Shown here in pieces: positions 1 to 64,000 of a DNA stretch of 64,000 nt; positions within the stretch are counted from its first letter, which is position 1, and each line of letters starts with the position of its first letter. The stretch lies in contig JBGARZ010000006.1 in NCBI GenBank assembly GCA_044229975.1, forward strand, positions 416,001-480,000, written 5' to 3'. A program made the position numbers and the translations under genes. Source of the stretch: Polyangiales bacterium. GTDB lineage: Bacteria; Myxococcota_A; Polyangia; Polyangiales; Ga0077539. The notes below the pieces were generated by a model that was not told where the DNA came from, ran no database searches, and saw only the letters and a list, made by a program, of their open reading frames with translations.

Positions 1-663
1 CTCCACGACCTCGGCGCCATCAGCATGATGGCGAGCGACTCGCAGGCGATGGGGCGTGTGGGGGAGGTCATCACGCGGACATGGCAAACGGCCCACAAGA
101 TGCGCGAGCAGCGCGGCCGGTTGTCCGAAGAGAACGGCGAAAACGACAACGCGCGGGTGAAGCGATACGTCGCGAAGTACACGATCAACCCGGCGGTAGC
201 GCACGGGTTCGCGCACGAGGTGGGCTCGGTCGAGGTCGGCAAGCTGGCTGACCTGGTGTTGTGGAAGCCGGCGTACTTCGGCGTGCGACCGGAGCTGGTG
301 TTGAAGAGCGGGTTCGTGGCGTGGGGGCAGATGGGTGATCCGGGCGCGTCGATTCCGACGCCGCAGCCGTCGTACATGCGGCCGATGTTCGGGGCGCTGG
401 GTGGGGCGATCGGGGCGACGAGCCTCGCGCTGGTGTCGCAGCGGGCGTGGCGCGAGGGGACGACGGCGGGCCTCGGGTTGCGCAAGACGGTGACGGCGGT
501 GAAGGGGTGCCGCGGATTGACCAAGCGGGACATGCGGCTCAACGACGCGCTGCCGCGCATCGAGGTCGACCCGGAGACCTACGAGGTGCGCGCGGACGGG
601 GTGCTGCTGCGGTGTGAGCCGGCGACGGTGGTGGCGTTGGGCCAGCGGTATTCGTTGTTCTGA
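1..663 (+). CDS. ureC: Urease subunit alpha, C-terminal part (truncated by window start)
   Basis: Frame open from base 1 ([23 protein letters not shown]); motifs [42 protein letters not shown] and QRYSLF end. Confidence 0.97.
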
Positions 664-1346
664 TGGATGGCGCGGGGACAGCGGGGGCGGCGCGATGGCG
701 GGTGTGGCAGCTCGTGGACTCGGCGTTGCCGACAGGCGGGTTCGCGCACTCGGGCGGGCTCGAAGCGATGGCCCAGGCGGGGCTCGTAGCGGGTGGAGCG
801 GGCGTGCGAAGGGCGCTCGATGAGGCGCTGTGGCAGGCGGGTCATGGGGTGTTGCCGTGGGTGCGCGCGGCGTGGATGGAGCCGGGCTCGGCGGGGAAGT
901 TGGATGGGGAGTGCGAGGTGTTTCTGGTGAGCGCGGTGGCGCGGCGGGCGAGCCGGGCGCAGGGGCGGGCGCTGCTCGATGCGGGCGCGAAGATCTTCCC
1001 GACGGAGCTCGCGGCGCTGCGGCAACGGGCGCGCGAAGAGCGATGGGGGATGCACCTCGGGCCGATGGCGGGCGTGGCGTTGGGCGCGCTGGGGTTGGAG
1101 TGCGAAGAGGCGCAGGCGCTGGTGCTGCATTGGACGCTGCGGGGAGTGGCGTCGGCGGCGGTGCGGCTCGGGCTGGTGGGGCCGTTCGAGGCGCAGCGGA
1201 TGCAGGCCGAGGGCGCGGTGACGATGGCGAGAGTGCTGGCGGCGTGCGGCGGACTGACGACGGAGGAGGCCGCGCAGACGGCGCCGCTGGTGGAGGTCGC
1301 GGGCATGGGGCACGACGCGCTGTATTCGAGGTTGTTCCAGTCGTGA
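663..1346 (+). CDS. ureF: Urease accessory protein UreF (plant/eukaryote-like type)
   Basis: WQLVDSALPTGGFAHSGGLEA and C-terminal HDALYSRLFQS; TGATG overlap with ureC. Confidence 0.93.
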   Translation: MDGAGTAGAARWRVWQLVDSALPTGGFAHSGGLEAMAQAGLVAGGAGVRRALDEALWQAGHGVLPWVRAAWMEPGSAGKLDGECEVFLVSAVARRASRAQGRALLDAGAKIFPTELAALRQRAREERWGMHLGPMAGVALGALGLECEEAQALVLHWTLRGVASAAVRLGLVGPFEAQRMQAEGAVTMARVLAACGGLTTEEAAQTAPLVEVAGMGHDALYSRLFQS

Positions 1347-1388
1347 GCGAAGGGGCGATGGCTCACGTGAAGAGAGGCGATTGATTCC

Positions 1389-2135
1389 ATGCACGACGAC
1401 CACGACCACGACCACGACCACGATCACCCGCACGACCACGGGCACACCCACGAGCACTGGCATCACCCGGGGCGCTTCTCGGAACGCGAGGCGCCGCGCG
1501 ATCGGGACTACCGCGCGCGCTCGTTTACCGTCGGCATCGGCGGGCCCGTCGGTAGTGGGAAGACCGCGCTGCTGCTCGCGCTCTGCCGGGCGCTGCGCGA
1601 GAGGCACCACCTCGGGGTCGTGACCAACGACATCTTCACCGAAGAAGACGCGGAGTTTCTCACGCGCAACGAGGCGCTGCCGCCCGGTCAGATTCGCGCG
1701 GTGCAGACCGGCGGGTGTCCGCACGCGGCCATCCGCGAGGACATCTCGCCCAACCTCGCGGCGCTCGAACAGCTCATGGAGGACGTCGCCCCGGAGCTGC
1801 TCTTCGTCGAGAGCGGCGGCGACAACCTCGCCGCGCAGTACAGCCGCGAGCTCGTCGACTATACCGTCTACGTGATCGACGTGGCGGGGGGAGACAAGGT
1901 TCCGCGCAAGGGGGGACCGGGCATCACGCAGTCCGACCTGCTGGTCATCAACAAGACCGACCTCGCGCCGCACGTGGGCGCCGACCTCGCGGTGATGGCG
2001 CGCGACGCGAAGGCGATGCGCCATGACGGCCCGACGGTGTTCGCGCAGGTGACGAAGGGCGTCGGGCTCGACGACATCATCGCGAACATCATCACGGCGT
2101 GGCGCGCGACTCTGGTAGACCAGCCGGTGCGATGA
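1389..2135 (+). CDS. ureG: Urease accessory GTPase UreG with His/Asp-rich N-terminus
   Basis: [46 protein letters not shown]; (HD)n leader. Confidence 0.97.
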
Positions 2136-3457
2136 AGCACAGCGCCGGGTTCGTGTGTTTTGCGGGGTGTGGCGAGCGCTACGCCCTCGACGAGGTGGTC
2201 TACCGTTGCCGCGCGTGCGGGGCGCTGCTCGACGTGGAGCACGACGTCGAGGCGCTGAGAGACCGCAGCGCGGCGGCGTGGATGACCACCTTCGAGCGGC
2301 GCTGGATGCGCACCGAGTGGCCCTTCGGGTCGGGCGTGTGGGGCAAGCGCGAGTGGGTCTATCCGGGCATCGCGGACGAGAGCGTCGTGAGCTTCGCCGA
2401 GGGCGGGTCGAACCTCCTGTGGGCCGAGCGATACGGTCGCTCCATCGGGCTCAAGGACCTGTGGGTGAAGCAGTGCGGCAACTCGCACACCGGGTCGTTC
2501 AAGGACCTCGGGATGACCGTGCTGGTCTCAGCGGTGCGCGAGATGATCCGTCGGGGACGGAGCGTTCGGGCGGTGGCGTGCGCGAGCACGGGTGACACGT
2601 CGGCGGCGTTGTCGGCGTACTGCGCGGCGGCGGAGATTCCGGCGCTGGTGCTGTTGCCGAAGGACAAGGTGTCCATCGCGCAGTTGCTCCAACCGTTGGC
2701 CAATGGGGCGATGGTGTTCTCGCTGGATACGGACTTCGATGGCTGCATGAAGGTGGTGCAGGCGCTCACCGACGACGGGTCGATCTACCTGGCCAACTCG
2801 ATGAACAGCCTGCGCATCGAGGGGCAGAAGACCGTCTCCATCGAGATCGTGCAGCAGTTCGATTGGGAGGTTCCGGATTGGATCGTCGTTCCGGGTGGCA
2901 ACCTCGGCAACGTGTATGCGCTGGGCAAGGGGCTGCTGTTGATGCGGGATCTCGGGCTCATCTCGCGGCTGCCGCGGCTGTGCGTGGCGCAGGCCGAGCG
3001 GGCCAACCCGCTGTACCGGGCCTACGTCGCGGGCTTCGAGAAGTACGAGCCGATCACGGCCTCGCGGACGTCGGCGAGCGCGATCCAGATCGGCGCGCCG
3101 GTGAGCATCGACCGCGCGGTGAAGACGCTGCGCGCGACCAACGGGGTGGTCGAGCAGGCGACGGAGGACGAGCTCGCGGACGCCGCGGCGCGGGCCGATC
3201 GCACGGGGATGTACAACTGCCCGCACACGGCGGTGGCACTGGCCGCGGTGGAGAAGCTGGTGAAGGTGGGGACCATCGCGCCGGACGAGCGCGTGGTAGT
3301 GGTAAGCACGGCGCACGGGCTGAAGTTCACCGAGTTCAAGCGGGCGTACCATGCGGGCGCGCTGGAGGGCGTGACGTCGCGGCATGGCAACGTGCCGATT
3401 GAGTTGCCACCGGACGTGGACGCGGTGCGACGGGCGATCGACGCGCGGATGGGGTGA
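2132..3457 (+). CDS. thrC: Threonine synthase (plant-like long type)
   Basis: [13 protein letters not shown] lysine, [41 protein letters not shown] 2132 overlaps ureG stop (ATGA). Confidence 0.93.
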
Positions 3458-3464
3458 GTCGCCG

Positions 3465-4652
3465 TCACGGCCCCGTGAGCGTCGCGGCCTCGTCGCGCAG
3501 CGTCTCGAAGCGCGCCATCTGCACCAGCGCCACCACGTCGCCGCCGCGCACCGCGAGGTCTCTCCCGCGCCGCGACCGCGCCGCCAGCCGTCCCAATGCC
3601 AACGAGAGCTGCGACGTCACCCGCGCCCTGCCCTCCTCGTCGAGCGCCGCCCCGCTGCCGCGCAGCCGTGTGATCGCCGCGTTGATGTCCGCCACGTCCG
3701 CGGCCCCACCCCGCGAGAGAACCCCGATGGCCGCCACGTGCGGAGGCCGCGGCGCGAGCGACCACCGCACCAACGCCGGCAGTGGACCCACGAGCACCCT
3801 GGGCGTCGGCGTCACGGCTATGCCCAGCGGGCTGAACAACACCCGCTCGCCCGCATGCAGCGCTCCACTCGCGACAGGCCGCAGCACCGCGTCGAGCTCG
3901 CGAATCTCCACGTCGAGCAGCACCGGGTGGTCGGGTGTCTGCCGACGGAGCTCGGCGATCTGCGCGGGCGTGAGTCGCGTGACCCGCGCGGGAGGCGACG
4001 GAGGCGACGGCCACACCGTCACGCCAGCGCCCTCGGCTGCGACGAAGGTGCTCCCGTCGTCGGCGACGGCGAGGGTGCAGCGCGTTCCGCTCACGATCAC
4101 GCGGCCCGATGGTGTGTCGACGCGGAGCGAGTCGGACGTGAGCGCCGGGACGTCGACCACCGCCACGCCGCGGCTCAACACCAGCGACGCGCCCGCGTGC
4201 CCGGAGCCCTCGACGAGGCCGCCGCCGTGCAGCACGAAGCGCCCGCCCGGCTGGACGGCCAGCGTCGTCTCGCCCGTGCTTCCGACCATCAGCGCGTCGC
4301 CGGGGTAGAGCGATTGACCGACGTTGGCGGAGGCTGTCCCCGCGTCGCTCTCGCCGGTGTCGCGAGGGCGCTCGACCTGCCCGGCGGCGTCGCGTCGGGG
4401 GAGGCGCAGCGACGTGTCGACGGTGGCACCGCCGCCCGTCAGCGCGACCACGGTCACCTGCGCGCCGGCCGGTCGCACGGGCGGCGCCACGGGTGCCGGA
4501 CCAGCATCGGGAACGGGCACCAGATCGACGTGACCGACCGCGGGCCCGACGTCGAGCGTGCGGACGTCGACGCGGCGGGCGCCGTTGTCGCGAGGGGCGT
4601 TGCGCGGCGAGCACCCGAACGCGAGCAACAGCATCAGGAGGGGGCGTCGCAT
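3465..4652 (-). CDS. Lipoprotein with FecR-like beta domain
   Basis: Signal/lipobox MRRPLLMLLLAFGC; GQSLYPGDALMVG...LRVDTPSGRVIVSGTRCTLAVADDGSTFVAAEG resembles FecR. Confidence 0.6.
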   Translation of the reverse strand: MRRPLLMLLLAFGCSPRNAPRDNGARRVDVRTLDVGPAVGHVDLVPVPDAGPAPVAPPVRPAGAQVTVVALTGGGATVDTSLRLPRRDAAGQVERPRDTGESDAGTASANVGQSLYPGDALMVGSTGETTLAVQPGGRFVLHGGGLVEGSGHAGASLVLSRGVAVVDVPALTSDSLRVDTPSGRVIVSGTRCTLAVADDGSTFVAAEGAGVTVWPSPPSPPARVTRLTPAQIAELRRQTPDHPVLLDVEIRELDAVLRPVASGALHAGERVLFSPLGIAVTPTPRVLVGPLPALVRWSLAPRPPHVAAIGVLSRGGAADVADINAAITRLRGSGAALDEEGRARVTSQLSLALGRLAARSRRGRDLAVRGGDVVALVQMARFETLRDEAATLTGP

Positions 4653-4766
4653 GAGGGCAGTCGGTCCTTCCGTGGGGGGCGCCGGAGAGGTACCGCGGCG
4701 CGCGTGACAACGTCGAGCAACCGGCGGGTAGCGCGTCCCGAGTTGGGATACCCTCGCGGGCCTACG

Positions 4767-5756
4767 ATGCGCCTCGCACCCTGCCTCGCCCTCCTCCTCG
4801 TCGCTCCCGCCGTCGCCGCGCAGCAGCAGCCTTCCACCGGCGGCGACGTCAACTCCGCCGCCGCAGCTTTTCAGGAAGGCCAGCGGCTCCAGCTCGCCCG
4901 CGAGTACGCCCGCGCGGCGGAGTTTTTCGAGATCGCCGATCACTCCGCGCCGTCGGCCGCGGCGCTTCGTAGCGCCATCCGCAGCCACCAGGCCGCCAAC
5001 CACCTCGCCCGCGCGGCCACCCTCGCCCTCATCGCCCGCGCCCGCGACGCGGCCGACCCCCAGAGCGCGCAGCTCGCGACGAGCGTTCTCACCGAGACCG
5101 CGCCGCGCCTCTCGCGGGTGCACGTCACCTGCTCGCCCGCGTGCACCATCACCGTCGATCGCCTCGCGGCGAGCGGAGACGCCGCCGAGTCGCACACGTT
5201 CTTCGTCGAGCCCGGCGCCCGCAACCTGGAGACCCGCTGGGCCAACCGCGGGACACGCTCCCGCCCGCTCGAATGCACCGCGGGCCAGAGCATCGAGCTC
5301 TCCCTCGACGCGCCGCCGCCCGAGGTCACTCCGCCCGTCACCCCGCCCGCCCCGGTGGTCGTCCCGCCCCCCATCGTCGTGGTCGCGCCGCCACCACCAC
5401 CGCCCGTCGCGCAGCCCGCCCGGCGACCGCTGCCGCCGGTGGTGTTCTGGGTCGGACTCGCCGCCACCGCCGTCACGGGCGGCGTGCTCATCTGGTCGCA
5501 CCTCGACACGCTCTCGGCGCGCGATGCGTACGTCCTGCGTCCGACCGAGGCGGGCTACAACGACGGGGTCTCGCGGCAGACGCGCAGCACCGCGCTCGTC
5601 GCGACCACCGCCGTCCTGGGCGTCGCGACCGCGGTGGTCGGGGTGTTCTTCACGGAATGGTCGGGGTCGACCAGCCGGGAGCGGGCCCTGCGCGTCGTCC
5701 CGTCGCTCGGGCTCGGGAATGGTGGGATGCAGATCGGGATGATAGGGTCGTTCTAG
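4767..5756 (+). CDS. Secreted TPR-like/PEGA-like protein with C-terminal hydrophobic segments
   Basis: Signal peptide, AAAAFQEGQRLQLAREYARAAEFFEIA TPR-like helices, beta domain, Pro linker, hydrophobic segments, ends GMIGSF. Confidence 0.65.
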   Translation: MRLAPCLALLLVAPAVAAQQQPSTGGDVNSAAAAFQEGQRLQLAREYARAAEFFEIADHSAPSAAALRSAIRSHQAANHLARAATLALIARARDAADPQSAQLATSVLTETAPRLSRVHVTCSPACTITVDRLAASGDAAESHTFFVEPGARNLETRWANRGTRSRPLECTAGQSIELSLDAPPPEVTPPVTPPAPVVVPPPIVVVAPPPPPPVAQPARRPLPPVVFWVGLAATAVTGGVLIWSHLDTLSARDAYVLRPTEAGYNDGVSRQTRSTALVATTAVLGVATAVVGVFFTEWSGSTSRERALRVVPSLGLGNGGMQIGMIGSF

Positions 5757-5770
5757 AGGGCCCTTCCGCC

Positions 5771-7342
5771 ATGAGCCAAGCCACCATGACTCCCGATCGG
5801 GAGATGCTCGATCGCTACGAGCTCATCGCTCCCATCGCGCGCGGCGGCATGGGCAGCGTGCACCTCGCGCGGCTGCCCGGCGCGGGCGGCTTCCAGCGCC
5901 TCTACGCCATCAAGGTGATGCACCCGCACCTCGCGGAGGAGACCGAGTTCGTCGGCATGCTCCTCGACGAGGCGCGCATCGCGGCGCGCATCCACCACCC
6001 CAACGCGGTGCCCATCGTCGACGTGTGCCACAGCCCGCGCGGCTTCTACCTCGTCATGGACTACATCGACGGGGTCAACCTCGCGAAGATGCTCACGGCG
6101 ACGGCGACGCTCCCGTGGCGCGCCCGCACCCGCGCCGCCATCCGCATCATCCTCGACGCGCTCGCCGGCCTGCACGCCGCGCACGAGCTCACCGACGACG
6201 AGGCCACCGCCCTCGGCATCGTCCACCGCGACGTCTCCCCGCAGAACATCATGGTCGGCTCCGACGGCGTCGGCCGCATCACCGACTTCGGCGTCGCCCT
6301 CGCGGCCTCGCGCATCATCGCGTCGCGCCCGGGGCTCATCAAGGGCAAGCCCTCGTACATGTCCCCGGAGCAGATCTCGGCGGCGGCGGTCGACCGTCGG
6401 GCCGACCTCTTCGCCATGGGCATCGTGCTGTGGGAGGCGCTCACCAGCGGCCGCCTCTTCCACGCGGAGATGGAGGTCGGCGCGCTCATGCAGGTCATGG
6501 CCGCGGAGATCAAGGCACCGAGCTCGGTCGTGCCCGACGTGCCCGCGTCCATCGACGCCGTGTGCATGAAGGCCCTCCAACGGCCGGTGGAAAACCGCTG
6601 GCAGACCGCTCGCGCGATGGCCGAGGCGCTCGAAGCCGCCGCCGTCGCGGCCGACCTCCTGGCGCCCGCTCATGAAGTGGCCGACGTGCTGCGCGCGGCC
6701 TTCGTCGAGGAGTTCGCCGCTCGCAAGGCGCTCATCCGCGACCACGCGCGCGGCACCTCCGTCTCGGCGCCGCGCGGCCGTCTCAGCCAGGCTGACATCC
6801 TCGGCACCAGCCCCACGGCGATGGTCATCACGCCGGCGCGCATCAGCGACAGCAAGAGCATCCCCGCCATCGAGGTCGCCTCCAACGGCCGCGGTATGCG
6901 CTCGCCTGTTCCGCCCGATGGGCGCTCGTCGACCGAGTCGCAGGTGACGGCCCGCCCGCGGCCCGCGTGGGTCGTCCCGATGGTCGTCGGCGCCGTGGCG
7001 CTGCTCACGGTGGGCGCGGGCCTCGCGCTGCACAAGGCACCGCAGGCCCCGTCGCCCAACGTGCACGCCGCCGCGACCGCGCCGCGCCCGGAGCCACCCG
7101 TGACGCCGCCGCCACCCGTCGTGGTCGCAGCGCCTCCGGTGGTGGTCGCTGCTCCCGCGGTGGTGCCCGTGGTCGACGCGTCGGTGGTCGCTCCGATCGT
7201 GGCTCCCGCGGCGCTCATCGCGTCGCCGCGACCGTCGCCGCACCCGCGCCGACCCGACCGCAACCCGACCGGTTCCACGCACTCGCCGTCGACCCCCTCG
7301 ACGCACCCTTCGATCGAAGAAAACCCCTACCTCCGCCGATGA
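5771..7342 (+). CDS. Membrane Ser/Thr protein kinase (Hanks type)
   Basis: ARGGMG, AIKVM, HRDVSPQN, DFG, YMSPEQ; one TM helix; Pro-rich tail. Confidence 0.95.
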   Translation: MSQATMTPDREMLDRYELIAPIARGGMGSVHLARLPGAGGFQRLYAIKVMHPHLAEETEFVGMLLDEARIAARIHHPNAVPIVDVCHSPRGFYLVMDYIDGVNLAKMLTATATLPWRARTRAAIRIILDALAGLHAAHELTDDEATALGIVHRDVSPQNIMVGSDGVGRITDFGVALAASRIIASRPGLIKGKPSYMSPEQISAAAVDRRADLFAMGIVLWEALTSGRLFHAEMEVGALMQVMAAEIKAPSSVVPDVPASIDAVCMKALQRPVENRWQTARAMAEALEAAAVAADLLAPAHEVADVLRAAFVEEFAARKALIRDHARGTSVSAPRGRLSQADILGTSPTAMVITPARISDSKSIPAIEVASNGRGMRSPVPPDGRSSTESQVTARPRPAWVVPMVVGAVALLTVGAGLALHKAPQAPSPNVHAAATAPRPEPPVTPPPPVVVAAPPVVVAAPAVVPVVDASVVAPIVAPAALIASPRPSPHPRRPDRNPTGSTHSPSTPSTHPSIEENPYLRR

Positions 7343-8391
7343 ACACCCTTCGACGCTTCCACACCGCGCTGCTCGGGGCGCTGTCCCTCGGCGGCTGCGT
7401 GGCGTTTGACCCCGCGCTCTACCAGCAGAACTCCTCGGGCGTGACGCTCGCCGACCGGTGCGAGGCGATGGCGAGCGTTCCGGTCATCCAGCCCGAGCTG
7501 TCGCGCATCGTGCAGGTCGACACCACCCGCCTCGCCGACCAGTACCACGAGTTTGCGAGCTGCACGGGCGGCGCCGATCTGCCGGGCAACGAGGGCTTCT
7601 TCGCGGTCAACATGCGCGTCGGCGAGACGTGGCACTTCCACATCGACGTCGACCCGGCGAACCCCAACGCCGACCCGGCGGTCTACGTGCTGCCCAACTG
7701 CAACACGCAGTCGTGCGTGCCGACGTCGTCGTCGGACGTGTGCGGCGCGGGCCGCAGCGAGCACTTCTCCTTCCGCCCGGTGACCGACGGCGTGCAGCTC
7801 ATCGGCATCGACAGCAAGGTGGCCGGCGGCGCGGTCTACAACGTCACGGTGGTGCACCCGTCGTGTGGCAACGGGTTGCTCGAACACGGCGAGCCCTGCG
7901 ACGACATGCGCCCGCAGGCGGGCGTGACCTGCGAGCAATGCCACAAGGTGCTGACCACGTCGGGCGACACGGAGGTCGGCGTCGCCAACGACGACTACGT
8001 CAACGCGATGGTGGTGCGGCCCGCGAGCGGCGGTCTGGCAGACTTCCCGGTGGTCGGGTCGCTGGCGGCCTGTGACACGGACATGTTCAACTTCGACGCG
8101 CCCGCCAACGCGGCCATCACCGCCACGCTGTCGCCCAACAACGGGGCGGCCCGGTGCCCGGACAACGTCTCGCTCACGCTGCTGCGCTCGCCCGCGGTGA
8201 CGGCGCCCGCGCTCACGCAGGCACCCGCGGCGGCGCCCGGAGCGACGACGATGATGGGCGCCGACGGCTGCCCGACGGTGACGCTGCCGAGCGCGGCGGC
8301 GGGGTCGACGTGGTTCCTCCAGGTGACGATCCGACCGTCGCCGACGATGGAGTTTCCGTACAGGCTGACGATCAACGCGCCGACGCCGTAG
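7339..8391 (+). CDS. Cys-rich lipoprotein with myxobacterial CGNG repeat
   Basis: Lipobox LGGC; SCGNGLLEHGEPCDD motif; ATGA overlap with kinase stop. Confidence 0.7.
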   Translation: MNTLRRFHTALLGALSLGGCVAFDPALYQQNSSGVTLADRCEAMASVPVIQPELSRIVQVDTTRLADQYHEFASCTGGADLPGNEGFFAVNMRVGETWHFHIDVDPANPNADPAVYVLPNCNTQSCVPTSSSDVCGAGRSEHFSFRPVTDGVQLIGIDSKVAGGAVYNVTVVHPSCGNGLLEHGEPCDDMRPQAGVTCEQCHKVLTTSGDTEVGVANDDYVNAMVVRPASGGLADFPVVGSLAACDTDMFNFDAPANAAITATLSPNNGAARCPDNVSLTLLRSPAVTAPALTQAPAAAPGATTMMGADGCPTVTLPSAAAGSTWFLQVTIRPSPTMEFPYRLTINAPTP

Positions 8392-8399
8392 CGGGCGAA

Positions 8400-8520
8400 T
8401 CAGGCATCGGTGGAGAAGACGGTGGAGGCGGTGACCGCGCGGGTGATCCAGCGGTCTAGCGGGGCGTTGTCGGCGCAGTCGACGATGCGAGCGCGGGCGG
8501 GAGCGTCGAGGCGCAGGTGA
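8400..8520 (-). pseudogene. Remnant of an Rpn/DUF4351-type C-terminal helical domain
   Basis: Reads HLRLDAPARARIVDCADNAPLDRWITRAVTASTVFSTDA*, with no start or RBS, directly after the phosphatase stop. Confidence 0.5.
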
Positions 8521-8527
8521 CCGAGGG

Positions 8528-9181
8528 TCAGGTCCCTTCGGCGTCGCGCAGGTCGTCGGGCAGGTGCGAGGCGTCGCCCAGCAGCACCAGCATCGCGCCC
8601 GATGACTTCAGATCGAAGCGCGTCACCGTCGCGACCGGCTGCGCGATGCGGTCGCGAAACAGTCGCACGTCCATGCCCAGCAGCGCGCACGTCAGGATGC
8701 GCAGCGTCGCCTTGTGCGACACCAGCAGCACCCGACCGCCGTCCGGGTGCTTCGCCCGCACCCGCTCCAGCACCGGCGCCGCCCGCGCCGCCACCTGAAA
8801 CGCCGTCTCTCCGCCGGGCGTCCCGCGGCTCGCGGTGTCCGCCGCCCAGTACGCGTAGGCCTCGGGCCAGCGTGTCTTCACGTCCTCGTGACGCAGCGAC
8901 TCCCACTCGCCGTATGCGATCTCGCGCAAGCCATCATCAGTCGTGAGTCCGACACCCGCGCGCGACGCCACTGCCTCCGCCGTCTGCCGCGCCCGCGTGC
9001 TCGGCGAGCAGTAGATGGCGTCCCAGAGCTTCGCTCCGTAGGCCGCGCCCAGCGCGTCGGCCATGCGTTGCCCGACCTCGTTGAGCGGCGGATCGATGGA
9101 GCCGCAGAAGCGGTTCTCGCGCGAGAAGTCCGTCTGCCCGTGGCGCACCATGAACAGCTCCAGCGTCTTCGTCGTCGCCAC
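8528..9181 (-). CDS. Histidine phosphatase family (phosphoglycerate mutase-like) protein
   Basis: RHGQT motif, LREIAYGEWE, PGGET, LVSH. Confidence 0.92.
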   Translation of the reverse strand: MATTKTLELFMVRHGQTDFSRENRFCGSIDPPLNEVGQRMADALGAAYGAKLWDAIYCSPSTRARQTAEAVASRAGVGLTTDDGLREIAYGEWESLRHEDVKTRWPEAYAYWAADTASRGTPGGETAFQVAARAAPVLERVRAKHPDGGRVLLVSHKATLRILTCALLGMDVRLFRDRIAQPVATVTRFDLKSSGAMLVLLGDASHLPDDLRDAEGT

Positions 9182-9182
9182 G

Positions 9183-9632
9183 CTACGCCCCCCGCAGGCG
9201 CGCGGCGCCCGCCTCTTCCGATGGGTCGGGCGGCGGCTGCGTCAGCGTGAGCGCCTCGATCTCCGGCAGCGCCTCGCGCACCAGCGCCGTCACCACGCTC
9301 GCCGAGAAGGGATCACGGAAGAGCACCAGCAGCATGTACACGCCCGCGAAGGACTCCGCCGCGACGAAGGGCGGCTCGACGCTGCGGATGAGGTGCAGGT
9401 GACCGCCGCGTCGCAGCGGGTGATCGTGCGTGGCGGCGAGGACGAGCGGCTCCGCGGCCTGACGCAGCTGCTGCCAGTCAGGCGGGAGTTCGGAGTAGCC
9501 GTAGTCCTGGCCGGAGGTGTCCGTGACGAACGCGCACGACGCCTCGCACTGCGAGGTGAGCGTGCGCAGTCGCGCGTCGAGCAGTGCGCGTGGGCTGGTG
9601 GTCACGATGCCATCGTCGCGCCGTGCACCCAA
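9183..9632 (-). CDS. Hypothetical protein (possible roadblock/longin-like fold); alternative start GTG 9605
   Basis: Fills the gap between neighbours in the same orientation with protein-like composition. Confidence 0.6.
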   Translation of the reverse strand: MGARRDDGIVTTSPRALLDARLRTLTSQCEASCAFVTDTSGQDYGYSELPPDWQQLRQAAEPLVLAATHDHPLRRGGHLHLIRSVEPPFVAAESFAGVYMLLVLFRDPFSASVVTALVREALPEIEALTLTQPPPDPSEEAGAARLRGA

Positions 9633-9652
9633 GGTGGCAAGGCCGCGAGACG

Positions 9653-10024
9653 TCAGCCGCGGACGATGCGCTTCGCCCCGCGCTTGCCGAGCCAGTCGGC
9701 CACGCGATCGACGATGTCGCCCTGCACCGCGACGGAGGCGTCTTCGCGCTGGGCCGCGGTGCCGAGGGCCTTGCGGAGTTCCTTCGCGAGCGCGTCGACC
9801 GCCGCCTCGTCGCCGCCATCGGGAAACTGAACCACCGTGACGGTCTTGCCGCCGCGGCCCTTCTTCTCGCGGCGCACCACGACCCGACGCGCGAGCAGCG
9901 CCACCACGGGGTCGGCCGCCTCGACGGGCGTCTCGGCCGCGGCGGGCTTCGCGTCACCGGGTGGTAGGTCGTTGCGGAGCGCGGCGAGTCGGGCGAAGGG
10001 GTTGGCGGGCTTGGGGTCGGCCAT
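9653..10024 (-). CDS. yciH: SUI1/eIF1-family translation factor (YciH-like)
   Basis: NPFARL, RREKKGRGGKTVTVV, LAKELRKALGT, VQGD. Confidence 0.88.
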   Translation of the reverse strand: MADPKPANPFARLAALRNDLPPGDAKPAAAETPVEAADPVVALLARRVVVRREKKGRGGKTVTVVQFPDGGDEAAVDALAKELRKALGTAAQREDASVAVQGDIVDRVADWLGKRGAKRIVRG

Positions 10025-10027
10025 GGT

Positions 10028-11647
10028 TCAGGGGTCGTCGGCGCAGCGGACGCCGTTGAGCACGCGGAAGTACGCGACGAAGGCAGAAGAGCCCGAGCCG
10101 CCAACGGCGAGTCCCGCATGGCACCTGGGTCGCCAGGCCATGCCGTTGAGCTGCACGCTCGATGGTTGCAGGTACGGCGTCATGGTCAGGTCGCCCATCC
10201 TCACGTCGGTGATGTCTTCGGTCGCAAAGAGCTCGTACCGATACTCGTAGACGCGACCCGCGCCACCGAACGCCACCGCCCGCGCACCGTCGGACGAGAA
10301 CGCCACCCCAAATGCGCCGATGACCATCGGCGCAGAGAAGCCTGCTGCCCAAACCCCGGCGCGGTAACGGTAGAGCCGTTGCCCCGACCAACCGACAGTC
10401 AGCGCGACGTCGCCCTGCGGGCGCGCGACGATGCGCGACACGTTGCCGATCTGACCGGCGAGCATCAACGAGCGGACCTGCGGCGACGCTGAGTCGAGCA
10501 TCGTGGCCGAGAGGATGTCGGCGCCGTTGGTCCCGCAGACCACCATCAGCGCGGGGTCACCGAAGCCATCGGGCACCCATGCGAAGTCGTTGCAGACCCT
10601 GCCCGAACTGATGCCGTAGCCGAAGGGCGTCCCGGTACGCGTGCCGTCGGCGGAGTACGGCCAGAACACGATGGAGCTCGGGCCAGAGGTGAGCAGCATC
10701 GCGCGGCTGCCGTCGGGTGACCACCGCAGCGACTGGTAGCTCGCGGTGGTGGAAGCCTCCGCGGTGCGCTCGGCGAGCATCCCGGTGGCGTGGTCCCAGA
10801 TGAAGATGCGGCCACGCACAGTGGCGCTCGAACCACTTCCCGTAGTGGTGTTGGCGAGCAGCAACGCGCGTGCTCCGTCCGGCGTGAAGACAACATCTCG
10901 CCAAGCCACGGTGCTTGTCGTCACGCCTACCCGGGTCACTGCGCGCGTCGAGACATCGTAACGGAACACCGTGCTGGAGGAGGACAGGATCAATGCGTAG
11001 CTTCCGGCGGGATGCCAGGCCACAGCGACTGGCGCGGCCAACAAGTCGGGTCGCACCGCCGTGTACTCGTACACGCCGACTGGAGCGGGCCCGGTCACCA
11101 CCGGAACATCCGGCGCGCCGCTGTCCCGCGCCCCGGTGTCCGTCGGTACGTCCACCCCACGATCCGGGAAGCCCACGTCGAAGCCGCTGTCGAAGCCGAC
11201 ATCGAACCCGCTGTCGAACCCGCTATCGAAGCCCGCGTCCGGTCGGTTCTCGACGCCGCTGTCCGTCGCGATGTCCGCGATCGTGCCCGCGTCGAAGCCC
11301 GCGTCCGTCCCGATGTCCGTCCCGATGTCCGTCCCGGTGTCGACGACCGTGCCCGCGTCCACCCCGACGTCCGTCCGCACGTCCGTCCCGATGGTCCCGC
11401 GGTCGGCCGGCGTGAACACGTCCTGCGGTTCAGGCCGGTCGGTGGTCACCTTCGGCGCCTCGACGCACAGGCCGTTGCGGTTGCACGTAAACCCGTCCTC
11501 ACAGTCGCGATCTTCCGCGCACTCGCTGAGGCAGCGGTTCATCTCGCAGCGCGCGTGCTGGCCGCACTCCGAGTTGATCGAGCACTCGATGTTCGCGCAC
11601 GACGTCGTCAGAGCGCAGACGAGGAGCGCGGCCGCCAGGGTCTTCAC
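10028..11647 (-). CDS. Lipoprotein: Cys-rich N-domain, Asp/Gly stalk, WD40-like beta-propeller
   Basis: GTG start, lipobox TTSC, CSINSECG...C repeats, DAGFDSG repeats, AWHPAG/WSPDG/FSSDG blade motifs. Confidence 0.75.
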   Translation of the reverse strand: MKTLAAALLVCALTTSCANIECSINSECGQHARCEMNRCLSECAEDRDCEDGFTCNRNGLCVEAPKVTTDRPEPQDVFTPADRGTIGTDVRTDVGVDAGTVVDTGTDIGTDIGTDAGFDAGTIADIATDSGVENRPDAGFDSGFDSGFDVGFDSGFDVGFPDRGVDVPTDTGARDSGAPDVPVVTGPAPVGVYEYTAVRPDLLAAPVAVAWHPAGSYALILSSSSTVFRYDVSTRAVTRVGVTTSTVAWRDVVFTPDGARALLLANTTTGSGSSATVRGRIFIWDHATGMLAERTAEASTTASYQSLRWSPDGSRAMLLTSGPSSIVFWPYSADGTRTGTPFGYGISSGRVCNDFAWVPDGFGDPALMVVCGTNGADILSATMLDSASPQVRSLMLAGQIGNVSRIVARPQGDVALTVGWSGQRLYRYRAGVWAAGFSAPMVIGAFGVAFSSDGARAVAFGGAGRVYEYRYELFATEDITDVRMGDLTMTPYLQPSSVQLNGMAWRPRCHAGLAVGGSGSSAFVAYFRVLNGVRCADDP

Positions 11648-11750
11648 CCCGTCGTGTGTACAGCACCTCCGCGCCTGCGGTGAAGCGCCCCCACGGGTTC
11701 GCCGCATCCCCCTTCCCGCCGCCTTCCCACCCGACGTAGAACCCGCGGTC

Positions 11751-14444
11751 ATGCCCGTCCTCCAGCTCAAGCCGCGCGACCACGACCTCCCCGTCTGCGA
11801 GCGCTACGACGACGAGGCCGCCCTCGTCCGCTTCGAGCGCGCCATGCGCGAGCACCGCGCCTTCACCGAGCCCTTCCGCCTCGAACGCGCCGACGACCGC
11901 GTCGACACCACCTGGTTCGTCTCCGGAACCTCCGCCAACGCCTACGCCGTCGACCTCGTCGACGGTGACCTCCACGACACCTGCACCTGCCCCGATTTCC
12001 TCTACTCGGGCCTCGGCACCTGCAAGCACATCGAGGCCGTTCGCCGCGCCGTCTCCTTCCGACCGACGCTCCGCCGCGCCCTCGCCCGCGTGCTCAACGT
12101 CCCCTTCGCCACCACGCTCACCGTCGTCGCCGCGGGCACTCCGCGCCTCCACGCCCTGGGCCGATGGACCCCCGCGCAGCACCGCGCCCTCGGCCTCGAA
12201 CGCCTCCCCTCCGGCGCCCTCCGCCTCGTCGACGCCGACGCGCTCGCGACCGGATCCCAGCGCACCGCCGTCCGCGTCACCCACGGCGCCGCCCTCTTCG
12301 CGCGCCGACTCGCCGAGCGCGAACGCCTCGCCACCCGCCAACGCGACGTGCTCGCCGCCATCGACTCCAACCGCCTCGGACTCGACGTGCTCAGCGAAGC
12401 CCTCTTCCCCTACCAACGCACCGGCGTGCGCTTCCTCGTGGGCGCGGGCCGGGCGCTGCTCGCCGACGACATGGGCCTCGGCAAGACCGTTCAGACCCTC
12501 GCGGCGTGCGAGCTGTTGCGCCTGCGCGGCGAGGCCGCTCGCATCCTCGTCGTCACCTCCGCGTCGCTCAAGGACCAGTGGGCCCGCGAGATCAAGCGCT
12601 ACGCGCGCTCCGAGGCCGTGGTCGTCTCCGGCGGCGCCGCCTCTCGCCGGGCCGCGCTGGAGTCCGACGCGCCGTACAAGATCCTCAACTACGAGATCAC
12701 CTGGCGCGAGCTCACCTCGCTGCAAAACCTCGACGCCGACGTGCTCGTCCTCGACGAGGCCCAACGCGCCAAGAACTTCCGCACCAAGACCGCCACCACC
12801 CTGCGAGCCATCCCGTCGCGCTTCCTCTTCGTGCTCACCGGCACGCCCGTCGAGAACCGCCTCGACGACCTCTACGCGCTGCTCCAGCTCGCCGACGCCG
12901 AGGTGCTCGGTCCGCTGTGGCGCTTCAACCTCCGCTTCCATCAACAGAACGCGCGCGGTCGCGTGGAGGGCTACAAGAACCTCGCCGCGCTCCGCGAGAC
13001 CATCGCCCCGCTGGTGCTGCGTCGCCGCAAGGAGGAGGTGCTCACCCAGCTCCCGGCGCTCACCGAGCAGACCCGCTACCTCGCGCTGTCCAAGGAGCAG
13101 GCCGAGCTCGAACACGGCTACCGCCACGAGGCCGCGAGGCTCATGCGCATCACCGAGCACCGCGCGCTCACCCTCGACGAGCAGAAGCGCTTGATGGCGA
13201 AGCTCCTGAAGGCGCGGCAGGCGTGCAACGCCGTGGCGCTGTGCGACCCCGGCCGCGAAGATCGGAGCTCGCCCAAGCTCGACGAGTTCGAGTCGCTGGT
13301 GGGCGAGATCGTCGCGCAAGGGACGAGCAAGATCCTGGTGTTCTCGGAGTGGCGCGAGATGTTGAAGCTCGCGGCCGAGCGGCTGGAGGCCATCGGCGTG
13401 GGCTACGCGATGCTCCACGGCGGCATCGCGACGGACCGACGACCGGCGCTGCTGGAGAAGTTTCGCGAGTCGCCCGACGTGCGCGTGCTGCTCTCGACCG
13501 ACGCCGGCGGAACGGGCCTCAACCTCCAGGTGGCGTCCTACGTCATCCACCTCGACCTGCCCTGGAACCCTGGTCGACTCGATCAGCGAACATCACGCGC
13601 GCACCGGCTGGGGCAGACCCGCGGCGTGTCGGTGACGTACCTCTGCGCGGCGGCCGGCATCGAGCGCGGCATCGAAGGAACACTCGCGGGCAAGCGGGCC
13701 GTGCGCGGCGCCGCGCTGGACGTGGCGAGCGACGTCGACGAGCTGGTGGCGCCGAGCTTCTCGATGTTCATCAAGGAGATGAGCGCGGCGCTCCAGGCGT
13801 TGGAGGATGACGAAGAGGTCGCACCGGAAGAGGGAGCCGCGGAGGTGGCAGCACCGCCGACCGACGCGAGCGCCGAAGAGGCGCCCGTCGAAGAGGGCGA
13901 CGTCGACGAAGCCGCGCCCGACGAAGCTGCGCCCGACGAAGCCGCACCCGACGACCCAGGTCCCAGTCCCCGGCCTTACCCGGAGCGGAGCGAAGGGACG
14001 CTCCCGCCCACGTCGACAGCGTCCGTCGAAGAACCGCTCCCATCCACCTCGCCGACGTCCGTCGAAGAGCCGTCCGCTCCGGCCGCACCGCGACGCATCG
14101 CCGGGCGCGCGGGCAATCGACTCCATCTCGCGCAGGTGGTGCTGGCGGCGGGTTTCCCTTCGGACGCGGTGCGCGCGGCGTACGAGGCGCTGGGCGCTGC
14201 GATCGGGGGAATGCTCGCGACGCCGCCGACGGGCGGGCATGCGGGGCTGGTGGCGGCGATCTACCGCGAGCTCATCCCGGGCGGTCGGCTGCCACACGCC
14301 GCGCACGCCGCGCTGGCGCAGTTGCATGACCTCACCTCGCTCGATGCGCACGGCATCGAGGTGGACGACGCCCTCGCACGATCGGCCGTCAACGAGGCCA
14401 CGCAGTGGGTCGAGCGCCTCGACGCGGGCCCACCCGCCGCGTAG
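11751..14444 (+). CDS. SWIM zinc finger-SNF2 (SWI2/SNF2) helicase with C-terminal HEPN-like domain
   Basis: CTCPDF...CKH SWIM, ADDMGLGKT, DEAQ, TGTPVEN, STDAGGTGLNLQ, QRTSRAHRLGQ; acidic linker then helical HEPN-like domain. Confidence 0.9.
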   Translation: MPVLQLKPRDHDLPVCERYDDEAALVRFERAMREHRAFTEPFRLERADDRVDTTWFVSGTSANAYAVDLVDGDLHDTCTCPDFLYSGLGTCKHIEAVRRAVSFRPTLRRALARVLNVPFATTLTVVAAGTPRLHALGRWTPAQHRALGLERLPSGALRLVDADALATGSQRTAVRVTHGAALFARRLAERERLATRQRDVLAAIDSNRLGLDVLSEALFPYQRTGVRFLVGAGRALLADDMGLGKTVQTLAACELLRLRGEAARILVVTSASLKDQWAREIKRYARSEAVVVSGGAASRRAALESDAPYKILNYEITWRELTSLQNLDADVLVLDEAQRAKNFRTKTATTLRAIPSRFLFVLTGTPVENRLDDLYALLQLADAEVLGPLWRFNLRFHQQNARGRVEGYKNLAALRETIAPLVLRRRKEEVLTQLPALTEQTRYLALSKEQAELEHGYRHEAARLMRITEHRALTLDEQKRLMAKLLKARQACNAVALCDPGREDRSSPKLDEFESLVGEIVAQGTSKILVFSEWREMLKLAAERLEAIGVGYAMLHGGIATDRRPALLEKFRESPDVRVLLSTDAGGTGLNLQVASYVIHLDLPWNPGRLDQRTSRAHRLGQTRGVSVTYLCAAAGIERGIEGTLAGKRAVRGAALDVASDVDELVAPSFSMFIKEMSAALQALEDDEEVAPEEGAAEVAAPPTDASAEEAPVEEGDVDEAAPDEAAPDEAAPDDPGPSPRPYPERSEGTLPPTSTASVEEPLPSTSPTSVEEPSAPAAPRRIAGRAGNRLHLAQVVLAAGFPSDAVRAAYEALGAAIGGMLATPPTGGHAGLVAAIYRELIPGGRLPHAAHAALAQLHDLTSLDAHGIEVDDALARSAVNEATQWVERLDAGPPAA

Positions 14445-14455
14445 TACCGTACCCG

Positions 14456-15214
14456 ATGAGCCGCGACTGGACCGCCTTCGCCCGCCGCGTGCTGCGCCCC
14501 GGGCGACCGCGGTTGCCCGAGGCGCGCGCGGTCGTCATCGGGATGAAGGACGTTCGAGAGGCGTGGGAGGCGCTGATGGTGCGCGGGCTCGTCCCAGCGC
14601 CCGAGCACGACCCGCGCGGCGCGTTTCGCGAGCGACCCGCGGCGGCCGATGGGCCGACGTGGCAGCCGTTTCGCGAGGACGCGGGCGCGGCGGGTGATGG
14701 GCCCGCGCTGCCGGTGTCCATCGACGCGGCCGTGACGCTCGCGTGTGATCCGCGCGGCGTCGCGAGGGCGAGCGAGCTGGCGCTGGCGTTCGCGGCGGAG
14801 AGCGTCGCGTGGGAGGTTCCGTCGGTGCGGCGCGTGGCGGCCACGAGGGTGGCGTGGCGGGTCGTCGCGGCCGAGCGCTGGTACCAGAGCTACCTCGATC
14901 GGTACCGCATGGCGATGATCGCCCAGGAGCTGAGCCGGGCGCTCGTCGTCCGCATCCCGAAGCTCGCCGCGGTGATGGACGTTCGCGCGGTGCTCGACGT
15001 GACCGGGAGGGGGTACGCGCTGCGGGTGGCCGAAGACGTGGCGGCGTGCGTGCTGTGGCCGGAGGCGGTGGCGCGCGACCTGCGACGACCCGATGGTGTG
15101 GCGTACCGCGAGCTTGGTGACCCGACCGCGACGATGATCGACCTGTGGGCGACGGGCTACGCGCTCGACCACATCCGCGGCGACACGGTGGTGCTCGTCG
15201 CGCCGGCGCTGTGA
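14456..15214 (+). CDS. Hypothetical protein
   Basis: ATG 11 nt after SNF2 stop, same strand, normal codon usage. Confidence 0.65.
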   Translation: MSRDWTAFARRVLRPGRPRLPEARAVVIGMKDVREAWEALMVRGLVPAPEHDPRGAFRERPAAADGPTWQPFREDAGAAGDGPALPVSIDAAVTLACDPRGVARASELALAFAAESVAWEVPSVRRVAATRVAWRVVAAERWYQSYLDRYRMAMIAQELSRALVVRIPKLAAVMDVRAVLDVTGRGYALRVAEDVAACVLWPEAVARDLRRPDGVAYRELGDPTATMIDLWATGYALDHIRGDTVVLVAPAL

Positions 15215-15215
15215 G

Positions 15216-16313
15216 TCAGAGCGTTCCGCCGCAGGCGATGCCGATGTCGCCGGGGCCCATGCCGCAGCGGATCGCCGCGTGCTCGCCCGAACGCGACGAT
15301 GGCCTCGTCACCAGAAGCACCGTTCCGAGCGCTGCGAACACTCCTCCGGCGATGAAGCCGGCGACGCTCACCGACTGCCAGGTGCGGCCCGCGTCGTAGA
15401 GCCCGTTGCAGTCGACGGACGATCCCGGCATCAACGACACGACCTGATCGGAGCCGTTCAACCCGCAGTAGTTGCGGCCCGCGTTGGTCGCGTTGAACTG
15501 CGTCGCGTTGTCGTTGCGCAGCACCAGACCGGCCACGCCGAGGCCGATGAGCCCCACACCGACACCGATCCCGGCGATGCCCAGCGGCAACTGCCACCTC
15601 GCCGTCGACGGCGGCGGCGTCACCACGGGCGGCGTCACCACCGGGTCAGGCCGTCGCACCAGCACCGGCGGCGTCACCACGGGGGGCGTCACGACCGGCG
15701 GCGTCACCACGGGGGGCGTCACGACCGGCGGCGTCACCACGGGGGGCGTCACGACCGCGACCGCCCGCTGCAACTCCGGTGCGACGACCATCGGCTGCGA
15801 GACGCCCGCCGTCACCGTCACGTCGCGCGTGGCCGGTGTGTAGCCTGCCGCGCGCAGCTCGACGCTCACCGGACCCGCCAGCACCCGCAGCGGTGCTGCT
15901 AGCGGTAGCGTGCCTCGCGCGACGCCGTTGACGCGCACCTCGGCGCCGCTGGGACCCCGAACCTCCAGCGCCCCGAGGTGCCCTTCGATGAGCCCGAGGT
16001 CGCGCGCGAGGTTCTGCCGGTTGGTGTTGATCCAGGCGTCGGTCGCGTAGCCCAGCGCCGCGCGCAGGTGCTCGTCGGCCTCGACCCAGCGTTCCGCTGC
16101 GGCTTCGGCCAGGCCCTGTCGCGCCAGCGCGCGAGGCTCTCTCGTCTGCGCGTAGATGTCGCGAAACACCGCCGCCGCCTCGACGTGGCGACCCTCCACG
16201 CGGAGCTGCATCCCGCGCCGATGCTCTGCCTCGCTCGCCGACGGAACCTGCGCCCACGCCGTGCCCGAGGCGGCGAGCACGACCAACAGCCACCAGCCTC
16301 GTCGCTTCATCAT
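15216..16313 (-). CDS. Secreted TPR/PEGA-domain protein with (VVTPP)n linker
   Basis: Signal peptide, TPR-like helices, PEGA-like LEVRGPSGAEVRVNG...GTLPL...AAGY, two hydrophobic C-terminal segments. Confidence 0.8.
   Translation of the reverse strand: MMKRRGWWLLVVLAASGTAWAQVPSASEAEHRRGMQLRVEGRHVEAAAVFRDIYAQTREPRALARQGLAEAAAERWVEADEHLRAALGYATDAWINTNRQNLARDLGLIEGHLGALEVRGPSGAEVRVNGVARGTLPLAAPLRVLAGPVSVELRAAGYTPATRDVTVTAGVSQPMVVAPELQRAVAVVTPPVVTPPVVTPPVVTPPVVTPPVVTPPVLVRRPDPVVTPPVVTPPPSTARWQLPLGIAGIGVGVGLIGLGVAGLVLRNDNATQFNATNAGRNYCGLNGSDQVVSLMPGSSVDCNGLYDAGRTWQSVSVAGFIAGGVFAALGTVLLVTRPSSRSGEHAAIRCGMGPGDIGIACGGTL
15661..15755 (-). repeat. Coding 15/30-bp tandem repeat (VVTPP)n
   Basis: caccacggggggcgtcacgaccggcggcgt units in tandem. 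Confidence 0.85.
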
Positions 16314-16326
16314 CAGTGATCTCACG

Positions 16327-17709
<1,383 letters not shown>

Positions 17710-17931
17710 GAGCCGAAGGTCCGCACCACACAGGTAACGGACCACGAAGCACCTCCCTTGGGCAAGTCACAGGGAGACGCCAGCCCGGGACACACTTCGA
17801 CCCACCCAAGGAACCAAACCGCCCGGGAATACATCCCCGCCACCATCGGGTTGCATGCCGCGCCGCCGCTGCGGTAGAGCGCCCGTCGCTCCCGTTCGCC
17901 GCACACACCCTCAAGCACAACACCCCGATCC

Positions 17932-18918
<987 letters not shown>

Positions 18919-18936
18919 GGGACAGTTGGTGCTTCG

Positions 18937-19839
18937 ATGATCGACAAGGAGCTGCTCAAGAAGCTTCGGCGCATCGAGATCACCACCGCGAGGCTCGCCA
19001 ACGACCAGCTCGTGGGCGCCTACGCGTCGGTGTTCAAGGGCCGTGGCCTGGCGTTCGACGAGGTGCGGATGTACCAGCCCGGCGACGACATCCGGTTCAT
19101 CGACTGGAACGTCACGGCCCGCACCAACGCGCCGCACATCAAGGTCTTCCGCGAAGAGCGCGAGATGACCGTGATGCTCCTGGTCGACCTGTCGGGCTCG
19201 CAGGACTTCGGCACCCGCGCGATGTTCAAGCGCGAGCTCGTCGCCGAGGTGAGCGCCGTCATGGCCTTCAGCGCCGTCAAGAACAACGACCGCGTGGGCC
19301 TCGTGCTCTTCACCGACCGCGTCGAGAAGGTGGTCCCGCCGCGCAAGGGCGCGCGCCACGTGATGCGGGTGGTGACGGAGATTCTCCAGTTCAAGGAGGC
19401 ACCGCGGAAAGATGGCGAACACGCCGGCACCAACCTCTCGCTGGCGCTGGAGGTGCTGGGTCACCTGTCGCGTCGGCGCGCGGTGTCCTTCGTGGTGAGC
19501 GACTTCCTCGGCAACGACTACGAGCACGCGCTGCGCGTGGCGGCGGCGCGGCACGACCTCGTCCCCATCTACGTGAGCGACCCGCGCGAGGACGAGCTGC
19601 CCGACGTGGGGCTCATGCTCGCCGAAGACCTGGAGACCGGCGAGTGGATCGAGGTCGACACCAGCCACCCCGCGGTGCGCGAGCACTACCGGCGCACCAT
19701 CGCGCAGCAGAAGATCACGCGCGACACGCTCTTCCGACGGCTCGGCCTGGACGCCATCAACGTGGCGACGCACCGGCCGTACATCAGCGCGCTGGCGGAG
19801 TTCTTCCGGCGCCGCGCGAGAAGGATGCACGCGGGATGA
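18937..19839 (+). CDS. DUF58 domain (vWA-like) protein
   Basis: FKGRGLAFDEVRMYQPGDDIRFIDWNVTAR, DLSGS, SDF; canonical position after moxR. Confidence 0.93.
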   Translation: MIDKELLKKLRRIEITTARLANDQLVGAYASVFKGRGLAFDEVRMYQPGDDIRFIDWNVTARTNAPHIKVFREEREMTVMLLVDLSGSQDFGTRAMFKRELVAEVSAVMAFSAVKNNDRVGLVLFTDRVEKVVPPRKGARHVMRVVTEILQFKEAPRKDGEHAGTNLSLALEVLGHLSRRRAVSFVVSDFLGNDYEHALRVAAARHDLVPIYVSDPREDELPDVGLMLAEDLETGEWIEVDTSHPAVREHYRRTIAQQKITRDTLFRRLGLDAINVATHRPYISALAEFFRRRARRMHAG

Positions 19840-20915
19840 GCTACCGGGTCCACGTCGCCTTCGCGCTCGCCCTCCTCGCGCCCGCCGTTGCGTCAGCTCA
19901 GGACGCCGCCGTCGTCGCGACCGATGCCGCCGTCGCGGCTCGTCCCGCTGCACCTGCTCCGCGTTCTGGTGAGTGCGTCGCCGATCCCATCGCGGCCGAT
20001 CGGGCGCCCGTCGTCGAGGCCACGCTCAACCCGCCCAACCCGCAGGTCGGCGACCGCGTCCGCGTCATGTGGACCTTCCGCTATCGCGCCGCCGATCGCG
20101 TGGAGTTCGACCCCGACGCCGTCGCCCTCCAGCAGCCCGCGATCGAGCTCGAGTACGCCCGCGAGCAGCCCGAGCGCGACCGCAGCACCCACGGCGAACC
20201 CAACGGCCGCGTGCGCTCCGAGGTCGTCGTCGCGCTGCAACCGTTCCGCGCCGGCGAGGTCACCATCCGGCCGATGCCCTACCGCGTGAACACCGGCGAC
20301 GAGATCGCCCGGATGTGTACCCCGGAGGTGCGCTTCCGCGTGCGCTCGGTCTTCGGCAACGCCACGCACCCGCAGCCCAGGGACATCACCCGCCCGGAGG
20401 ACGTGCGCCGCGACGCGCTCACCCTCCGCTGGGTCTCGCTGGGGCTCGATATCCTCTTCCTCTCCATCGTGGCCGCGCTCTCGGTCGCCGCGTGGCTGCG
20501 CCGTCGCCCGAAGTTCGTGCCGCCACCTCCGCCGCCGCGGCACCCGTACTTCATCGCCCGCGAGGCGCTCGAAGCGCTCTCCAGCGGCGACCTGCTCTCG
20601 CGCGGCCTCACCAAGGACTACTACGACGCCATCTCCGACGTGATCCGCCGGTACCTCGGCGGCGTGCGCTCGTTCGACGCCATCGAGATGACCACCGACG
20701 AGCTCCTCGCGCACCTGCGCAAGAGCCCGCTGCCGGGCGTCACCTTCGTCGAGGTCGAGCGCCTGCTGCGCGAGTGCGACCTCGTGAAGTTCGCCCGCTA
20801 CGTCCCCGCCCACGAGGAGGCCGACGCCATCCTCGCCGACGCCGTCTCCCTCGTCGAACGCGGCCGCCCCATGAACTCCCCCGCGACCGAAGCACCCCGC
20901 GGAGCAACACCATGA
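19836..20915 (+). CDS. Bat-operon membrane protein (third gene; Ig-like domain + TM + helical C-domain)
   Basis: Signal peptide, TM, then KDYYDAISDVIRRYL...AIEMTTDEL...DLVKFA; ATGA overlaps. Confidence 0.8.
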   Translation: MSYRVHVAFALALLAPAVASAQDAAVVATDAAVAARPAAPAPRSGECVADPIAADRAPVVEATLNPPNPQVGDRVRVMWTFRYRAADRVEFDPDAVALQQPAIELEYAREQPERDRSTHGEPNGRVRSEVVVALQPFRAGEVTIRPMPYRVNTGDEIARMCTPEVRFRVRSVFGNATHPQPRDITRPEDVRRDALTLRWVSLGLDILFLSIVAALSVAAWLRRRPKFVPPPPPPRHPYFIAREALEALSSGDLLSRGLTKDYYDAISDVIRRYLGGVRSFDAIEMTTDELLAHLRKSPLPGVTFVEVERLLRECDLVKFARYVPAHEEADAILADAVSLVERGRPMNSPATEAPRGATP

Positions 20916-22072
20916 AGCTCCGCGGTCGCCCCTCTCCCGTCCGCGCCGCCGTCCCGAAGCACCGCTCGCCCGCGGGGCCCGTCGCGTCGATCGCCGCGCT
21001 CATCCTCGTCCTCCTCGCCATCGCCGCCGCCGTCGCGGTCTACCTCGCGGGCTGGCAGATCCAGCTCAAGACCCCGTGGGCGCTGCTCGCGCTGCCCGTC
21101 TCTTTACTCATCTATGTATGCTCGCGGCTTCTCTGGAAGCGCGTCGACGCCGTCCCCGGCGAGGCCCTCACCCGCTTGAAGGTCTCCCAGGGCGCCGCCC
21201 TGCGAGCCGTCCCCCGCACCGTGAGCGCGCGCCTGGTGCACCTGCCCGCGGCCCTGCGCGTGGCGGCCATCGTGCTGGTGGGCGTCGCGCTCTCGCGCCC
21301 GCAACGGGTCGACGCGCCCGACGCGCTGGAGCTGTCGGGCATCGACATCGTGATGTCCCTCGACCTCTCCGGGTCGATGCGCGCGGCCGACCTCCAGCCG
21401 ACGCGCCTCGAAGCGGCGAAGGAGGTGGTCGGCAACTTCATCCAGCGGCGCCGGAGCGACCGCATGGGGCTCGTGGTGTTCGGCCGCGAGGCGTTCACCG
21501 TGGTGCCGCCGACGCTCGACTACACGGTGCTCCAGCGCATGGTGAGCGCCCTCAGCCTGGAGCTCATCGACGGCTCGGGCACCGCCATCGGCGACGGCCT
21601 CGGAACGGCCCTCAACCGCCTGCGCCACAGCGACGCGCGCAGCAAGGTGGTGCTGCTGCTCACCGACGGCGCCAACAACGCCGGTCACGTCGACCCGCGC
21701 GAGGCGGCGCAGCTCGCGACGGCCCTGCGCGTGAAGGTCTACACGATCCTGGTGGGCACCGCGGAAGACGCGCCGGTGCAGCAGGGCGTCGACCTCGCGG
21801 GGCGCCCCGTGTACGTGCAGGCGCGCTTCGCCATCGACCCGCAGCTCCTGCAGGACATCGCCACGACGACGGGGGGACAGTTCTTCCGCGCGGTCGATCG
21901 AGCGGCGCTGGAGCAGAGCTTCCACACCATCCTCGACCAGTTGGAGCGCAGCAAGATCGCCGACGCGGGTGCGCGCTACGCGGAGCTGTATCCGTGGCTG
22001 GTGGTGGCGGCCCTCGCGCTGCTCGCGCTCGAAGGGTTGCTCGCGTCGACGCGGCTGAGGAGGTTCCCGTGA
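20912..22072 (+). CDS. batA: BatA-like vWA domain membrane protein
   Basis: ALSRPQ, DLSGSM MIDAS, GTAIGDGL, LLTDGANN, GGQFFRA. Confidence 0.85.
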   Translation: MKLRGRPSPVRAAVPKHRSPAGPVASIAALILVLLAIAAAVAVYLAGWQIQLKTPWALLALPVSLLIYVCSRLLWKRVDAVPGEALTRLKVSQGAALRAVPRTVSARLVHLPAALRVAAIVLVGVALSRPQRVDAPDALELSGIDIVMSLDLSGSMRAADLQPTRLEAAKEVVGNFIQRRRSDRMGLVVFGREAFTVVPPTLDYTVLQRMVSALSLELIDGSGTAIGDGLGTALNRLRHSDARSKVVLLLTDGANNAGHVDPREAAQLATALRVKVYTILVGTAEDAPVQQGVDLAGRPVYVQARFAIDPQLLQDIATTTGGQFFRAVDRAALEQSFHTILDQLERSKIADAGARYAELYPWLVVAALALLALEGLLASTRLRRFP

Positions 22073-23112
22073 GGTTCGGGGCGGCGGCGTGGTTGTGGCT
22101 GCTGGCGCTGGTTCCGCTGCTCGGCGGGCTGATGGCGTATGCGACGTGGGCGCGTCGGCGCGACCTCGCGCGCTTCGGCGACGTGCTGCTGGTGTCGAGC
22201 CTGCGCGACGGATCACCCGCGGGCTGGCGCGCGGCGCGCTCCGTGATGGTGTTGGTGGCGGTGGCGCTGCTCGCGGTGGGCGCGGCGCGTCCGCAGCACG
22301 GGTCGCGCACCGAGGTGGTCGCGCGGCGCGGCATCGACGTGGTGGTGTGCCTCGACGTGTCGAAGTCCATGCTGGCGCGCGACGTGGCGCCGTCGCGCAT
22401 CGAGCGCGCGAAGGCGGAGCTCGAACGACTGCTGACCGAAGAGCCGGGCGACCGCGTGGCGGTGGTGCTCTTCGCGGGCGACACGATGGAGTACCCGTTG
22501 ACGACCGACCACGAGGCGGCGACGCGCTTCTTCCGTGACGCGCACCCGTGGGACTTCCCGGTGCAGGGGACGTCCATCGGCCGGGCCATCTCGGCGGCGA
22601 GGGATCTCTTGCGGCGCGACCCGCTGGCGGCCAGACGGTCGCGGGTGATCCTGCTCATCACGGACGGTGAAGACCTCGACGGCGACCCGGTGGCGGCCGC
22701 GCGCGAGGCGGCGACGGACGGCGTGCAGGTGTACATCGACGCCATCGGGAGCGCGCTGCCGGAGCCCATCCCGGCGTACACGCCCGACGGCCGCATGGCG
22801 GGCTACGAGCGCGACTCGCGCGGCGAGATCAAGCAGACGCAGTTCACGCCGCAGATGGAGCAGCAGCTCCGCAACGTGGCGACCGAAGGACACGGGACGT
22901 ACTTCCGCCCGCGGCAGGGCGAGGTGGGCATCGACGCGATCCGTCGGCAGCTCGCGCGGCTGCGGCGCTCGGAGGTCTCGGAGACGCAGCGCACGGTGTA
23001 CGAAGAGCTGGCGTGGGTGGTGTTGTTCCCGGCGTTCGCGCTGCTGGTGGCGGCCTCGGGGCTGTTGCCGGAGCGGGTGCGGCGGCGCGCGAAGACGGGG
23101 GGTGCGTCGTGA
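22069..23112 (+). CDS. batB: BatB-like vWA domain membrane protein
   Basis: AARPQHG, DVSKSMLARDVAPSRIERAK, PLTTD, ITDGED; GTGA overlap. Confidence 0.85.
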   Translation: MRFGAAAWLWLLALVPLLGGLMAYATWARRRDLARFGDVLLVSSLRDGSPAGWRAARSVMVLVAVALLAVGAARPQHGSRTEVVARRGIDVVVCLDVSKSMLARDVAPSRIERAKAELERLLTEEPGDRVAVVLFAGDTMEYPLTTDHEAATRFFRDAHPWDFPVQGTSIGRAISAARDLLRRDPLAARRSRVILLITDGEDLDGDPVAAAREAATDGVQVYIDAIGSALPEPIPAYTPDGRMAGYERDSRGEIKQTQFTPQMEQQLRNVATEGHGTYFRPRQGEVGIDAIRRQLARLRRSEVSETQRTVYEELAWVVLFPAFALLVAASGLLPERVRRRAKTGGAS

Positions 23113-24008
23113 GGGCGTACGTCGTCGCGGGGGTGATGGCCGTCGGGCTGACGGCGTTTACGGTGTGGGCGTGGCCGCCGCGGGAAGAGCTGGAGCCGCG
23201 CGTGGCGCAGGGCAACGCGGCCTTCGATCAGCGGGAGTTTCCGCAGGCGCTGGGGCACTACGAGTCGGCGCCGGGCGATGGTGCGCGCAACGCCGGGGTG
23301 CACGCGAATCGAGGGCTGGCGAAGTTCAGGGTGTTGCTCGCGCCGGGTGACGGCGGCGTGCTGCCGGAGCTGGTGATGGACGCCGCGGTGCCCGAAGGGT
23401 ACTCCGGGGCACAGGACGAGATCCGCAACGCCGCGCGGGGCATGGCGGGCGCGCCGATGGAGGACATCGAGACGCAGGTTCGCGCGCGGGCGCAGTACAA
23501 CCTGGGCAACACGTACTTCTCGGAGCACTCGTGGCGCAACGCCATCGACGCGTACAAGGAGGCCCTGCGGCTGCGCCCCGGATGGGTCGACGCCGCGTGG
23601 AACCTCGACCTCGCGCGACGTCGCAAGGACGAAGAAGACCACCCCGACGCGGGGCCCGATGCGGGCCAGGACGCGAGCCAGGACGCGCCGCCGGGTGACA
23701 ACCCACCGAGCGACGCGCCGCCGAGCGACGGCAGCAGCGGCGGTGATGGTGGCGGTCCGGGCGACGGCGGCGGACAGCAGGGAGACAGCGGGTCCAACGG
23801 CGGCGACAGCGGCGCCAGCGGAGACAGCGGGTCCAACGGCGGCGAGCCCGATGGGGGCGCCGACCAGCAGCAGGACGCGTCGGCGCCACCGCCGCCGCAG
23901 TCGCTCGCGCCGCTCGATCAGCTGGAGCGCAACGCGCAGGACCTGCAGCAGATGATGCTGCGACGGCGCGCGGGTCAGACGCCGCGCAATCCGGACGACG
24001 AGCGGTAG
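23109..24008 (+). CDS. batC: BatC-like TPR protein with Gly/Asp-rich tail
   Basis: GNAAFDQREFPQALGHY, AQYNLGNTYF...AIDAYKEALRLRP...AAWNLDLA. Confidence 0.75.
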   Translation: MRAYVVAGVMAVGLTAFTVWAWPPREELEPRVAQGNAAFDQREFPQALGHYESAPGDGARNAGVHANRGLAKFRVLLAPGDGGVLPELVMDAAVPEGYSGAQDEIRNAARGMAGAPMEDIETQVRARAQYNLGNTYFSEHSWRNAIDAYKEALRLRPGWVDAAWNLDLARRRKDEEDHPDAGPDAGQDASQDAPPGDNPPSDAPPSDGSSGGDGGGPGDGGGQQGDSGSNGGDSGASGDSGSNGGEPDGGADQQQDASAPPPPQSLAPLDQLERNAQDLQQMMLRRRAGQTPRNPDDER

Positions 24009-24009
24009 C

Positions 24010-24573
24010 TCACGGCACGGCGCGCAGGTCGCCGATGGGCACGCTGCCCTGGGCCATCGTCCCCTCGTTGGACACCGCGTCGCCGACGATCGCCGCGCGC
24101 CACGTCATCATTCGCTGCCCCTCCAACTGGTAGACGAAGAACACCCACTCCCCCTCGGCCGGCACCTCCTGCTGCGCTGACGTCGTCAGGCCCGAGGACC
24201 CGCCCGCCGGGCACCCGAGGTAGTCGACCACGGAGTCCCGCCCGGTGCGGCTCACGATGTCCACCGCCGAAGGCGCCGCCCCGCCGAGCGCATCCGTCAC
24301 GCGCACCGTCGCCCCGAGCCGCTGGCTCACCAGCGTGAAGTTCGCGCCCACCATCACGCGAACGGGCGGCAGCGATCGACGCTCGCCCACCACCACGCCA
24401 CGAAACACCAGTCCTCCGACGCGCCGGACGTCCCGCGCCAGCCCTGCGACGCTCTCGGGCGGCGGCGCGGGAGACGCTGACACGTTGCTCGCGAGGCTCT
24501 CGTCGCACACCCCGCCCGCGTCGCCGCACCCCAACGCGCCCAGGGCCACCATCACCGCCGCGGTTCGCATCAT
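24010..24573 (-). CDS. Hypothetical lipoprotein
   Basis: Lipobox ALGC after hydrophobic leader. Confidence 0.65.
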   Translation of the reverse strand: MMRTAAVMVALGALGCGDAGGVCDESLASNVSASPAPPPESVAGLARDVRRVGGLVFRGVVVGERRSLPPVRVMVGANFTLVSQRLGATVRVTDALGGAAPSAVDIVSRTGRDSVVDYLGCPAGGSSGLTTSAQQEVPAEGEWVFFVYQLEGQRMMTWRAAIVGDAVSNEGTMAQGSVPIGDLRAVP

Positions 24574-24582
24574 CGCGCGAGA

Positions 24583-25359
24583 CTACCCCCGCGCTGTCAG
24601 CCCGTTGCGCGCGAGGTACCGCTTCGCCGCGAACCACATGACCCACGCCACCACCGCCGCGCCCACCGTCGCGGGCGTCTGCCGCGTCACCGCGAAATAG
24701 AACGCCACCCAGAACACCGCCGCGAAGGCCAGCCCGGCCCCGAAGCGCCGCTTCTCTCCCGCCGACACCGCGGGCACTGGTGACGGTGCCACCTCCGTCT
24801 TCTTCGCCGTCTTGATCACGCCGTCGACCACCACGAGACGACCGTCGCGCAGCTTCGCGGCGAGCTCGTCGAAGTAGGTCGTGAGGTCGGGCGCGATGAC
24901 GGTGCGCTCCCAGTTCTTCGCCGACACGCGAATCACCTGACCGGCGGTTCCGCCATCGGGTGGGTCAAGGTCGAGGCAGTAGAAGTCACTCGCGCCACCG
25001 AGGAGGGCGAAGGGAATCCAGCGGCGGTTCCAGTACTGCGCGCGCACGTGGCCGACCGCGGGGGCGACGTTGCGCTCGCCCGAGTAGTGCGCGTCGAGCT
25101 GCGCGATCATCTCGTCGCGCTCCGACACGATGGCCGCGAGCGGCAGGTACTGAACCATCGGAAACAGGTACTCGCTCCCGCCGAACTCCTCGCCATCGTG
25201 TTCACGCCAGGTCGCACGAAACGCATCGGGTAACGCGACCCCGAGGCTCTCCTCGAAGCGTCGCAGCGCCTCCTCGTCGACGGGGACTCCGAGGCGTTCG
25301 AGCCCGCTGGGAAGGTGCTCGCGCATCCACGCTTCGATTGGTCGCCAGGACATCGCCAC
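24583..25359 (-). CDS. SMI1/KNR4 (SUKH) family protein with two C-terminal TM helices
   Basis: WRPIEAW...FEESLGVALPDAFRATWREHDGE...WNRRWIPFA...CLDLDPPDGGTAGQVI. Confidence 0.85.
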   Translation of the reverse strand: MAMSWRPIEAWMREHLPSGLERLGVPVDEEALRRFEESLGVALPDAFRATWREHDGEEFGGSEYLFPMVQYLPLAAIVSERDEMIAQLDAHYSGERNVAPAVGHVRAQYWNRRWIPFALLGGASDFYCLDLDPPDGGTAGQVIRVSAKNWERTVIAPDLTTYFDELAAKLRDGRLVVVDGVIKTAKKTEVAPSPVPAVSAGEKRRFGAGLAFAAVFWVAFYFAVTRQTPATVGAAVVAWVMWFAAKRYLARNGLTARG

Positions 25360-25443
25360 GGCGCTACACCCACGCCCGCCGCGCGGTCAACGCACCCGGC
25401 GGCGCCCCTCGCGCATCCACACATCCACTACGCTGTGAGCCCG

Positions 25444-26037
25444 ATGACCTCCGACGCCATCCGCCTCCTCGGCGCGCCCTTCCGCGGGTACGCCGAGCTC
25501 GCCGCGCAGGGCGATGCCCTCCACGCCCGCGCGCTCCCGTGGCGCCTCCTCGGCGTGCTCGGCGTCGTCGCGACCTTCGTCTCCATCACCACGTCCGGGC
25601 ACATCGTCCTCGCGCACCTCGCGTGGTCGGTGCTCGCGTGGGCCTTCCTCCCAGCGCTGCAATCCGTCGCGCTCGCGGTCGCGCTCCGCGGCGTCGCACC
25701 CGACCGCTCCCGTCGCGCGGCCTTCTCGCTGCTCCTGCTCGGCGCTACCCCGTGGCTGCTGTTGCTCCTCAGCCTCGCGGGCGTCTGCCTGTTCGCGCCC
25801 TCCGTCTCCGCTGTGATGCTCACCCTGCTACGCACGGGCGCGCTCCCCGTCGCGGTGCTCGTCGCGCTGCTGTGGGCGATGACGCTCACCGTCGCGATGT
25901 TTCGCGCGGGCCTGGGCCTGTCGCGGCGCGCCACCGCCGTCTGCGCGCTGCGCTACTACGCGCTGCTCGCGTCGATGATCATCGGCTACTACGTCGCCGT
26001 CGGGGAGCTGCTGCCGCTGCTGGGGGTGTTCCCGTGA
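25444..26037 (+). CDS. Multi-pass membrane protein
   Basis: About five hydrophobic segments; GTGA overlap with next gene. Confidence 0.65.
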   Translation: MTSDAIRLLGAPFRGYAELAAQGDALHARALPWRLLGVLGVVATFVSITTSGHIVLAHLAWSVLAWAFLPALQSVALAVALRGVAPDRSRRAAFSLLLLGATPWLLLLLSLAGVCLFAPSVSAVMLTLLRTGALPVAVLVALLWAMTLTVAMFRAGLGLSRRATAVCALRYYALLASMIIGYYVAVGELLPLLGVFP

Positions 26038-26927
26038 GGGCGCCGTGGATCGTCGCCGCGGGTTGCTTCGCGCTCGGTGTGATTGGCGGATCGCTCTACG
26101 ACCATCGCGACGTCGCGGCGCCCGCGCGACGCGGCGAGTGGCTGGTGCTGGAGGGGGACTTCCACGCGCACACGCGCTTCAGCGACGGGTTTCTGTCGCC
26201 GCCGGAGCTGGTCATGCATGCGCGTCGGCGAGGGCTGCACGTGCTGGCGGTGACGGAGCACAACCTGGTGTTCCCAGCGAAGATCGCGCGGTGGTTCGCG
26301 CGGGCGACGGGGTCGCTGCCGGTGATCATCGTGGGAGAAGAGGTGACCACCGCGGGCTACCACGTGCACGGCATCGGGCTGGAGCGGGCGGTGGTTCCGA
26401 CGCGGGACATCGGGCCGGTGATCGACGCGGTGCACGCGCAGGGGGGACTGGTGATCGCGGCGCACCCGACGCGACGGTTCTGGTCGACGCTGGTTCCGGT
26501 GCGCGACCGCATGGACGGAACGGAGGTGATGCACCCCATCGCCTTCCAGGCGGCGCGTAGCGGGTGGCGGTGGGAAGACCTGCGCGACTACTACGTCGAC
26601 GGCAACCGCGGGGCGCACCGGCTGACGGCCATCGGCGCGTCGGACTACCACTTCTTCAGCCCGCTCGGGCTGTGTCGCACGCTGGTGTTCGCGCGCGAGG
26701 CGAGCGAGGCGTCGGTGATGGAGGCGCTGCGGGCGGGGCGCACCGTGGTGTACGACCGCGACGGCCACGCGTGGGGTGACCCGGCGATGGCGGTGCTGCT
26801 GGAGCGCGAGCCGTACCGGGCGGGACCGCGCGACGATGGGTACGCGACGCGAGGGTGGTTGGACGGGGTGCTGCGGGTGCTCGGATGGCTGGGCGCTGTC
26901 GGGATGCTGGTGCTGCGCCGGAAGTGA
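26034..26927 (+). CDS. PHP-domain metal-dependent phosphoesterase, membrane-anchored
   Basis: GDFHAHTRFSDG, TEHN, GEEVTT, AAHP, GASDYH. Confidence 0.85.
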   Translation: MRAPWIVAAGCFALGVIGGSLYDHRDVAAPARRGEWLVLEGDFHAHTRFSDGFLSPPELVMHARRRGLHVLAVTEHNLVFPAKIARWFARATGSLPVIIVGEEVTTAGYHVHGIGLERAVVPTRDIGPVIDAVHAQGGLVIAAHPTRRFWSTLVPVRDRMDGTEVMHPIAFQAARSGWRWEDLRDYYVDGNRGAHRLTAIGASDYHFFSPLGLCRTLVFAREASEASVMEALRAGRTVVYDRDGHAWGDPAMAVLLEREPYRAGPRDDGYATRGWLDGVLRVLGWLGAVGMLVLRRK

Positions 26928-27061
26928 CGATGGGTTGGGACGACGTGAGCTGTTCCGCCGCCACTCCCGCCGCCACCCCCGCCGCCACCCCCGCCACCCC
27001 TGCAACGACGGCGTTTCTCGGTGAGTCTCGCTGGCACGCGCCGCGCTCTGGGAGTGCGGTG

Positions 27062-27979
27062 ATGGCGACGCCGTTCGACAGCCTGGCGAAGGAGATCCTC
27101 GACGTGCTGTTGCACGACCTCGGTCAACTGGAGACCGAAGTGGACGTGCCCGCGCTCGCGTCGCAACGCTCGGACGCATTCTTCGTCCCCGACCCGTTGC
27201 GGGACGACGAGCGTCGCGCGTTGGGGCTGCTCGGTCGCATCACGGCGGTGGCCGCGCTGCTGGAGCCCTTCCACGGAGCGCCGAGCCTGGACGACGTGTT
27301 CGCGTGCTTGCGCAAGATGCTCAACCACCGCCACGCGATGCTGTTGGCGAAGCGTCCCGTGGCAGAGCGCGCGTGGTTGTTCTGCGGCAGGCGCCCCGAC
27401 GCGGCTCTTCGCGCGCTGGGTGCCGTGCCCGCACCTGGGTGGCCTTCGGGCGTCTATCACTTGAGCGTGGGGATGCCGATGTCCTTCGTGGTGCTCTCGG
27501 AGCTGGAGCAGACCGACGACACGTTGCCGCTCCGACTCATGGGCTCCGGTGCGACGCTGACGTCAGCCCTGCGAACACTGCGCGAGCGCTACGGCGTGTT
27601 GCCGCGTGGGCGTGCGCTGTTCGCTGAGGTGGTACAAGTGTTCCTGGCGGCGCGGAAGCGCGGCGAGCGACTCACGGAGGAGTTCATGGTCGATCTCACC
27701 GAAGCCTACGAGTACATGGATCGCCAGCACGAAGAGGGCCTCCAGAAGGGCCTCCAAAGGGGCCTCCAGAAGGGCCGCGAGGAAGGCCGCGAGGAAGGTC
27801 ATGAGGAGGGAGCCCGCGCGGTGCTGGCCCGCCTCACAGAGCTGAAGCTGGCGCGCCCGCTGACCGACGCCGAGCGCGCCGTGATGCTCCGTCGGCTCGA
27901 CCTCGACGGCGTCGAGGCCGTAGGTGTGGCCCTGCTGTCTCTCGATCGCGACGCCCTCGCGAGCTGGCTCACCGGGTAA
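27062..27979 (+). CDS. Rpn/YhgA-like PD-(D/E)xK-fold protein with xxEG/xxKG tetrapeptide repeats
   Basis: FDSLAKEIL...ETEV...RSDAFF...LLEPF N-terminus; VVLSELEQTDDTLPLRLMGSG; HEEGLQKGLQRGLQKGREEGREEGHEEG. Confidence 0.75.
   Translation: MATPFDSLAKEILDVLLHDLGQLETEVDVPALASQRSDAFFVPDPLRDDERRALGLLGRITAVAALLEPFHGAPSLDDVFACLRKMLNHRHAMLLAKRPVAERAWLFCGRRPDAALRALGAVPAPGWPSGVYHLSVGMPMSFVVLSELEQTDDTLPLRLMGSGATLTSALRTLRERYGVLPRGRALFAEVVQVFLAARKRGERLTEEFMVDLTEAYEYMDRQHEEGLQKGLQRGLQKGREEGREEGHEEGARAVLARLTELKLARPLTDAERAVMLRRLDLDGVEAVGVALLSLDRDALASWLTG
27686..27979 (+). CDS. Putative in-frame nested small protein (RpnS-like, 97 aa)
   Basis: GGAGG at 27676-27680 followed 5 nt later by in-frame ATG (MVDLTEAYEYMDRQHEEG...). 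Confidence 0.5.
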   Translation: MVDLTEAYEYMDRQHEEGLQKGLQRGLQKGREEGREEGHEEGARAVLARLTELKLARPLTDAERAVMLRRLDLDGVEAVGVALLSLDRDALASWLTG

Positions 27980-28070
27980 CCATCTCGTTTGAGGCCCTCA
28001 CGCATCGCCAGCCTCACCGACGACAGAGAGGCGGGTTGTCGCTGTCAGCGGTCGCGCCTACGTCCCGCTC

Positions 28071-28604
28071 ATGGATCGGGGAGAAACCCTGTGGGGCCAT
28101 CACCCGCTGCACCGCAGCACGCGTGACCCCGCCGACATCGATTGGATCTACGTCGACTCGCTCGCCGTCTTCGAGGTCGATGACGGCGCGATGCTGGCGC
28201 TCCTGGGAGAGCCCGACATTCCGTTGGCGTCGGAGCACGGCGCTGACCGCTACGACGCGTGGCTCCGCACCTGCCCGTGTGGCCTGGAGCTCATCATCAA
28301 GCACGACCCCCGCGACCGTCTCGCCTGGTACGTCTCGGCGAGCGACCCCGACGTCGACCACGTGCTCCACCACGCCGCACTGCCTGGTCGCCTCCACTGG
28401 CGTGCTGATGAGGACCCGCACCTGATCCCGTTGCTGCGCGTCGAGCCGTGGCTGCTCCGCCGCTACGACGACAACGGCCAGCACTTCGACGTGCACGTCT
28501 TCGCCTCGCAGCTCGCCGCCGAGTGCTCGCTGCGCACCTTCGAGGCCCGCGGTCATCGCCAGACCTACGTCGTCGAGCGCGTCGACGTCGCGACCGCCGA
28601 GTGA
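28071..28604 (+). CDS. Hypothetical protein with C-terminal RxDDNG...RGHxQTY small domain
   Basis: C-terminal LRRYDDNGQHFDV...FEARGHRQTYVVER resembles a small conserved bacterial domain often annotated SPOR-like. Confidence 0.6.
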   Translation: MDRGETLWGHHPLHRSTRDPADIDWIYVDSLAVFEVDDGAMLALLGEPDIPLASEHGADRYDAWLRTCPCGLELIIKHDPRDRLAWYVSASDPDVDHVLHHAALPGRLHWRADEDPHLIPLLRVEPWLLRRYDDNGQHFDVHVFASQLAAECSLRTFEARGHRQTYVVERVDVATAE

Positions 28605-28625
28605 CCTGCGTTACCCTCTGCGCCC

Positions 28626-28964
28626 ATGATCGTCGAGACGCCGAAGCCCAATGCCTTCTGTGAGACCGTTCTCTCGTGGCGCCACGAGGATGGCACCGAG
28701 ACGCCCATCACCGAGGTCTATGTCGGCCCCGAGGAGTACTCCTCCGTCGGCCCCTTCTTCGGCCACAGCTTCGACTGGGTGCTCTACAACCACTCACCGC
28801 TCAAGCTCGTGGTGCGTCGCTGGAAGACCCGCAGCGGCTACCCCGACACCGAGAACGAGCGCGAGTACCTCTCCCTCACCATCTACCTCAGCGCGGACTT
28901 CGGCCGCACGTGGCGCGAGCAGCACAGCGAGTCGCTCGGCGCCTACGTCGCGTCCAGCAAGTAG
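28626..28964 (+). CDS. Hypothetical protein
   Basis: ATG-initiated 112-aa ORF with good codon usage in a same-strand run. Confidence 0.6.
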   Translation: MIVETPKPNAFCETVLSWRHEDGTETPITEVYVGPEEYSSVGPFFGHSFDWVLYNHSPLKLVVRRWKTRSGYPDTENEREYLSLTIYLSADFGRTWREQHSESLGAYVASSK

Positions 28965-28979
28965 CCCACTGCTCCTCCG

Positions 28980-29699
28980 ATGCCCTCTCGCGTCGTCCAC
29001 CAGACCGACGGCGTCGCCTGGATCGCCGCCAACCCGCTGCCGGCCGACCACGCCGTCGTCACGTCGCTGCCCGACCTCTCCGAAGTCCCATCGCTCGGCG
29101 CCGATGGGTGGCGCCGGTGGTTCGTCGACGCCGCCGCGCTCGCGTGTCGACAGGTCGCCGATGAGGGCGTGGTGGTGTTCTTCCAGACCGACGTGAAGCG
29201 CGAGGGCCGCTGGGTCGACAAGGGCTTCCTCGTGAGCCTCGGCGCCGAAGCCGCTGGATCACACCTGCTCTGGCACAAGGTCGTCTGCCGCGCTCCGCCC
29301 GCAACCGCCACCCCCGGGCGACCCGGATGGGCCCACCTGATGTGCTTCTCCCGCGCGCTCCGACTGGACACCGCCGGATCGACCGCCGACGTGCTCCCGC
29401 GCCTCGGCGAGATGACCTGGGCCCGCGCCATGGGCGTCGAGGCCTGCGAGGTGACGTGCCGCTTTCTGTTGGAACGCACGGTCGCCCGCACGGTGGTCGA
29501 CCCGTTCTGCGGCGTCGGGACGATGCTCGCCGTGGCCAACGCCTACGGGCTCGACGCGGTCGGGGTCGAGCTCTCCGCGAAGCGCGCCGAGCAGGCGCGG
29601 AGGCTCGTCGTCGATGTCACCGCGAAGGGCGATGGCCTCCCGACGGACAATGGCGATACGCTCCGCGACGATGACAGGGCGAACGTTCGCGATCGGTGA
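28980..29699 (+). CDS. SAM-dependent methyltransferase (N4/N6 DNA-methylase-like fold)
   Basis: VVTSLPD and VVDPFCGVGT motif I, GVELS. Confidence 0.75.
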   Translation: MPSRVVHQTDGVAWIAANPLPADHAVVTSLPDLSEVPSLGADGWRRWFVDAAALACRQVADEGVVVFFQTDVKREGRWVDKGFLVSLGAEAAGSHLLWHKVVCRAPPATATPGRPGWAHLMCFSRALRLDTAGSTADVLPRLGEMTWARAMGVEACEVTCRFLLERTVARTVVDPFCGVGTMLAVANAYGLDAVGVELSAKRAEQARRLVVDVTAKGDGLPTDNGDTLRDDDRANVRDR

Positions 29700-30414
29700 C
29701 ATCCACGGCGAGCTCGACGAGCTGCGCACGCTCTTCTCACGGATGCCCAACGTGGGGCGAGACGACACCGTGGTGTTCATGGGGGACTACGTCGACCGCG
29801 GGCTGAGCTCGCGGCAGGTGGTGGAGGTCGTGCGCGGCCTCGACCACGACCGCGGCTGCAAGGTCGTGTGCCTGCGTGGCAACCACGAAGACGCGTGGCT
29901 CAAGGTCATCGACGAGGGCTGGCCGGGCTTCGTGCTGCCGCCGAGCAACGGGTGCGTCGCGACCATGTGCTCGTACACGGGCGACGACCCGAGCGACCCG
30001 CAGACACCCGAGCGGGTGCGCGCGCTGCTGACGGGGTCGTTCTTCCCCGACGAGGTCATCGCGTGGTTTCGCGCGCTGCCCATCTGGTACGAAGACGAGC
30101 ACGCCATCTACGTGCACGCGGGCATCCACCCCGACGAGAGCGGGCAGTACCCGCACCCCCGCGACGCCGAAAACCCCTCGACGCTGCTGTGGACGCGCAC
30201 CGAGGCGTTCTTCCGCAACTACCGCGGCAAGCGCGTCATCGTCGGCCACACCCACACGATGGACCTCCCGCAAGAACTCTCCACGTACACCGTCGACGAC
30301 CCGACCGACCTCTGGGCAGGCCCCGCCGTCACGGCCATCGACACCGGCTGCGGCCGCGGCGGGTTTCTCACCGCGGTGGAGCTGCCCTCCATGACGGTCT
30401 ACGAGTCGCGCTGA
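29671..30414 (+). CDS. Metallophosphoesterase, PPP/ApaH-like Ser/Thr phosphatase
   Basis: GDIHG, GDYVDRG, LRGNHE, VHAG, GHT, IDTGCG. Confidence 0.92.
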   Translation: MTGRTFAIGDIHGELDELRTLFSRMPNVGRDDTVVFMGDYVDRGLSSRQVVEVVRGLDHDRGCKVVCLRGNHEDAWLKVIDEGWPGFVLPPSNGCVATMCSYTGDDPSDPQTPERVRALLTGSFFPDEVIAWFRALPIWYEDEHAIYVHAGIHPDESGQYPHPRDAENPSTLLWTRTEAFFRNYRGKRVIVGHTHTMDLPQELSTYTVDDPTDLWAGPAVTAIDTGCGRGGFLTAVELPSMTVYESR

Positions 30415-30512
30415 AACCCCCGACCGCCCAGCATGACGGGCGCCGGGCTGCGGTGTAGACGTCGCATTTCGCGGTTGTCTAGGGCGGAATCGTGGGGATA
30501 GCGTCCCGACCC

Positions 30513-32708
30513 ATGCGGGGCACGAAGCGTGGGCTCAGGGGTTCGTCGGTCAGGCGTTGGATGCTGTCGTGCGCGCTCACCAGCGCCGCCTGCGCGCCAT
30601 CGCTCAACCTCACCGTCGACGCCAGCGCCGACGCGCCCGCGGACGTCGCGACCGACGCCGGGTCGCCCGTCGACACGGCCCCCGCGGTCGATATGCAGAT
30701 GCCCGTCGACACGGCCCCTGCGGTCGATGTGCAGGCGCCCGTCGACATGGCCCCCGCGGTCGATGTCCCAGCTCCCATCGACACTGCCCCTGCGGTCGAT
30801 GTCCCAGCTCCCATCGACACTGCCCCTGCGGTCGATGTGCAGGCGCCGGTCGACATGCCGCCGCCCGTCGATGTGCCCCCGTCCGTCGACGTCGTCACCT
30901 GCGCGGGCGGCGCGACCCTCTGCGGCGCGACCTGCGTCAGCACCGCGACCGACCTCGCCCACTGCGGCGGCTGTAGTCGCGCGTGCGCCCCTGCCAACGC
31001 CACCGCGATGTGCACGGGCGGCACCTGCCGGGTGAACCGCTGCAACACCGGCTTCGTGGACTGCGACGGCGAGGCGAGCAACGGCTGCGAGGCGGCGCCG
31101 ATGACCGACGCGCGCAACTGCGGCGGCTGCGGCATCGTGTGCGGCGGCGCGGCGACCTGCGTGGCCGGGACCTGCGTGTGCGGCGGAACCCAGTGCGGCG
31201 GACGTTGCACCGACACCACGAGCGACGCGGCTCACTGCGGCGTGTGCGGGTTCGCGTGCCCGTCGGGCGTGACCTGCGCGTCGTCCCGCTGCGGCACCAT
31301 GGCCTGCGCGCCGGGCCTCACCGATTGCAGCGGTCGCTGCCTCGACGCGACCAGCGACAACGCCAACTGCGGGGTGTGCGGCCGCGTCTGCGGGACGGGC
31401 GCGAGCTGCGTGCGCGGGGCCTGCGCGACGACGCCGTGGTTTCGCCAGTACGGCACCAGCGGCGAGGACTACACCAACGCGTTTGCGCGCGACACGGCGG
31501 GCAACATCTACGCGGCCGGGACCTTCTCCAGCTCCATCACCCTCGGCACCACGACCTACACCGGCGGGGCCCGCGGGTGGATCGCGCGCTTCTCGCCGAC
31601 CGGCGCGGTGCTCTGGTCGACGACGGCGGGCACCACGGTGCGAGGCATCGCCGTCGACGCCTCCAACAACCTCTACGCGGTCGGAACCTTCACCGGCACG
31701 ACCACCATCGGCACGCGCATGCTCGGCTCCGCGGGCGCCACGGACTGGTTCGTCGCGAGCTACACACCCGACGGCGCGCTCCGCTGGGCCGTGCGCCAGG
31801 GCGGGGCGAACGACGACTACGCCTCGCACGTGGGCGTCGACAGCGCGGGCCGGGTCTGGGTCGCCGGCTTCTTCAGCAGCGCGACGACCTTCGACGGCCG
31901 CACCGTGGCGTCCATGGGAAACCTCGACGTGTTCGTGGCGCAGCTCAACGCCGCCGACGGCTCGCCCCGCGAGTTTCTCCCCTTCGGCAGCCCGAACTAC
32001 GACCTCATCCGCGGGCTCGTGGTCGACCCGACCGACGGCGCCGCCGTCACGCTGACCTTCGGCGGGCTCCTCACGGTGGGCACCGCCACCGCCACCGGCG
32101 GCTCAGTGTGCGGGGCCGTCGTGCGCCTCGGCCCCGACCTCTCGTCGCGTTGGAACACCGTCATCCAGGGCGGCTCGAACCTCAACCCCAGCGACCTCGC
32201 GCGCGACGCGTCGGGCAACTTCTACGTCTCGGGCGAGGTCTCCACGTCCCCCGTGCGGGTCGGCTCGTCGTCGTCCCTGACGACCGGGACCAACAGCGGC
32301 AACGGCTTCGTGGTGAGCCTCAACGCGAGCGGCGCCTACCGCTGGGGCGTGGCCGTGAGCGGCAGCGCCAACGGCTCCTCGGACGACTACGTCGACGCGG
32401 TGAGCGTGGCGCCCGACGGCACCGTCCTCGCGCTCGGGGTCGCGACCTCGGCGGCGGTGACCGTCGGCGGAGTCTCGGTGCCGCGCGCCACCGGTCGCGC
32501 CCACTGGCTCGCGGCCATCAGCGCGTCGGGCACGGTGGGCGCCGTGCGTGCCGTGTACAGCGGACTGAACGTCTCCGACACGTGCCTCCTGGCCGGCAAC
32601 GACGACGTGCTCATCGGCGGTCGCATGTCCGGCACCGGGACCTTCGAAGGCACCGACGTCACGCGCACCACCTCGTACGACGCGTTCGTCTCGCGCTCGC
32701 CGCGCTGA
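30513..32708 (+). CDS. Lipoprotein: VDxPAP stalk, Cys-rich repeats, beta-propeller (SBBP-like); alternative start 30561
   Basis: Lipobox SAAC; repeats D.xHCGxCGxAC; DTAGNIYAAG/DASNNLYAVG blades. Confidence 0.8.
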   Translation: MRGTKRGLRGSSVRRWMLSCALTSAACAPSLNLTVDASADAPADVATDAGSPVDTAPAVDMQMPVDTAPAVDVQAPVDMAPAVDVPAPIDTAPAVDVPAPIDTAPAVDVQAPVDMPPPVDVPPSVDVVTCAGGATLCGATCVSTATDLAHCGGCSRACAPANATAMCTGGTCRVNRCNTGFVDCDGEASNGCEAAPMTDARNCGGCGIVCGGAATCVAGTCVCGGTQCGGRCTDTTSDAAHCGVCGFACPSGVTCASSRCGTMACAPGLTDCSGRCLDATSDNANCGVCGRVCGTGASCVRGACATTPWFRQYGTSGEDYTNAFARDTAGNIYAAGTFSSSITLGTTTYTGGARGWIARFSPTGAVLWSTTAGTTVRGIAVDASNNLYAVGTFTGTTTIGTRMLGSAGATDWFVASYTPDGALRWAVRQGGANDDYASHVGVDSAGRVWVAGFFSSATTFDGRTVASMGNLDVFVAQLNAADGSPREFLPFGSPNYDLIRGLVVDPTDGAAVTLTFGGLLTVGTATATGGSVCGAVVRLGPDLSSRWNTVIQGGSNLNPSDLARDASGNFYVSGEVSTSPVRVGSSSSLTTGTNSGNGFVVSLNASGAYRWGVAVSGSANGSSDDYVDAVSVAPDGTVLALGVATSAAVTVGGVSVPRATGRAHWLAAISASGTVGAVRAVYSGLNVSDTCLLAGNDDVLIGGRMSGTGTFEGTDVTRTTSYDAFVSRSPR
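30661..30890 (+). repeat. Coding 36-bp tandem repeat (PVDTAPAVDVQA-like)
   Basis: About six degenerate head-to-tail copies with no spacers. Confidence 0.85.
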
Positions 32709-32720
32709 CCGTCGACGGGA

Positions 32721-34187
32721 TTACGGGAGGAGGGTCGCGAGGACGGGGCGCGTCGCGGTCGTGCGGGTTCCGTCGCCGAGCTGGCCCACGTTGTTGAGGC
32801 CCCAGCAGTACACGCGACGGCGCGACCCGGCGGGCCCCGTGAGGGCGCACCGGTGGGTGGAGAGCGAGCCCGTATCGGCGAAGACGGCGGAGGTCAGCGC
32901 CGCGACGTCCGCGAGCCCGGTGATCGTGGTCGGTGTGATGGTGCCGGTCATGGCGCCGGTGCCGAGCTCGCCGTCGATCTGGGTGCCGAAGCACGAGACC
33001 TGGCCGTCGCCCAGGCGGGCGCACACCCCGTCGCTGCCGCCCGAGATTTCCACCACGCCGGACAGCCCCGGGATGGCGCCCGGCGTCGCGATCGGCCCCG
33101 CCCCCGCGCGGAGTCGGTTGTTGGTGTTGTCGCCCCAGCACCAGACGTCGCCCGTCCGCAGCAGCGCGCAGGTGAACCCGCGGCCGACGGCGACGGAGCT
33201 CGCGAGCGGTACCGTGGTGATGGCCGTGGGCGTCATGATCGGGCTCGCCGTGCTCGTGCCGTTCACCTGCCCCACGGTGTTGGCCCCCCAGCAGTAGACC
33301 GCGCCCGACGTGAGCACCGCGCACGTGTGCCCTCCCACCGACACGACCTCGACCCCCGCGGGGCCGGAGATCGGCGTGGGCGTGGGGTTGTTCGCGCTCA
33401 CCGTACCCTGTCCGAGCTGGCTCCCCGAGTTGGTGCCCCAGCACCAGAGCGTGGCGTCGCCGCGGATGGCGCAGCTGTAGCTGGAGCCGCTCATCACCCG
33501 GCGCGCGTCGTCGATCACCGTCACCTGGGTCGGCGGACGCACGGCGTCACCGGTGCCCGAGGCCGTCCCGGTCCCGATCTGGCCTGCCTGGTTGTTGCCC
33601 CAGCACCAGACGGCGCCGGCCGCGGTTCGCGCGCAGGCGAAGTTGCCCCCTACCGTGACCTGCACCATCGGCGGGATGCCGCGCACCTCCGTCAACCCGG
33701 ACGCTCCGGCGTCACCGGCACCCATACCGAGCACGCCCATCGCGTCGGCGCCGAGGCAGAAGACCCGCCCGTCCTCCTGGAGGACACAGGTGTTCGCCGC
33801 GCCGGCGGCGACGCCCACCACCGGCGAGAAGCACCCGCCATCGTCACAGTGCAGCCCGGTCTCCGGCGGAACGTCCACGACCCCGCTGTCGGTTCCCACG
33901 TCGAAGCCTGCGTCGAAGCCTGCGTCGGTGCCCGCGTCGAAGCCCGCGTCGAAGCCCGCGTCGAAGCCCGCGTCACGACTCGCATCGGTGCCCCCGTCAC
34001 GACCCACGTCGATGGCCACATCCGACGGGACGTCGTTGCCCGCGTCGGTGAGCGCCGTGGGGACGTCGGTCGTGGCCGCGTCACCCTCGGTGTTGGTGTT
34101 CGTGTTCGAGCACCCGGCGTAACCGAACATTCCCCCCGTGAGGATCCCTGCCATCAACCACCGGCGTCCCAGCCCCTCGATTCGCAT
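32721..34187 (-). CDS. RCC1-repeat lipoprotein with DAGF stalk
   Basis: Lipobox YAGC; repeated GxxxxCA...GxVWCWGxNxxGQxG. Confidence 0.9.
   Translation of the reverse strand: MRIEGLGRRWLMAGILTGGMFGYAGCSNTNTNTEGDAATTDVPTALTDAGNDVPSDVAIDVGRDGGTDASRDAGFDAGFDAGFDAGTDAGFDAGFDVGTDSGVVDVPPETGLHCDDGGCFSPVVGVAAGAANTCVLQEDGRVFCLGADAMGVLGMGAGDAGASGLTEVRGIPPMVQVTVGGNFACARTAAGAVWCWGNNQAGQIGTGTASGTGDAVRPPTQVTVIDDARRVMSGSSYSCAIRGDATLWCWGTNSGSQLGQGTVSANNPTPTPISGPAGVEVVSVGGHTCAVLTSGAVYCWGANTVGQVNGTSTASPIMTPTAITTVPLASSVAVGRGFTCALLRTGDVWCWGDNTNNRLRAGAGPIATPGAIPGLSGVVEISGGSDGVCARLGDGQVSCFGTQIDGELGTGAMTGTITPTTITGLADVAALTSAVFADTGSLSTHRCALTGPAGSRRRVYCWGLNNVGQLGDGTRTTATRPVLATLLP
33901..33975 (-). repeat. Coding 12-bp tandem repeat (DAGF)n
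   Basis: gtcgaagcccgc units; similar units at about 11170-11310. Confidence 0.8.
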
Positions 34188-34231
34188 GACGCCAACGGTC
34201 ACGGACGGAACCCCCACCTGTCAACGGTGCT

Positions 34232-35566
34232 TCAGCCCTCGTCGCCGACCGCCCCGCCGCGCTCCACGCGCGCCTCGTCGCGCTCGCGCCGCGACGGGTT
34301 CACCCGCACCAGCCCGTGGTCGCCGTCCACCAGGGCCACGTCGCCGTCGCTCGCCCAGTTGTAGATGCCCGCGGCCTCGCCCACCGCCGGAACCCCCAGC
34401 AGCTCGATGATGGTGCGCACCCGCCCCGGAACCACCGGCCCCGACAGCACGAGCCCCACCGGCTGCACCCGCGCCGACAGCAGCAGCTCGAAGACCGTCA
34501 CCGTCTCGCCGACCCAGACTGTTCCCTTCGGCGCGCCTGATCCGGTCTCGGGGTAGAGGCTCAAGCGCAGCGCGTCGCAGAGCTCGGACATCTCCATCGC
34601 GCGCTCGGTGATCATCGGCACGTCGGTGATGCGCGCCGCCCGCGTGGCCTCGCGCGCGACCTGCGCCAGCGCCTGCCCGAGCCCCTTGCCCTTCGCGAGT
34701 TCGAGCGTTCGTTCGCGCAATCTCCCATCGTCGAGGATCGACCGCGACAGCACCAGGAAGCCCGCGTCGAGCCCCTTCCGCGCCGCCGCCCGCGCGTGCG
34801 AGTCGAGCGTCGCGTCGCACGACTGGATGGCCCGCTCCAGCGCCTTCGCCTGGTCCTTCGCGGTGGCCTTCGCCTCGCCCGCGGCGGCCTTCGTCGACGG
34901 TCGCTGCACCGCCGAGAGCATCCCGAGCGCGCGACCCGCCACCACCGAGCGCCCCGGGACGGTCACCCGACGCGTTCCCGCGGTGCGTGCGCCCGCCGCG
35001 GGTGGTTGCTCGTTGCCGACGATGCGCGCGCGCTCCAGCAGCGGGGCGACCGCGCCGGCGAGAGCCATGAGCAGCTCGACGTCCTGGGAGGAGTACGCGT
35101 CCTGGCGGCGCTGCACGACGAGGGCGCCGGCCGAGCCGTTGGGCCCCGGGACGGGCACCGCGAGGAAGGCCGGGAAGCGCTCTTCGCCGAGCATCGAGAA
35201 GGGCCGGAAGCGCGCGTGGTCGGCGGCGATGTCGGCGGACACGGGGCGCAGGCACTCGACGGCCATGCCGACGAGCCCTTCGCCGACGTTGAGGCGCACC
35301 TCGCCGAGGGCGCTGGTGGTGAAGCCGACGTTGCCGCGCATGACGAGCCCGTCGCCCTCGCGGAGGTACAGCGAGCACACGTCGCTGCGAAACACCGCCG
35401 CCACCCGCCGCGGGACCTCGTCGAGCAGATCGGTGAGGGGACGGGGTCGCGCGAGGGCGAGGGTGAGGTCGACGACGGCGTCGAGGCGCTCGATGCCGCG
35501 CGCGTGGATGATGGGCGTGACGCCCGCGGAGGGAGGAATGGACTCGGGCGGCAGGTCGCTGGCCAT
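34232..35566 (-). CDS. GAF domain + degenerate PtsP/Enzyme I N-terminal and phosphocarrier-like domains (no PEP-binding barrel)
   Basis: DVCSLYLRE...GEGLVG...GEERFPAFLAVP GAF of PtsP type; LGVPAV...DGDVALVDGDHGLVRVNP swivel domain; stop right after. Confidence 0.8.
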   Translation of the reverse strand: MASDLPPESIPPSAGVTPIIHARGIERLDAVVDLTLALARPRPLTDLLDEVPRRVAAVFRSDVCSLYLREGDGLVMRGNVGFTTSALGEVRLNVGEGLVGMAVECLRPVSADIAADHARFRPFSMLGEERFPAFLAVPVPGPNGSAGALVVQRRQDAYSSQDVELLMALAGAVAPLLERARIVGNEQPPAAGARTAGTRRVTVPGRSVVAGRALGMLSAVQRPSTKAAAGEAKATAKDQAKALERAIQSCDATLDSHARAAARKGLDAGFLVLSRSILDDGRLRERTLELAKGKGLGQALAQVAREATRAARITDVPMITERAMEMSELCDALRLSLYPETGSGAPKGTVWVGETVTVFELLLSARVQPVGLVLSGPVVPGRVRTIIELLGVPAVGEAAGIYNWASDGDVALVDGDHGLVRVNPSRRERDEARVERGGAVGDEG

Positions 35567-35632
35567 GGGCGACGCGCAGCCAATCACAGGCTGCGGTGAC
35601 GGGGCAATGACGACGGTGGGGGAGGGGGCGGG

Positions 35633-38600
35633 TCAGGTGCCGGTGGGTCGACGCCTCGCTGCCTCTTCAGAGGCGTGCCAGGCGCGGCGCTGCTCCAGAG
35701 ACCCAGCTTCCTTCAGTGCCCACGCGCGCACGGCGGGAGTGCCCTGTGCCGCCCAGGAGCGGGCACGATCGCGTCGCTCTTCATAAAACCGAGCGAGGCT
35801 CGTGATGCCCCGCGGGGTGCTGTGGAGGGAGGCGGCGAGCGTGCGAGCTGGTGACGAGGTGGGACCGAAGCGCTCGATGAGACCCGCGGCGAGCGGTGGG
35901 AAATGGTCGTCGTCGAGCGACAACAGTCCGGCCGCTCTCTGTGCGCGAGAGACGTCTCGATCGACCCAGGTGAGGGCGTCGCGCGCTGGCAGGAGCGCAC
36001 CGACTTCAGAGCGGGCGAGGCGGGTCAGCGCCCACTCCATCTGTGCATCGTCACGCTCCAGACAGACGCGGAGCGCGTTCCAGAAGACTCCCGGCGAACT
36101 GGCCGCCAGCTCGATCGCGAGGCGGACAAGAGTGCCTCCCTGCACGTGCTCTGCGGAAAGGCCACCGATCAGAACGCCGCACACCTCCGCCACGCGACCG
36201 CGAGCAACGAGCCAGCGGAGGCACTGCTCGAAGGGCCACTCGTAAGGCGGCGCGAGCACCGTCGACACCCGCTCCGTCACCTCAAGAACCAAGGGTTCCA
36301 ACGTGATCGGGTCACGCTCGTGGAGGTGGTGTTGGAGCTGGCGCAACGCGACGCTCGCGCCCGTCGAGGGGAAGCGGTCCAACAAGAGCACGAGCAGCTT
36401 CTGGAGCGTGGCGTCGGAGACGTCGCGCCATCGTGGTGTCGCGAAAGATCGAAGCGTGCCCGGCGACACCTCGTGCTCCTGCAAGGTCTCGAAGGCGACA
36501 CGCAGGAGGGGCTCCGTGCCTTCGCAGCGCGCGACCGTCAGGAGGATCGCCGAGGCAAGGCGGGGGTCATCCTTCCACTCCGTGAGCCAGCCGAGGACGA
36601 GCGCCGATCGCCCGGCTTCGTGATGGCCGAAGCAGTACGCGGCGAGCACGTTCGCGCTAGTCCCGGCGCGGGCGCGCTGCACAAGCGGAGTGAGGAGGAG
36701 GCGGTCTGCGTCGACGTGTCCCATCGTGATCGCGAACGCGACCGCTCTCTCGGCGCCATCTTCTTCCAGTACGTCGAGGTGTCGCAGGAGGGGGCGTTCC
36801 GGTGGGACAAGCCCCTCGCGCACAAGAGCCTCATCGTCACGACCGACGCTCTCACCTTCATTCAGGTCGCCGAACGGGGCGCGGACGAGTCGATCCCTGA
36901 GGCGTTGCGCGTAGTCGCCAGGGCGGGTCAGCTCGTCCAGTCGCGCCAGGATCAGAGCGGAACGAGTCGACGTGTTGCGGCGCATCGCGAGTTCGACGTC
37001 GCGTCGTAGCTCGGAGCGCAACGGCTCCGAGAGACTCGTCGTTACCCGTTCGAGCGCAGGCTCATCGAGCACCGGGGCGAGCGACGCTCCCTCCGTCACG
37101 ATCACCGAGAAGAGGGCGCGCTGCGCTGTCTCCATGACCAGCGCGTCCGGGTCTGGTACGCACCGAAGAAGCAGAGAACAGAACGCCTCGCGCTCGGGCT
37201 GCCGCTCGTCGGGGCCACGACGTCGCAGCGGCTTCTCGCCGAAGTTGGTGACCGCCACACCCTTTCCCTGGAGCAGGTCTTGAAGCCCTCGGATGGCGGA
37301 CACGCGGGCGCGCGAAGTGCCATGCACACAACGTCTTTCGAGCGCCGGTAGGCGACGATCGAAGGGCAAGGTCGTGACGTCGAACTCGGGCGCAAAGAGG
37401 AGCATCCAGCCCGCCGACGCGTTGTTCGCATAGGTTTCATTCTCCTCCAGCCGTAGTGCGAAGAGGGCCATCTCGACTGCATCGAAGGCCGCGCCTTGGC
37501 GGGCGATGACGTCGAGGGAATTCATCAGCAGCCGACGGAGATTGATCCTCGCTCGGAGCGTCTCTTGGGGTGTGTTGGCGATGAGCGCGCCGAGCCAGCT
37601 CCCGGTCTCTTCCGCGAACTCGTGGGCGCAGAGGCGCAACATCGCGGACCGATCCCGTCGGGCGAGTTCATCGAGCGTCGTGACCTCCGCGCGGAGGGAG
37701 TCGAGCGTCACCCGCGCGAGGTCGCCGAGCTCGTCGGGCGTCAGATCGACGCGGCGCAAGCGATCGACGAGCGCTGCCGCTCGCGTTGGGACGTGCTCGC
37801 GAATGCGATCGAGCAGCCTTCGGTTGCCACGGCCGGGATCCTTCGGGTCTGTGTCGTCCCGCAGGATCCGCCACACCTCGCGCTCCAGGACCGCAGGCGT
37901 GACGTAGAGATGCTCCTCTCGACGGAGCACTCCTCGCGCCAGACAGCGATCGATCATCTGGTTGAGCTCGTGATGGCTGCTGAGGTCCACCGCGCGGGAG
38001 AGTGCCTCGCGCTCCTCGTCCTTCACGCCGCTCCAGACGACGTCGCGGGCGAGCATGGCCGCGAGGAGCGCGCGAGCCCGCTGGATGACCTCCTCACGCC
38101 CGTTGCGATGCGGCGAGATGGCGAGCCTCGCCGCTCCGGTGGTGGTTGCCGGCACCGCCGAGCCCTCGGCGACTTCCTGTGCCACCAGGATGCCGAACCA
38201 GGGGTATCCCCCAGTGACCCGGAAGACGCCAGACGCGCGGTCGTCGTCAGGCTCGGCACCAAGCGCGGTTGCGATGAGGGCCCGTGCCTGTTGCTCGCTC
38301 AACGGTCCAAGCGGCGACACCAGAACGCGCCCCAAGGTCTCGGGCTCGTACGTTCCTGCCGGAACGATCACGATCAATCGTGGGGAGGATGTCGCCCCGG
38401 TCGCTTCATCAGCACCCGTCGCACGCCGGAACGCTCGGACGAGCGGGTCGGCCGCTTCTGGCATCGCGTCATCGACGATCAGGATGCCGCTCGGCGCGGA
38501 TCGGAGGACTCCTCCATGTTCGATGAGATGTTGGGCCGTGGCGTCGCCCACAACGTAGAGCACGCGCTCCGCGACGCCTCGCAGCGACTCCAGCACGCAG

Positions 38601-39469
38601 CGCGTCTTCCCCACGCCCGGCGCGCCGACGACGCATAGCACCCCCTCCTCACTCGCTGCCCCCAACGCGAGCGCGCGGATCTGACCTGCCAATCGCGTCC
38701 GGAACTCGTCCGGTTGATACGTCGGCAGGGTTCTGTGGGTTCTGAGTTCTGCGAGGGCGCCTTGGTAGTCCTGCACGGCAGGCCAGTCATCGACGCCCAG
38801 CTTCTTCAGCAGATCGTCCCCCAGCAGGGGTTTTCGGAGCTTCACGTACTCGACGAGGTCGTTGCCGTCGACCACGGCGATCTGCTCCTTGAGGACGTCC
38901 ACCGTCCGCGCCGTCCGTGGCGCGTAGGCGTCGGCGAGTTCTTCGACCAGAGATGCCTTGCCAGAGGTCGACTGGGGCGGTTGCTTCGTGGTCGGCTTCT
39001 TCGACCTGGCCGTCGTCCCCTGCTTCGCCGTCTTGGGCACTCGCGCCGTAAACACCTGCGTCGTCAGCAGCACGAGGCGCCCACCCTGTCGCAACACGTC
39101 GGCGACACGCTCGCCCCCATCCCGACCCCTCGCGTCCTTCAGCGCGTCGGCTCGGACCGACGCGGGCGACCTGCCCGTCTTGCAGCTCACCGCGACCAAC
39201 GAGGCGTCGCCCAGCAGTGAGAAGGTCTGACCGCGACGCGCCCGATAGGTGGCGTCGTCGATTGGCATCGAGGTGATCGCGACCTCGATCTCGCGGCCAC
39301 CATCGGGCACGCCCGGTGGCGCCGGGCCGTCCAACCCGGCCGTGCTGAAGGTCGCCTGCCGTTCGGTCGCTTCGACCCGCACCAGCGCTCGTGCCAGATC
39401 GTCGAGAGCGTTCTCGCGGAAGCCATCGCGCAGGCTTTCGAGCGTCACGGCGTCCCAGCCAAGCCTCAT
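35633..39469 (-). CDS. Large REase-like + STAND-type P-loop NTPase + helical repeat protein (putative defence)
   Basis: PDGGRE...SCK N-terminal motif, GAPGVGKT Walker A, ILIVDD Walker B, TGGYP motif, long helical C-region; atypical codon usage. Confidence 0.75.
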   Translation of the reverse strand: MRLGWDAVTLESLRDGFRENALDDLARALVRVEATERQATFSTAGLDGPAPPGVPDGGREIEVAITSMPIDDATYRARRGQTFSLLGDASLVAVSCKTGRSPASVRADALKDARGRDGGERVADVLRQGGRLVLLTTQVFTARVPKTAKQGTTARSKKPTTKQPPQSTSGKASLVEELADAYAPRTARTVDVLKEQIAVVDGNDLVEYVKLRKPLLGDDLLKKLGVDDWPAVQDYQGALAELRTHRTLPTYQPDEFRTRLAGQIRALALGAASEEGVLCVVGAPGVGKTRCVLESLRGVAERVLYVVGDATAQHLIEHGGVLRSAPSGILIVDDAMPEAADPLVRAFRRATGADEATGATSSPRLIVIVPAGTYEPETLGRVLVSPLGPLSEQQARALIATALGAEPDDDRASGVFRVTGGYPWFGILVAQEVAEGSAVPATTTGAARLAISPHRNGREEVIQRARALLAAMLARDVVWSGVKDEEREALSRAVDLSSHHELNQMIDRCLARGVLRREEHLYVTPAVLEREVWRILRDDTDPKDPGRGNRRLLDRIREHVPTRAAALVDRLRRVDLTPDELGDLARVTLDSLRAEVTTLDELARRDRSAMLRLCAHEFAEETGSWLGALIANTPQETLRARINLRRLLMNSLDVIARQGAAFDAVEMALFALRLEENETYANNASAGWMLLFAPEFDVTTLPFDRRLPALERRCVHGTSRARVSAIRGLQDLLQGKGVAVTNFGEKPLRRRGPDERQPEREAFCSLLLRCVPDPDALVMETAQRALFSVIVTEGASLAPVLDEPALERVTTSLSEPLRSELRRDVELAMRRNTSTRSALILARLDELTRPGDYAQRLRDRLVRAPFGDLNEGESVGRDDEALVREGLVPPERPLLRHLDVLEEDGAERAVAFAITMGHVDADRLLLTPLVQRARAGTSANVLAAYCFGHHEAGRSALVLGWLTEWKDDPRLASAILLTVARCEGTEPLLRVAFETLQEHEVSPGTLRSFATPRWRDVSDATLQKLLVLLLDRFPSTGASVALRQLQHHLHERDPITLEPLVLEVTERVSTVLAPPYEWPFEQCLRWLVARGRVAEVCGVLIGGLSAEHVQGGTLVRLAIELAASSPGVFWNALRVCLERDDAQMEWALTRLARSEVGALLPARDALTWVDRDVSRAQRAAGLLSLDDDHFPPLAAGLIERFGPTSSPARTLAASLHSTPRGITSLARFYEERRDRARSWAAQGTPAVRAWALKEAGSLEQRRAWHASEEAARRRPTGT

Positions 39470-39482
39470 CGTCGCGACGATA

Positions 39483-39715
39483 TCACCGCGCCTCGTCGGC
39501 CGCTTCGCACACCGCGGTGGGAGAGTCGTTCCCCACGATGCGGGCGAGGTCGCGCGGGTCGGACACCACGGTGCCGTTCGCCAGCACGAGCTGATCCCAC
39601 CGCGTCGAGACGAGGCCCGGCAGCCCGAACCCGCCGCTGGAGAAGGTCATCACGCCCGAGCGCGCACGACGACTTCGTCGCGACCGACGGCGGCGTCGAG
39701 GTCGTCGACGAACGG
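39483..39715 (-). pseudogene. Frameshifted gene fragment
   Basis: PFVDDLDAAVGRDEVVVRA in one frame continues as GVMTFSSGGFGLPGLVSTRWDQLVLANG...* in another. Confidence 0.35.
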
Positions 39716-39719
39716 TGGT

Positions 39720-41066
39720 CTACCCCTGGCAGATGTCGAAGTTGCACTCGCCGTCGCAGCAGTCCGTCCGCGTCCGGCATGGCTGATAGCGCCGCTGGCA
39801 CGCGCGCTGTCGGCAGATGCCGGAGCCGCACTCGCCGCTGCAGCAGTCGGAGTCGGAGCCGCATCCTTCTCCGGGGTCGCCGCAGACGGTCTCGCAGCGA
39901 TTCGCGGTGCACCGCCCGTTGCAGCAGTCGCTGTTGTACACGCAGCGCTGATTGGGCGCGCGGCACACCACCTGGCAGACGCCGGTGTCGCTGCACTCGG
40001 TTCCCTCGCAGCACCAGTTGTCGCTGAAGCACCGCGACTGGCCGGGGCCGTAGCAGCCGTCGGACGCGCGGCACGTGCCCGCCGTGCAGTTGCCCGAGCA
40101 GCAGTTGGAGCGGGTGAGGCAGTCGCCGCCGTTGGCCACGCACGCGGCGGGCGTCCGGCAGGTGCCGCTGGTGCAGACGAGTCCGTCGCAGCAGCCCGAC
40201 CCGCACGGCGTCCCGACGGGCGAGCACGTCGGAGGCGCCTGGCAGGTGCCGCTGGTGCAGACGAGTCCATCGCAGCAACCCGTTCCGCAGGGCGAGCCGG
40301 CGGACGAGCAGGTGGTCGCGGCGCGACAGGTTCCTGCGACGCAGGTGGTGCCCGCGCAGCACTCGCCGCTGTACACGCATGCGCGACCCTCGGTGCGGCA
40401 GACGCAGACCCCGGACGAGCAGAGCATGTAGCCGCAGCAGTCGAGCGCGCCGGTGCATGCCTGGCCCCCCGCGCGGCAACAATGGAGCGTCGTGGGCGTC
40501 GTCTGGCACTCCGAGCCGGCGCAGCACTGGTCGGTGCTGGTGCAGCTCGCGCGCAGCGCAAGGCACACCGGGGTCACCGGCCTGTCCTCGGGCGCAGGAA
40601 CATCCGGCGCAGGGGCATCGGACACGAAGCCGCGATCCATCGCGACCGGGACATCCATCGTGACCGGGACGTCCATCGCGACGGGGACGTCCATCGCGAC
40701 GGGGACATCGACCACGGGGACATCGACCACGGCGGGTGTGTCGCGCGCGGCGACGACGTCCACCATGACGGAAACGTCGGGGGCCGCGGGCGCGTCGGTT
40801 GCGAGCATGACGTCGTTGATCGCGGGCCGATCGGGCGCGACGTCAGCGGAGGTGCCAGCGTCGACGGCGGGGGTGTCTCCAGTGGCGCCGGTGTCCGTGG
40901 GGGAGGCGTCCTGCGGCATCACGTCGGCGCTGACGATGCCTTCGCTGGGGGGCGCGCTGTCCGCGACGGTCGACCCATCGGACGGGAGGTAGAGGCCCGA
41001 CGCGGAGGGCGAGCAGGCGACGAGCAGGAGGGCGAGGCACAGCGGGCGCGAGTAGTTCCTCAACAT
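39720..41066 (-). CDS. Cys-rich repeat lipoprotein with DVP stalk
   Basis: Lipobox LVAC; (DVPVAM)n; multiple C-x6-C-x5-CC-x3-C modules. Confidence 0.8.
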   Translation of the reverse strand: MLRNYSRPLCLALLLVACSPSASGLYLPSDGSTVADSAPPSEGIVSADVMPQDASPTDTGATGDTPAVDAGTSADVAPDRPAINDVMLATDAPAAPDVSVMVDVVAARDTPAVVDVPVVDVPVAMDVPVAMDVPVTMDVPVAMDRGFVSDAPAPDVPAPEDRPVTPVCLALRASCTSTDQCCAGSECQTTPTTLHCCRAGGQACTGALDCCGYMLCSSGVCVCRTEGRACVYSGECCAGTTCVAGTCRAATTCSSAGSPCGTGCCDGLVCTSGTCQAPPTCSPVGTPCGSGCCDGLVCTSGTCRTPAACVANGGDCLTRSNCCSGNCTAGTCRASDGCYGPGQSRCFSDNWCCEGTECSDTGVCQVVCRAPNQRCVYNSDCCNGRCTANRCETVCGDPGEGCGSDSDCCSGECGSGICRQRACQRRYQPCRTRTDCCDGECNFDICQG

Positions 41067-41307
41067 GGGACGGCGGGTATCACGCGGGGTGGGACGGTCC
41101 AACGAGCTGCCGACGCCGGGGGGCGGGCGAAGACCGCAGAAACGACGGGAAATCAACGGGTCGATGACGCACCTGTGCGAACAGCGTTCGCAGGGTTGCA
41201 ACGTCAGGCGGGGTGTTGCGCCGTCGGGCATCCCACGCGCCGACGCGAACGCGATGAGGGCGCCGCCCGAGCCGTGGGAGACTGCGTCGCCTCCAACGCT
41301 CACCGTC

Positions 41308-43590
41308 ATGACGCCGACGATCATCAACGCCCTGCTCGGGCCGACCAACACCGGCAAGACCCACCGGGCCGTCGAGCGCATGCTCGAACACCCCACCGGC
41401 ATGATCGGCCTCCCGCTGCGCCTCCTGGCGCGCGAGGTCTACGACCGCGTCAGCACCCGCGTGGGCGAAGCGCGCGTCGCGCTGATGACCGGCGAGGAGA
41501 AGCGCGTCCCGGCGCGGCCCGATTACTGGGTGTGCACCGTCGAGGCGATGCCGCTCGACCGGCCGGTGGACTTCCTCGCGGTCGACGAGATACAGCTCGC
41601 GGCGCATCAGCAGCGCGGGCATGTGTTTACCGATCGACTGCTCAACGCGCGGGGTGAGCGGGAGACGTGGTTCATGGGGTCGGACACCGCGGTCGGCGTG
41701 GTGGGCGAGCTCGTGCCGACGGCGAAGGTGTCGAGCGCGCCGCGGTTCTCGAAGCTGAGCGCGGCGGAGACGGTGCCGCTGGCGAGGGTTCCGCGGAGGA
41801 GCGCGGTGGTGGCCTTCTCGATGGAGCAGGTCTACGAGCTCGCCGAGAAGCTGCGTGCGATGAAGGGCGGGACGGCCGTGGTGCTGGGCGCGCTGTCACC
41901 GCGGGCGCGCAACGCGCAGGTGGCGATGTTCCAGTCGGGCGAGGTCGACTACCTCGTGGCGACGGACGCCATCGGCATGGGGCTCAACCTCGACGTGAAG
42001 CACGTGGCCTTCGCGTCGCTGCGGAAGTTCGACGGGCGCGTGGCGCGCGAGCTCGACCCCGCGGAGCTCGGTCAGATCGCCGGTCGCGCGGGCCGCCACC
42101 TGCAAGACGGAACCTTCAGCGCCCTCGCCCCGCACGTCATCCCCGCGGACGTGAGAGCGCAGATCGAGAGCCAGCGGTTTGCGCCGCTGCGCAAGGTGGT
42201 GTGGCGTTCGAGCGCGCTGGATTTCAGCTCGGTGGCGGCGCTCACGGCGGCGCTGAAGGTTCCGGCGCCGAGGCGCATCCTCACGCGGGTGCAGCAGGCG
42301 GAGGACGAGGCCGCGCTGGCGGCGCTGCTGGTGCGCACCGACGTGCGCGAGCGAGCGACGGGGGCGAAGCGGGTCGAGGCGCTGTGGGAGGTGAGCACGG
42401 TGCCCGACTTCCGTCGGCTGCTCTTCGAGGACCACGTCGGTCAGCTCGCGTCGGTCTACGTCGAGCTCTGCGACCACGGTCGGCTGCGGGACGACTTCAT
42501 CCGCGCGGGGGTTGTTCCGCTCGAAGACCTGACGGGTGACGTCGACACCCTGGTGGCGCGCCTCGCGACGGTGCGAACGTGGTCGTACCTGGTCAACCGC
42601 GGATCCTGGATCGACGACGCCGCGCACTGGCAGGAGCGCACGCGCGCCCTCGAAGACCAGTTGAGCGACGCGCTGCACGCGCGGCTGGTGCAGCGCTTCG
42701 TGGACGAGCCCGCGCCCGCGAAGCAGGCATCACCGCGACCGCGTCGGATGATGACCGAGGCGGAGACGAAGCCGGTCGACCCGCGGCATCCCTTCGCGGC
42801 GCTGAAGGGGATGCGGGCGGCGCTCGGTCCGAAGGTGGCGGCGACGACGGCCTCACCGACGGCGTGGATGGAGGAGCTCATCGACGCACCGCACGCGCGG
42901 TTTACGCTCAACGGTAAAGGACAGGTGCTGCTGGTGCCTGAAGGCGAGGTGCTGGCGGTGTTGGTGGCGGGCGCGTCGGTGACGCTGCCGGATGTGCAGT
43001 TGGAGACGTCGCGCGCGCTGGCTGCGCTGGGTGGTGGGGCGCGCACGCGGCTGTTGCGTCGGCTGGTGGCGTGGTCGCGCGACGAGGTTCACGCGCTGCT
43101 GGCGCCGGTGGAGCAGGCGGCGGGCGAGGCGGTGGACGCGGCGTGGTGGCGGGGATTGCACCACCAGCTGGCGCAAGGGTTGGGCTGCGCGATGACGTCG
43201 GAGGTGGCGGGCGTGCTGGCGGACGTCGACCGCGACGCGCTGGCGGCGAGGGGGTTGGTGCTGGGAGCGCGGGTGGTGTTCGCGCGGGCGCTGCTGACGG
43301 CGGAGGCGGTGGCGCGGCGGGTGGTGCTGGTGCGGGCGCGCTACGGGAAGGGCGTGCGGGCGCCGGCCGAGGGCGCGGCGTCGATGGCGGTGGAGACGGG
43401 TGTGTCGCCGCGGGCGTACCTGGCGATGGGGTATCCCGTGATGGGCGGCAGAGGCGTGCGCGCGGACGTGGTGGAGCGCATCGCGGCGGCGTGCGCGACG
43501 GAGGACGGGCGGCGGTCGCCGTTTGCGCAGTGGCTGGGATGCGGCGCGCGCGAGGCCGAGCGGGTGGTGGAGGCGATCGCGCCGGGGTAG
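41308..43590 (+). CDS. SUV3-like (MgpS-like) superfamily 2 RNA helicase
   Basis: LGPTNTGKT, PLRLLARE, CTVEAMP, DEIQL, RGHVFT, ATDAIGMGLNL, QIAGRAGR. Confidence 0.92.
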   Translation: MTPTIINALLGPTNTGKTHRAVERMLEHPTGMIGLPLRLLAREVYDRVSTRVGEARVALMTGEEKRVPARPDYWVCTVEAMPLDRPVDFLAVDEIQLAAHQQRGHVFTDRLLNARGERETWFMGSDTAVGVVGELVPTAKVSSAPRFSKLSAAETVPLARVPRRSAVVAFSMEQVYELAEKLRAMKGGTAVVLGALSPRARNAQVAMFQSGEVDYLVATDAIGMGLNLDVKHVAFASLRKFDGRVARELDPAELGQIAGRAGRHLQDGTFSALAPHVIPADVRAQIESQRFAPLRKVVWRSSALDFSSVAALTAALKVPAPRRILTRVQQAEDEAALAALLVRTDVRERATGAKRVEALWEVSTVPDFRRLLFEDHVGQLASVYVELCDHGRLRDDFIRAGVVPLEDLTGDVDTLVARLATVRTWSYLVNRGSWIDDAAHWQERTRALEDQLSDALHARLVQRFVDEPAPAKQASPRPRRMMTEAETKPVDPRHPFAALKGMRAALGPKVAATTASPTAWMEELIDAPHARFTLNGKGQVLLVPEGEVLAVLVAGASVTLPDVQLETSRALAALGGGARTRLLRRLVAWSRDEVHALLAPVEQAAGEAVDAAWWRGLHHQLAQGLGCAMTSEVAGVLADVDRDALAARGLVLGARVVFARALLTAEAVARRVVLVRARYGKGVRAPAEGAASMAVETGVSPRAYLAMGYPVMGGRGVRADVVERIAAACATEDGRRSPFAQWLGCGAREAERVVEAIAPG

Positions 43591-43638
43591 GTGTTCCTGG
43601 CGGCGCGGAAGCGCGGCGAGCGTCTCACGGAGGAGTTC

Positions 43639-43881
43639 ATGGTCGATCTCACCGAAGCCTACGAGTACATGGATCGTCAGCACGAGGAGGGGCGCGCGGA
43701 GGGAGCCCGCTCGATGCTGGTGCGCCTCACCGAGCTGAAGCTCGCGCGACCGCTGACAGACGCCGAGCGCGCCGCCATGCTCGGTCGCCTCGACCTTGAT
43801 GGCGTCGAGTCCGTCGGCGGAGCATTGGTGTCTCTCGACCGCGACGCCCTCGCGCTCTGGCTCGCCGCCACCCGCGGCTGA
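43639..43881 (+). CDS. Stand-alone Rpn C-terminal (RpnS-like) small protein, 80 aa, or a 5'-deleted paralog
   Basis: 43591-43881 homologous to 27638-27979; GGAGG at 43629-43633 then ATG 43639; ORF intact. Confidence 0.6.
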   Translation: MVDLTEAYEYMDRQHEEGRAEGARSMLVRLTELKLARPLTDAERAAMLGRLDLDGVESVGGALVSLDRDALALWLAATRG

Positions 43882-43918
43882 GCGGCGTCCCCGCGTCAAC
43901 CCGTCCGTCCGCGCTCCC

Positions 43919-45022
43919 TCAGTTGAGCTGCTCGCACGGCAGTTTCACCCGCATCACCCAGCCCGCCGCCGCGCGCTTCACCTCGGCGCTTCCCCCCAGC
44001 GACGCGACCCTCCCGCGAATCGACGCCAGCGCCTTCCGCGAGCGCCCGCCCTCGTTGACCGTTCCGTCGTCTTCGACCTCCAGCACGAGGCCCCCGTCGG
44101 CGCGCCGCAGCGTCACCGCGATGCTCCGCGCCTCGGCCTCGCGCAGCGCGTGGCTCGCGGCCTCCTGGGTCACCTTCATCACCCCCTGGCGCATCTTGTT
44201 GCTGGGCGGTGCGAGGCCCTTCAGCTCGGCGTGCACCGTCGAGCTCACCCCGGCGTCGTCGCACAGCGTCGTGATGCTCGTGCGGATGCGGTCGACCAGG
44301 CCCTCCCACCCGGCGTCGTCGCTCGCGGCGGCCGCCTCGCGCTCGCTCTCCTTCGCCTCCGACGCGTTGCTGCGCAGCGTGCGCGCGGACGACGCGGCCA
44401 GCGTGAGCCCCGGCGACGAGGTGCGCTCGCGGTGGGGCCTGGGGCGCTCGCGGCGGTCGTTGAGCAGCGCCTCGCGCTCGGCGAGCAGCAGCGCCAGGGA
44501 GTGCGTCGCCCGCGCCAGCCACGCGTGCGCCATGACCATCAGCGCGACGACGAGGCCGTAGGGGAGCGTCGGGCCGCGCGAGGCGAGCGCGCGCACGACG
44601 AGGCCGCTGAGCCCGGCGACGGCCGCCATGATCATGGTGCGCGGCGTCGGAACCCGCAGGGCGCAGAGCACCATCGCGACGCCGTAGAGGAAGAGCCCGA
44701 CGGTGACAGGCGCCTTGCCGAGGGCGCCGAGCCACGCGAAGGAGACGAGCGAGAGCGACCAGGTGAACGTGTCGCCGAGCGACCAGCGCGACGAGCGACC
44801 CTCCGACGCGGTTCCGGCCGCAGAGGCCGCGAAGGCGAGGCCGCCGAGCAGCGAGGGCCACGCCGTCGGTTGCACCAGCCAGTCTTCCAGCCTCGGGAAG
44901 ACCTTGGCGATGAGCGGGAGCATCGCGCCGAGGCCCGAGAGCACCGCGAGGTGCCACCGTCGTTGTCGAGCGCTTCGGAGGTCGAGCAACACCGTCACCA
45001 TTGGATGAACGCCGACGCGCAC
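43919..45022 (-). CDS. Membrane protein with degenerate HATPase_c domain (NarX/DesK-like pseudo-kinase); alternative start 45001
   Basis: Several TM helices; QEAASHALREA, LEVEDDG, RVASLGG; no H-box seen. Confidence 0.75.
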   Translation of the reverse strand: MRVGVHPMVTVLLDLRSARQRRWHLAVLSGLGAMLPLIAKVFPRLEDWLVQPTAWPSLLGGLAFAASAAGTASEGRSSRWSLGDTFTWSLSLVSFAWLGALGKAPVTVGLFLYGVAMVLCALRVPTPRTMIMAAVAGLSGLVVRALASRGPTLPYGLVVALMVMAHAWLARATHSLALLLAEREALLNDRRERPRPHRERTSSPGLTLAASSARTLRSNASEAKESEREAAAASDDAGWEGLVDRIRTSITTLCDDAGVSSTVHAELKGLAPPSNKMRQGVMKVTQEAASHALREAEARSIAVTLRRADGGLVLEVEDDGTVNEGGRSRKALASIRGRVASLGGSAEVKRAAAGWVMRVKLPCEQLN

Positions 45023-45072
45023 ACTAGCTCAGTCCCGCGACGGCCGCGACCGTCGCTACGACGTGCGTCGCC

Positions 45073-47109
45073 CTACGGCGTCGGCGCGAGGCGGGCGAGG
45101 GCGGTGCGCGCCTGGGAGAGATCGGGCTGCACGCGCAGGGCGGCGCGGAGATGGGTGACGGCCTCGGCGAGGTTGGCGGCGCCCCCGACGCCCTCCAACA
45201 ACAGCGCGAGGTTGGTGTGGGCGTAGGCGTAGTTGGGGTCGTCGACGAGGGCGGCGCGGTACGCGGCGATGGCCTCGGGGCCGTGGCCCTGGAGGGCGAG
45301 CACGCGGCCGAGGTTGTAGTTGGCCTTGGCGCGCAGGGCGGTGCGCTCGGCCTCGGTGGTCTGCCACGCGGGGCCGCGGCGCAGGGCCTCGCGGAAGCGG
45401 GTGGCGGCCTCGTCGAGGCGGTTCTGGTTGGAGGCCACGACCCCGAGGTTGACCAGCGCGAGGGCGTTGTTGGGGTCGGTGCGGAGCTGTTGTTCCCAGT
45501 CCTGCTGGGCGGTGGCGGCCTCGGTGCCGTTGGTCACGAGGATGGCGAGGCGCGCGCGCGCGGTCGGGTCTTGGGGGCGGTAGCGCACGGCGGTGCGGTA
45601 CATCTCGATGGCCTCGTCGACGCGGCCCTGCGCTTCGAGGGTGAGGCCGAGCGGCGCGTAGGAGAACGTCGCGACCCGCGGCGCGACGGCGATGGAGGCG
45701 CGGTAGTAGCGCTCGGCCTCGGCCCAGCGGCGCGCGAGGTGGGCCTCTTCGCCGAGGGACGCGAGGGCGTGATACGGCATCGGGTCGGTGGCGCGCCACT
45801 CCTGGAGGAAGGCGTGGTTGGTGACGTAGTAGCCGCCGCGGTGGACGGTCACGACGGCCGCGAGGGCGGTGAGCAGCGCGAGCGCGGCGAGGGCGGGGCG
45901 ACGGCGCGTGGGCTCGACCGCGGAGGAGAAGAGCACGCCGAGGATGCCCACGGCGGCGGGCAGCGCGAGGAGCACGTAGCGCTCGGCGAAGCGGGTCTCC
46001 TGCTTGAAAAGGTTGGCCGTCGGAAACACGGCGAAGACGAACCACCCGGCCCAGAAGATCACGGGCCGTCGCAGGTCGGGCCACGCGCGGCGGGCGAGCG
46101 CGGCGAGGAGCCCGACGACGCCGAGCACCACGAAGACCTTGGGGAGGGAGAACCACCCTTCGACGGGCGGTTCGTAGAAGAGCCGCCAGGTGGGGAGGAA
46201 GATGGACTGGAGGGTGTAGAGCGTGGACAGCCACGGTCCGGAGGGTTCGTCGTCGAGGATGAACCGCGGCGCGCTGTCGGCCGAGAGCATGGCGCCGCGC
46301 AGCGCAAACCACGCGAGGCCCATCACGGCGACGGGCGCGTACCGCTTCACCCAGCGGCCGAGCGAGCGACCGGGTGAGTCGTACGAGAGGTCGCAGAGGT
46401 CGGCCCAGACGAAGAAGAGCGGGAGCGCGACGGCCTGCTCCTTGAGCAGCAGCGAGACGCCGAGGAGGCCGACGGCGGAGGCGTGGGCGCGCGGTCCGGG
46501 TCGGGTCCAGGCGACCATGGCGGCGAGGACGGCGGCGAAGCACGCGAGGGTCTCGGGGCCGACGGACGCGGCGTAGACGCCTTCGGAGGCGGTCGGGTGG
46601 AGCGCGACGAGGAGCCCGGCGAGCACGGCGACCGCGGGCGTGATGCCGAGCTCGGGGAGCGTGAAGAGCGAGCGCGCGAGGGCGGCGACGAGGCCCATGA
46701 GGGCGGCGTTGAAGAGGTGATAGGGAGCGGGCTCTTCGCCGAACACCATGTGCTCGGTGGCGAGCAGCAGGCGTGAGAGGGGGCGGTAGTAGGGGAGGTG
46801 GTTCCAGTGAACCTGGGAGACGGATTCGAGGAGGGCGTCGATGGTGCGCGGGCGCGGCGGCGTCAGGATGAGGGGGTAGTCGTCGTAGACGAAGGCGTTG
46901 GTGGCCCGCAGCGCATAGACGCTGGCGACCGCGGCCCCGACCGGGAACGACCAGCGGTCGAAGACGGGCGGCAGCGGCGGGCGCTCGCGGGGCGGCGGCT
47001 CGACGGGCTCGTCATCGAGCGGGGCGGTGACGGCATCGGGTCGACGCGCCGACTTGGGGACGGTGCGCCAGGCGGCGGGTGATTTGGGAGCGCGCGGGGC
47101 CTTCGCCAC
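45073..47109 (-). CDS. TMTC-like GT-C membrane glycosyltransferase with TPR repeats
   Basis: FVYDD, YYRPL, YHLFN, ALHP..SEGV, LLKE, AERYVLL; C-terminal TPRs. Confidence 0.8.
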   Translation of the reverse strand: MAKAPRAPKSPAAWRTVPKSARRPDAVTAPLDDEPVEPPPRERPPLPPVFDRWSFPVGAAVASVYALRATNAFVYDDYPLILTPPRPRTIDALLESVSQVHWNHLPYYRPLSRLLLATEHMVFGEEPAPYHLFNAALMGLVAALARSLFTLPELGITPAVAVLAGLLVALHPTASEGVYAASVGPETLACFAAVLAAMVAWTRPGPRAHASAVGLLGVSLLLKEQAVALPLFFVWADLCDLSYDSPGRSLGRWVKRYAPVAVMGLAWFALRGAMLSADSAPRFILDDEPSGPWLSTLYTLQSIFLPTWRLFYEPPVEGWFSLPKVFVVLGVVGLLAALARRAWPDLRRPVIFWAGWFVFAVFPTANLFKQETRFAERYVLLALPAAVGILGVLFSSAVEPTRRRPALAALALLTALAAVVTVHRGGYYVTNHAFLQEWRATDPMPYHALASLGEEAHLARRWAEAERYYRASIAVAPRVATFSYAPLGLTLEAQGRVDEAIEMYRTAVRYRPQDPTARARLAILVTNGTEAATAQQDWEQQLRTDPNNALALVNLGVVASNQNRLDEAATRFREALRRGPAWQTTEAERTALRAKANYNLGRVLALQGHGPEAIAAYRAALVDDPNYAYAHTNLALLLEGVGGAANLAEAVTHLRAALRVQPDLSQARTALARLAPTP

Positions 47110-47157
47110 GGGGCGGAGGTTACACCGAAGGCATTGGGCGGATGGACGGGAAGTCGC

Positions 47158-48021
47158 TCAGACGTCGATGTGCCGCAGCTTCATCTGCACGTCGCTCGAC
47201 CAGTGCGCCGCGAACCCGCGCACGCACGTCGACAGGTACCGGTCGTAGTCCTCGAAGACCTGGTCGCCCCACTTCGCGCGGATGGCCGTCTCCTGCAGGC
47301 GCATCCGCCGCAGCCACTCGGCCGTGGTCTTGCCGTAGTCGGTGCGGCGGGTCTTCAGCTCCACCACCTCCCAGTACGGGTTCACCGCGGCGATGAGCTC
47401 CTCCAGCCGGGGGTTGAGCCCGCCCGGGAAGATGACGTCCGCCGTGAACTTCAGGTCGGCGATGTCCTGTCGCACGCGCGGAACCCGGTTGCGCAGGATC
47501 GCCTGGAACCCGAAGTAGCTCCCCGGCTTCACCCACGACGCGCACTTCTTGAAGTACTCGCGGTAGATCTCGATCGCCACGTCCTTGCCCTGGTTGGCCT
47601 GCGCGGGCGAGCAGAGGTGGTCGATCATCTCGATGGAGACGAGCGCGTCGTACTTCTCCTTCGGCTGATAATCCCGGTAGTCGGTGAGGAAGACCTCGAC
47701 GCCCGGCATCTTGCGCGCCTTGAGCTCCTCGAACTGCGCCGACGAGAGCGTGATGCCGTGCGCGCGCTTCGTCTGCCGCGCGACGCTGAGGTACTCGAGG
47801 TTGGCGCCCCACCCGCAGCCGATGTCGAGGATCAGCTTGTCGGGGTTCATCTCTGCGTACTCGTAGAGCACGCGGGACTTGTTCACCTGGGCCTGCTCCA
47901 GCGTCTCGTTTTCCCGCTCGTAGACCGCGCAGGTGTAGTGCATCCGCTCGTCGAGCCAGAGGCGGAAGAACTCGTTGGAGACGTCGTAGCTGACCTCGAC
48001 CTCGTGCTTCGTGCTCGTCAT
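47158..48021 (-). CDS. cfa: Cyclopropane-fatty-acyl-phospholipid synthase / mycolic-type methyltransferase family
   Basis: YDVSNEFFRLWLD.RMHYTCA, LEQAQ, LDIGCGWG, SIEM, IFPGG. Confidence 0.85.
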   Translation of the reverse strand: MTSTKHEVEVSYDVSNEFFRLWLDERMHYTCAVYERENETLEQAQVNKSRVLYEYAEMNPDKLILDIGCGWGANLEYLSVARQTKRAHGITLSSAQFEELKARKMPGVEVFLTDYRDYQPKEKYDALVSIEMIDHLCSPAQANQGKDVAIEIYREYFKKCASWVKPGSYFGFQAILRNRVPRVRQDIADLKFTADVIFPGGLNPRLEELIAAVNPYWEVVELKTRRTDYGKTTAEWLRRMRLQETAIRAKWGDQVFEDYDRYLSTCVRGFAAHWSSDVQMKLRHIDV

Positions 48022-48070
48022 GGCGCCGACGGATAACCCCGGTCGCGGAAACCCGTCAACGCCACCCGGG

Positions 48071-48769
48071 CTACGCGCCCCCGTCACCCAAAGCCGCACG
48101 ACACACGGGCCGCTGCGACTCCTGCTCCTGCAACGCGTTGAGCACGTCGACCAGCCGCTGCACGCCCACCGGCGCGTTGACGCAGCCCTCCGCGGGGCCC
48201 GTGCGGCAAGGGTTTCCCACATAGACGAAGCGCCCGTTGCGGGTGACGAAGAACACCTCCCCGTCGATGGGCCGGCTGTCCACCCCGTAGAAGACCGCTC
48301 CCGCATCACTCGCCGTCGCCGCCTGGAAGGCCGCCGTGACGTCCGCGTTGTTGAGCGCCGTCGCGAGCGTGTCGACCGTCACATCGTCCGTCGCACCACA
48401 CGCCGGGATGGTGGTCTCGCAGCGGGCCGTCGCCCCACCCGCGCGCATCTGCTCCAGCAGGAAGCGGCGCGGCGACGAGACCGAGTACGTGGTCACATCG
48501 GCGCGCAATCCCCCTTCGCGACCGAAGCGGAGGTCACCGCCGGGGACGGCCTCGGCGCACGGACCATCCCGGAAGCCCGCGTCGAGCAGCGGCGCAACAT
48601 CCGTGAGATCGACGACCTCGGGCGCCATGCCCCGATCGACCTGGGGGATGTCCCGGTTGGGGACGTCGAAGCCCGGCGGAACATCACTGCGGTTGTCGGT
48701 GAAGCTGGTCGGAGCATCTTCGCAGGCCGAGACGACCGCGACGAGAAGGGGAAGGAGGGCGAAGCGCAT
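48071..48769 (-). CDS. Hypothetical lipoprotein
   Basis: Lipobox VSAC; DVP-rich linker; paired Cys. Confidence 0.7.
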   Translation of the reverse strand: MRFALLPLLVAVVSACEDAPTSFTDNRSDVPPGFDVPNRDIPQVDRGMAPEVVDLTDVAPLLDAGFRDGPCAEAVPGGDLRFGREGGLRADVTTYSVSSPRRFLLEQMRAGGATARCETTIPACGATDDVTVDTLATALNNADVTAAFQAATASDAGAVFYGVDSRPIDGEVFFVTRNGRFVYVGNPCRTGPAEGCVNAPVGVQRLVDVLNALQEQESQRPVCRAALGDGGA

Positions 48770-48778
48770 AGGAGGGGT

Positions 48779-50494
48779 TCAGAGATTTTCGGTGGAGGGT
48801 GACCACGCATAGACGGGCGCAGGCGCGGGGGCCGACGCGGCGTGGCCGAGGGCGTGACGGAGGCGGGTGAGCAGGGGATTGAGGCTGCGCGCGTCGCGGG
48901 CGTCGATGGCCACGCCGTGCCCCGCGCGGGCGAGCGTAGCGGCTACCCCGAGCGGCGCGAGGTCGCTCTTGTTGAACACCTTGATGCGCGGCAGGTGGTG
49001 CAGATCGAGCGCCTTGAGCAGCGACTCGGTGGTCTCGATGTGGTCTTCGTAGCGGGCGTCGGAGGCGTCGATGACGTGGAGCAGCACGTCCGCCTCGGCG
49101 GCCTCCTCGAAGGTCGCGCGGAAGGCGGCGACGAGGTCCTTCGGCAGATCGCGGATGAAGCCCACCGTGTCGGTGAGGATCATCTCCGTCGGCATCCCAT
49201 CGCCCTCCTTCACGCCGTGGTCGGCGTTGAAGGTGAGGCGCCGCGAGCGCGGATCGAGCGTCGCGAAGAGCTTGTCCTCGGCGATCACCCCCGCACCCGT
49301 CAGCGTGTTGAGCAGGGTGCTCTTACCCGCGTTGGTATAACCGACCAGCGCGGCGACCCGCAGGCCCGACTTCGCGCGGCGCTGACGGCGCTGGCGACGC
49401 TGACCGGAGAGTTCCTTGAGCTGCGATTCGAGGTGGGCGATGCGGTCGCGGGCGCGGCGGCCGGCGATCTCCAGCTTGGTCTCGCCAGGGCCTCGTCCAC
49501 CGATGCCACCTGACAAGCGCGAGAGGGCGTCGTCCTTCTGGCCGAGGCGCGGCAGCATGTACTTGAGCTGCGCGAGCTCGACCTGGAGCTTGCCGTCTCT
49601 CGTCTCGGCGCGTTGGGCGAAGATGTCGAGGATGAGCTGCGTTCGGTCGATGACCTTGAGGTCGGTGACCGCCGAGATGGACGTAACCTGCGAGGGCGCG
49701 AGGTCGCGGTCGAAGATGAGCACATCCGCGTCGCGCTGGAGCGCGCGAAGCATCACCTCGTCGAGCTTGCCCTTGCCGAGCACGAAGCGCGGGTCGACCT
49801 GATCGCGCACCTGGGCGACCTCGTCGACGACGACCACGCCCGCGGTGCGAGCCAGTTCACGCAGCTCGCGCAGGGAGTCCTCGATGAAGTGCGCCTTGCG
49901 CTTGTCGGTGACGTGCACGAGCACCGCGCGGCCGTCGTGGTGCACGGCCTTGCGCGAGCGGGCGAGGCGGTTGAACTCCTCCTCCACCGAGCGAATCATC
50001 GCGAGGAAATCGGTGTCGAGCGTGCGATGCAGGGAGGTCGGGCCCTCCTCGCGCCACATCTTGTTGGCGTGGTTTTCGGGGAGGAGGTGCGCCCAGAAGA
50101 CATCCCCGACGGTCGCGTCGGGCTTCGCGTGGATGGCAGCCACGAGGTCGAAGCGCAGGCGCGTGAGGTCGACGAGGTCGTCGTGCGTCAACGGCTCTCC
50201 GCGCAGGTGCGTGTGCACGAGGCGCAGTCCGCGAAACCGCCCGTCCGCCGCGCGGAGGCGGCCCACGTCGGGGAGCATGAGCTTGTGCGCATCACCGACG
50301 ATGACGTGCTCCACCGCGCCGCTGCGATGCACCAGCACGCCCACCTGCCGCCCGGTGGCGACGGATGCTTCGACGAGGGACTTCGCGAGTTCGGGGGAGA
50401 GGATGCGGTCCGAAGGGACGCGCCGACGGTAGATGCGCTCGAGCGCGCTCTTGTCACTGGGGGAGAGGCCCGTGGTGTTGCCGTAGATCTCGAT
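48779..50494 (-). CDS. hflX: GTPase HflX, long form; probable ATC start codon
   Basis: GYTNAGKST, DKLFATLD, DTVGF, NKSD, IFAQRAETRDGKLQVELAQL; AGGAGGT 8 nt upstream of ATC. Confidence 0.92.
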   Translation of the reverse strand: MEIYGNTTGLSPSDKSALERIYRRRVPSDRILSPELAKSLVEASVATGRQVGVLVHRSGAVEHVIVGDAHKLMLPDVGRLRAADGRFRGLRLVHTHLRGEPLTHDDLVDLTRLRFDLVAAIHAKPDATVGDVFWAHLLPENHANKMWREEGPTSLHRTLDTDFLAMIRSVEEEFNRLARSRKAVHHDGRAVLVHVTDKRKAHFIEDSLRELRELARTAGVVVVDEVAQVRDQVDPRFVLGKGKLDEVMLRALQRDADVLIFDRDLAPSQVTSISAVTDLKVIDRTQLILDIFAQRAETRDGKLQVELAQLKYMLPRLGQKDDALSRLSGGIGGRGPGETKLEIAGRRARDRIAHLESQLKELSGQRRQRRQRRAKSGLRVAALVGYTNAGKSTLLNTLTGAGVIAEDKLFATLDPRSRRLTFNADHGVKEGDGMPTEMILTDTVGFIRDLPKDLVAAFRATFEEAAEADVLLHVIDASDARYEDHIETTESLLKALDLHHLPRIKVFNKSDLAPLGVAATLARAGHGVAIDARDARSLNPLLTRLRHALGHAASAPAPAPVYAWSPSTENL

Positions 50495-50502
50495 GGTCGA
50501 TG

Positions 50503-50509
50503 ACCTCCT
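50503..50509 (-). promoter_or_regulatory. Shine-Dalgarno AGGAGGT upstream of hflX
   Basis: Minus strand CAGGAGGTCATCGACC-ATC GAG ATC TAC GGC AAC. Confidence 0.75.
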
Positions 50510-50598
50510 GTGGGGAACGCCGCAGTCGACGGGCAGTATGCGCCCATCCTGCGGACTCTCCCAGGGACTTGCCAGTGGGGGTGACGGTGGACGTGCGG

Positions 50599-52299
50599 TC
50601 AGCCGTCGACGACCAGCCGACGGCCGATCACCGTCTCGTTGCCATCGGCGTCGCGCGCGACGACCTCGACGAGGTGCGTGCAGCCATCGCGCGTCGGCAG
50701 CGTGACGTCGCCGTCGAAGCCCGCGGCGGCGGGGCAGCCCGCGTAGTTGGGGTACACCGCGCACACGTCGGGACGCGCCGTGGAGCGCGGGAGCGTGGCG
50801 GCGACGGCGCCGTCGACGCGCACGACCACGGAGGCGAGCGCGGCGTTGTCGAGGGCCCAGCCGTTGACGTGGAAGCGACCGTCGGTGGCGCGCGCGGTGG
50901 CACCGGCGGCGGGCCCGTCGACGGTGCCGAAGGGGGCGCGTTGGCGGGTGACGACGTCGTTCATGAGAGAGCGGACGGTGTCGAAGCTGCCGAGGGCGAG
51001 GTACGAGCGGCCGCGCACGGTGGCGCCGGCGTTGAGGCCGAAGGACTGCCGCGGGCGGACGTTGTGGAAGTAGGGCGCGCCGCTGCCGCTGCCTTCCCAG
51101 GCTTGATAGTCCTGACCGGCGTGGTCCATGGCCATCGCGACGCCGTAGTCGCGGGCGCGATGCTGCCAGGTGACCCACGGTCCGGCGCTGCGGAAGTTGG
51201 CGTAGACGAATCCGTCGTTGGCGGGCGTCGACGCGACGATGGCAGCGCCCGCGGAGTCGAGGAGCAGCGGGAGGTCGGTGGAGGCGCCGCCGTGGCCGAC
51301 GTAGAGCGTGGGGAATTCCTGCTCGGTGGGCAGGTGCGAGATGGCTTCGCCCGAGGTGAGCTCCATCGCGACCTCGACGACGTTGGAGTGCACAAAGCGG
51401 AACGCCAGCGTGTACGTGACCTCGACCTCGACGGCGGCCGCGGGGCAGGCGGAGCGGCGGCAGTCGGGGGCGTTCCAGTCGGGGTTCCATTGGGTGGGGC
51501 GGACGGCGACGACCATGCGGTCACCCTCGACGCCGCTGCGCAGAACGCGCGCTCCGTGGTTGCACTCGTCGCCGCCCTGCACCGGGTCCCACCCGAGGAA
51601 GGTGATGGAGTTGCCGCAAGGGTTGACGCCCATGCACGACGCGTCGTGGGCGCATCCCTGGAAGGTGCGCTGCGGGTCGTAGAGGGCGATCTGGAGCTCG
51701 CGGCCCGTGTCGTTGGCGTCGATGGTGTTGGACGAGGCAACACCCTGCTGGCCGAAGAAGACGACGGAGCCGCCCCAGTCGAGGCGCACGGCGATCTCGG
51801 CGACGCCAGAGGGGCCGACGAGGTAGAGGTCGCGGTGGCCGCCGGTGGTGACCATGCGGGTGGTGGGGGTTCCGACGGTGGGGAGGCCGGTGGCGGCCCA
51901 CGGGTCGGGGTCGGCGGGCGGCGCAGGGAGCGTCGGACAGACGGGCGCAGGAGGGACGTCGGGCACATCGACGGGCGGCGGTGGGACGTCGACGGGTGCA
52001 GGCGGCGTGTCGATGGGAGCAGGGACGTCGATGGGCGGCGGTGGGGTGTCGATGGGGGCTGGGACGTCGATGGCGATGGGGATGTCGCGTGAGCCGCTGT
52101 CGACGGAGGGGCGGTCGACGGCGACGTCGATGAAGCCGGCATCGGGAGCGCCGAGGTCGCTCGGAGGCGTGACGATGTCGTCGGTGGAGCTGCTCTTGTC
52201 ATCGACGGTGGCGGCGTCTTCGGTGGGCGCGTTGGTGGAACCCTCGGCGCAGCCCATCGCCACCATCGCCAACAGGCACCAGTGTGTTGCGTGCTTCAC
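50599..52299 (-). CDS. Lipoprotein with Pro/Asp stalk, unknown beta domain and C-terminal Ig-like domain
   Basis: Lipobox AMGC; IDVPAP repeats; GWALD...RPDV...GF Ig-like end. Confidence 0.75.
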   Translation of the reverse strand: MKHATHWCLLAMVAMGCAEGSTNAPTEDAATVDDKSSSTDDIVTPPSDLGAPDAGFIDVAVDRPSVDSGSRDIPIAIDVPAPIDTPPPPIDVPAPIDTPPAPVDVPPPPVDVPDVPPAPVCPTLPAPPADPDPWAATGLPTVGTPTTRMVTTGGHRDLYLVGPSGVAEIAVRLDWGGSVVFFGQQGVASSNTIDANDTGRELQIALYDPQRTFQGCAHDASCMGVNPCGNSITFLGWDPVQGGDECNHGARVLRSGVEGDRMVVAVRPTQWNPDWNAPDCRRSACPAAAVEVEVTYTLAFRFVHSNVVEVAMELTSGEAISHLPTEQEFPTLYVGHGGASTDLPLLLDSAGAAIVASTPANDGFVYANFRSAGPWVTWQHRARDYGVAMAMDHAGQDYQAWEGSGSGAPYFHNVRPRQSFGLNAGATVRGRSYLALGSFDTVRSLMNDVVTRQRAPFGTVDGPAAGATARATDGRFHVNGWALDNAALASVVVRVDGAVAATLPRSTARPDVCAVYPNYAGCPAAAGFDGDVTLPTRDGCTHLVEVVARDADGNETVIGRRLVVDG

Positions 52300-52409
52300 G
52301 GCGCGGAGTCTCGCACACCGCCGCGCCCGCCCTCGACGAAGCGCCACGGACGTTGACCCGATGCGTACCTACCCGAAGGAACCGGACCGCCCACGCCCGC
52401 AGTGACGGG

Positions 52410-53765
52410 TCAGCGCACCACGCGGCGGTAGTAGATGCCGCCGTCGGGCTTGCGGTAGGCGACGTGGACGCTCGTCGCGTCGGTGACGGCGCTACAGAAG
52501 AGCCCCGCGTCGACCTCGCCGTCGATGCTGCGTTCGGTGGAGGTTCCGTCGGGGCGGACGAGGATGAGCCGCAGCTCGGTGGCCGTGACGGGCATGCCGA
52601 CGCCCGCGTAGACGAAGAGCGCGACGGCGCCGTCGGCGAAGGCCGCGGCGCACCAGTTGTCGGCGGCGTACCGAACGGGTCCGACGGTGTTCATCGTCCA
52701 CATGGGTGAGCCTTGGCGGAAGATGCGGTAGCGCGTGGTGTCGCCGAAGCGCCCGGAGGCATCGGCGGTGATGGCGATGTAGCCCGCGGAGACGCGCAGG
52801 AGGTCGGCGCCCCACACCTCCGTGAGCGACGAGCCGAGGTCGGGGAAGGAGCCGATGGCGGTGGTGGTGACGGAGGTTCCGGTGCGCGCGGTGTAGTGGG
52901 CGATGGTGGAGGGGGCGGACTCGTCGGCCACGGTGAAGAGCGACAGCGGTGAGTCGCCATGGACGGCCGCGGCGATGCGCCCGATGGCGATGCCGAAGGA
53001 GGAGCCCGCGATGCGCGGCGCGATCTCCTCGTCGACGACGGTGGAGCCTTCGAGCGCGAGGTGGCGCACGCGCGACGCGACGCCGGTGGCGGTGGTGAGG
53101 GGAATGACGACGTGCACGGCGCCCGCGGCGGTGACGTGGACGTCGGGGCGCACGGCGGTGTTGTGGTTGACCGAGTGGTCGCCGAGGAGGCGGGGCGTCC
53201 AGGTGGTGGCGGTGGCGGTCGAGGCGAAGACGCGGAAGCCGTAGCCCACGCCGGAGCGGGACACGTACTGCGTGTAGCCGAGGTGACGAGCGCCCGCGGC
53301 GTCGATGGCGTACCCGATGCGCGAGACGGCCGAGGGGAGCGTGTCGGCGGTCTCGTGGGTCCACGAGGAGCCGGAGCGGGTGGAGACGACGACGAGCGTG
53401 GGGCCGCCGCCGTTGGTTCCGTAGGCGATGGTGGGGTTGCCGGCGCGGTCGAGGGTGATGGCGGTGGTTCCGCCCATGGCGGCGGAGACGCGCTCGGCGC
53501 CGGTGACGGGGACGTCGGGCGGCGCGACGACGTCGGGCACGTCGACGGATGGGCGGTCGAGCGCCGCGGGCACGTCAACGGGAGGAATGTCGGCAGTGGG
53601 AACATCGATGGCGGCGGGGACATCGATGACGGGGCGGTCGATGACGGGAGGGACATCGACAGTGGGGACGTCGGCGCGGCCTGCGTCGACGGGCGCGATG
53701 GGGTCTTCGCTGCAACCGGCCGCGAGGGGCAACGACAGGACAACGACGGCGAGGTGAGCGCGCAT
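52410..53765 (-). CDS. Lipoprotein with DVP stalk and beta-propeller-like repeats
   Basis: Lipobox AAGC; LDRAGNPTIAY, IDAAGARHLGY, GAVHVV blades. Confidence 0.75.
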   Translation of the reverse strand: MRAHLAVVVLSLPLAAGCSEDPIAPVDAGRADVPTVDVPPVIDRPVIDVPAAIDVPTADIPPVDVPAALDRPSVDVPDVVAPPDVPVTGAERVSAAMGGTTAITLDRAGNPTIAYGTNGGGPTLVVVSTRSGSSWTHETADTLPSAVSRIGYAIDAAGARHLGYTQYVSRSGVGYGFRVFASTATATTWTPRLLGDHSVNHNTAVRPDVHVTAAGAVHVVIPLTTATGVASRVRHLALEGSTVVDEEIAPRIAGSSFGIAIGRIAAAVHGDSPLSLFTVADESAPSTIAHYTARTGTSVTTTAIGSFPDLGSSLTEVWGADLLRVSAGYIAITADASGRFGDTTRYRIFRQGSPMWTMNTVGPVRYAADNWCAAAFADGAVALFVYAGVGMPVTATELRLILVRPDGTSTERSIDGEVDAGLFCSAVTDATSVHVAYRKPDGGIYYRRVVR

Positions 53766-53882
53766 CGCGGCGCCATAGAACGGACGGGCGTGGGCGACAA
53801 GGAAGGGAGGCGCGCAGGCGATGGGATGGGGCGTCGCGCCGACGGGTTGCTCCGGCGATGGCGTCACAGGTAGAACGACCCC

Positions 53883-55019
53883 GTGGCCATCACGCTGTTC
53901 GCGAAGAACTTCAAGGCGCTCCGCGACGCGAGGCTCACCGTTGAACCGGGTCTGTCGGCGCTGGTCGGTCCGAACGGCGCGGGCAAGACCACGCTACTGC
54001 AATTAGGCAGCGTGCTCGCCACGGCCGCCGGACCGGACGGGCCTGCCGCAGGAATCGAACGCCACGTCGGGATACGCGACCTGAAGCACCTCGACGCGTC
54101 CAAGGAAGAGCCGATCGTCATTGGCTTCGAGGACGACCAGGGATACCGCTGGAGCTTCGAGCCAGCGCCCGCTGGCAACGGACTCTCACCGTACCCAGCC
54201 GAGACCTTGCGAGTGCCCGACGAGGTCGCCTTCAAGGACATCAACGGCTTCAAGACTGGCGGGGGCGAGACTGCATTTGCGTGGGGAAACACACTGATCA
54301 ACCGGGACGACCGAAGCGCTCTGCGACAACTGTTCGACCGTGACCCCTTGAGCCAGGACATTGTCGCAACGCTGATCGAGCGGTTGGAAGGCTACCGTCT
54401 CTACATGGACTATGGACTGAGCCGTCTCCGCCTGAACGGCTCTCCGGGTTCAGGTCGCGTGCACCTCTCGCAAGACGGCGGCAATGCATTCTCGGTGCTG
54501 CGAAACTGGCGTGACAAGAGCGCCATGCGCCCGCGGTGGGACCTCGTGCTCACCGGCCTGCGTGAGTGCTTCGACTGGTTCGACGGCCTCGACTTCGAGA
54601 GCACGGCGCAGATCGTGAGCGCCCAGCTCGTACTGCGCGGCCGCAACAACCAGACGGTCTCGGTCGCTTCGGCGGCGAACGGATGGTTCGTCGCGATGCT
54701 CCACCTGTGCGCGGTCGCGTCGGCGGACGACGGTCAGACGGTGGCGATCGACGAGTTCGAGGACGCGCTGCACCCCTTCGCCATCAACCGCCTGCTCGAC
54801 ATCCTCGATGACTACCTGCGCGGCCGCTCCATCAGCGTGCTGCTCTCGACCCACTCCCCCACGGTGCTCGACTGGTTCGAGGCCCGACCCGACCGTGTGC
54901 TCGTGCTCCCGGGCGACGGCACCTCCCCGCGACGTTTGACCGACCTGCGAGACCGCGAATGGCTCACGCACTTCCGCCTGGGGCAGCTCTTCCAGACCGA
55001 AGGCTTCGCGGGTGCGTGA
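53883..55019 (+). CDS. ABC-type AAA_21/AbiEii-like ATPase
   Basis: KNFKAL, VGPNGAGKTT, IDEFEDALHP, STHSP, WLTHFRLGQLF. Confidence 0.88.
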   Translation: MAITLFAKNFKALRDARLTVEPGLSALVGPNGAGKTTLLQLGSVLATAAGPDGPAAGIERHVGIRDLKHLDASKEEPIVIGFEDDQGYRWSFEPAPAGNGLSPYPAETLRVPDEVAFKDINGFKTGGGETAFAWGNTLINRDDRSALRQLFDRDPLSQDIVATLIERLEGYRLYMDYGLSRLRLNGSPGSGRVHLSQDGGNAFSVLRNWRDKSAMRPRWDLVLTGLRECFDWFDGLDFESTAQIVSAQLVLRGRNNQTVSVASAANGWFVAMLHLCAVASADDGQTVAIDEFEDALHPFAINRLLDILDDYLRGRSISVLLSTHSPTVLDWFEARPDRVLVLPGDGTSPRRLTDLRDREWLTHFRLGQLFQTEGFAGA

Positions 55020-55977
55020 GCGACGCACCACGATCCAGCTCGTGGTGACTGGTGACCTGGAAGAGTTCCTCCCCACGGTCCTGGGTCGCCTGTTTCCCGA
55101 GGCGGATTTCCCGCCCGTACAGCGGGCCCTGTCGTTCACGGCGACACTGATCGGCCCGCCGCCTCCTCTCCCGCCGGGTTCGCTCCCAGACGCGCTGAAG
55201 GGCTTCGAGCTGATGAGCCGCACCCTCGCTGCCATCGATCCTGGCGCGCACGGCAACCCGGCGGACTACGCCATCGCCATCGACGACGTCGAGGTCGAGA
55301 ACCGCGGCAATGAGTCAGCGATCGTCGATCATGTGCGCTTCCTCCTGGGACACTTGATCGAGCGCGGCCCGCACGACCGCAGGAACAACCCCCTCGTCTC
55401 GACGCGGCCAGACGAACCCGACCGCGGCATCTACCGGCCGCTCAAGACGCCCCAACGGCGGCGCGACGCGCTCCGGGAGCGTTGCTCGTTCCATCTCATG
55501 GCCCCGATGATCGAAGCCCCCTTCTTCGCTGACTTCGCCACGGTGCGAAGCGGGCTCGGGCCGCGTCAGGTCCGCGCGCCAGACTTTGATCCCAGCACGC
55601 AGGACTGCGAACAGTTCGTGACGGGCGACCCCGGCTACCTCGCACCGCCCGACAATTGGAAGGCACCCGGAGCGACCTTCGCCGCGCAGTGGGCGCGCGC
55701 GAACCGGCAGCATCACCCGAAGCACTACCTCGAATATCTGCTCGACCCGGGCGGCATCGAACGCAGGCCATATCGCGAGAAGGTCGACGGTCTGTCCGTC
55801 CTCTCTCAGCTCAACTGGGACACGGTCTTCTCGGTCCCATCCCACGCCACGCTTCTGCGCTCGCTCATCGATGACGTCGCGAGCATGTGCGGCGTGCCTC
55901 CGCCCCGATGGGCCGTCGGAGACCTCCATCCGCTGACCCAGGTTCGTAAAGGCGGCCTTCTGCGCAACATCGCCTGA
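55012..55977 (+). CDS. DUF4276/TOPRIM-like partner of the ATPase (putative nuclease)
   Basis: LVVTGDLE, AIDDVE, PMIEAPFFAD; 8-nt overlap with ATPase. Confidence 0.6.
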   Translation: MRERRTTIQLVVTGDLEEFLPTVLGRLFPEADFPPVQRALSFTATLIGPPPPLPPGSLPDALKGFELMSRTLAAIDPGAHGNPADYAIAIDDVEVENRGNESAIVDHVRFLLGHLIERGPHDRRNNPLVSTRPDEPDRGIYRPLKTPQRRRDALRERCSFHLMAPMIEAPFFADFATVRSGLGPRQVRAPDFDPSTQDCEQFVTGDPGYLAPPDNWKAPGATFAAQWARANRQHHPKHYLEYLLDPGGIERRPYREKVDGLSVLSQLNWDTVFSVPSHATLLRSLIDDVASMCGVPPPRWAVGDLHPLTQVRKGGLLRNIA

Positions 55978-56010
55978 CCCGACGCGTCGTGGGTGCTGCG
56001 CCCGTCGCCG

Positions 56011-57957
56011 TCACGGGATGCGCCAGCAGTACAGAGCACCGCGCTCGGTGCCCACGAGCACGCGCGACTCGTCGGGCGACAGCGCGAGCGACGTGACCTC
56101 GTCGGCGCACGGGAGCGCGGTCCGGAACATCACACCCTCCGCCGAGAGAAACCTCGGACCGGCCCCCTCACTCAGGATCCACTCTGGTCCCATGGCGTCG
56201 AGGTCCCACGACCACAGCTTGTCGTAGGCGAGCGCGGCGACCACGCGACGTCGGCCCAAGGCGAGGTGCCGGGTCACGCGAGGCGGCCCGATCTTCACCG
56301 AGCGGAGGCACTCACCCGACGGAAACGCGCGCACCGAGAAGCGAGGCGTCGTCTCGTCGTGCATCCAGATCATCGCCGCGCAGTCCGGAGAGAGCACGAT
56401 GCGCGAGCGCGAACGCGCGACACGAAACTCGCTGAACGCATCGTAGTCGCCGGACTCCGATCGCCCTCCGTGTGCCATCTGCCACCAGCGCAACGTCGGC
56501 TCTTCGGCCTGCGGGGGTGAGTGGAGCGCGGCGATCCCGGCCGCGGGCGTGTAGCGCAGCTCGTCGCACGCGACCTCGACGGGGCGACCGTCCATCCGCA
56601 GCGACCACGAGGCGACGTCGACCTCATACACGGGGCCGCGGACCTCGCCGCCCAGCACGCACAGCGAGTCGCCGTCGGGCGCGACGCGCATGCCTCCGAC
56701 GCGCACCGGGTCGACCTCCGACGGGAGTTGCAACGAGGCGACCTCCAGGCCGCGCGAGAGGTCCCACGCCTTCACGACGCCGCGAGCCGACGAGCTGTAC
56801 AGCCTCGCCCGGTCGGGCGCGAAGCCGACGGCGTGCACCGGGTCGTCGTGACCTTCGAGGTGCCACAGCAGGCGGCCGTCGTCGGCGCTCCAGACGCGCA
56901 CCCCGTCGACGCTTCCGCTCGCGACGAGGGCGCCGTCGATGGACCACGCGACGCCGCGCACCGGACCATCGTGCGCGACAAAGAACGACCGCTCCCCGGA
57001 GGCTGCGTCGAAGCCCTGCAACGCATGCCCCTGGAGGAGCAACGCGCGGCGGCCGTCGCGCGACGGGACGGTTCGTCGGCTGTCGGGAGCGACGACGGAC
57101 CGCGGGGGCGATCCGTCGGCGCGAACGCATGTCAGCCCGGAGTCGTGGACGAGGACCTCACCGGCGACCTGACCGGTGAACAGTCCGCGCACCCGCCCCC
57201 GCGTCGCCACCGGCGTGACCGTGGCATGGGGCGCGAGGGCACAACGGTACAGACCCCCGCCGCTCTCCGCGAGCCAGAGGTGTTGCTCGTCCGCGTCGAA
57301 GGCCAGCGCGTTCCACGTCGAGTGTGTCGGCAGCTCGATCGAGGCTGCGTCGTCTCCGCGCAACGACGGCTCGATCACCAGCATCCGTCTGCCCGCCCGC
57401 CAGGCGATGTAGGCGACGCGGCGTCCGTCCGGCGACAGCGCGACGCCGCGCTGTCCGTACGGCGACAGCGTGGCGACGCGTTGTGCGTCGAGGTTGCGCC
57501 CCTCCGCCTTGCCGAGGGACGCACGCTCCCACACGCGGACCTCGCGCGTCGTGGCGACAAGGATGCGCTCGCCCGCGACCTCGATACCCAGGACTTCCCC
57601 GCTGACCACCAGGAGAAGCGTCAACCGCGCCGACGACCCACAGACGTCGAGGAGCACCACCTGCCCTTCGGAGGTTCCGATCAGAGCGGTGCCATCGTCC
57701 AGCGATGTCGCGACGATGAGCATCGGGCGCCGCGACCAGGGTCGACGCACGATCCCAGCGCCATCGACCTCCTCGTCGCGGCGGCGGAGCCCGGTCGCCA
57801 GCTCGATCTCGACGTAGCGGACGACGTTTCCCCCCGCGAGGCAGTGCACCACCGCGCGGTCGTCCGAGAACCAGAACACCGCGTCGAGCGACGGCGTGAT
57901 CCCGTCCTCCCGACACCACGCGAGCTCCCATCCGTCCACGGCGCGCGACCGTATCAC
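56011..57957 (-). CDS. WD40-repeat protein
   Basis: HDGPVRGVAWSIDGALVASGS, LEGHDDPVHAVGFAPD, VKAWD. Confidence 0.85.
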   Translation of the reverse strand: MIRSRAVDGWELAWCREDGITPSLDAVFWFSDDRAVVHCLAGGNVVRYVEIELATGLRRRDEEVDGAGIVRRPWSRRPMLIVATSLDDGTALIGTSEGQVVLLDVCGSSARLTLLLVVSGEVLGIEVAGERILVATTREVRVWERASLGKAEGRNLDAQRVATLSPYGQRGVALSPDGRRVAYIAWRAGRRMLVIEPSLRGDDAASIELPTHSTWNALAFDADEQHLWLAESGGGLYRCALAPHATVTPVATRGRVRGLFTGQVAGEVLVHDSGLTCVRADGSPPRSVVAPDSRRTVPSRDGRRALLLQGHALQGFDAASGERSFFVAHDGPVRGVAWSIDGALVASGSVDGVRVWSADDGRLLWHLEGHDDPVHAVGFAPDRARLYSSSARGVVKAWDLSRGLEVASLQLPSEVDPVRVGGMRVAPDGDSLCVLGGEVRGPVYEVDVASWSLRMDGRPVEVACDELRYTPAAGIAALHSPPQAEEPTLRWWQMAHGGRSESGDYDAFSEFRVARSRSRIVLSPDCAAMIWMHDETTPRFSVRAFPSGECLRSVKIGPPRVTRHLALGRRRVVAALAYDKLWSWDLDAMGPEWILSEGAGPRFLSAEGVMFRTALPCADEVTSLALSPDESRVLVGTERGALYCWRIP

Positions 57958-57987
57958 CGCCCGTCGCCCGCGATACCATCGCCGCCG

Positions 57988-60408
57988 ATGGGACTCCCTC
58001 GCGCCTCGCTCGCGCTCTTCGCCCTCTCGGCCTGCACCGACGCCGCCACGCCCGCGCCCGCTGCCGACGCGGGCCCGGTGCTCCCCGCGCTCACCGCCGA
58101 CGCCACCGAGCTCACTGCGTGCCCCGTCGCCGCAGCCTCCGTCGGCGCCGCTCGCGCGCTACACCTCCGCTGCGACGCGCAGCTCGCCACTGGCCCGCTC
58201 GCCATGGGCCGCGTCGGTGACGTCGTCCTCGAAAACGCCGTCGCCCGCTTCATCCTCCGCGCGGGCGACGAGTCCGCCACCACCATCGGCGCGCCCGGCG
58301 GCGGCATCATCGACGCCACCACCGTCCCGACCACCGCGCCCGATCTGGTGAAGGAGATCCTCCCGACGCTCAACCTCTACGGCCTCACCGTGGGCCCGCT
58401 GGTGGTCGTTCGCGCCTCGGGGCGCGAGGCCGTCGTGCGCGCCGCCTTCACCCCGCGACCGCTCGAACTCATCCAGGCCGTCATCCCCCTCGCGCTCCAG
58501 CGCCCTGCCCTCCGCGGCGTCGTCGAGTACGCGCTCTCCGCCGACGACCCGGCGTTGCGCGTCCGCATCTGCGCCGTCCCCGAAGGCGACACCGGAACCA
58601 CCACCGTCAGCGCCGGGGCCGTCGCCATCCTCGGCGGCGCGGGCGAGGTCGTCGCACCGGGCGGTGGCGTTCTCGACGGCGAGATGGCCACCGCCGTCAG
58701 CCGCGCGCTCATCGCCGAGTCGCCCGACACCGCCGTCGGCGTCGCCCTCGACGCGCCCGCGACCGTCATCCACGCCGGAACCGTCAGCCTCCTCAACGCC
58801 AGCGCCCGCATCAACTTCGCGAGCGACACGCTCCGCTGCACCACGCTCCGCGTCGCCTCTGCCGTCACGGCCGCGGTCGCCTACGACGCGCTCGGTCTCG
58901 ACGCCGACACTGCCCTCGTCGACGTCGCCGTCCCCGCGGGTGGTCGCGCCGAGCTCTCCAACGACGCCGGTCGCATCATCCTCCGATCGCGCGGCGTCGA
59001 CGGTCACGTGCGAGCCCACCTGCGCGTCGATGCCGCTCGCACCCGCGTGGCTCGCGACGGCGGAGAGTTCGGCGCGCCCGATGCCATCCCCGGTGTCGGC
59101 ACTCTCCGCGTCGACGCGTCGGTGCGCGATGCGCCGGGAGCCCCCGTTCGCATCACGGTGGTGCGGGAAGGCGGCGAGTACGAGCGGCGCTGGGTGGTCA
59201 CCGGGACGGACACTCGTGCGTTGCCGGTGGGGCGCTACCGGGTGTCGGCCTCGCGCGGCATGGAGCACACCGCGGTCACGTCGGACGTCACCGTCGCCGC
59301 GGGCGCGGAGGTGCGCTTCGACGCGGTGCTGGAGCGCGTGGTCGCGACGCCGGGCTACGTCTCGACGGACTTCCACCTGCACACCGAGCTCTCGACGGAC
59401 AGCACGCACCCGGTGGGCGACGCCGTTCGTCAGATGGCGGGCGAGGGACTCGAACTCGTCGCGGGGACCGACCACGATTTCATCACCGACCTCGACGCCG
59501 TGGCGACGAGCGTGGGCGTTCGCGAGTGGCTGCTCCCCGTGGCGGGCGCCGAGGTGTCGACGGTGCGCCTCGGGCACTACGGGGCTTATCCATTGCGGCG
59601 CGATGTGACGAGGGCGGGGGCCAACGCGGTTCCGTGGTTTGGGCTGTCACCGGCGCAGATCGCGCGGGCGCTGCGGGAGCGCGGCGACGACGTGGTGGTG
59701 CAGGTGAACCATCCGCGACTGCGAGGCACTGGCGTCTTCGATCAGATCGGGCTCAACGCGGCGACGGGGATGGCGCTGGGTGATCCGACGCGGGTGGGTC
59801 TCCCTGCGGGCACCGACCTCACCCCATTGGACTTCGACGTCGTCGAGGTCTGGAACGGCTACACCCGCGGCGACAACGAGCGCACCTTCGCCGACTGGCT
59901 GGCGCTGCGCGCGGTGGGTCGACGCTTCGTGATGGTGGGCAACTCGGACAGCCATCGACCGGACAAGCCACCGGGCGCGCCGCGGTCGTTCGTGCGCGTG
60001 GCGGATGACGGTCGCGGACGAGTGAGCTGGGCGGACGTTAGGGCGGGGTTGCGTGCGGGTGACGTGAGCGTCGGGGCGGGGCTCTACGTGGAGGCGGTGG
60101 CCAACGACACGGTGCGACCGGGCGGGCGAGCGACGGCGCGCGACGGACGGGTGAGCTTGCGGGTGCGAGTGCAGGGTCCACCGTGGGCGGACTGCACGCG
60201 GCTGCGGGTGTACCGCGGCACCGAGGTGGTGATCGATCGACCCGTGACGACGCCGAGCGACCGCGTGGTGCGCGTCGACGAGGTGGTGACGGTGGAGGTC
60301 GCGCGGGAGAGCTTCCTGGTGGTGCGAGCGGACGGGATGAGGGACGCGACGCCGGTGTTCGACTACGCGCCCTTTGGCATCACCAACGCCATCGACGTCG
60401 GGCCGTGA
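57988..60408 (+). CDS. CehA/McbA-like PHP metallohydrolase lipoprotein
   Basis: Lipobox LSAC; GDVVLEN, ASRGMEH, DFHLHT, TDHD, GHYGAYP, VNHPR, GNSDSH. Confidence 0.85.
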   Translation: MGLPRASLALFALSACTDAATPAPAADAGPVLPALTADATELTACPVAAASVGAARALHLRCDAQLATGPLAMGRVGDVVLENAVARFILRAGDESATTIGAPGGGIIDATTVPTTAPDLVKEILPTLNLYGLTVGPLVVVRASGREAVVRAAFTPRPLELIQAVIPLALQRPALRGVVEYALSADDPALRVRICAVPEGDTGTTTVSAGAVAILGGAGEVVAPGGGVLDGEMATAVSRALIAESPDTAVGVALDAPATVIHAGTVSLLNASARINFASDTLRCTTLRVASAVTAAVAYDALGLDADTALVDVAVPAGGRAELSNDAGRIILRSRGVDGHVRAHLRVDAARTRVARDGGEFGAPDAIPGVGTLRVDASVRDAPGAPVRITVVREGGEYERRWVVTGTDTRALPVGRYRVSASRGMEHTAVTSDVTVAAGAEVRFDAVLERVVATPGYVSTDFHLHTELSTDSTHPVGDAVRQMAGEGLELVAGTDHDFITDLDAVATSVGVREWLLPVAGAEVSTVRLGHYGAYPLRRDVTRAGANAVPWFGLSPAQIARALRERGDDVVVQVNHPRLRGTGVFDQIGLNAATGMALGDPTRVGLPAGTDLTPLDFDVVEVWNGYTRGDNERTFADWLALRAVGRRFVMVGNSDSHRPDKPPGAPRSFVRVADDGRGRVSWADVRAGLRAGDVSVGAGLYVEAVANDTVRPGGRATARDGRVSLRVRVQGPPWADCTRLRVYRGTEVVIDRPVTTPSDRVVRVDEVVTVEVARESFLVVRADGMRDATPVFDYAPFGITNAIDVGP

Positions 60409-60444
60409 GCGGGGCAGTTGGGGGAATCCCGGCGGTAGGCGTGA

Positions 60445-60637
60445 GCCTCACCCCCCAACCCCCTCTCCGTTGACCCTCGCAGACTCGGGCTCGGCCGGAG
60501 AGGGGGAGCAAGAGGGATCAAGAAGTTCACGACCGCCTGAAGTTCCCTGAACAGCGTCCCTGTTGCCTCTTGCTCCCCCTCTCCGGCCGAGCCCGAGTCT
60601 GCGAGGGTCAACGGAGAGGGGGGTTGGGGGGTGAGGC
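60445..60637. repeat. REP doublet / REPIN-like inverted repeat
   Basis: Arms 60445-60515 and 60566-60637 are reverse complements (one G/C indel), 50-nt spacer; each arm is itself a CCCCTCTCC...GGAGAGGGG hairpin; lies between convergent genes. Confidence 0.85.
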
Positions 60638-60670
60638 ACGCGCGCCGAACGAGACCTCCCTGCGGCAGGC

Positions 60671-61558
60671 TCAGTACCGGAACTCGGTCACGAAGTGCGG
60701 CGACGTCCGGGAGCACGGCTGGTTGCCCGTCGACGACGTGCGAGTGCCGCGAGCGGAGGCGACCTCACCGCCCGGCGTCCGGACGACGGACAGCGTGAAG
60801 TTGGTCGCCGCGGAGACGCTGAAGGGGACGACGCAGACGAGGTACGCGCCCGCGGGCGGCGACGCGGCCCAGAAGACGTTCTCCGGTCCCGTCGCGGTGG
60901 TGTCGTCGCGGTCGAGCTCGCCGCCATCCTGCGTGCGGGCGGCGTAGTAGATCTCGCGGCCGCCGGGCGTCACGATGTGCAGGTCGACGTCGCCGGGGCG
61001 GTCCCAGGTGAGCGTGAAGCGGAGCGCGCCCTGACCGACGCAGATGCCCTGCGCGCAGGCTGATCCGGGCACGCACGGAAACGACGGGTTGCACTGGGCG
61101 CACACGCGGGCACCACCCGCCGCTCCGCTCGGGACGCAGTGCGAACGGTCGGACCCGGTGCACTGCGTGTCGGTGCTGCACGCCGGGCCCATGATGGGCG
61201 GGGCCGTGCTCTCGACGCAGACGCCGCCGCTGCACATGAGCCCCTCCGCGCAGGTGAAGCCCTGCTCTGGCGCGCACTGCACGCAGAAGCCCGCGCGACC
61301 CGGGTCGAGGAGGCAGTGGGTGCGAACCCCGTTGGTGCAGTCGAGATCGCCCCGACACGCCGGACCCGTCGCGGGGCCCGAGTCGACGAAGCCGGTGTCC
61401 ACGGGAGCGGCCACGCCGACGTCGACCGCAGCCTGCGCGTCGACGGGCACCATGGGCGGCGGATCGGAGTCACCGATGAAGCAGGCGAGGGTCGCGAGCG
61501 CCACGAAGGAGCACGCGCTCCCACGGACCACGACGCGAAGGAATCGTCGGTTCGTCAT
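60671..61558 (-). CDS. Cys-rich lipoprotein with YfaP/DUF2135-like domain
   Basis: GAGGAGG RBS, lipobox TLAC, LRFTLTWD..GDVDLHIVTPGG..IYY..GGELDRDD...GPEN. Confidence 0.8.
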   Translation of the reverse strand: MTNRRFLRVVVRGSACSFVALATLACFIGDSDPPPMVPVDAQAAVDVGVAAPVDTGFVDSGPATGPACRGDLDCTNGVRTHCLLDPGRAGFCVQCAPEQGFTCAEGLMCSGGVCVESTAPPIMGPACSTDTQCTGSDRSHCVPSGAAGGARVCAQCNPSFPCVPGSACAQGICVGQGALRFTLTWDRPGDVDLHIVTPGGREIYYAARTQDGGELDRDDTTATGPENVFWAASPPAGAYLVCVVPFSVSAATNFTLSVVRTPGGEVASARGTRTSSTGNQPCSRTSPHFVTEFRY

Positions 61559-61687
61559 TGCTTCCTCCTCGCGAGGGATCACGAGCCCTCACCGGATGCC
61601 ACCGCCACGGACGTTAGCCGCAACGTCACGGCCTCCTCAAGTCCGCGTCGCGATCACCGAACGCCCGTCAGTCCGTCGGCGGAGCAC

Positions 61688-62938
61688 CTACTCGTGCCGT
61701 CGGCTGGCGGCGTCGAGCGATGCTTCGTCGAGCGTTCCGTCGGCGGCCTGCTCCAGCGCGATGCGCACCGGCTCGTGGGCCACGGTCTCTGCCACCACGC
61801 GCACCCGGGTGACACCTTCGTGGGGGTCCATCGCGGCGAGGGCGTAGGCCGCCCCGATGCGGCGCTCGGGGCTCGTGTTCGGGTCATCGAGGGCGCCCTG
61901 CACTTCGGCGCGCGTCAGGTCCGTCTGGCGGTATCCGTCACGCGCGTCGGTGAGGTCGACGAGGGCGGCGCGCCACTCCTCGACGGAGCGGCCGTTGCGA
62001 TCGAGCGCGGCGAGCCGGACGGAGAGGTCGAGCGGCGCGCGTGACGCCTCGACGCCGGCCGCGATGCGGGCGGAGAGGGCCTCGCGGCGGGCTGGGGTGG
62101 CGCCGTAGGTGGCGATGCGGCGCGAGCGGCCGTCGCGCAGCAGGAGCGTCACTTCGTTGCGACCGTAGACGACCTGTCGGATCTCATCGAAGGAGACGAA
62201 CCACGAGCTGTACCCACCGCGCACGGAGAGACCATCACGCCCGACGGACACGACGGGCGGCGCGAGCAGGCGCACCGCGGCGGCGAGGCCGACGGTGAAG
62301 AGCGTGAAGATCAGGAAGCCGAGCGCGGCGCTGGGAAGGTGCAGCACGCCGGCGATGGCGACCGCCACGGCGGACGAGGCGCACGCCGCGGGGATGGCTG
62401 TGATGAAGCCGAGGCCGATGCGCGCCGCGGCACCGCCGAGGGGCATGCGCATGGCGCGTCGCGACGGGTCGACACCGGCGGCATCGAGCACGGCCGCGGC
62501 GGCCTCGGGCGTGTCGACGGTGGCGCCGAACACGTCGCCGTTGTCCAACTGGAGCTCGACCCGCGCGCCGTCGGGTTCGCGGAGGGTCCACGCCGACTCG
62601 ACGGATGCCGCGGGGATGAGCCGCGAGGGGGTGCGAACGCCCGACGCGTCGACGGAGAGCGCGGCGTGCGAGCGGGGACCGATCCAGCAGGCGAGCTGCG
62701 CGACGAGCGCGGCCGCGGTCGTAGCCACGGCGGTGAGGCAGGCGACGCCGAGGCCGATGGAGACGACGGGCGGCGTCTGCGAGAGGGCGGGGTAGATCCA
62801 CGACAGGACGATCATCGCGGCGAAGCTGGTCGTGAGCAGCGCGACGGTGGCGCGGGTGAAGCGACGGACCCAGGCGTGGGGGCGGGTTCCGACGCGACGG
62901 GCTTCGACGACGAGCGGTGGGGCGGCGTCTGCGCTCAT
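61688..62938 (-). CDS. Membrane protein with PH-like domains
   Basis: Two TM pairs each followed by VxVxxxG beta segments; helical C-terminus. Confidence 0.65.
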   Translation of the reverse strand: MSADAAPPLVVEARRVGTRPHAWVRRFTRATVALLTTSFAAMIVLSWIYPALSQTPPVVSIGLGVACLTAVATTAAALVAQLACWIGPRSHAALSVDASGVRTPSRLIPAASVESAWTLREPDGARVELQLDNGDVFGATVDTPEAAAAVLDAAGVDPSRRAMRMPLGGAAARIGLGFITAIPAACASSAVAVAIAGVLHLPSAALGFLIFTLFTVGLAAAVRLLAPPVVSVGRDGLSVRGGYSSWFVSFDEIRQVVYGRNEVTLLLRDGRSRRIATYGATPARREALSARIAAGVEASRAPLDLSVRLAALDRNGRSVEEWRAALVDLTDARDGYRQTDLTRAEVQGALDDPNTSPERRIGAAYALAAMDPHEGVTRVRVVAETVAHEPVRIALEQAADGTLDEASLDAASRRHE

Positions 62939-63071
62939 GGCGACCGCGATGATTCGCGCAGGTAGTAGATCAAGTCGAGCGGCGGCGGCGCGGCGCCCGC
63001 CACGTTCGCGGTCACCGGGGCCCACGCCGCAGCGTCAGCGCGGCGCGCTGTGGTCAGGGCGCAAGGAGCAG

Positions 63072-64000
63072 TCACCGCCGCAACACCGTCGCCCCGCGCG
63101 GCCCCTCGACCACGATGCCCAGCCCCGCGAAGCGCGGCAGGTACTGCAACGGCGGCGGCTCCTTCCGCTGACCGCGCACCAGCCGCAGCGTGACCCTCCC
63201 GGCCGCCAGATCGTAGTCCGCCTCGTAGGTCGCGTCGCCCACGCTCACCGTGCGCGGGTGGTCCCGCTCCACCTCGTCGCGCACCCACGCCGGAACATCC
63301 GGCGCCACCAGATCGCCCGCCGACAGCAGCGCCAGGTCGTCGCCGCTCTCCACGCCCAGCGCCGCCAATCGCGCCGCGACCCACGGCTCGATCGTCGGGT
63401 TCGCCCGCACCGACGCGTCGAGCTCCGCTCCGTGTCCGAGCCGCGCTGCGAGCTCGGCCAGCGCCAGCCGATCGCGCGTCACCGGCAGCGACCCCTTGAA
63501 CAAGCTCCCGCGCAGAAACAGCGTCGCGATGGCCTCGCGCGCCATCTCCCCGATGGGCGTCTCCTCCCGCGTCGCGACCACCTTGCGGGCGTACACCCGC
63601 TCGACGTGCGCGACCACGCGCCCGTGCTCCAACGCCACGCGCTCCAGCCGATCTCGACCGAGACCCGCGCGCGCGATGACGTCCACCGACACCGGGCTCG
63701 CACACGTGACCAGCACACGCGCGTCCTGCCCCACGCCCAGCGCGCGCGACTCGAACACCACGATGGCGTCGAGGTCCTTCGCGCGCTGCACCACGCTCTC
63801 GCGGGCAAGCTCGATCTCCGTCCCGCCATTGCTGAAGGCCACGCTGCGCCCTCGCACCCGCGCGACGTGCACCGACCGCGGGTCCGCCGCGATGGCCGTC
63901 CTCACCACGGCGTCGCGGTCGATGGGCGCTGTCGTCATCGCACCACCGAGCCCGTGCGCGCGACGCAGCCTCGACCGGATGCGCCGTGCCTCGCCCAGCG
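63072..64000 (-). CDS. C-terminal part of a larger protein, probably an HrpB-like DEAH helicase (truncated by window end)
   Basis: Frame open to the window edge (LGEARRIRSRLRR...); helicase motifs lie outside the window, call rests on recall of similar C-termini. Confidence 0.5.
   Translation of the reverse strand, partial: LGEARRIRSRLRRAHGLGGAMTTAPIDRDAVVRTAIAADPRSVHVARVRGRSVAFSNGGTEIELARESVVQRAKDLDAIVVFESRALGVGQDARVLVTCASPVSVDVIARAGLGRDRLERVALEHGRVVAHVERVYARKVVATREETPIGEMAREAIATLFLRGSLFKGSLPVTRDRLALAELAARLGHGAELDASVRANPTIEPWVAARLAALGVESGDDLALLSAGDLVAPDVPAWVRDEVERDHPRTVSVGDATYEADYDLAAGRVTLRLVRGQRKEPPPLQYLPRFAGLGIVVEGPRGATVLRR

What the first reader, a model, noticed from the sequence alone, without database searches (positions are those of the whole stretch)
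27062..27979. Rpn-like gene with a built-in internal RBS+ATG: candidate gene-within-gene toxin-antitoxin
Seen: inside the ORF, CACGGAGGAGTTC-ATG gives GGAGG (27676-27680) 5 nt before an in-frame ATG (27686). This defines a 97-aa C-terminal protein containing seven xxEG/xxKG-type tetrapeptides and a helical tail. Established: E. coli Rpn/YhgA proteins are toxic PD-(D/E)xK nucleases neutralised by small in-frame C-terminal proteins (RpnS) and can act against phage. Inference: this divergent myxobacterial family uses the same architecture.
Basis: partly seen in the sequence, partly recalled or inferred. Interest (0 to 1): 0.7.

Follow-up and report, generated by a model that had tools for sequence, protein, structure and literature searches.

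The report
Nested-antidote nuclease under DNA-uptake promoter
This gene likely makes a DNA-cutting protein and, from a second start site conserved inside it, a smaller protein that would act as its antidote (as in E. coli Rpn genes), and it carries the same upstream sequence motif as this bacterium's DNA-uptake genes, so it is predicted to be switched on with them.

Summary
In detail: GGAGG at 27676-80, an in-frame ATG at 27686, a 97-aa C-terminal product and seven tetrapeptides. The internal start is conserved. Of 91 homologous genes, 88 have a start codon there, and 85 of those 88 have a Shine-Dalgarno core, against 69 of 403 other ATGs in the same genes. The N-domain models as a PD-(D/E)xK nuclease. 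It is not a PF04754 Rpn (0 of 140 members match) and has E-P-F where RpnA has E-H-Q. It is therefore an unannotated Rpn-like family (at least 716 clusters) with the same architecture. A tail-only copy lies at 43639-43881. Toxicity, neutralisation and phage defence are untested.

New here: the gene's leader consists of CCGCCGCCA repeats and a sigma54-type box. The same leader precedes comEA, comEC, comM, radC and the second recA in this genome. It also precedes 18 of 22 comM genes in the family and 34 of 88 homologues, against 29 of 6272 background ORFs. It is absent before dprA and comF. Best reading: a nested toxin-antitoxin nuclease, likely co-induced with DNA-uptake and recombination genes.

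The parts
26955..26996 (+). Upstream repeat array: three CCGCCGCCA half-sites at 12-nt spacing plus a partial fourth. Predicted activator-binding site, shared with comEA, comEC, comM, radC and the second recA.
27032..27046 (+). sigma54-type -24/-12 box (GG at 27033-34, GC at 27045-46; consensus recalled). It predicts a transcript start near 27058, i.e. an almost leaderless mRNA for the long protein.
27062..27979 (+). Long ORF, 305 aa: PD-(D/E)xK-fold N-domain (about residues 1-180), a helical linker, then the repeat helix and helical tail.
27062..27601 (+). Predicted nuclease domain with conserved D6, K10, E28, D38, E68 and K85; F/Y at position 70.
27626..27640 (+). Possible second internal start (GAGGTG, then GTG 27638 = V193). 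Present here and as ATG in one paralogue; not conserved across the family.
27676..27680 (+). Internal Shine-Dalgarno GGAGG
27686..27979 (+). Nested in-frame ORF, 97 aa: candidate small antitoxin (RpnS-like); one long helix plus three short helices.
27728..27811 (+). Seven tetrapeptide repeats (3 in the closest paralogue, 2 in the stand-alone copy).
43591..43881 (+). Stand-alone copy of the 3' end of the gene directly after a helicase stop codon. Same SD (43629-33), ATG 43639, 80 aa, 2 repeats. Either an orphan antitoxin or a recent truncation.

Best explanation
The gene is likely a gene-within-a-gene toxin-antitoxin pair of an unannotated Rpn-like family: the 305-aa product is a predicted PD-(D/E)xK DNA nuclease, and a 97-aa protein, likely translated from the conserved internal SD+ATG, would bind and inhibit it through the shared repeat helix. 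Transcription likely comes from a sigma54-type promoter whose upstream repeats are shared with comEA, comEC, comM, radC and the second recA, so the nuclease would be induced with the DNA-uptake and recombination genes. The long form is predicted to be translated from an almost leaderless mRNA and the small form from a strong SD, which would keep the antidote in excess. Shown: the sequence features, their conservation and the shared leader. Modelled: the fold. Inferred by analogy with E. coli Rpn: two products, DNase activity, toxicity, neutralisation. Inferred from motif sharing: sigma54 use and co-induction.
For: Internal start: 88 of 91 full-length homologous genes have ATG (75), GTG (12) or TTG (1) within 3 codons of M209. 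An SD 4-mer is present in 85 of those 88, against 69 of 403 other in-frame ATGs in the same genes; median pairing energy is -9.4 vs -3.2 kcal/mol. After thinning to <50% identity, 34 of 36 keep a start and 32 of 34 an SD. Synonymous recoding reaches the observed mean energy in 0, 6 and 2 of 1000 runs at the three thinning levels. Met lies within 3 residues of 209 in 117 of 137 representatives, the highest of any position (median 9), just after the least conserved linker. Fold: model pLDDT 84; top structural matches NucS (Z 9.8, rmsd 3.1, 104 residues) and AF1548 (Z 9.7), followed mostly by restriction-type nucleases. D6/D38/E68/K85 are 97-99% conserved and fall in the order of RpnA D11/D63/E82/R94. 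Repeat number runs from 1 to 11 across 88 genes by a loose count. DUF4351 occurs in 24 of 140 members, and Zhong et al. name DUF4351 as the annotation of some separate RpnS genes. A tail-only copy lies at 43639. Leader: 34 of 88 homologues, 18 of 22 family comM, 8 of 18 comEC and 8 of 8 second recA genes in the genus, against 29 of 6272 ORFs in this genome. In 30 of the 34 the box lies 27-33 nt before the start codon. The genome has rpoN and 60 sigma54-activator matches.
Against: No expression, toxicity or binding data. Most of the SD is explained by Glu-rich codons: recoded mean -8.3 vs observed -9.1, and at <50% identity 38 of 1000 recodings reach the 5-mer count. Val at the start column is GTG in 9 of 12 cases against 58% background, which is not a clear excess. 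Position 70 is F/Y in 93%, where RpnA has Q; Foldseek gave no hit at E<=0.001; active-site geometry was not inspected. No PF04754, PF12784 or PF11103 match among 140 members; the profile comparison with RpnA relatives gives 38% probability over one helix. The stand-alone copy also keeps 16 upstream codons unchanged in protein, so it may be a recent truncation. The leader is absent from 54 of 88 homologues, from 16 of 16 dprA, from this genome's comF-like gene, from 10 of 18 comEC and from 5 of 6 second-type recA outside the genus. The motif was defined on this genome's own sites. No activator was identified.
Confidence: 0.6

Rival explanations
1. It is an Rpn-type nested toxin-antitoxin used for phage defence. 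The shared leader is inherited or incidental, or marks a general foreign-DNA or DNA-damage response rather than competence.
For: RpnP2 protects E. coli against T-even phages (10.1101/2023.05.02.539157). Gene copy number is high and patchy, and the gene is absent behind the neighbouring PHP gene in 3 of 3 relatives checked. recA and radC also fit DNA repair, dprA and comF lack the leader, and 54 of 88 homologues lack it.
Against: The leader precedes comEA, comEC and comM, which are uptake and recombination genes. It sits before several unrelated nuclease families and needs at least 6-10 gains or losses on the family tree. No close neighbour is a convincing defence gene: PADLOC gave weak methyltransferase and helicase hits, and one strong hit to a candidate system for the SUKH gene 1.7 kb away.
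Confidence: 0.22
2. Two products are made, but the long one is not an active toxic nuclease. It is a DNA-binding or DNA-processing accessory of recombination, and the small one tunes its oligomer.
For: E-P-F replaces E-x-K/Q. The leader is shared with recA, radC and comM. RpnA promotes RecA-independent recombination, which is separable from its toxicity (PMC5350276 passages).
Against: Four acidic or basic residues are 96-99% conserved across proteins under 50% identical. RpnA-Q84A stays toxic, so that position is not required for toxicity. Frequent broken copies are what a costly gene would leave.
Confidence: 0.11
3. There is a single protein. The internal SD+ATG is a by-product of a conserved Glu-Glu-x-Met helix cap in a GC-rich genome.
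For: Glu is GAG in 87% of codons, and recoded controls recover most of the pairing energy.
Against: The SD is also spelled by other residues (for example K-E, G-E, P-R-S, W-S and E-G codons) and the start is kept as GTG or TTG when Met is lost. The flanking linker is poorly conserved. Unrelated Rpn-like families in this genome show an SD+ATG at the same distance from the C-terminus.
Confidence: 0.07

Closest known systems
E. coli RpnA-E / RpnP2 long-small pairs (Zhong et al. 2023; bioRxiv 10.1101/2023.05.02.539157 parts 1-3 of 4 read, PMC10400941 passages read)
   Same: About 300 aa; PD-(D/E)xK-fold N-domain; internal SD+ATG after Lys/Glu codons; tetrapeptide repeats of variable number starting 8-20 residues after the internal Met (15 here); long first helix; separate tail-only copies; patchy, multi-copy distribution.
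   Different: No PF04754 match; E-P-F instead of E-H-Q; small protein of 97 aa (family median 93) vs about 49 aa for RpnA-S; the tail has no fold match to any PDB entry at E<=0.001; sigma54-type leader shared with com genes; no internal promoter found; nothing tested experimentally.
DUF4351 (PF14261)-tailed proteins and other Rpn-like families (PF12784, PF11103)
   Same: 24 of 140 family members carry DUF4351. A PF12784 protein in this genome has a similar repeat-plus-tail. An Atlas look-alike cluster is 30% DUF4351, mostly cyanobacterial.
   Different: The window's own tail does not hit DUF4351, and the N-domain matches none of these models.
Competence-regulated toxin-antitoxin operons: H. 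influenzae toxTA and E. coli hicAB (PMC6957337, passages read)
   Same: A toxin-antitoxin unit under the promoter type of the competence genes, with a route that favours the antitoxin.
   Different: Those are two-gene RelE/ParE- or HicA-type systems under CRP-S/Sxy, shown by experiment. Here it is a nested nuclease pair under a predicted sigma54 promoter, inferred from motifs only.
NucS/EndoMS and AF1548 PD-(D/E)xK domains
   Same: Best structural matches of the N-domain (Z 9.8 and 9.7).
   Different: 12-13% identity, fold only; no shared domain architecture or implied function.

Membership tests
Rpn (PF04754 / TIGR01784 / PF12784 / PF11103) | N-domain matches an Rpn profile above its cut-off | tested here: not met
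   0 of 140 members hit PF04754, PF12784 or PF11103 at E<=0.05. TIGR01784 gives 15.6 bits vs cut-off 52.1, on the repeats only; 12 of 140 members hit it at E<=0.05. hhalign gives 38% probability over 16 columns (the RpnA profile was shallow).
Rpn | D-D-E-x-Q-R catalytic set (RpnA D11, D63, E82, Q84, R94) | tested here: not met
   D6, D38, E68 and K85 are conserved in the same order (matched by eye), but position 70 is F/Y in 93%.
PD-(D/E)xK superfamily | alpha-beta-beta-beta-alpha-beta core with acidic residues on strands 2 and 3 | tested here: met
   Secondary structure and structural matches with Z 9.8/9.7. Model-based; Foldseek had no hit at E<=0.001.
Rpn-type nested toxin-antitoxin (works like) | Conserved internal SD + in-frame start before the repeats | tested here: met
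   88 of 91 and 85 of 88 genes; 117 of 137 proteins.
Rpn-type nested toxin-antitoxin (works like) | Tetrapeptide repeats of variable number, 8-20 residues after the internal Met, in the first helix | tested here: met
   Residue 15 here; 7, 3 and 2 repeats in the three close copies; long helix in the model.
Rpn-type nested toxin-antitoxin (works like) | Separate tail-only gene copies | tested here: inconclusive
   The copy at 43639-43881 and several in relatives keep SD+ATG, but head-only fragments also exist and recent truncation is not excluded.
Rpn-type nested toxin-antitoxin (works like) | Internal promoter for the short transcript | tested here: inconclusive
   No sigma70-like site and no distinctive 6-mer before the internal start. 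The scan is insensitive at 71% GC.
Rpn-type nested toxin-antitoxin (works like) | Small protein made; long form toxic DNase; neutralised by the small form; anti-phage | not testable with these tools
   Needs bench work.
sigma54 promoter | GG-N10-GC box at a fixed distance from the gene, upstream repeats, rpoN and activators in the genome | tested here: met
   The consensus is recalled, and use of the box as a promoter is not shown.
Competence regulon | Same element before the core uptake and processing genes | tested here: inconclusive
   Present before comEA, comEC, comM, radC and the second recA; absent before dprA (0 of 16) and the comF-like gene.

The most novel reading that the evidence does not exclude
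This family of myxobacteria-like genomes has an undescribed sigma54-dependent DNA-uptake regulon, marked by CGCCA repeat arrays before comEA, comEC, comM, radC and a dedicated second recA. Nested nuclease-antidote genes of several unrelated Rpn-like families have repeatedly been wired into it, so that self-neutralised DNases are produced exactly when foreign DNA enters, to cut, screen or recombine it. That would tie Rpn-type proteins to natural transformation rather than only to phage defence, and give a sequence handle on competence control in this group.
Probability: 0.4. Interest if true: 0.8.

Novelty: new variant of a known kind. Interest (0 to 1): 0.6.

Why it matters
It extends the nested toxin-antitoxin design to a large family that Pfam and NCBIfam do not name (716 clusters at 50% identity with E<=1e-30) and whose catalytic motif differs from that of Rpn. 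More importantly, the shared leader makes two open questions directly testable: when Rpn-type nucleases are induced, and how DNA-uptake genes are controlled in myxobacteria-like organisms. The repeat array can serve as bait to find the activator. I found no paper describing this family, this motif or a sigma54 competence regulon (searches: open-access full text only; listings seen; supplements such as Dataset S1 of Zhong et al. not read and may include family members).

Tried and rejected
Complex prediction of the long and small proteins was not available, so binding is unmodelled. No RNA holder was listed for the stretch; there were 17 DNA runs, all with small shares, none laid. Fold search with the small-protein model gave no hit at E<=0.001, and a sequence search of the PDB with the family profile gave nothing meaningful. 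FliH and Yae1_N hits come from the repeats only and were rejected. A longer N-terminus from GTG 26855 or ATG 26931 was rejected: the leader is shared with paralogues in different frames and homologues start at M1. Test of whether each gene's repeat array best resembles its own genus's comM array: only 14 of 34 among 8 genera, so genome-specific matching is not established; all 34 matched the broad type (direct-repeat vs palindromic), but that grouping was made afterwards. No sigma54 activator lies next to the com genes (nearest 22 kb or more), so the regulator is unidentified. My recollection that E. coli rpn genes belong to the Sxy/CRP-S regulon could not be checked: the paper was not held, searches did not find it, and PMC5350276 has no 'Sxy', 'CRP' or 'competence'; it is not used as evidence. 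The DdiA paper has no mention of comEC, radC, Rpn or sigma54 (passages). An even phylum-wide sample matched the family in 3 of 151 genomes. The 16S 3' end was not found in the assembly, so a standard anti-SD (recalled) was used. Earlier findings: nothing by sequence, place or the regulon words.

Full report
Observation. The ORF at 27062-27979 encodes 305 aa. GGAGG lies at 27676-80, five bases before an in-frame ATG at 27686, giving 97 aa. There are seven tetrapeptides at aa 223-250, beginning at residue 15 of the small product. One such site alone is weak evidence: 2.9% of 6000 sampled internal ATGs in this 71%-GC genome have a 5-nt SD core.

Is the internal start selected? I fetched the best-scoring part of the matches from 41 related genomes (one search listed 150 rows and left 102 unlisted). 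From these and the own genome I kept 91 distinct full-length genes; 27 partial hits were set aside. In 88 of 91 a start codon lies within three codons of M209 (75 ATG, 12 GTG, 1 TTG). An SD 4-mer precedes 85 of the 88 and a 5-mer 63, against 69 and 11 of 403 other in-frame ATGs in the same genes; median pairing with a standard anti-SD (recalled) is -9.4 vs -3.2 kcal/mol. Thinned to under 50% identity, 34 of 36 keep a start and 32 of 34 a 4-mer. Much of this follows from Glu codons: synonymous recoding gives a mean of -8.3 vs the observed -9.1. The observed value is still reached in only 0, 6 and 2 of 1000 runs at the three thinning levels (5-mer count: 0, 2 and 38). The SD is also spelled by other residues. 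Val at the column is GTG in 9 of 12 cases, not clearly above the 58% background. Among 137 proteins representing clusters at 50% identity, 117 have Met within three residues of 209, the top position (median 9), next to the least conserved part of the protein. The genes are kin, so these counts are not independent, but the signal survives thinning.

What is the long protein? The AlphaFold model (pLDDT 84) has an alpha/beta N-domain whose best matches are NucS (Z 9.8, rmsd 3.1, 104 residues) and AF1548 (Z 9.7), then mostly restriction-type nucleases. Foldseek agreed only weakly (best E 0.09). D6, K10, D38, E68 and K85 are 96-99% conserved and E28 85%, in the order of RpnA D11, D63, E82 and R94 (PMC5350276 section 15; sequence). 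The residue after E-x is F/Y in 93%, so a lysine would have to come from helix 1 or 2 (inference); RpnA-Q84A remains toxic. It is not a sequence-defined Rpn: none of 140 members hits PF04754, PF12784 or PF11103, while 24 hit DUF4351. TIGR01784 matches this protein only on the repeats, and a profile comparison with RpnA relatives aligns only the first helix. The family is large (716 clusters at E<=1e-30). Atlas look-alikes are mostly Myxococcota, with a cyanobacterial DUF4351 cluster. This genome has six full-length copies.

The small protein models as one long helix that contains the repeats, plus three short helices (pLDDT 88). This resembles the description of RpnA-S (10.1101/2023.05.02.539157, parts 1-3 of 4 read), but there was no fold hit. 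Repeat number is 7 here, 3 in the closest paralogue and 1-11 across 88 genes by a loose count. In RpnC, repeat number sets antitoxin specificity. A copy of only the 3' end sits at 43591-43881, starting right after a helicase stop codon, with the same SD, ATG 43639 and 2 repeats. Helicase orthologues in 7 of 7 relatives examined lack it. It resembles ypaA-type orphans, but its 16 upstream codons are also unchanged in protein and head-only fragments exist in relatives, so recent truncation is equally possible. The main gene is absent behind the neighbouring PHP gene in 3 of 3 relatives.

The leader. The 110 bases before the gene hold three CCGCCGCCA half-sites (26955, 26967, 26979), an AT-richer spacer and a GG-N10-GC box at 27032-46 that fits the sigma54 consensus (recalled). 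The genome has 25 clusters of two or more exact half-sites. Clusters followed by a box precede comEA, comEC, comM, radC and one of two recA genes (identified; for comM). They also precede two paralogues, Rpn-like genes of other families, an IS91-type transposase, a Uma2 nuclease and a PDDEXK_3 nuclease. With a looser rule (box plus three or more CGCCA), 29 of 6272 ORFs in the genome score, about half of them these genes. The rule was drawn from this genome, so the relatives are the fairer test: comM 18 of 22 in the family and 0 of 5 outside it (two loci too short, one at a contig start left out); comEC 8 of 18; second recA 8 of 8 in the genus but 1 of 6 in other genera; first recA 0 of 14; dprA 0 of 16 (recA copies assigned by score; the family and genus counts include this genome). 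This genome's comF-like gene lacks it. Among homologues of the finding, 34 of 88 in 12 of 22 genomes carry it (three of the 91 had too little flank). On a quick tree of the N-domains the label needs 10 changes, 6 of them forced by well-supported branches, so it was gained or lost repeatedly. Matching to the own genus's comM array was only 14 of 34. In 30 of the 34 the box starts 27-33 nt before the start codon, which puts the predicted transcript start within about eight bases of it (27058 vs 27062 here). [quoted passage not shown] H. influenzae toxTA and E. coli hicAB are precedents for toxin-antitoxin units under competence promoters (PMC6957337 passages).

Mechanism and verdict. Most likely (0.6) this is a nested nuclease-antidote pair that works like Rpn and is induced with DNA-uptake and recombination genes. 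The nested architecture alone I put near 0.9, and the toxin-antitoxin function near 0.8. Rivals: ordinary phage defence with an incidental or stress-type leader (0.22), a non-toxic recombination accessory (0.11), and a single protein (0.07). Nothing about expression, activity or binding was shown. It is a new variant of a known kind; the promoter link is the part a specialist would not expect. Absence from print rests only, and unread supplements of Zhong et al. may list members of this family.

Noticed in passing
G000 C13:1-80 (L178), C38:981093 (L177), C34:45640 (L165), C25:22532 (L173), C36:66198 (L169): The same repeat array plus sigma54-type box lies before comEA, comEC, comM, radC and the second recA: a candidate DNA-uptake regulon. 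The boxes of comEA, comEC, comM and radC end in TGG rather than TGC. In several more distant relatives the second recA lies directly beside comM.
   Followed up: yes
G000 C19:158334-159251, C36:126464-127369, C36:392519-393409, C19:36842-37741, C11:659781-660665, C39:39544-40539: Rpn-like genes with other, Pfam-less N-domains carry the same leader and also have an SD+ATG about 88-110 codons from their end. The C19:36842 and C11 proteins have a different repeated unit in the tail.
   Followed up: partly
G000 C14:204879 (L171), C15:183064 (L174), C2:61708 (L172), C24:174798-175481 (L179), C2:230681 (L180), C14:35866 (L184): The leader also precedes an IS91-type transposase, a Uma2 nuclease, a PDDEXK_3 nuclease and an unknown exported protein. 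Two strong arrays have no assigned target gene.
   Followed up: partly
L004 (G000 C39:125433-125930, minus) and L107 (G001): Paralogues whose 5' half is deleted, with the repeat array joined directly to about codon 150-170 and the internal SD+ATG kept. Contigs C6, C13 and C24 of the assembly also begin or end in this array.
   Followed up: partly
loci L060-L098, e.g. L061, L063, L066, L072-L074, L080, L082, L085, L088, L098: Many homologues that lack the sigma54 leader instead share a GCAACC-like motif about 30-40 nt before the start, often followed by a TCGAT/TCGAG-like motif: possibly a second promoter class.
   Followed up: no
window 41065-43590 (+): Suv3-type DEXQ helicase. In most relatives it is followed by a small conserved gene that is not next to it here; the tail-only copy takes that place.
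   Followed up: partly
window 24583-25359 (-), 28980-29699 (+), 29614-30414 (+): A SMI1/KNR4 (SUKH) protein with a strong hit to PADLOC candidate PDC-M40A, a methyltransferase-like ORF and a metallophosphoesterase lie near the gene.
   Followed up: no
L012/L038/L111 (G002 C157): A tandem array of at least three copies of the family gene, one of them frameshifted near the internal start.
   Followed up: no

Follow-up and report, generated by a model that had tools for sequence, protein, structure and literature searches.

The closest described systems are the Rpn nucleases of Escherichia coli, in which, in the account of the E. coli genes given in PMC10400941, the long form acts as a toxic DNase, which a short form, made from an internal start, binds and blocks. 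The same account presents neutralisation as cognate-specific and as failing with a difference of one repeat, and RpnA is described as needing D11, D63 and E82, with Q84 included in the catalytic set D...D...E-x-Q (PMC5350276, PMC10400941). Stand-alone RpnS genes are likewise on record for E. coli, namely rpnESs (ypaA), rpnCSs, rpnFSs and rpnP1Ss, associated with DUF4351/PF14261 (Zhong et al. 2023, PMC10400941), and in the passages of that source devoted to them such genes arise repeatedly and get lost or fused. For type II systems, the portion of PMC7192599 concerned with Klebsiella reports that orphan antitoxins are common and interprets them as pairs that have decayed, as anti-addiction modules or as cross-acting regulators.

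The locus studied here lies in a window (the whole stretch of DNA analysed, 64,000 nucleotides) on contig C23 of a 10-Mb genome with 71% GC (G000), and consists of a 5'-truncated Rpn-like remnant, called O, which was compared with the full-length gene A of the same window and with a paralogue on contig C4, called B (Table 1). The labels of homologues (Deltaproteobacteria, Polyangiaceae) and the Atlas taxa point to a host of Myxococcota-like type. As the original prediction had it, homology to A sets in at 43591, on the base after the helicase stop codon (TAG, 43588-43590), the nuclease domain is missing (a domain-profile search gave no nuclease match at the O locus), and the match to A from 27638 onward is near exact. 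O begins in the helicase frame, and an ungapped comparison with A counted 2 differences over the initial 95 nt and one more at nt 96, all three of them synonymous. The GGAGG-ATG does fall inside the matched stretch, and the count of two repeats against seven in A was borne out, B having three. By BLASTN, O and A are 97% identical over 101 nt (E 4e-42), and the O tail is 83% identical over 185 nt. The tail had also been called more diverged but intact; its reading frame is indeed open to the stop codon, but it is not a diverged copy of the gene at 27062, since it lies as far from A (25/165 nt) and from B (26/165) as these two lie from each other (26/165), which makes O a third allele. This tail is 84-85% identical to those of both A and B and differs from each at 9/55 residues, and the anchor, as we call the near-identical 5' stretch, differs at 2/93 nt from A and at 8/93 from B.

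Table 1. Features of the remnant, of its full-length relative and of their surroundings (positions are those of the window).
Feature	Position	Strand	Basis
(GCCGCCACCC)n array with TGGCAC-N7-GC box, 5' of gene A; neither is present at O	26958..27046	+	sequence search
Gene A, 305 aa: PD-(D/E)XK-fold domain ~1-190, 7 repeats, helical tail	27062..27979	+	comparison, model, fold match
TGGTACAAG, candidate internal extended -10 element with rare GTA codon	27630..27638	+	putative promoter role
Internal GGAGGAG and ATG (27686) of gene A	27676..27688	+	sequence motif
Suv3-like DEXQ helicase ORF; homology to relatives from ~41313; TAG abuts O	41065..43590	+	domain match, congener comparison
Remnant O, 5'-truncated, Rpn-like: 48-nt lead-in and small ORF	43591..43881	+	sequence comparison with gene A
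Lead-in of O, 48 nt, corresponding to parent codons 193-208; in the helicase frame but past the helicase stop	43591..43638	+	1 difference from gene A
Shine-Dalgarno-like GGAGGAG of O	43629..43635	+	sequence motif
RpnS-like ORF of O, intact, 80 aa, predicted antitoxin	43639..43881	+	ATG 43639, TGA 43879-43881
Two tetrapeptide repeats of O, HEEG RAEG	43681..43704	+	translation comparison
Convergent gene, weak HATPase_c match (E 6e-4); stop 37 nt from O stop	43919..45022	-	domain scan

The 80-aa ORF of O is a called gene (P0041) in the protein collection; three collection proteins begin at its internal Met, and P0042 and P0045 share the AATRG end. Its look-alikes in the Atlas are stand-alone proteins of 71-77 aa, one set of which has DUF4351 in 11% of members; O gave no Pfam match at E 0.1, DUF4351 included, and its links to DUF4351, through the Atlas and through the distant matches P0039 and P0040, are indirect. 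A sigma-70 promoter and terminator scan over 43300-44100 returned nothing, the public runs listed held no RNA data with O, and the predicted complex of A with the 80-aa ORF scored 0.29 (mark 0.34), a value that speaks neither for nor against binding. The junctions of O are genuine, and misassembly is rejected because they are bridged by independent contigs of two public runs. Run X3 comes from a relative about 93% identical (151 differences/2125 nt); one of its contigs, free of gaps, covers 41514-43638 and passes the helicase/O junction by 48 nt, and a second runs from 43689 into the downstream gene, with 48 unaligned letters at the repeat position and two indels in the tail that, among those listed, cancel out. 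Run X1 contributes pieces at 43604-43757 (0 differences) and 43731-43938 (5 differences), and no piece crosses the junction among those listed for runs X2 and X5.

Judged by its structural model (pLDDT 85, with helices predicted at 244-304), the N-terminal domain of gene A is a PD-(D/E)XK nuclease fold. The best VIA-align match was the NucS/EndoMS-type structure 2vld (Z 8.9, rmsd 3.2, 104 aligned), equalled by 1y88 (Z 8.9, rmsd 3.5, 119 aligned), with McrC and many restriction-type nucleases lower down; Foldseek rows agreed with a nuclease fold, none of them reaching E 0.001. Residues D6, D38 and E68 are conserved in at least 90% of 39 family sequences, and at the place of the RpnA residues E82-x-Q84 gene A has E-P-F, with F70 at the expected Q, the equivalence to the RpnA set being judged by spacing along the sequence. 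A and Rpn have in common the PD-(D/E)XK fold, an internal RBS-ATG, repeats, a helical tail and a patchy multicopy distribution. Of 59 full-length genes, 48 have the internal in-frame RBS-ATG at a distance of 45-240 nt from the start of the tail, compared with 6/59 in a control window; the repeats begin 14 residues past the internal Met and vary from 2 to 7 copies among alleles. Unlike Rpn, the A family falls below the HMM cut-offs, is divergent and occurs mostly in Myxococcota-like genomes, and A carries an upstream repeat array with a sigma-54-like box. PF04754 (Transposase_31) had no match in A or in the 39 aligned members, TIGR01784 scored 15.6 bits against a cut-off of 52.1 and in the repeat region only, a PADLOC search likewise matched the repeat region only, and a PDB sequence search gave no match; an hhalign comparison of A1 with P0039 was set aside as circular, because A1 itself contains P0039. 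The Atlas places A near clusters with DUF4351 in 30% of members, a genome_contigs scan with P0042 found 11 matches, all weak (E 7e-8 or worse) and for the most part in the repeat region, and a metagenome scan gave one full-length gene, L040. On these comparisons, A is Rpn-like in architecture and would work as Rpn does, but lies outside Rpn by HMM.

Two putative control elements distinguish A from O. The TGGCAC-N7-GC box upstream of A is sigma-54-like. The array, usually followed by such a box, recurs at 17 sites in G000, among them that of the window, C36:66272(-), C25:22605(-), C34:45643(+), C2:62405(-), C19:158231(+), C36:127462(-), C4:208375(+) and C39:162447(+); it stands 5' of four genes or remnants of the A type, of further genes with repeat tails and of a PDDEXK_3 gene, and also 5' of recA, radC and a comM-like gene of the Mg-chelatase family. 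Among the 14 closest full-length relatives, 12 have the box upstream, as do 28/79 overall, the background being 1.3% per 69 nt, and the genes so marked possibly form a common DNA-uptake or recombination regulon. The second element lies within A. There the motif TGGTA(C/A/G)A, with its GTA codon (1.3% of Val codons), is conserved just 5' of the O breakpoint position in those relatives that have the anchor, and it resembles an internal extended -10 element. Since O starts at the last base of TGGTACAAG, the rest of which is missing, expression of O would require read-through from the helicase.

The loss of the nuclease part is a recurrent event in this family. In G000, two of 11 tail-profile matches are without a nuclease domain, O and a copy on contig C39, and they begin at different parent codons, ~193 and ~152, respectively. 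The C39 remnant (L219, C39:125894-125430, minus strand) starts directly after its upstream repeat array; its counterpart on contig C179 of genome G001 (L037, L051), with same-looking flanks, breaks near codon 170, and both retain TGGTACAGT, the RBS-ATG and an intact ORF, which suggests that the nuclease was lost in parallel in two species. The tail module was matched in 22/31 family genomes, with up to 19 matches per genome within one genus. All listed places together with L040, minus two matches below 20 bits and identical tails, yielded 128 distinct tail copies, which were sorted by profile coverage and by eye: 66 carry the A-type domain, 28 carry other domains, 14 lie at contig ends, 14 are 5'-truncated and six are other (two internal deletions and one each of nonsense, frameshift, decay and in-frame fusion). 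The truncated copies, 14/114 of those assessable, come from eight genomes, all have an open ORF of 79-105 aa, and 13 of them retain the RBS-ATG. Thirteen breakpoints could be measured (12 of the 14 and the C39 copy) and lie 28-477 nt before the ATG, seven of them at most 75 nt away (binomial p 3e-4 versus uniform, with kin that are not independent and with erosion also inflating the value). The breakpoints are clustered near the ATG, without a fixed site. Random breakpoints together with frameshifts had been named beforehand as the sign of ordinary decay; the breakpoints do vary, but all 14 truncated copies have intact ORFs, in a tail-first search that favours intact tails and in which erosion of unconstrained 5' remnants could shorten the apparent breakpoint distances. 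One remnant (L069) starts 1 nt past an upstream stop, and another, L132 in genome G002, is decayed.

A nuclease-first control covered 123 genes (the earlier loci and 40 regions, part of 182 nuclease-domain matches), of which 91 are intact and 12 lie at edges. In 16 the nuclease is broken and a frame of tail length is open (two of these are also frameshifted there, by eye), and in two the nuclease is intact and the tail short; a further two were scored as broken in both parts, one in fact keeping its tail, and part of the breaks may be assembly errors. When genes of this family break, it is mostly the nuclease part that goes and the tail that stays. Repeat-plus-helix tails also occur on other N-terminal domains (L054, L062, L089, L095, L107, L113, L118, L156 and others), and of 15 such proteins scanned five had Uma2, three had PDDEXK_2 and seven had none. 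At L083 (G036:C151:6317-6592), an unrelated gene carries repeats and tail as an in-frame fusion at its 3' end, the internal start being absent, and L135 (G032:C68:23579-24234) is a tail-only small ORF directly 3' of a full-length gene, like the E. coli rpnSs genes.

The reading that we favor, and hold to be probable, is that O is an Rpn-like gene from which the nuclease was deleted and in which an RpnS-like antitoxin ORF was retained, likely read through from the helicase. It is the best reading because the locus is real, the ORF is intact, the parent is of the PD-(D/E)XK type, the internal RBS-ATG is conserved and the nuclease goes first when genes of this family break. The remnant could have arisen and persisted in several steps: (i) a deletion likely removed the nuclease domain, together with the promoter region upstream, from a third Rpn-like gene, of the type that joins a PD-(D/E)XK-fold domain to a conserved internal RBS-ATG, variable four-residue repeats and a helical tail, and the 3' end of that gene survived; (ii) if, as in the part of PMC10400941 on E. 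coli Rpn, the long form is a toxic DNase that the short form blocks, the antidote would be the 3' end of the toxin gene itself, so that only deletions sparing that end would be tolerated and the nuclease would decay first; (iii) erosion would be halted on the left by the stop codon of the neighbor and on the right by the RBS, giving a stop-then-anchor junction that would call for no dedicated recombination site, and an AGGTG microhomology would permit the join; (iv) with the candidate internal -10 cut away, O would depend on the helicase promoter; and (v) the 80-aa ORF might since have been kept by selection, buffering related nucleases, resident or incoming, of matching repeat length. Because O has two repeats, A seven and B three, and because neutralisation in E. 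coli needs equal repeat numbers, O may match no resident nuclease.

The same deletion could also have left an inert remnant, its ORF no longer expressed or useful and intact only as the last part that can be lost, an explanation that we regard as unlikely but as the most serious competitor. It accords with the loss of the candidate internal -10, with a repeat number that matches neither A nor B, with the decayed state of L132 and with the presence of only two remnants in G000. Against it, the junction is common to the X3 relative, 7% diverged, in whose tail the two listed indels compensate each other; the tail divergence of O from A (nine changed residues and 12 synonymous codons) equals that between full-length genes (10 and 12); and O and A differ by only synonymous changes over 31 codons, fewer than drift predicts. 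In this last comparison, 2 differences in the 95 nt of the anchor stand against the ~6.7 that neutral drift would be expected to have left since the split from X3 (Poisson p 0.036, marginal), the 48 non-coding nt on their own giving no significance (p 0.15), and the sequence may thus hint at selection still acting on O.

The original prediction had offered a donor cassette as a further option, in which O would store an alternative tail that is recombined through the conserved anchor onto full-length genes, changing their specificity. Synonymous differences between A and O do fall unevenly, at 2 of 31 codons in the anchor and 12 of 46 in the tail (Fisher p 0.036, with the boundary chosen post hoc); at the protein level, P0042 and P0045 combine a B-like tail core (2-3/55 residues different) with the AATRG end of O, in which the full-length P0001 also ends; unrelated nuclease domains carry one and the same tail (the Uma2 and PDDEXK_2 proteins above); and X3 has its unaligned letters at the repeats. 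The breakpoints, however, range from 28 to 477 nt instead of being fixed, among the four DNA alleles no more than 4 sites are informative and no conversion tract is seen, and a silent donor needs no RBS-ATG, yet nearly all remnants retain one. The anchor is, moreover, near-equally conserved between the full-length A and the metagenomic L040 (3/93 nt, versus 75/576 in the nuclease part), and its conservation is therefore a family trait, and the dispersed bank of cassettes that had been envisaged shrinks to the two remnants found in the genome. We consequently find a dedicated donor improbable, although the occurrence of one tail on several nuclease families makes tail exchange over evolutionary time evident at the sequence level.

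The surroundings of O were compared with those in congeners, which in 6/6 cases examined have no Rpn DNA behind the helicase; in 5/6 the helicase is followed by a gene that we presume, from its translation, to be LOG-like. In genomes G001 and G008 the order is kinase-like gene ... hflX-like GTPase, helicase, and in the window it is helicase, O, kinase-like gene ... GTPase; over 41313-50495, the helicase and the block 43919-50495 are swapped relative to these two genomes. Since their helicase lies at the other end of the neighboring 6.5-kb block, O marks a rearrangement joint. It is accordingly conceivable, if quite improbable, that O is a scar, captured where a local rearrangement moved the helicase across a 9-kb block, perhaps through the nuclease or through recombination between Rpn genes; the changed position of the helicase and the placing of O exactly at the new joint would fit, but G000 is shuffled relative to congeners in 1-5-kb blocks throughout, so that a break here is not special, and the C39 and L064 remnants keep their own upstream context, which points to deletion in place. 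Such a scar would in any case concern the origin of O and be compatible with an antitoxin function. For O, with no full-length gene at the helicase locus among the congeners examined and with a different gene order, the deletion in place is something that we infer. A 5-nt match, AGGTG, is common to the O junction, the congener helicase ends and the family alleles. Other repeats in the window are a 70-nt inverted repeat at 60451-60630 (94% complementary, 40-nt spacer), 36-nt and 12-nt coding tandem repeats in long ORFs (30611-30898, 11156-11371 and 33867-34022) and Cys-rich repeats at 30947-31392.

That the assembly is chimeric, or that stop read-through yields a protein in which the tail is fused to the helicase, is scarcely credible: two copies stand 16 kb apart on one contig and O is in frame with the helicase, but independent contigs already contradict misassembly, the O tail allele is unique in the genome, and placement in frame is a 1-in-3 chance, L069 being out of frame with its upstream gene. 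A cDNA copy of a short transcript was considered as a source of the remnants and rejected, as the breakpoints have no common start position.

Taken as a nuclease-deleted gene with its antitoxin ORF retained, O would carry the gene-within-gene toxin-antitoxin design over to a nuclease family that is divergent and missed by the Rpn HMMs, and would illustrate a decay route that this design predicts, in which the nuclease is lost and the antitoxin kept, in about one in eight assessable copies. With two, three and seven repeats, O, B and A form a natural set, within one genome, for repeat-number specificity and for the action of free tails in trans. A wider proposal, which we put forward as speculation and regard as doubtful, is that Myxococcota-like genomes keep free RpnS-type tails at dispersed sites, under constitutive co-transcription. 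Such tails would protect in trans against repeat-tailed nucleases that arrive from outside (A-type, Uma2, PDDEXK_2), and would double as a reserve from which full-length genes acquire a new tail, and with it a new specificity, by recombination, the full-length toxins having a sigma-54-like element in common with recA, radC and comM.

The original prediction had expected a poorly described system, which overstates the case, and the surprise is modest, because stand-alone rpnS genes are already published (PMC10400941). What is new in O is its dispersed position and its divergent family, the type of stand-alone gene being known; no report of dispersed RpnS remnants in this group was found in the literature searched, though the species tables of PMC10400941 may list such genes. 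As far as the E. coli sections of that source allow the comparison, O and the RpnSs genes are alike in three respects: (i) each is a small gene of its own, equivalent to the C-terminal part of a nuclease gene, the part with the internal start; (ii) each has four-residue repeats 8-20 residues after the Met; and (iii) each is of repeated independent origin and closest to paralogues of its own lineage. The E. coli genes, as described there, lie directly downstream of their parent, whereas O lies 16 kb from its nearest paralogue, A, behind the stop codon of a housekeeping gene, and O, known from its sequence alone, differs from them further in having neither a candidate internal promoter nor a Pfam DUF4351 match. 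With the type II orphans covered by the Klebsiella part of PMC7192599, O has in common that it is a predicted antitoxin without its toxin; unlike them, the antitoxin is here contained in the toxin gene, and the 5' truncation of a single gene would thus have orphaned it.
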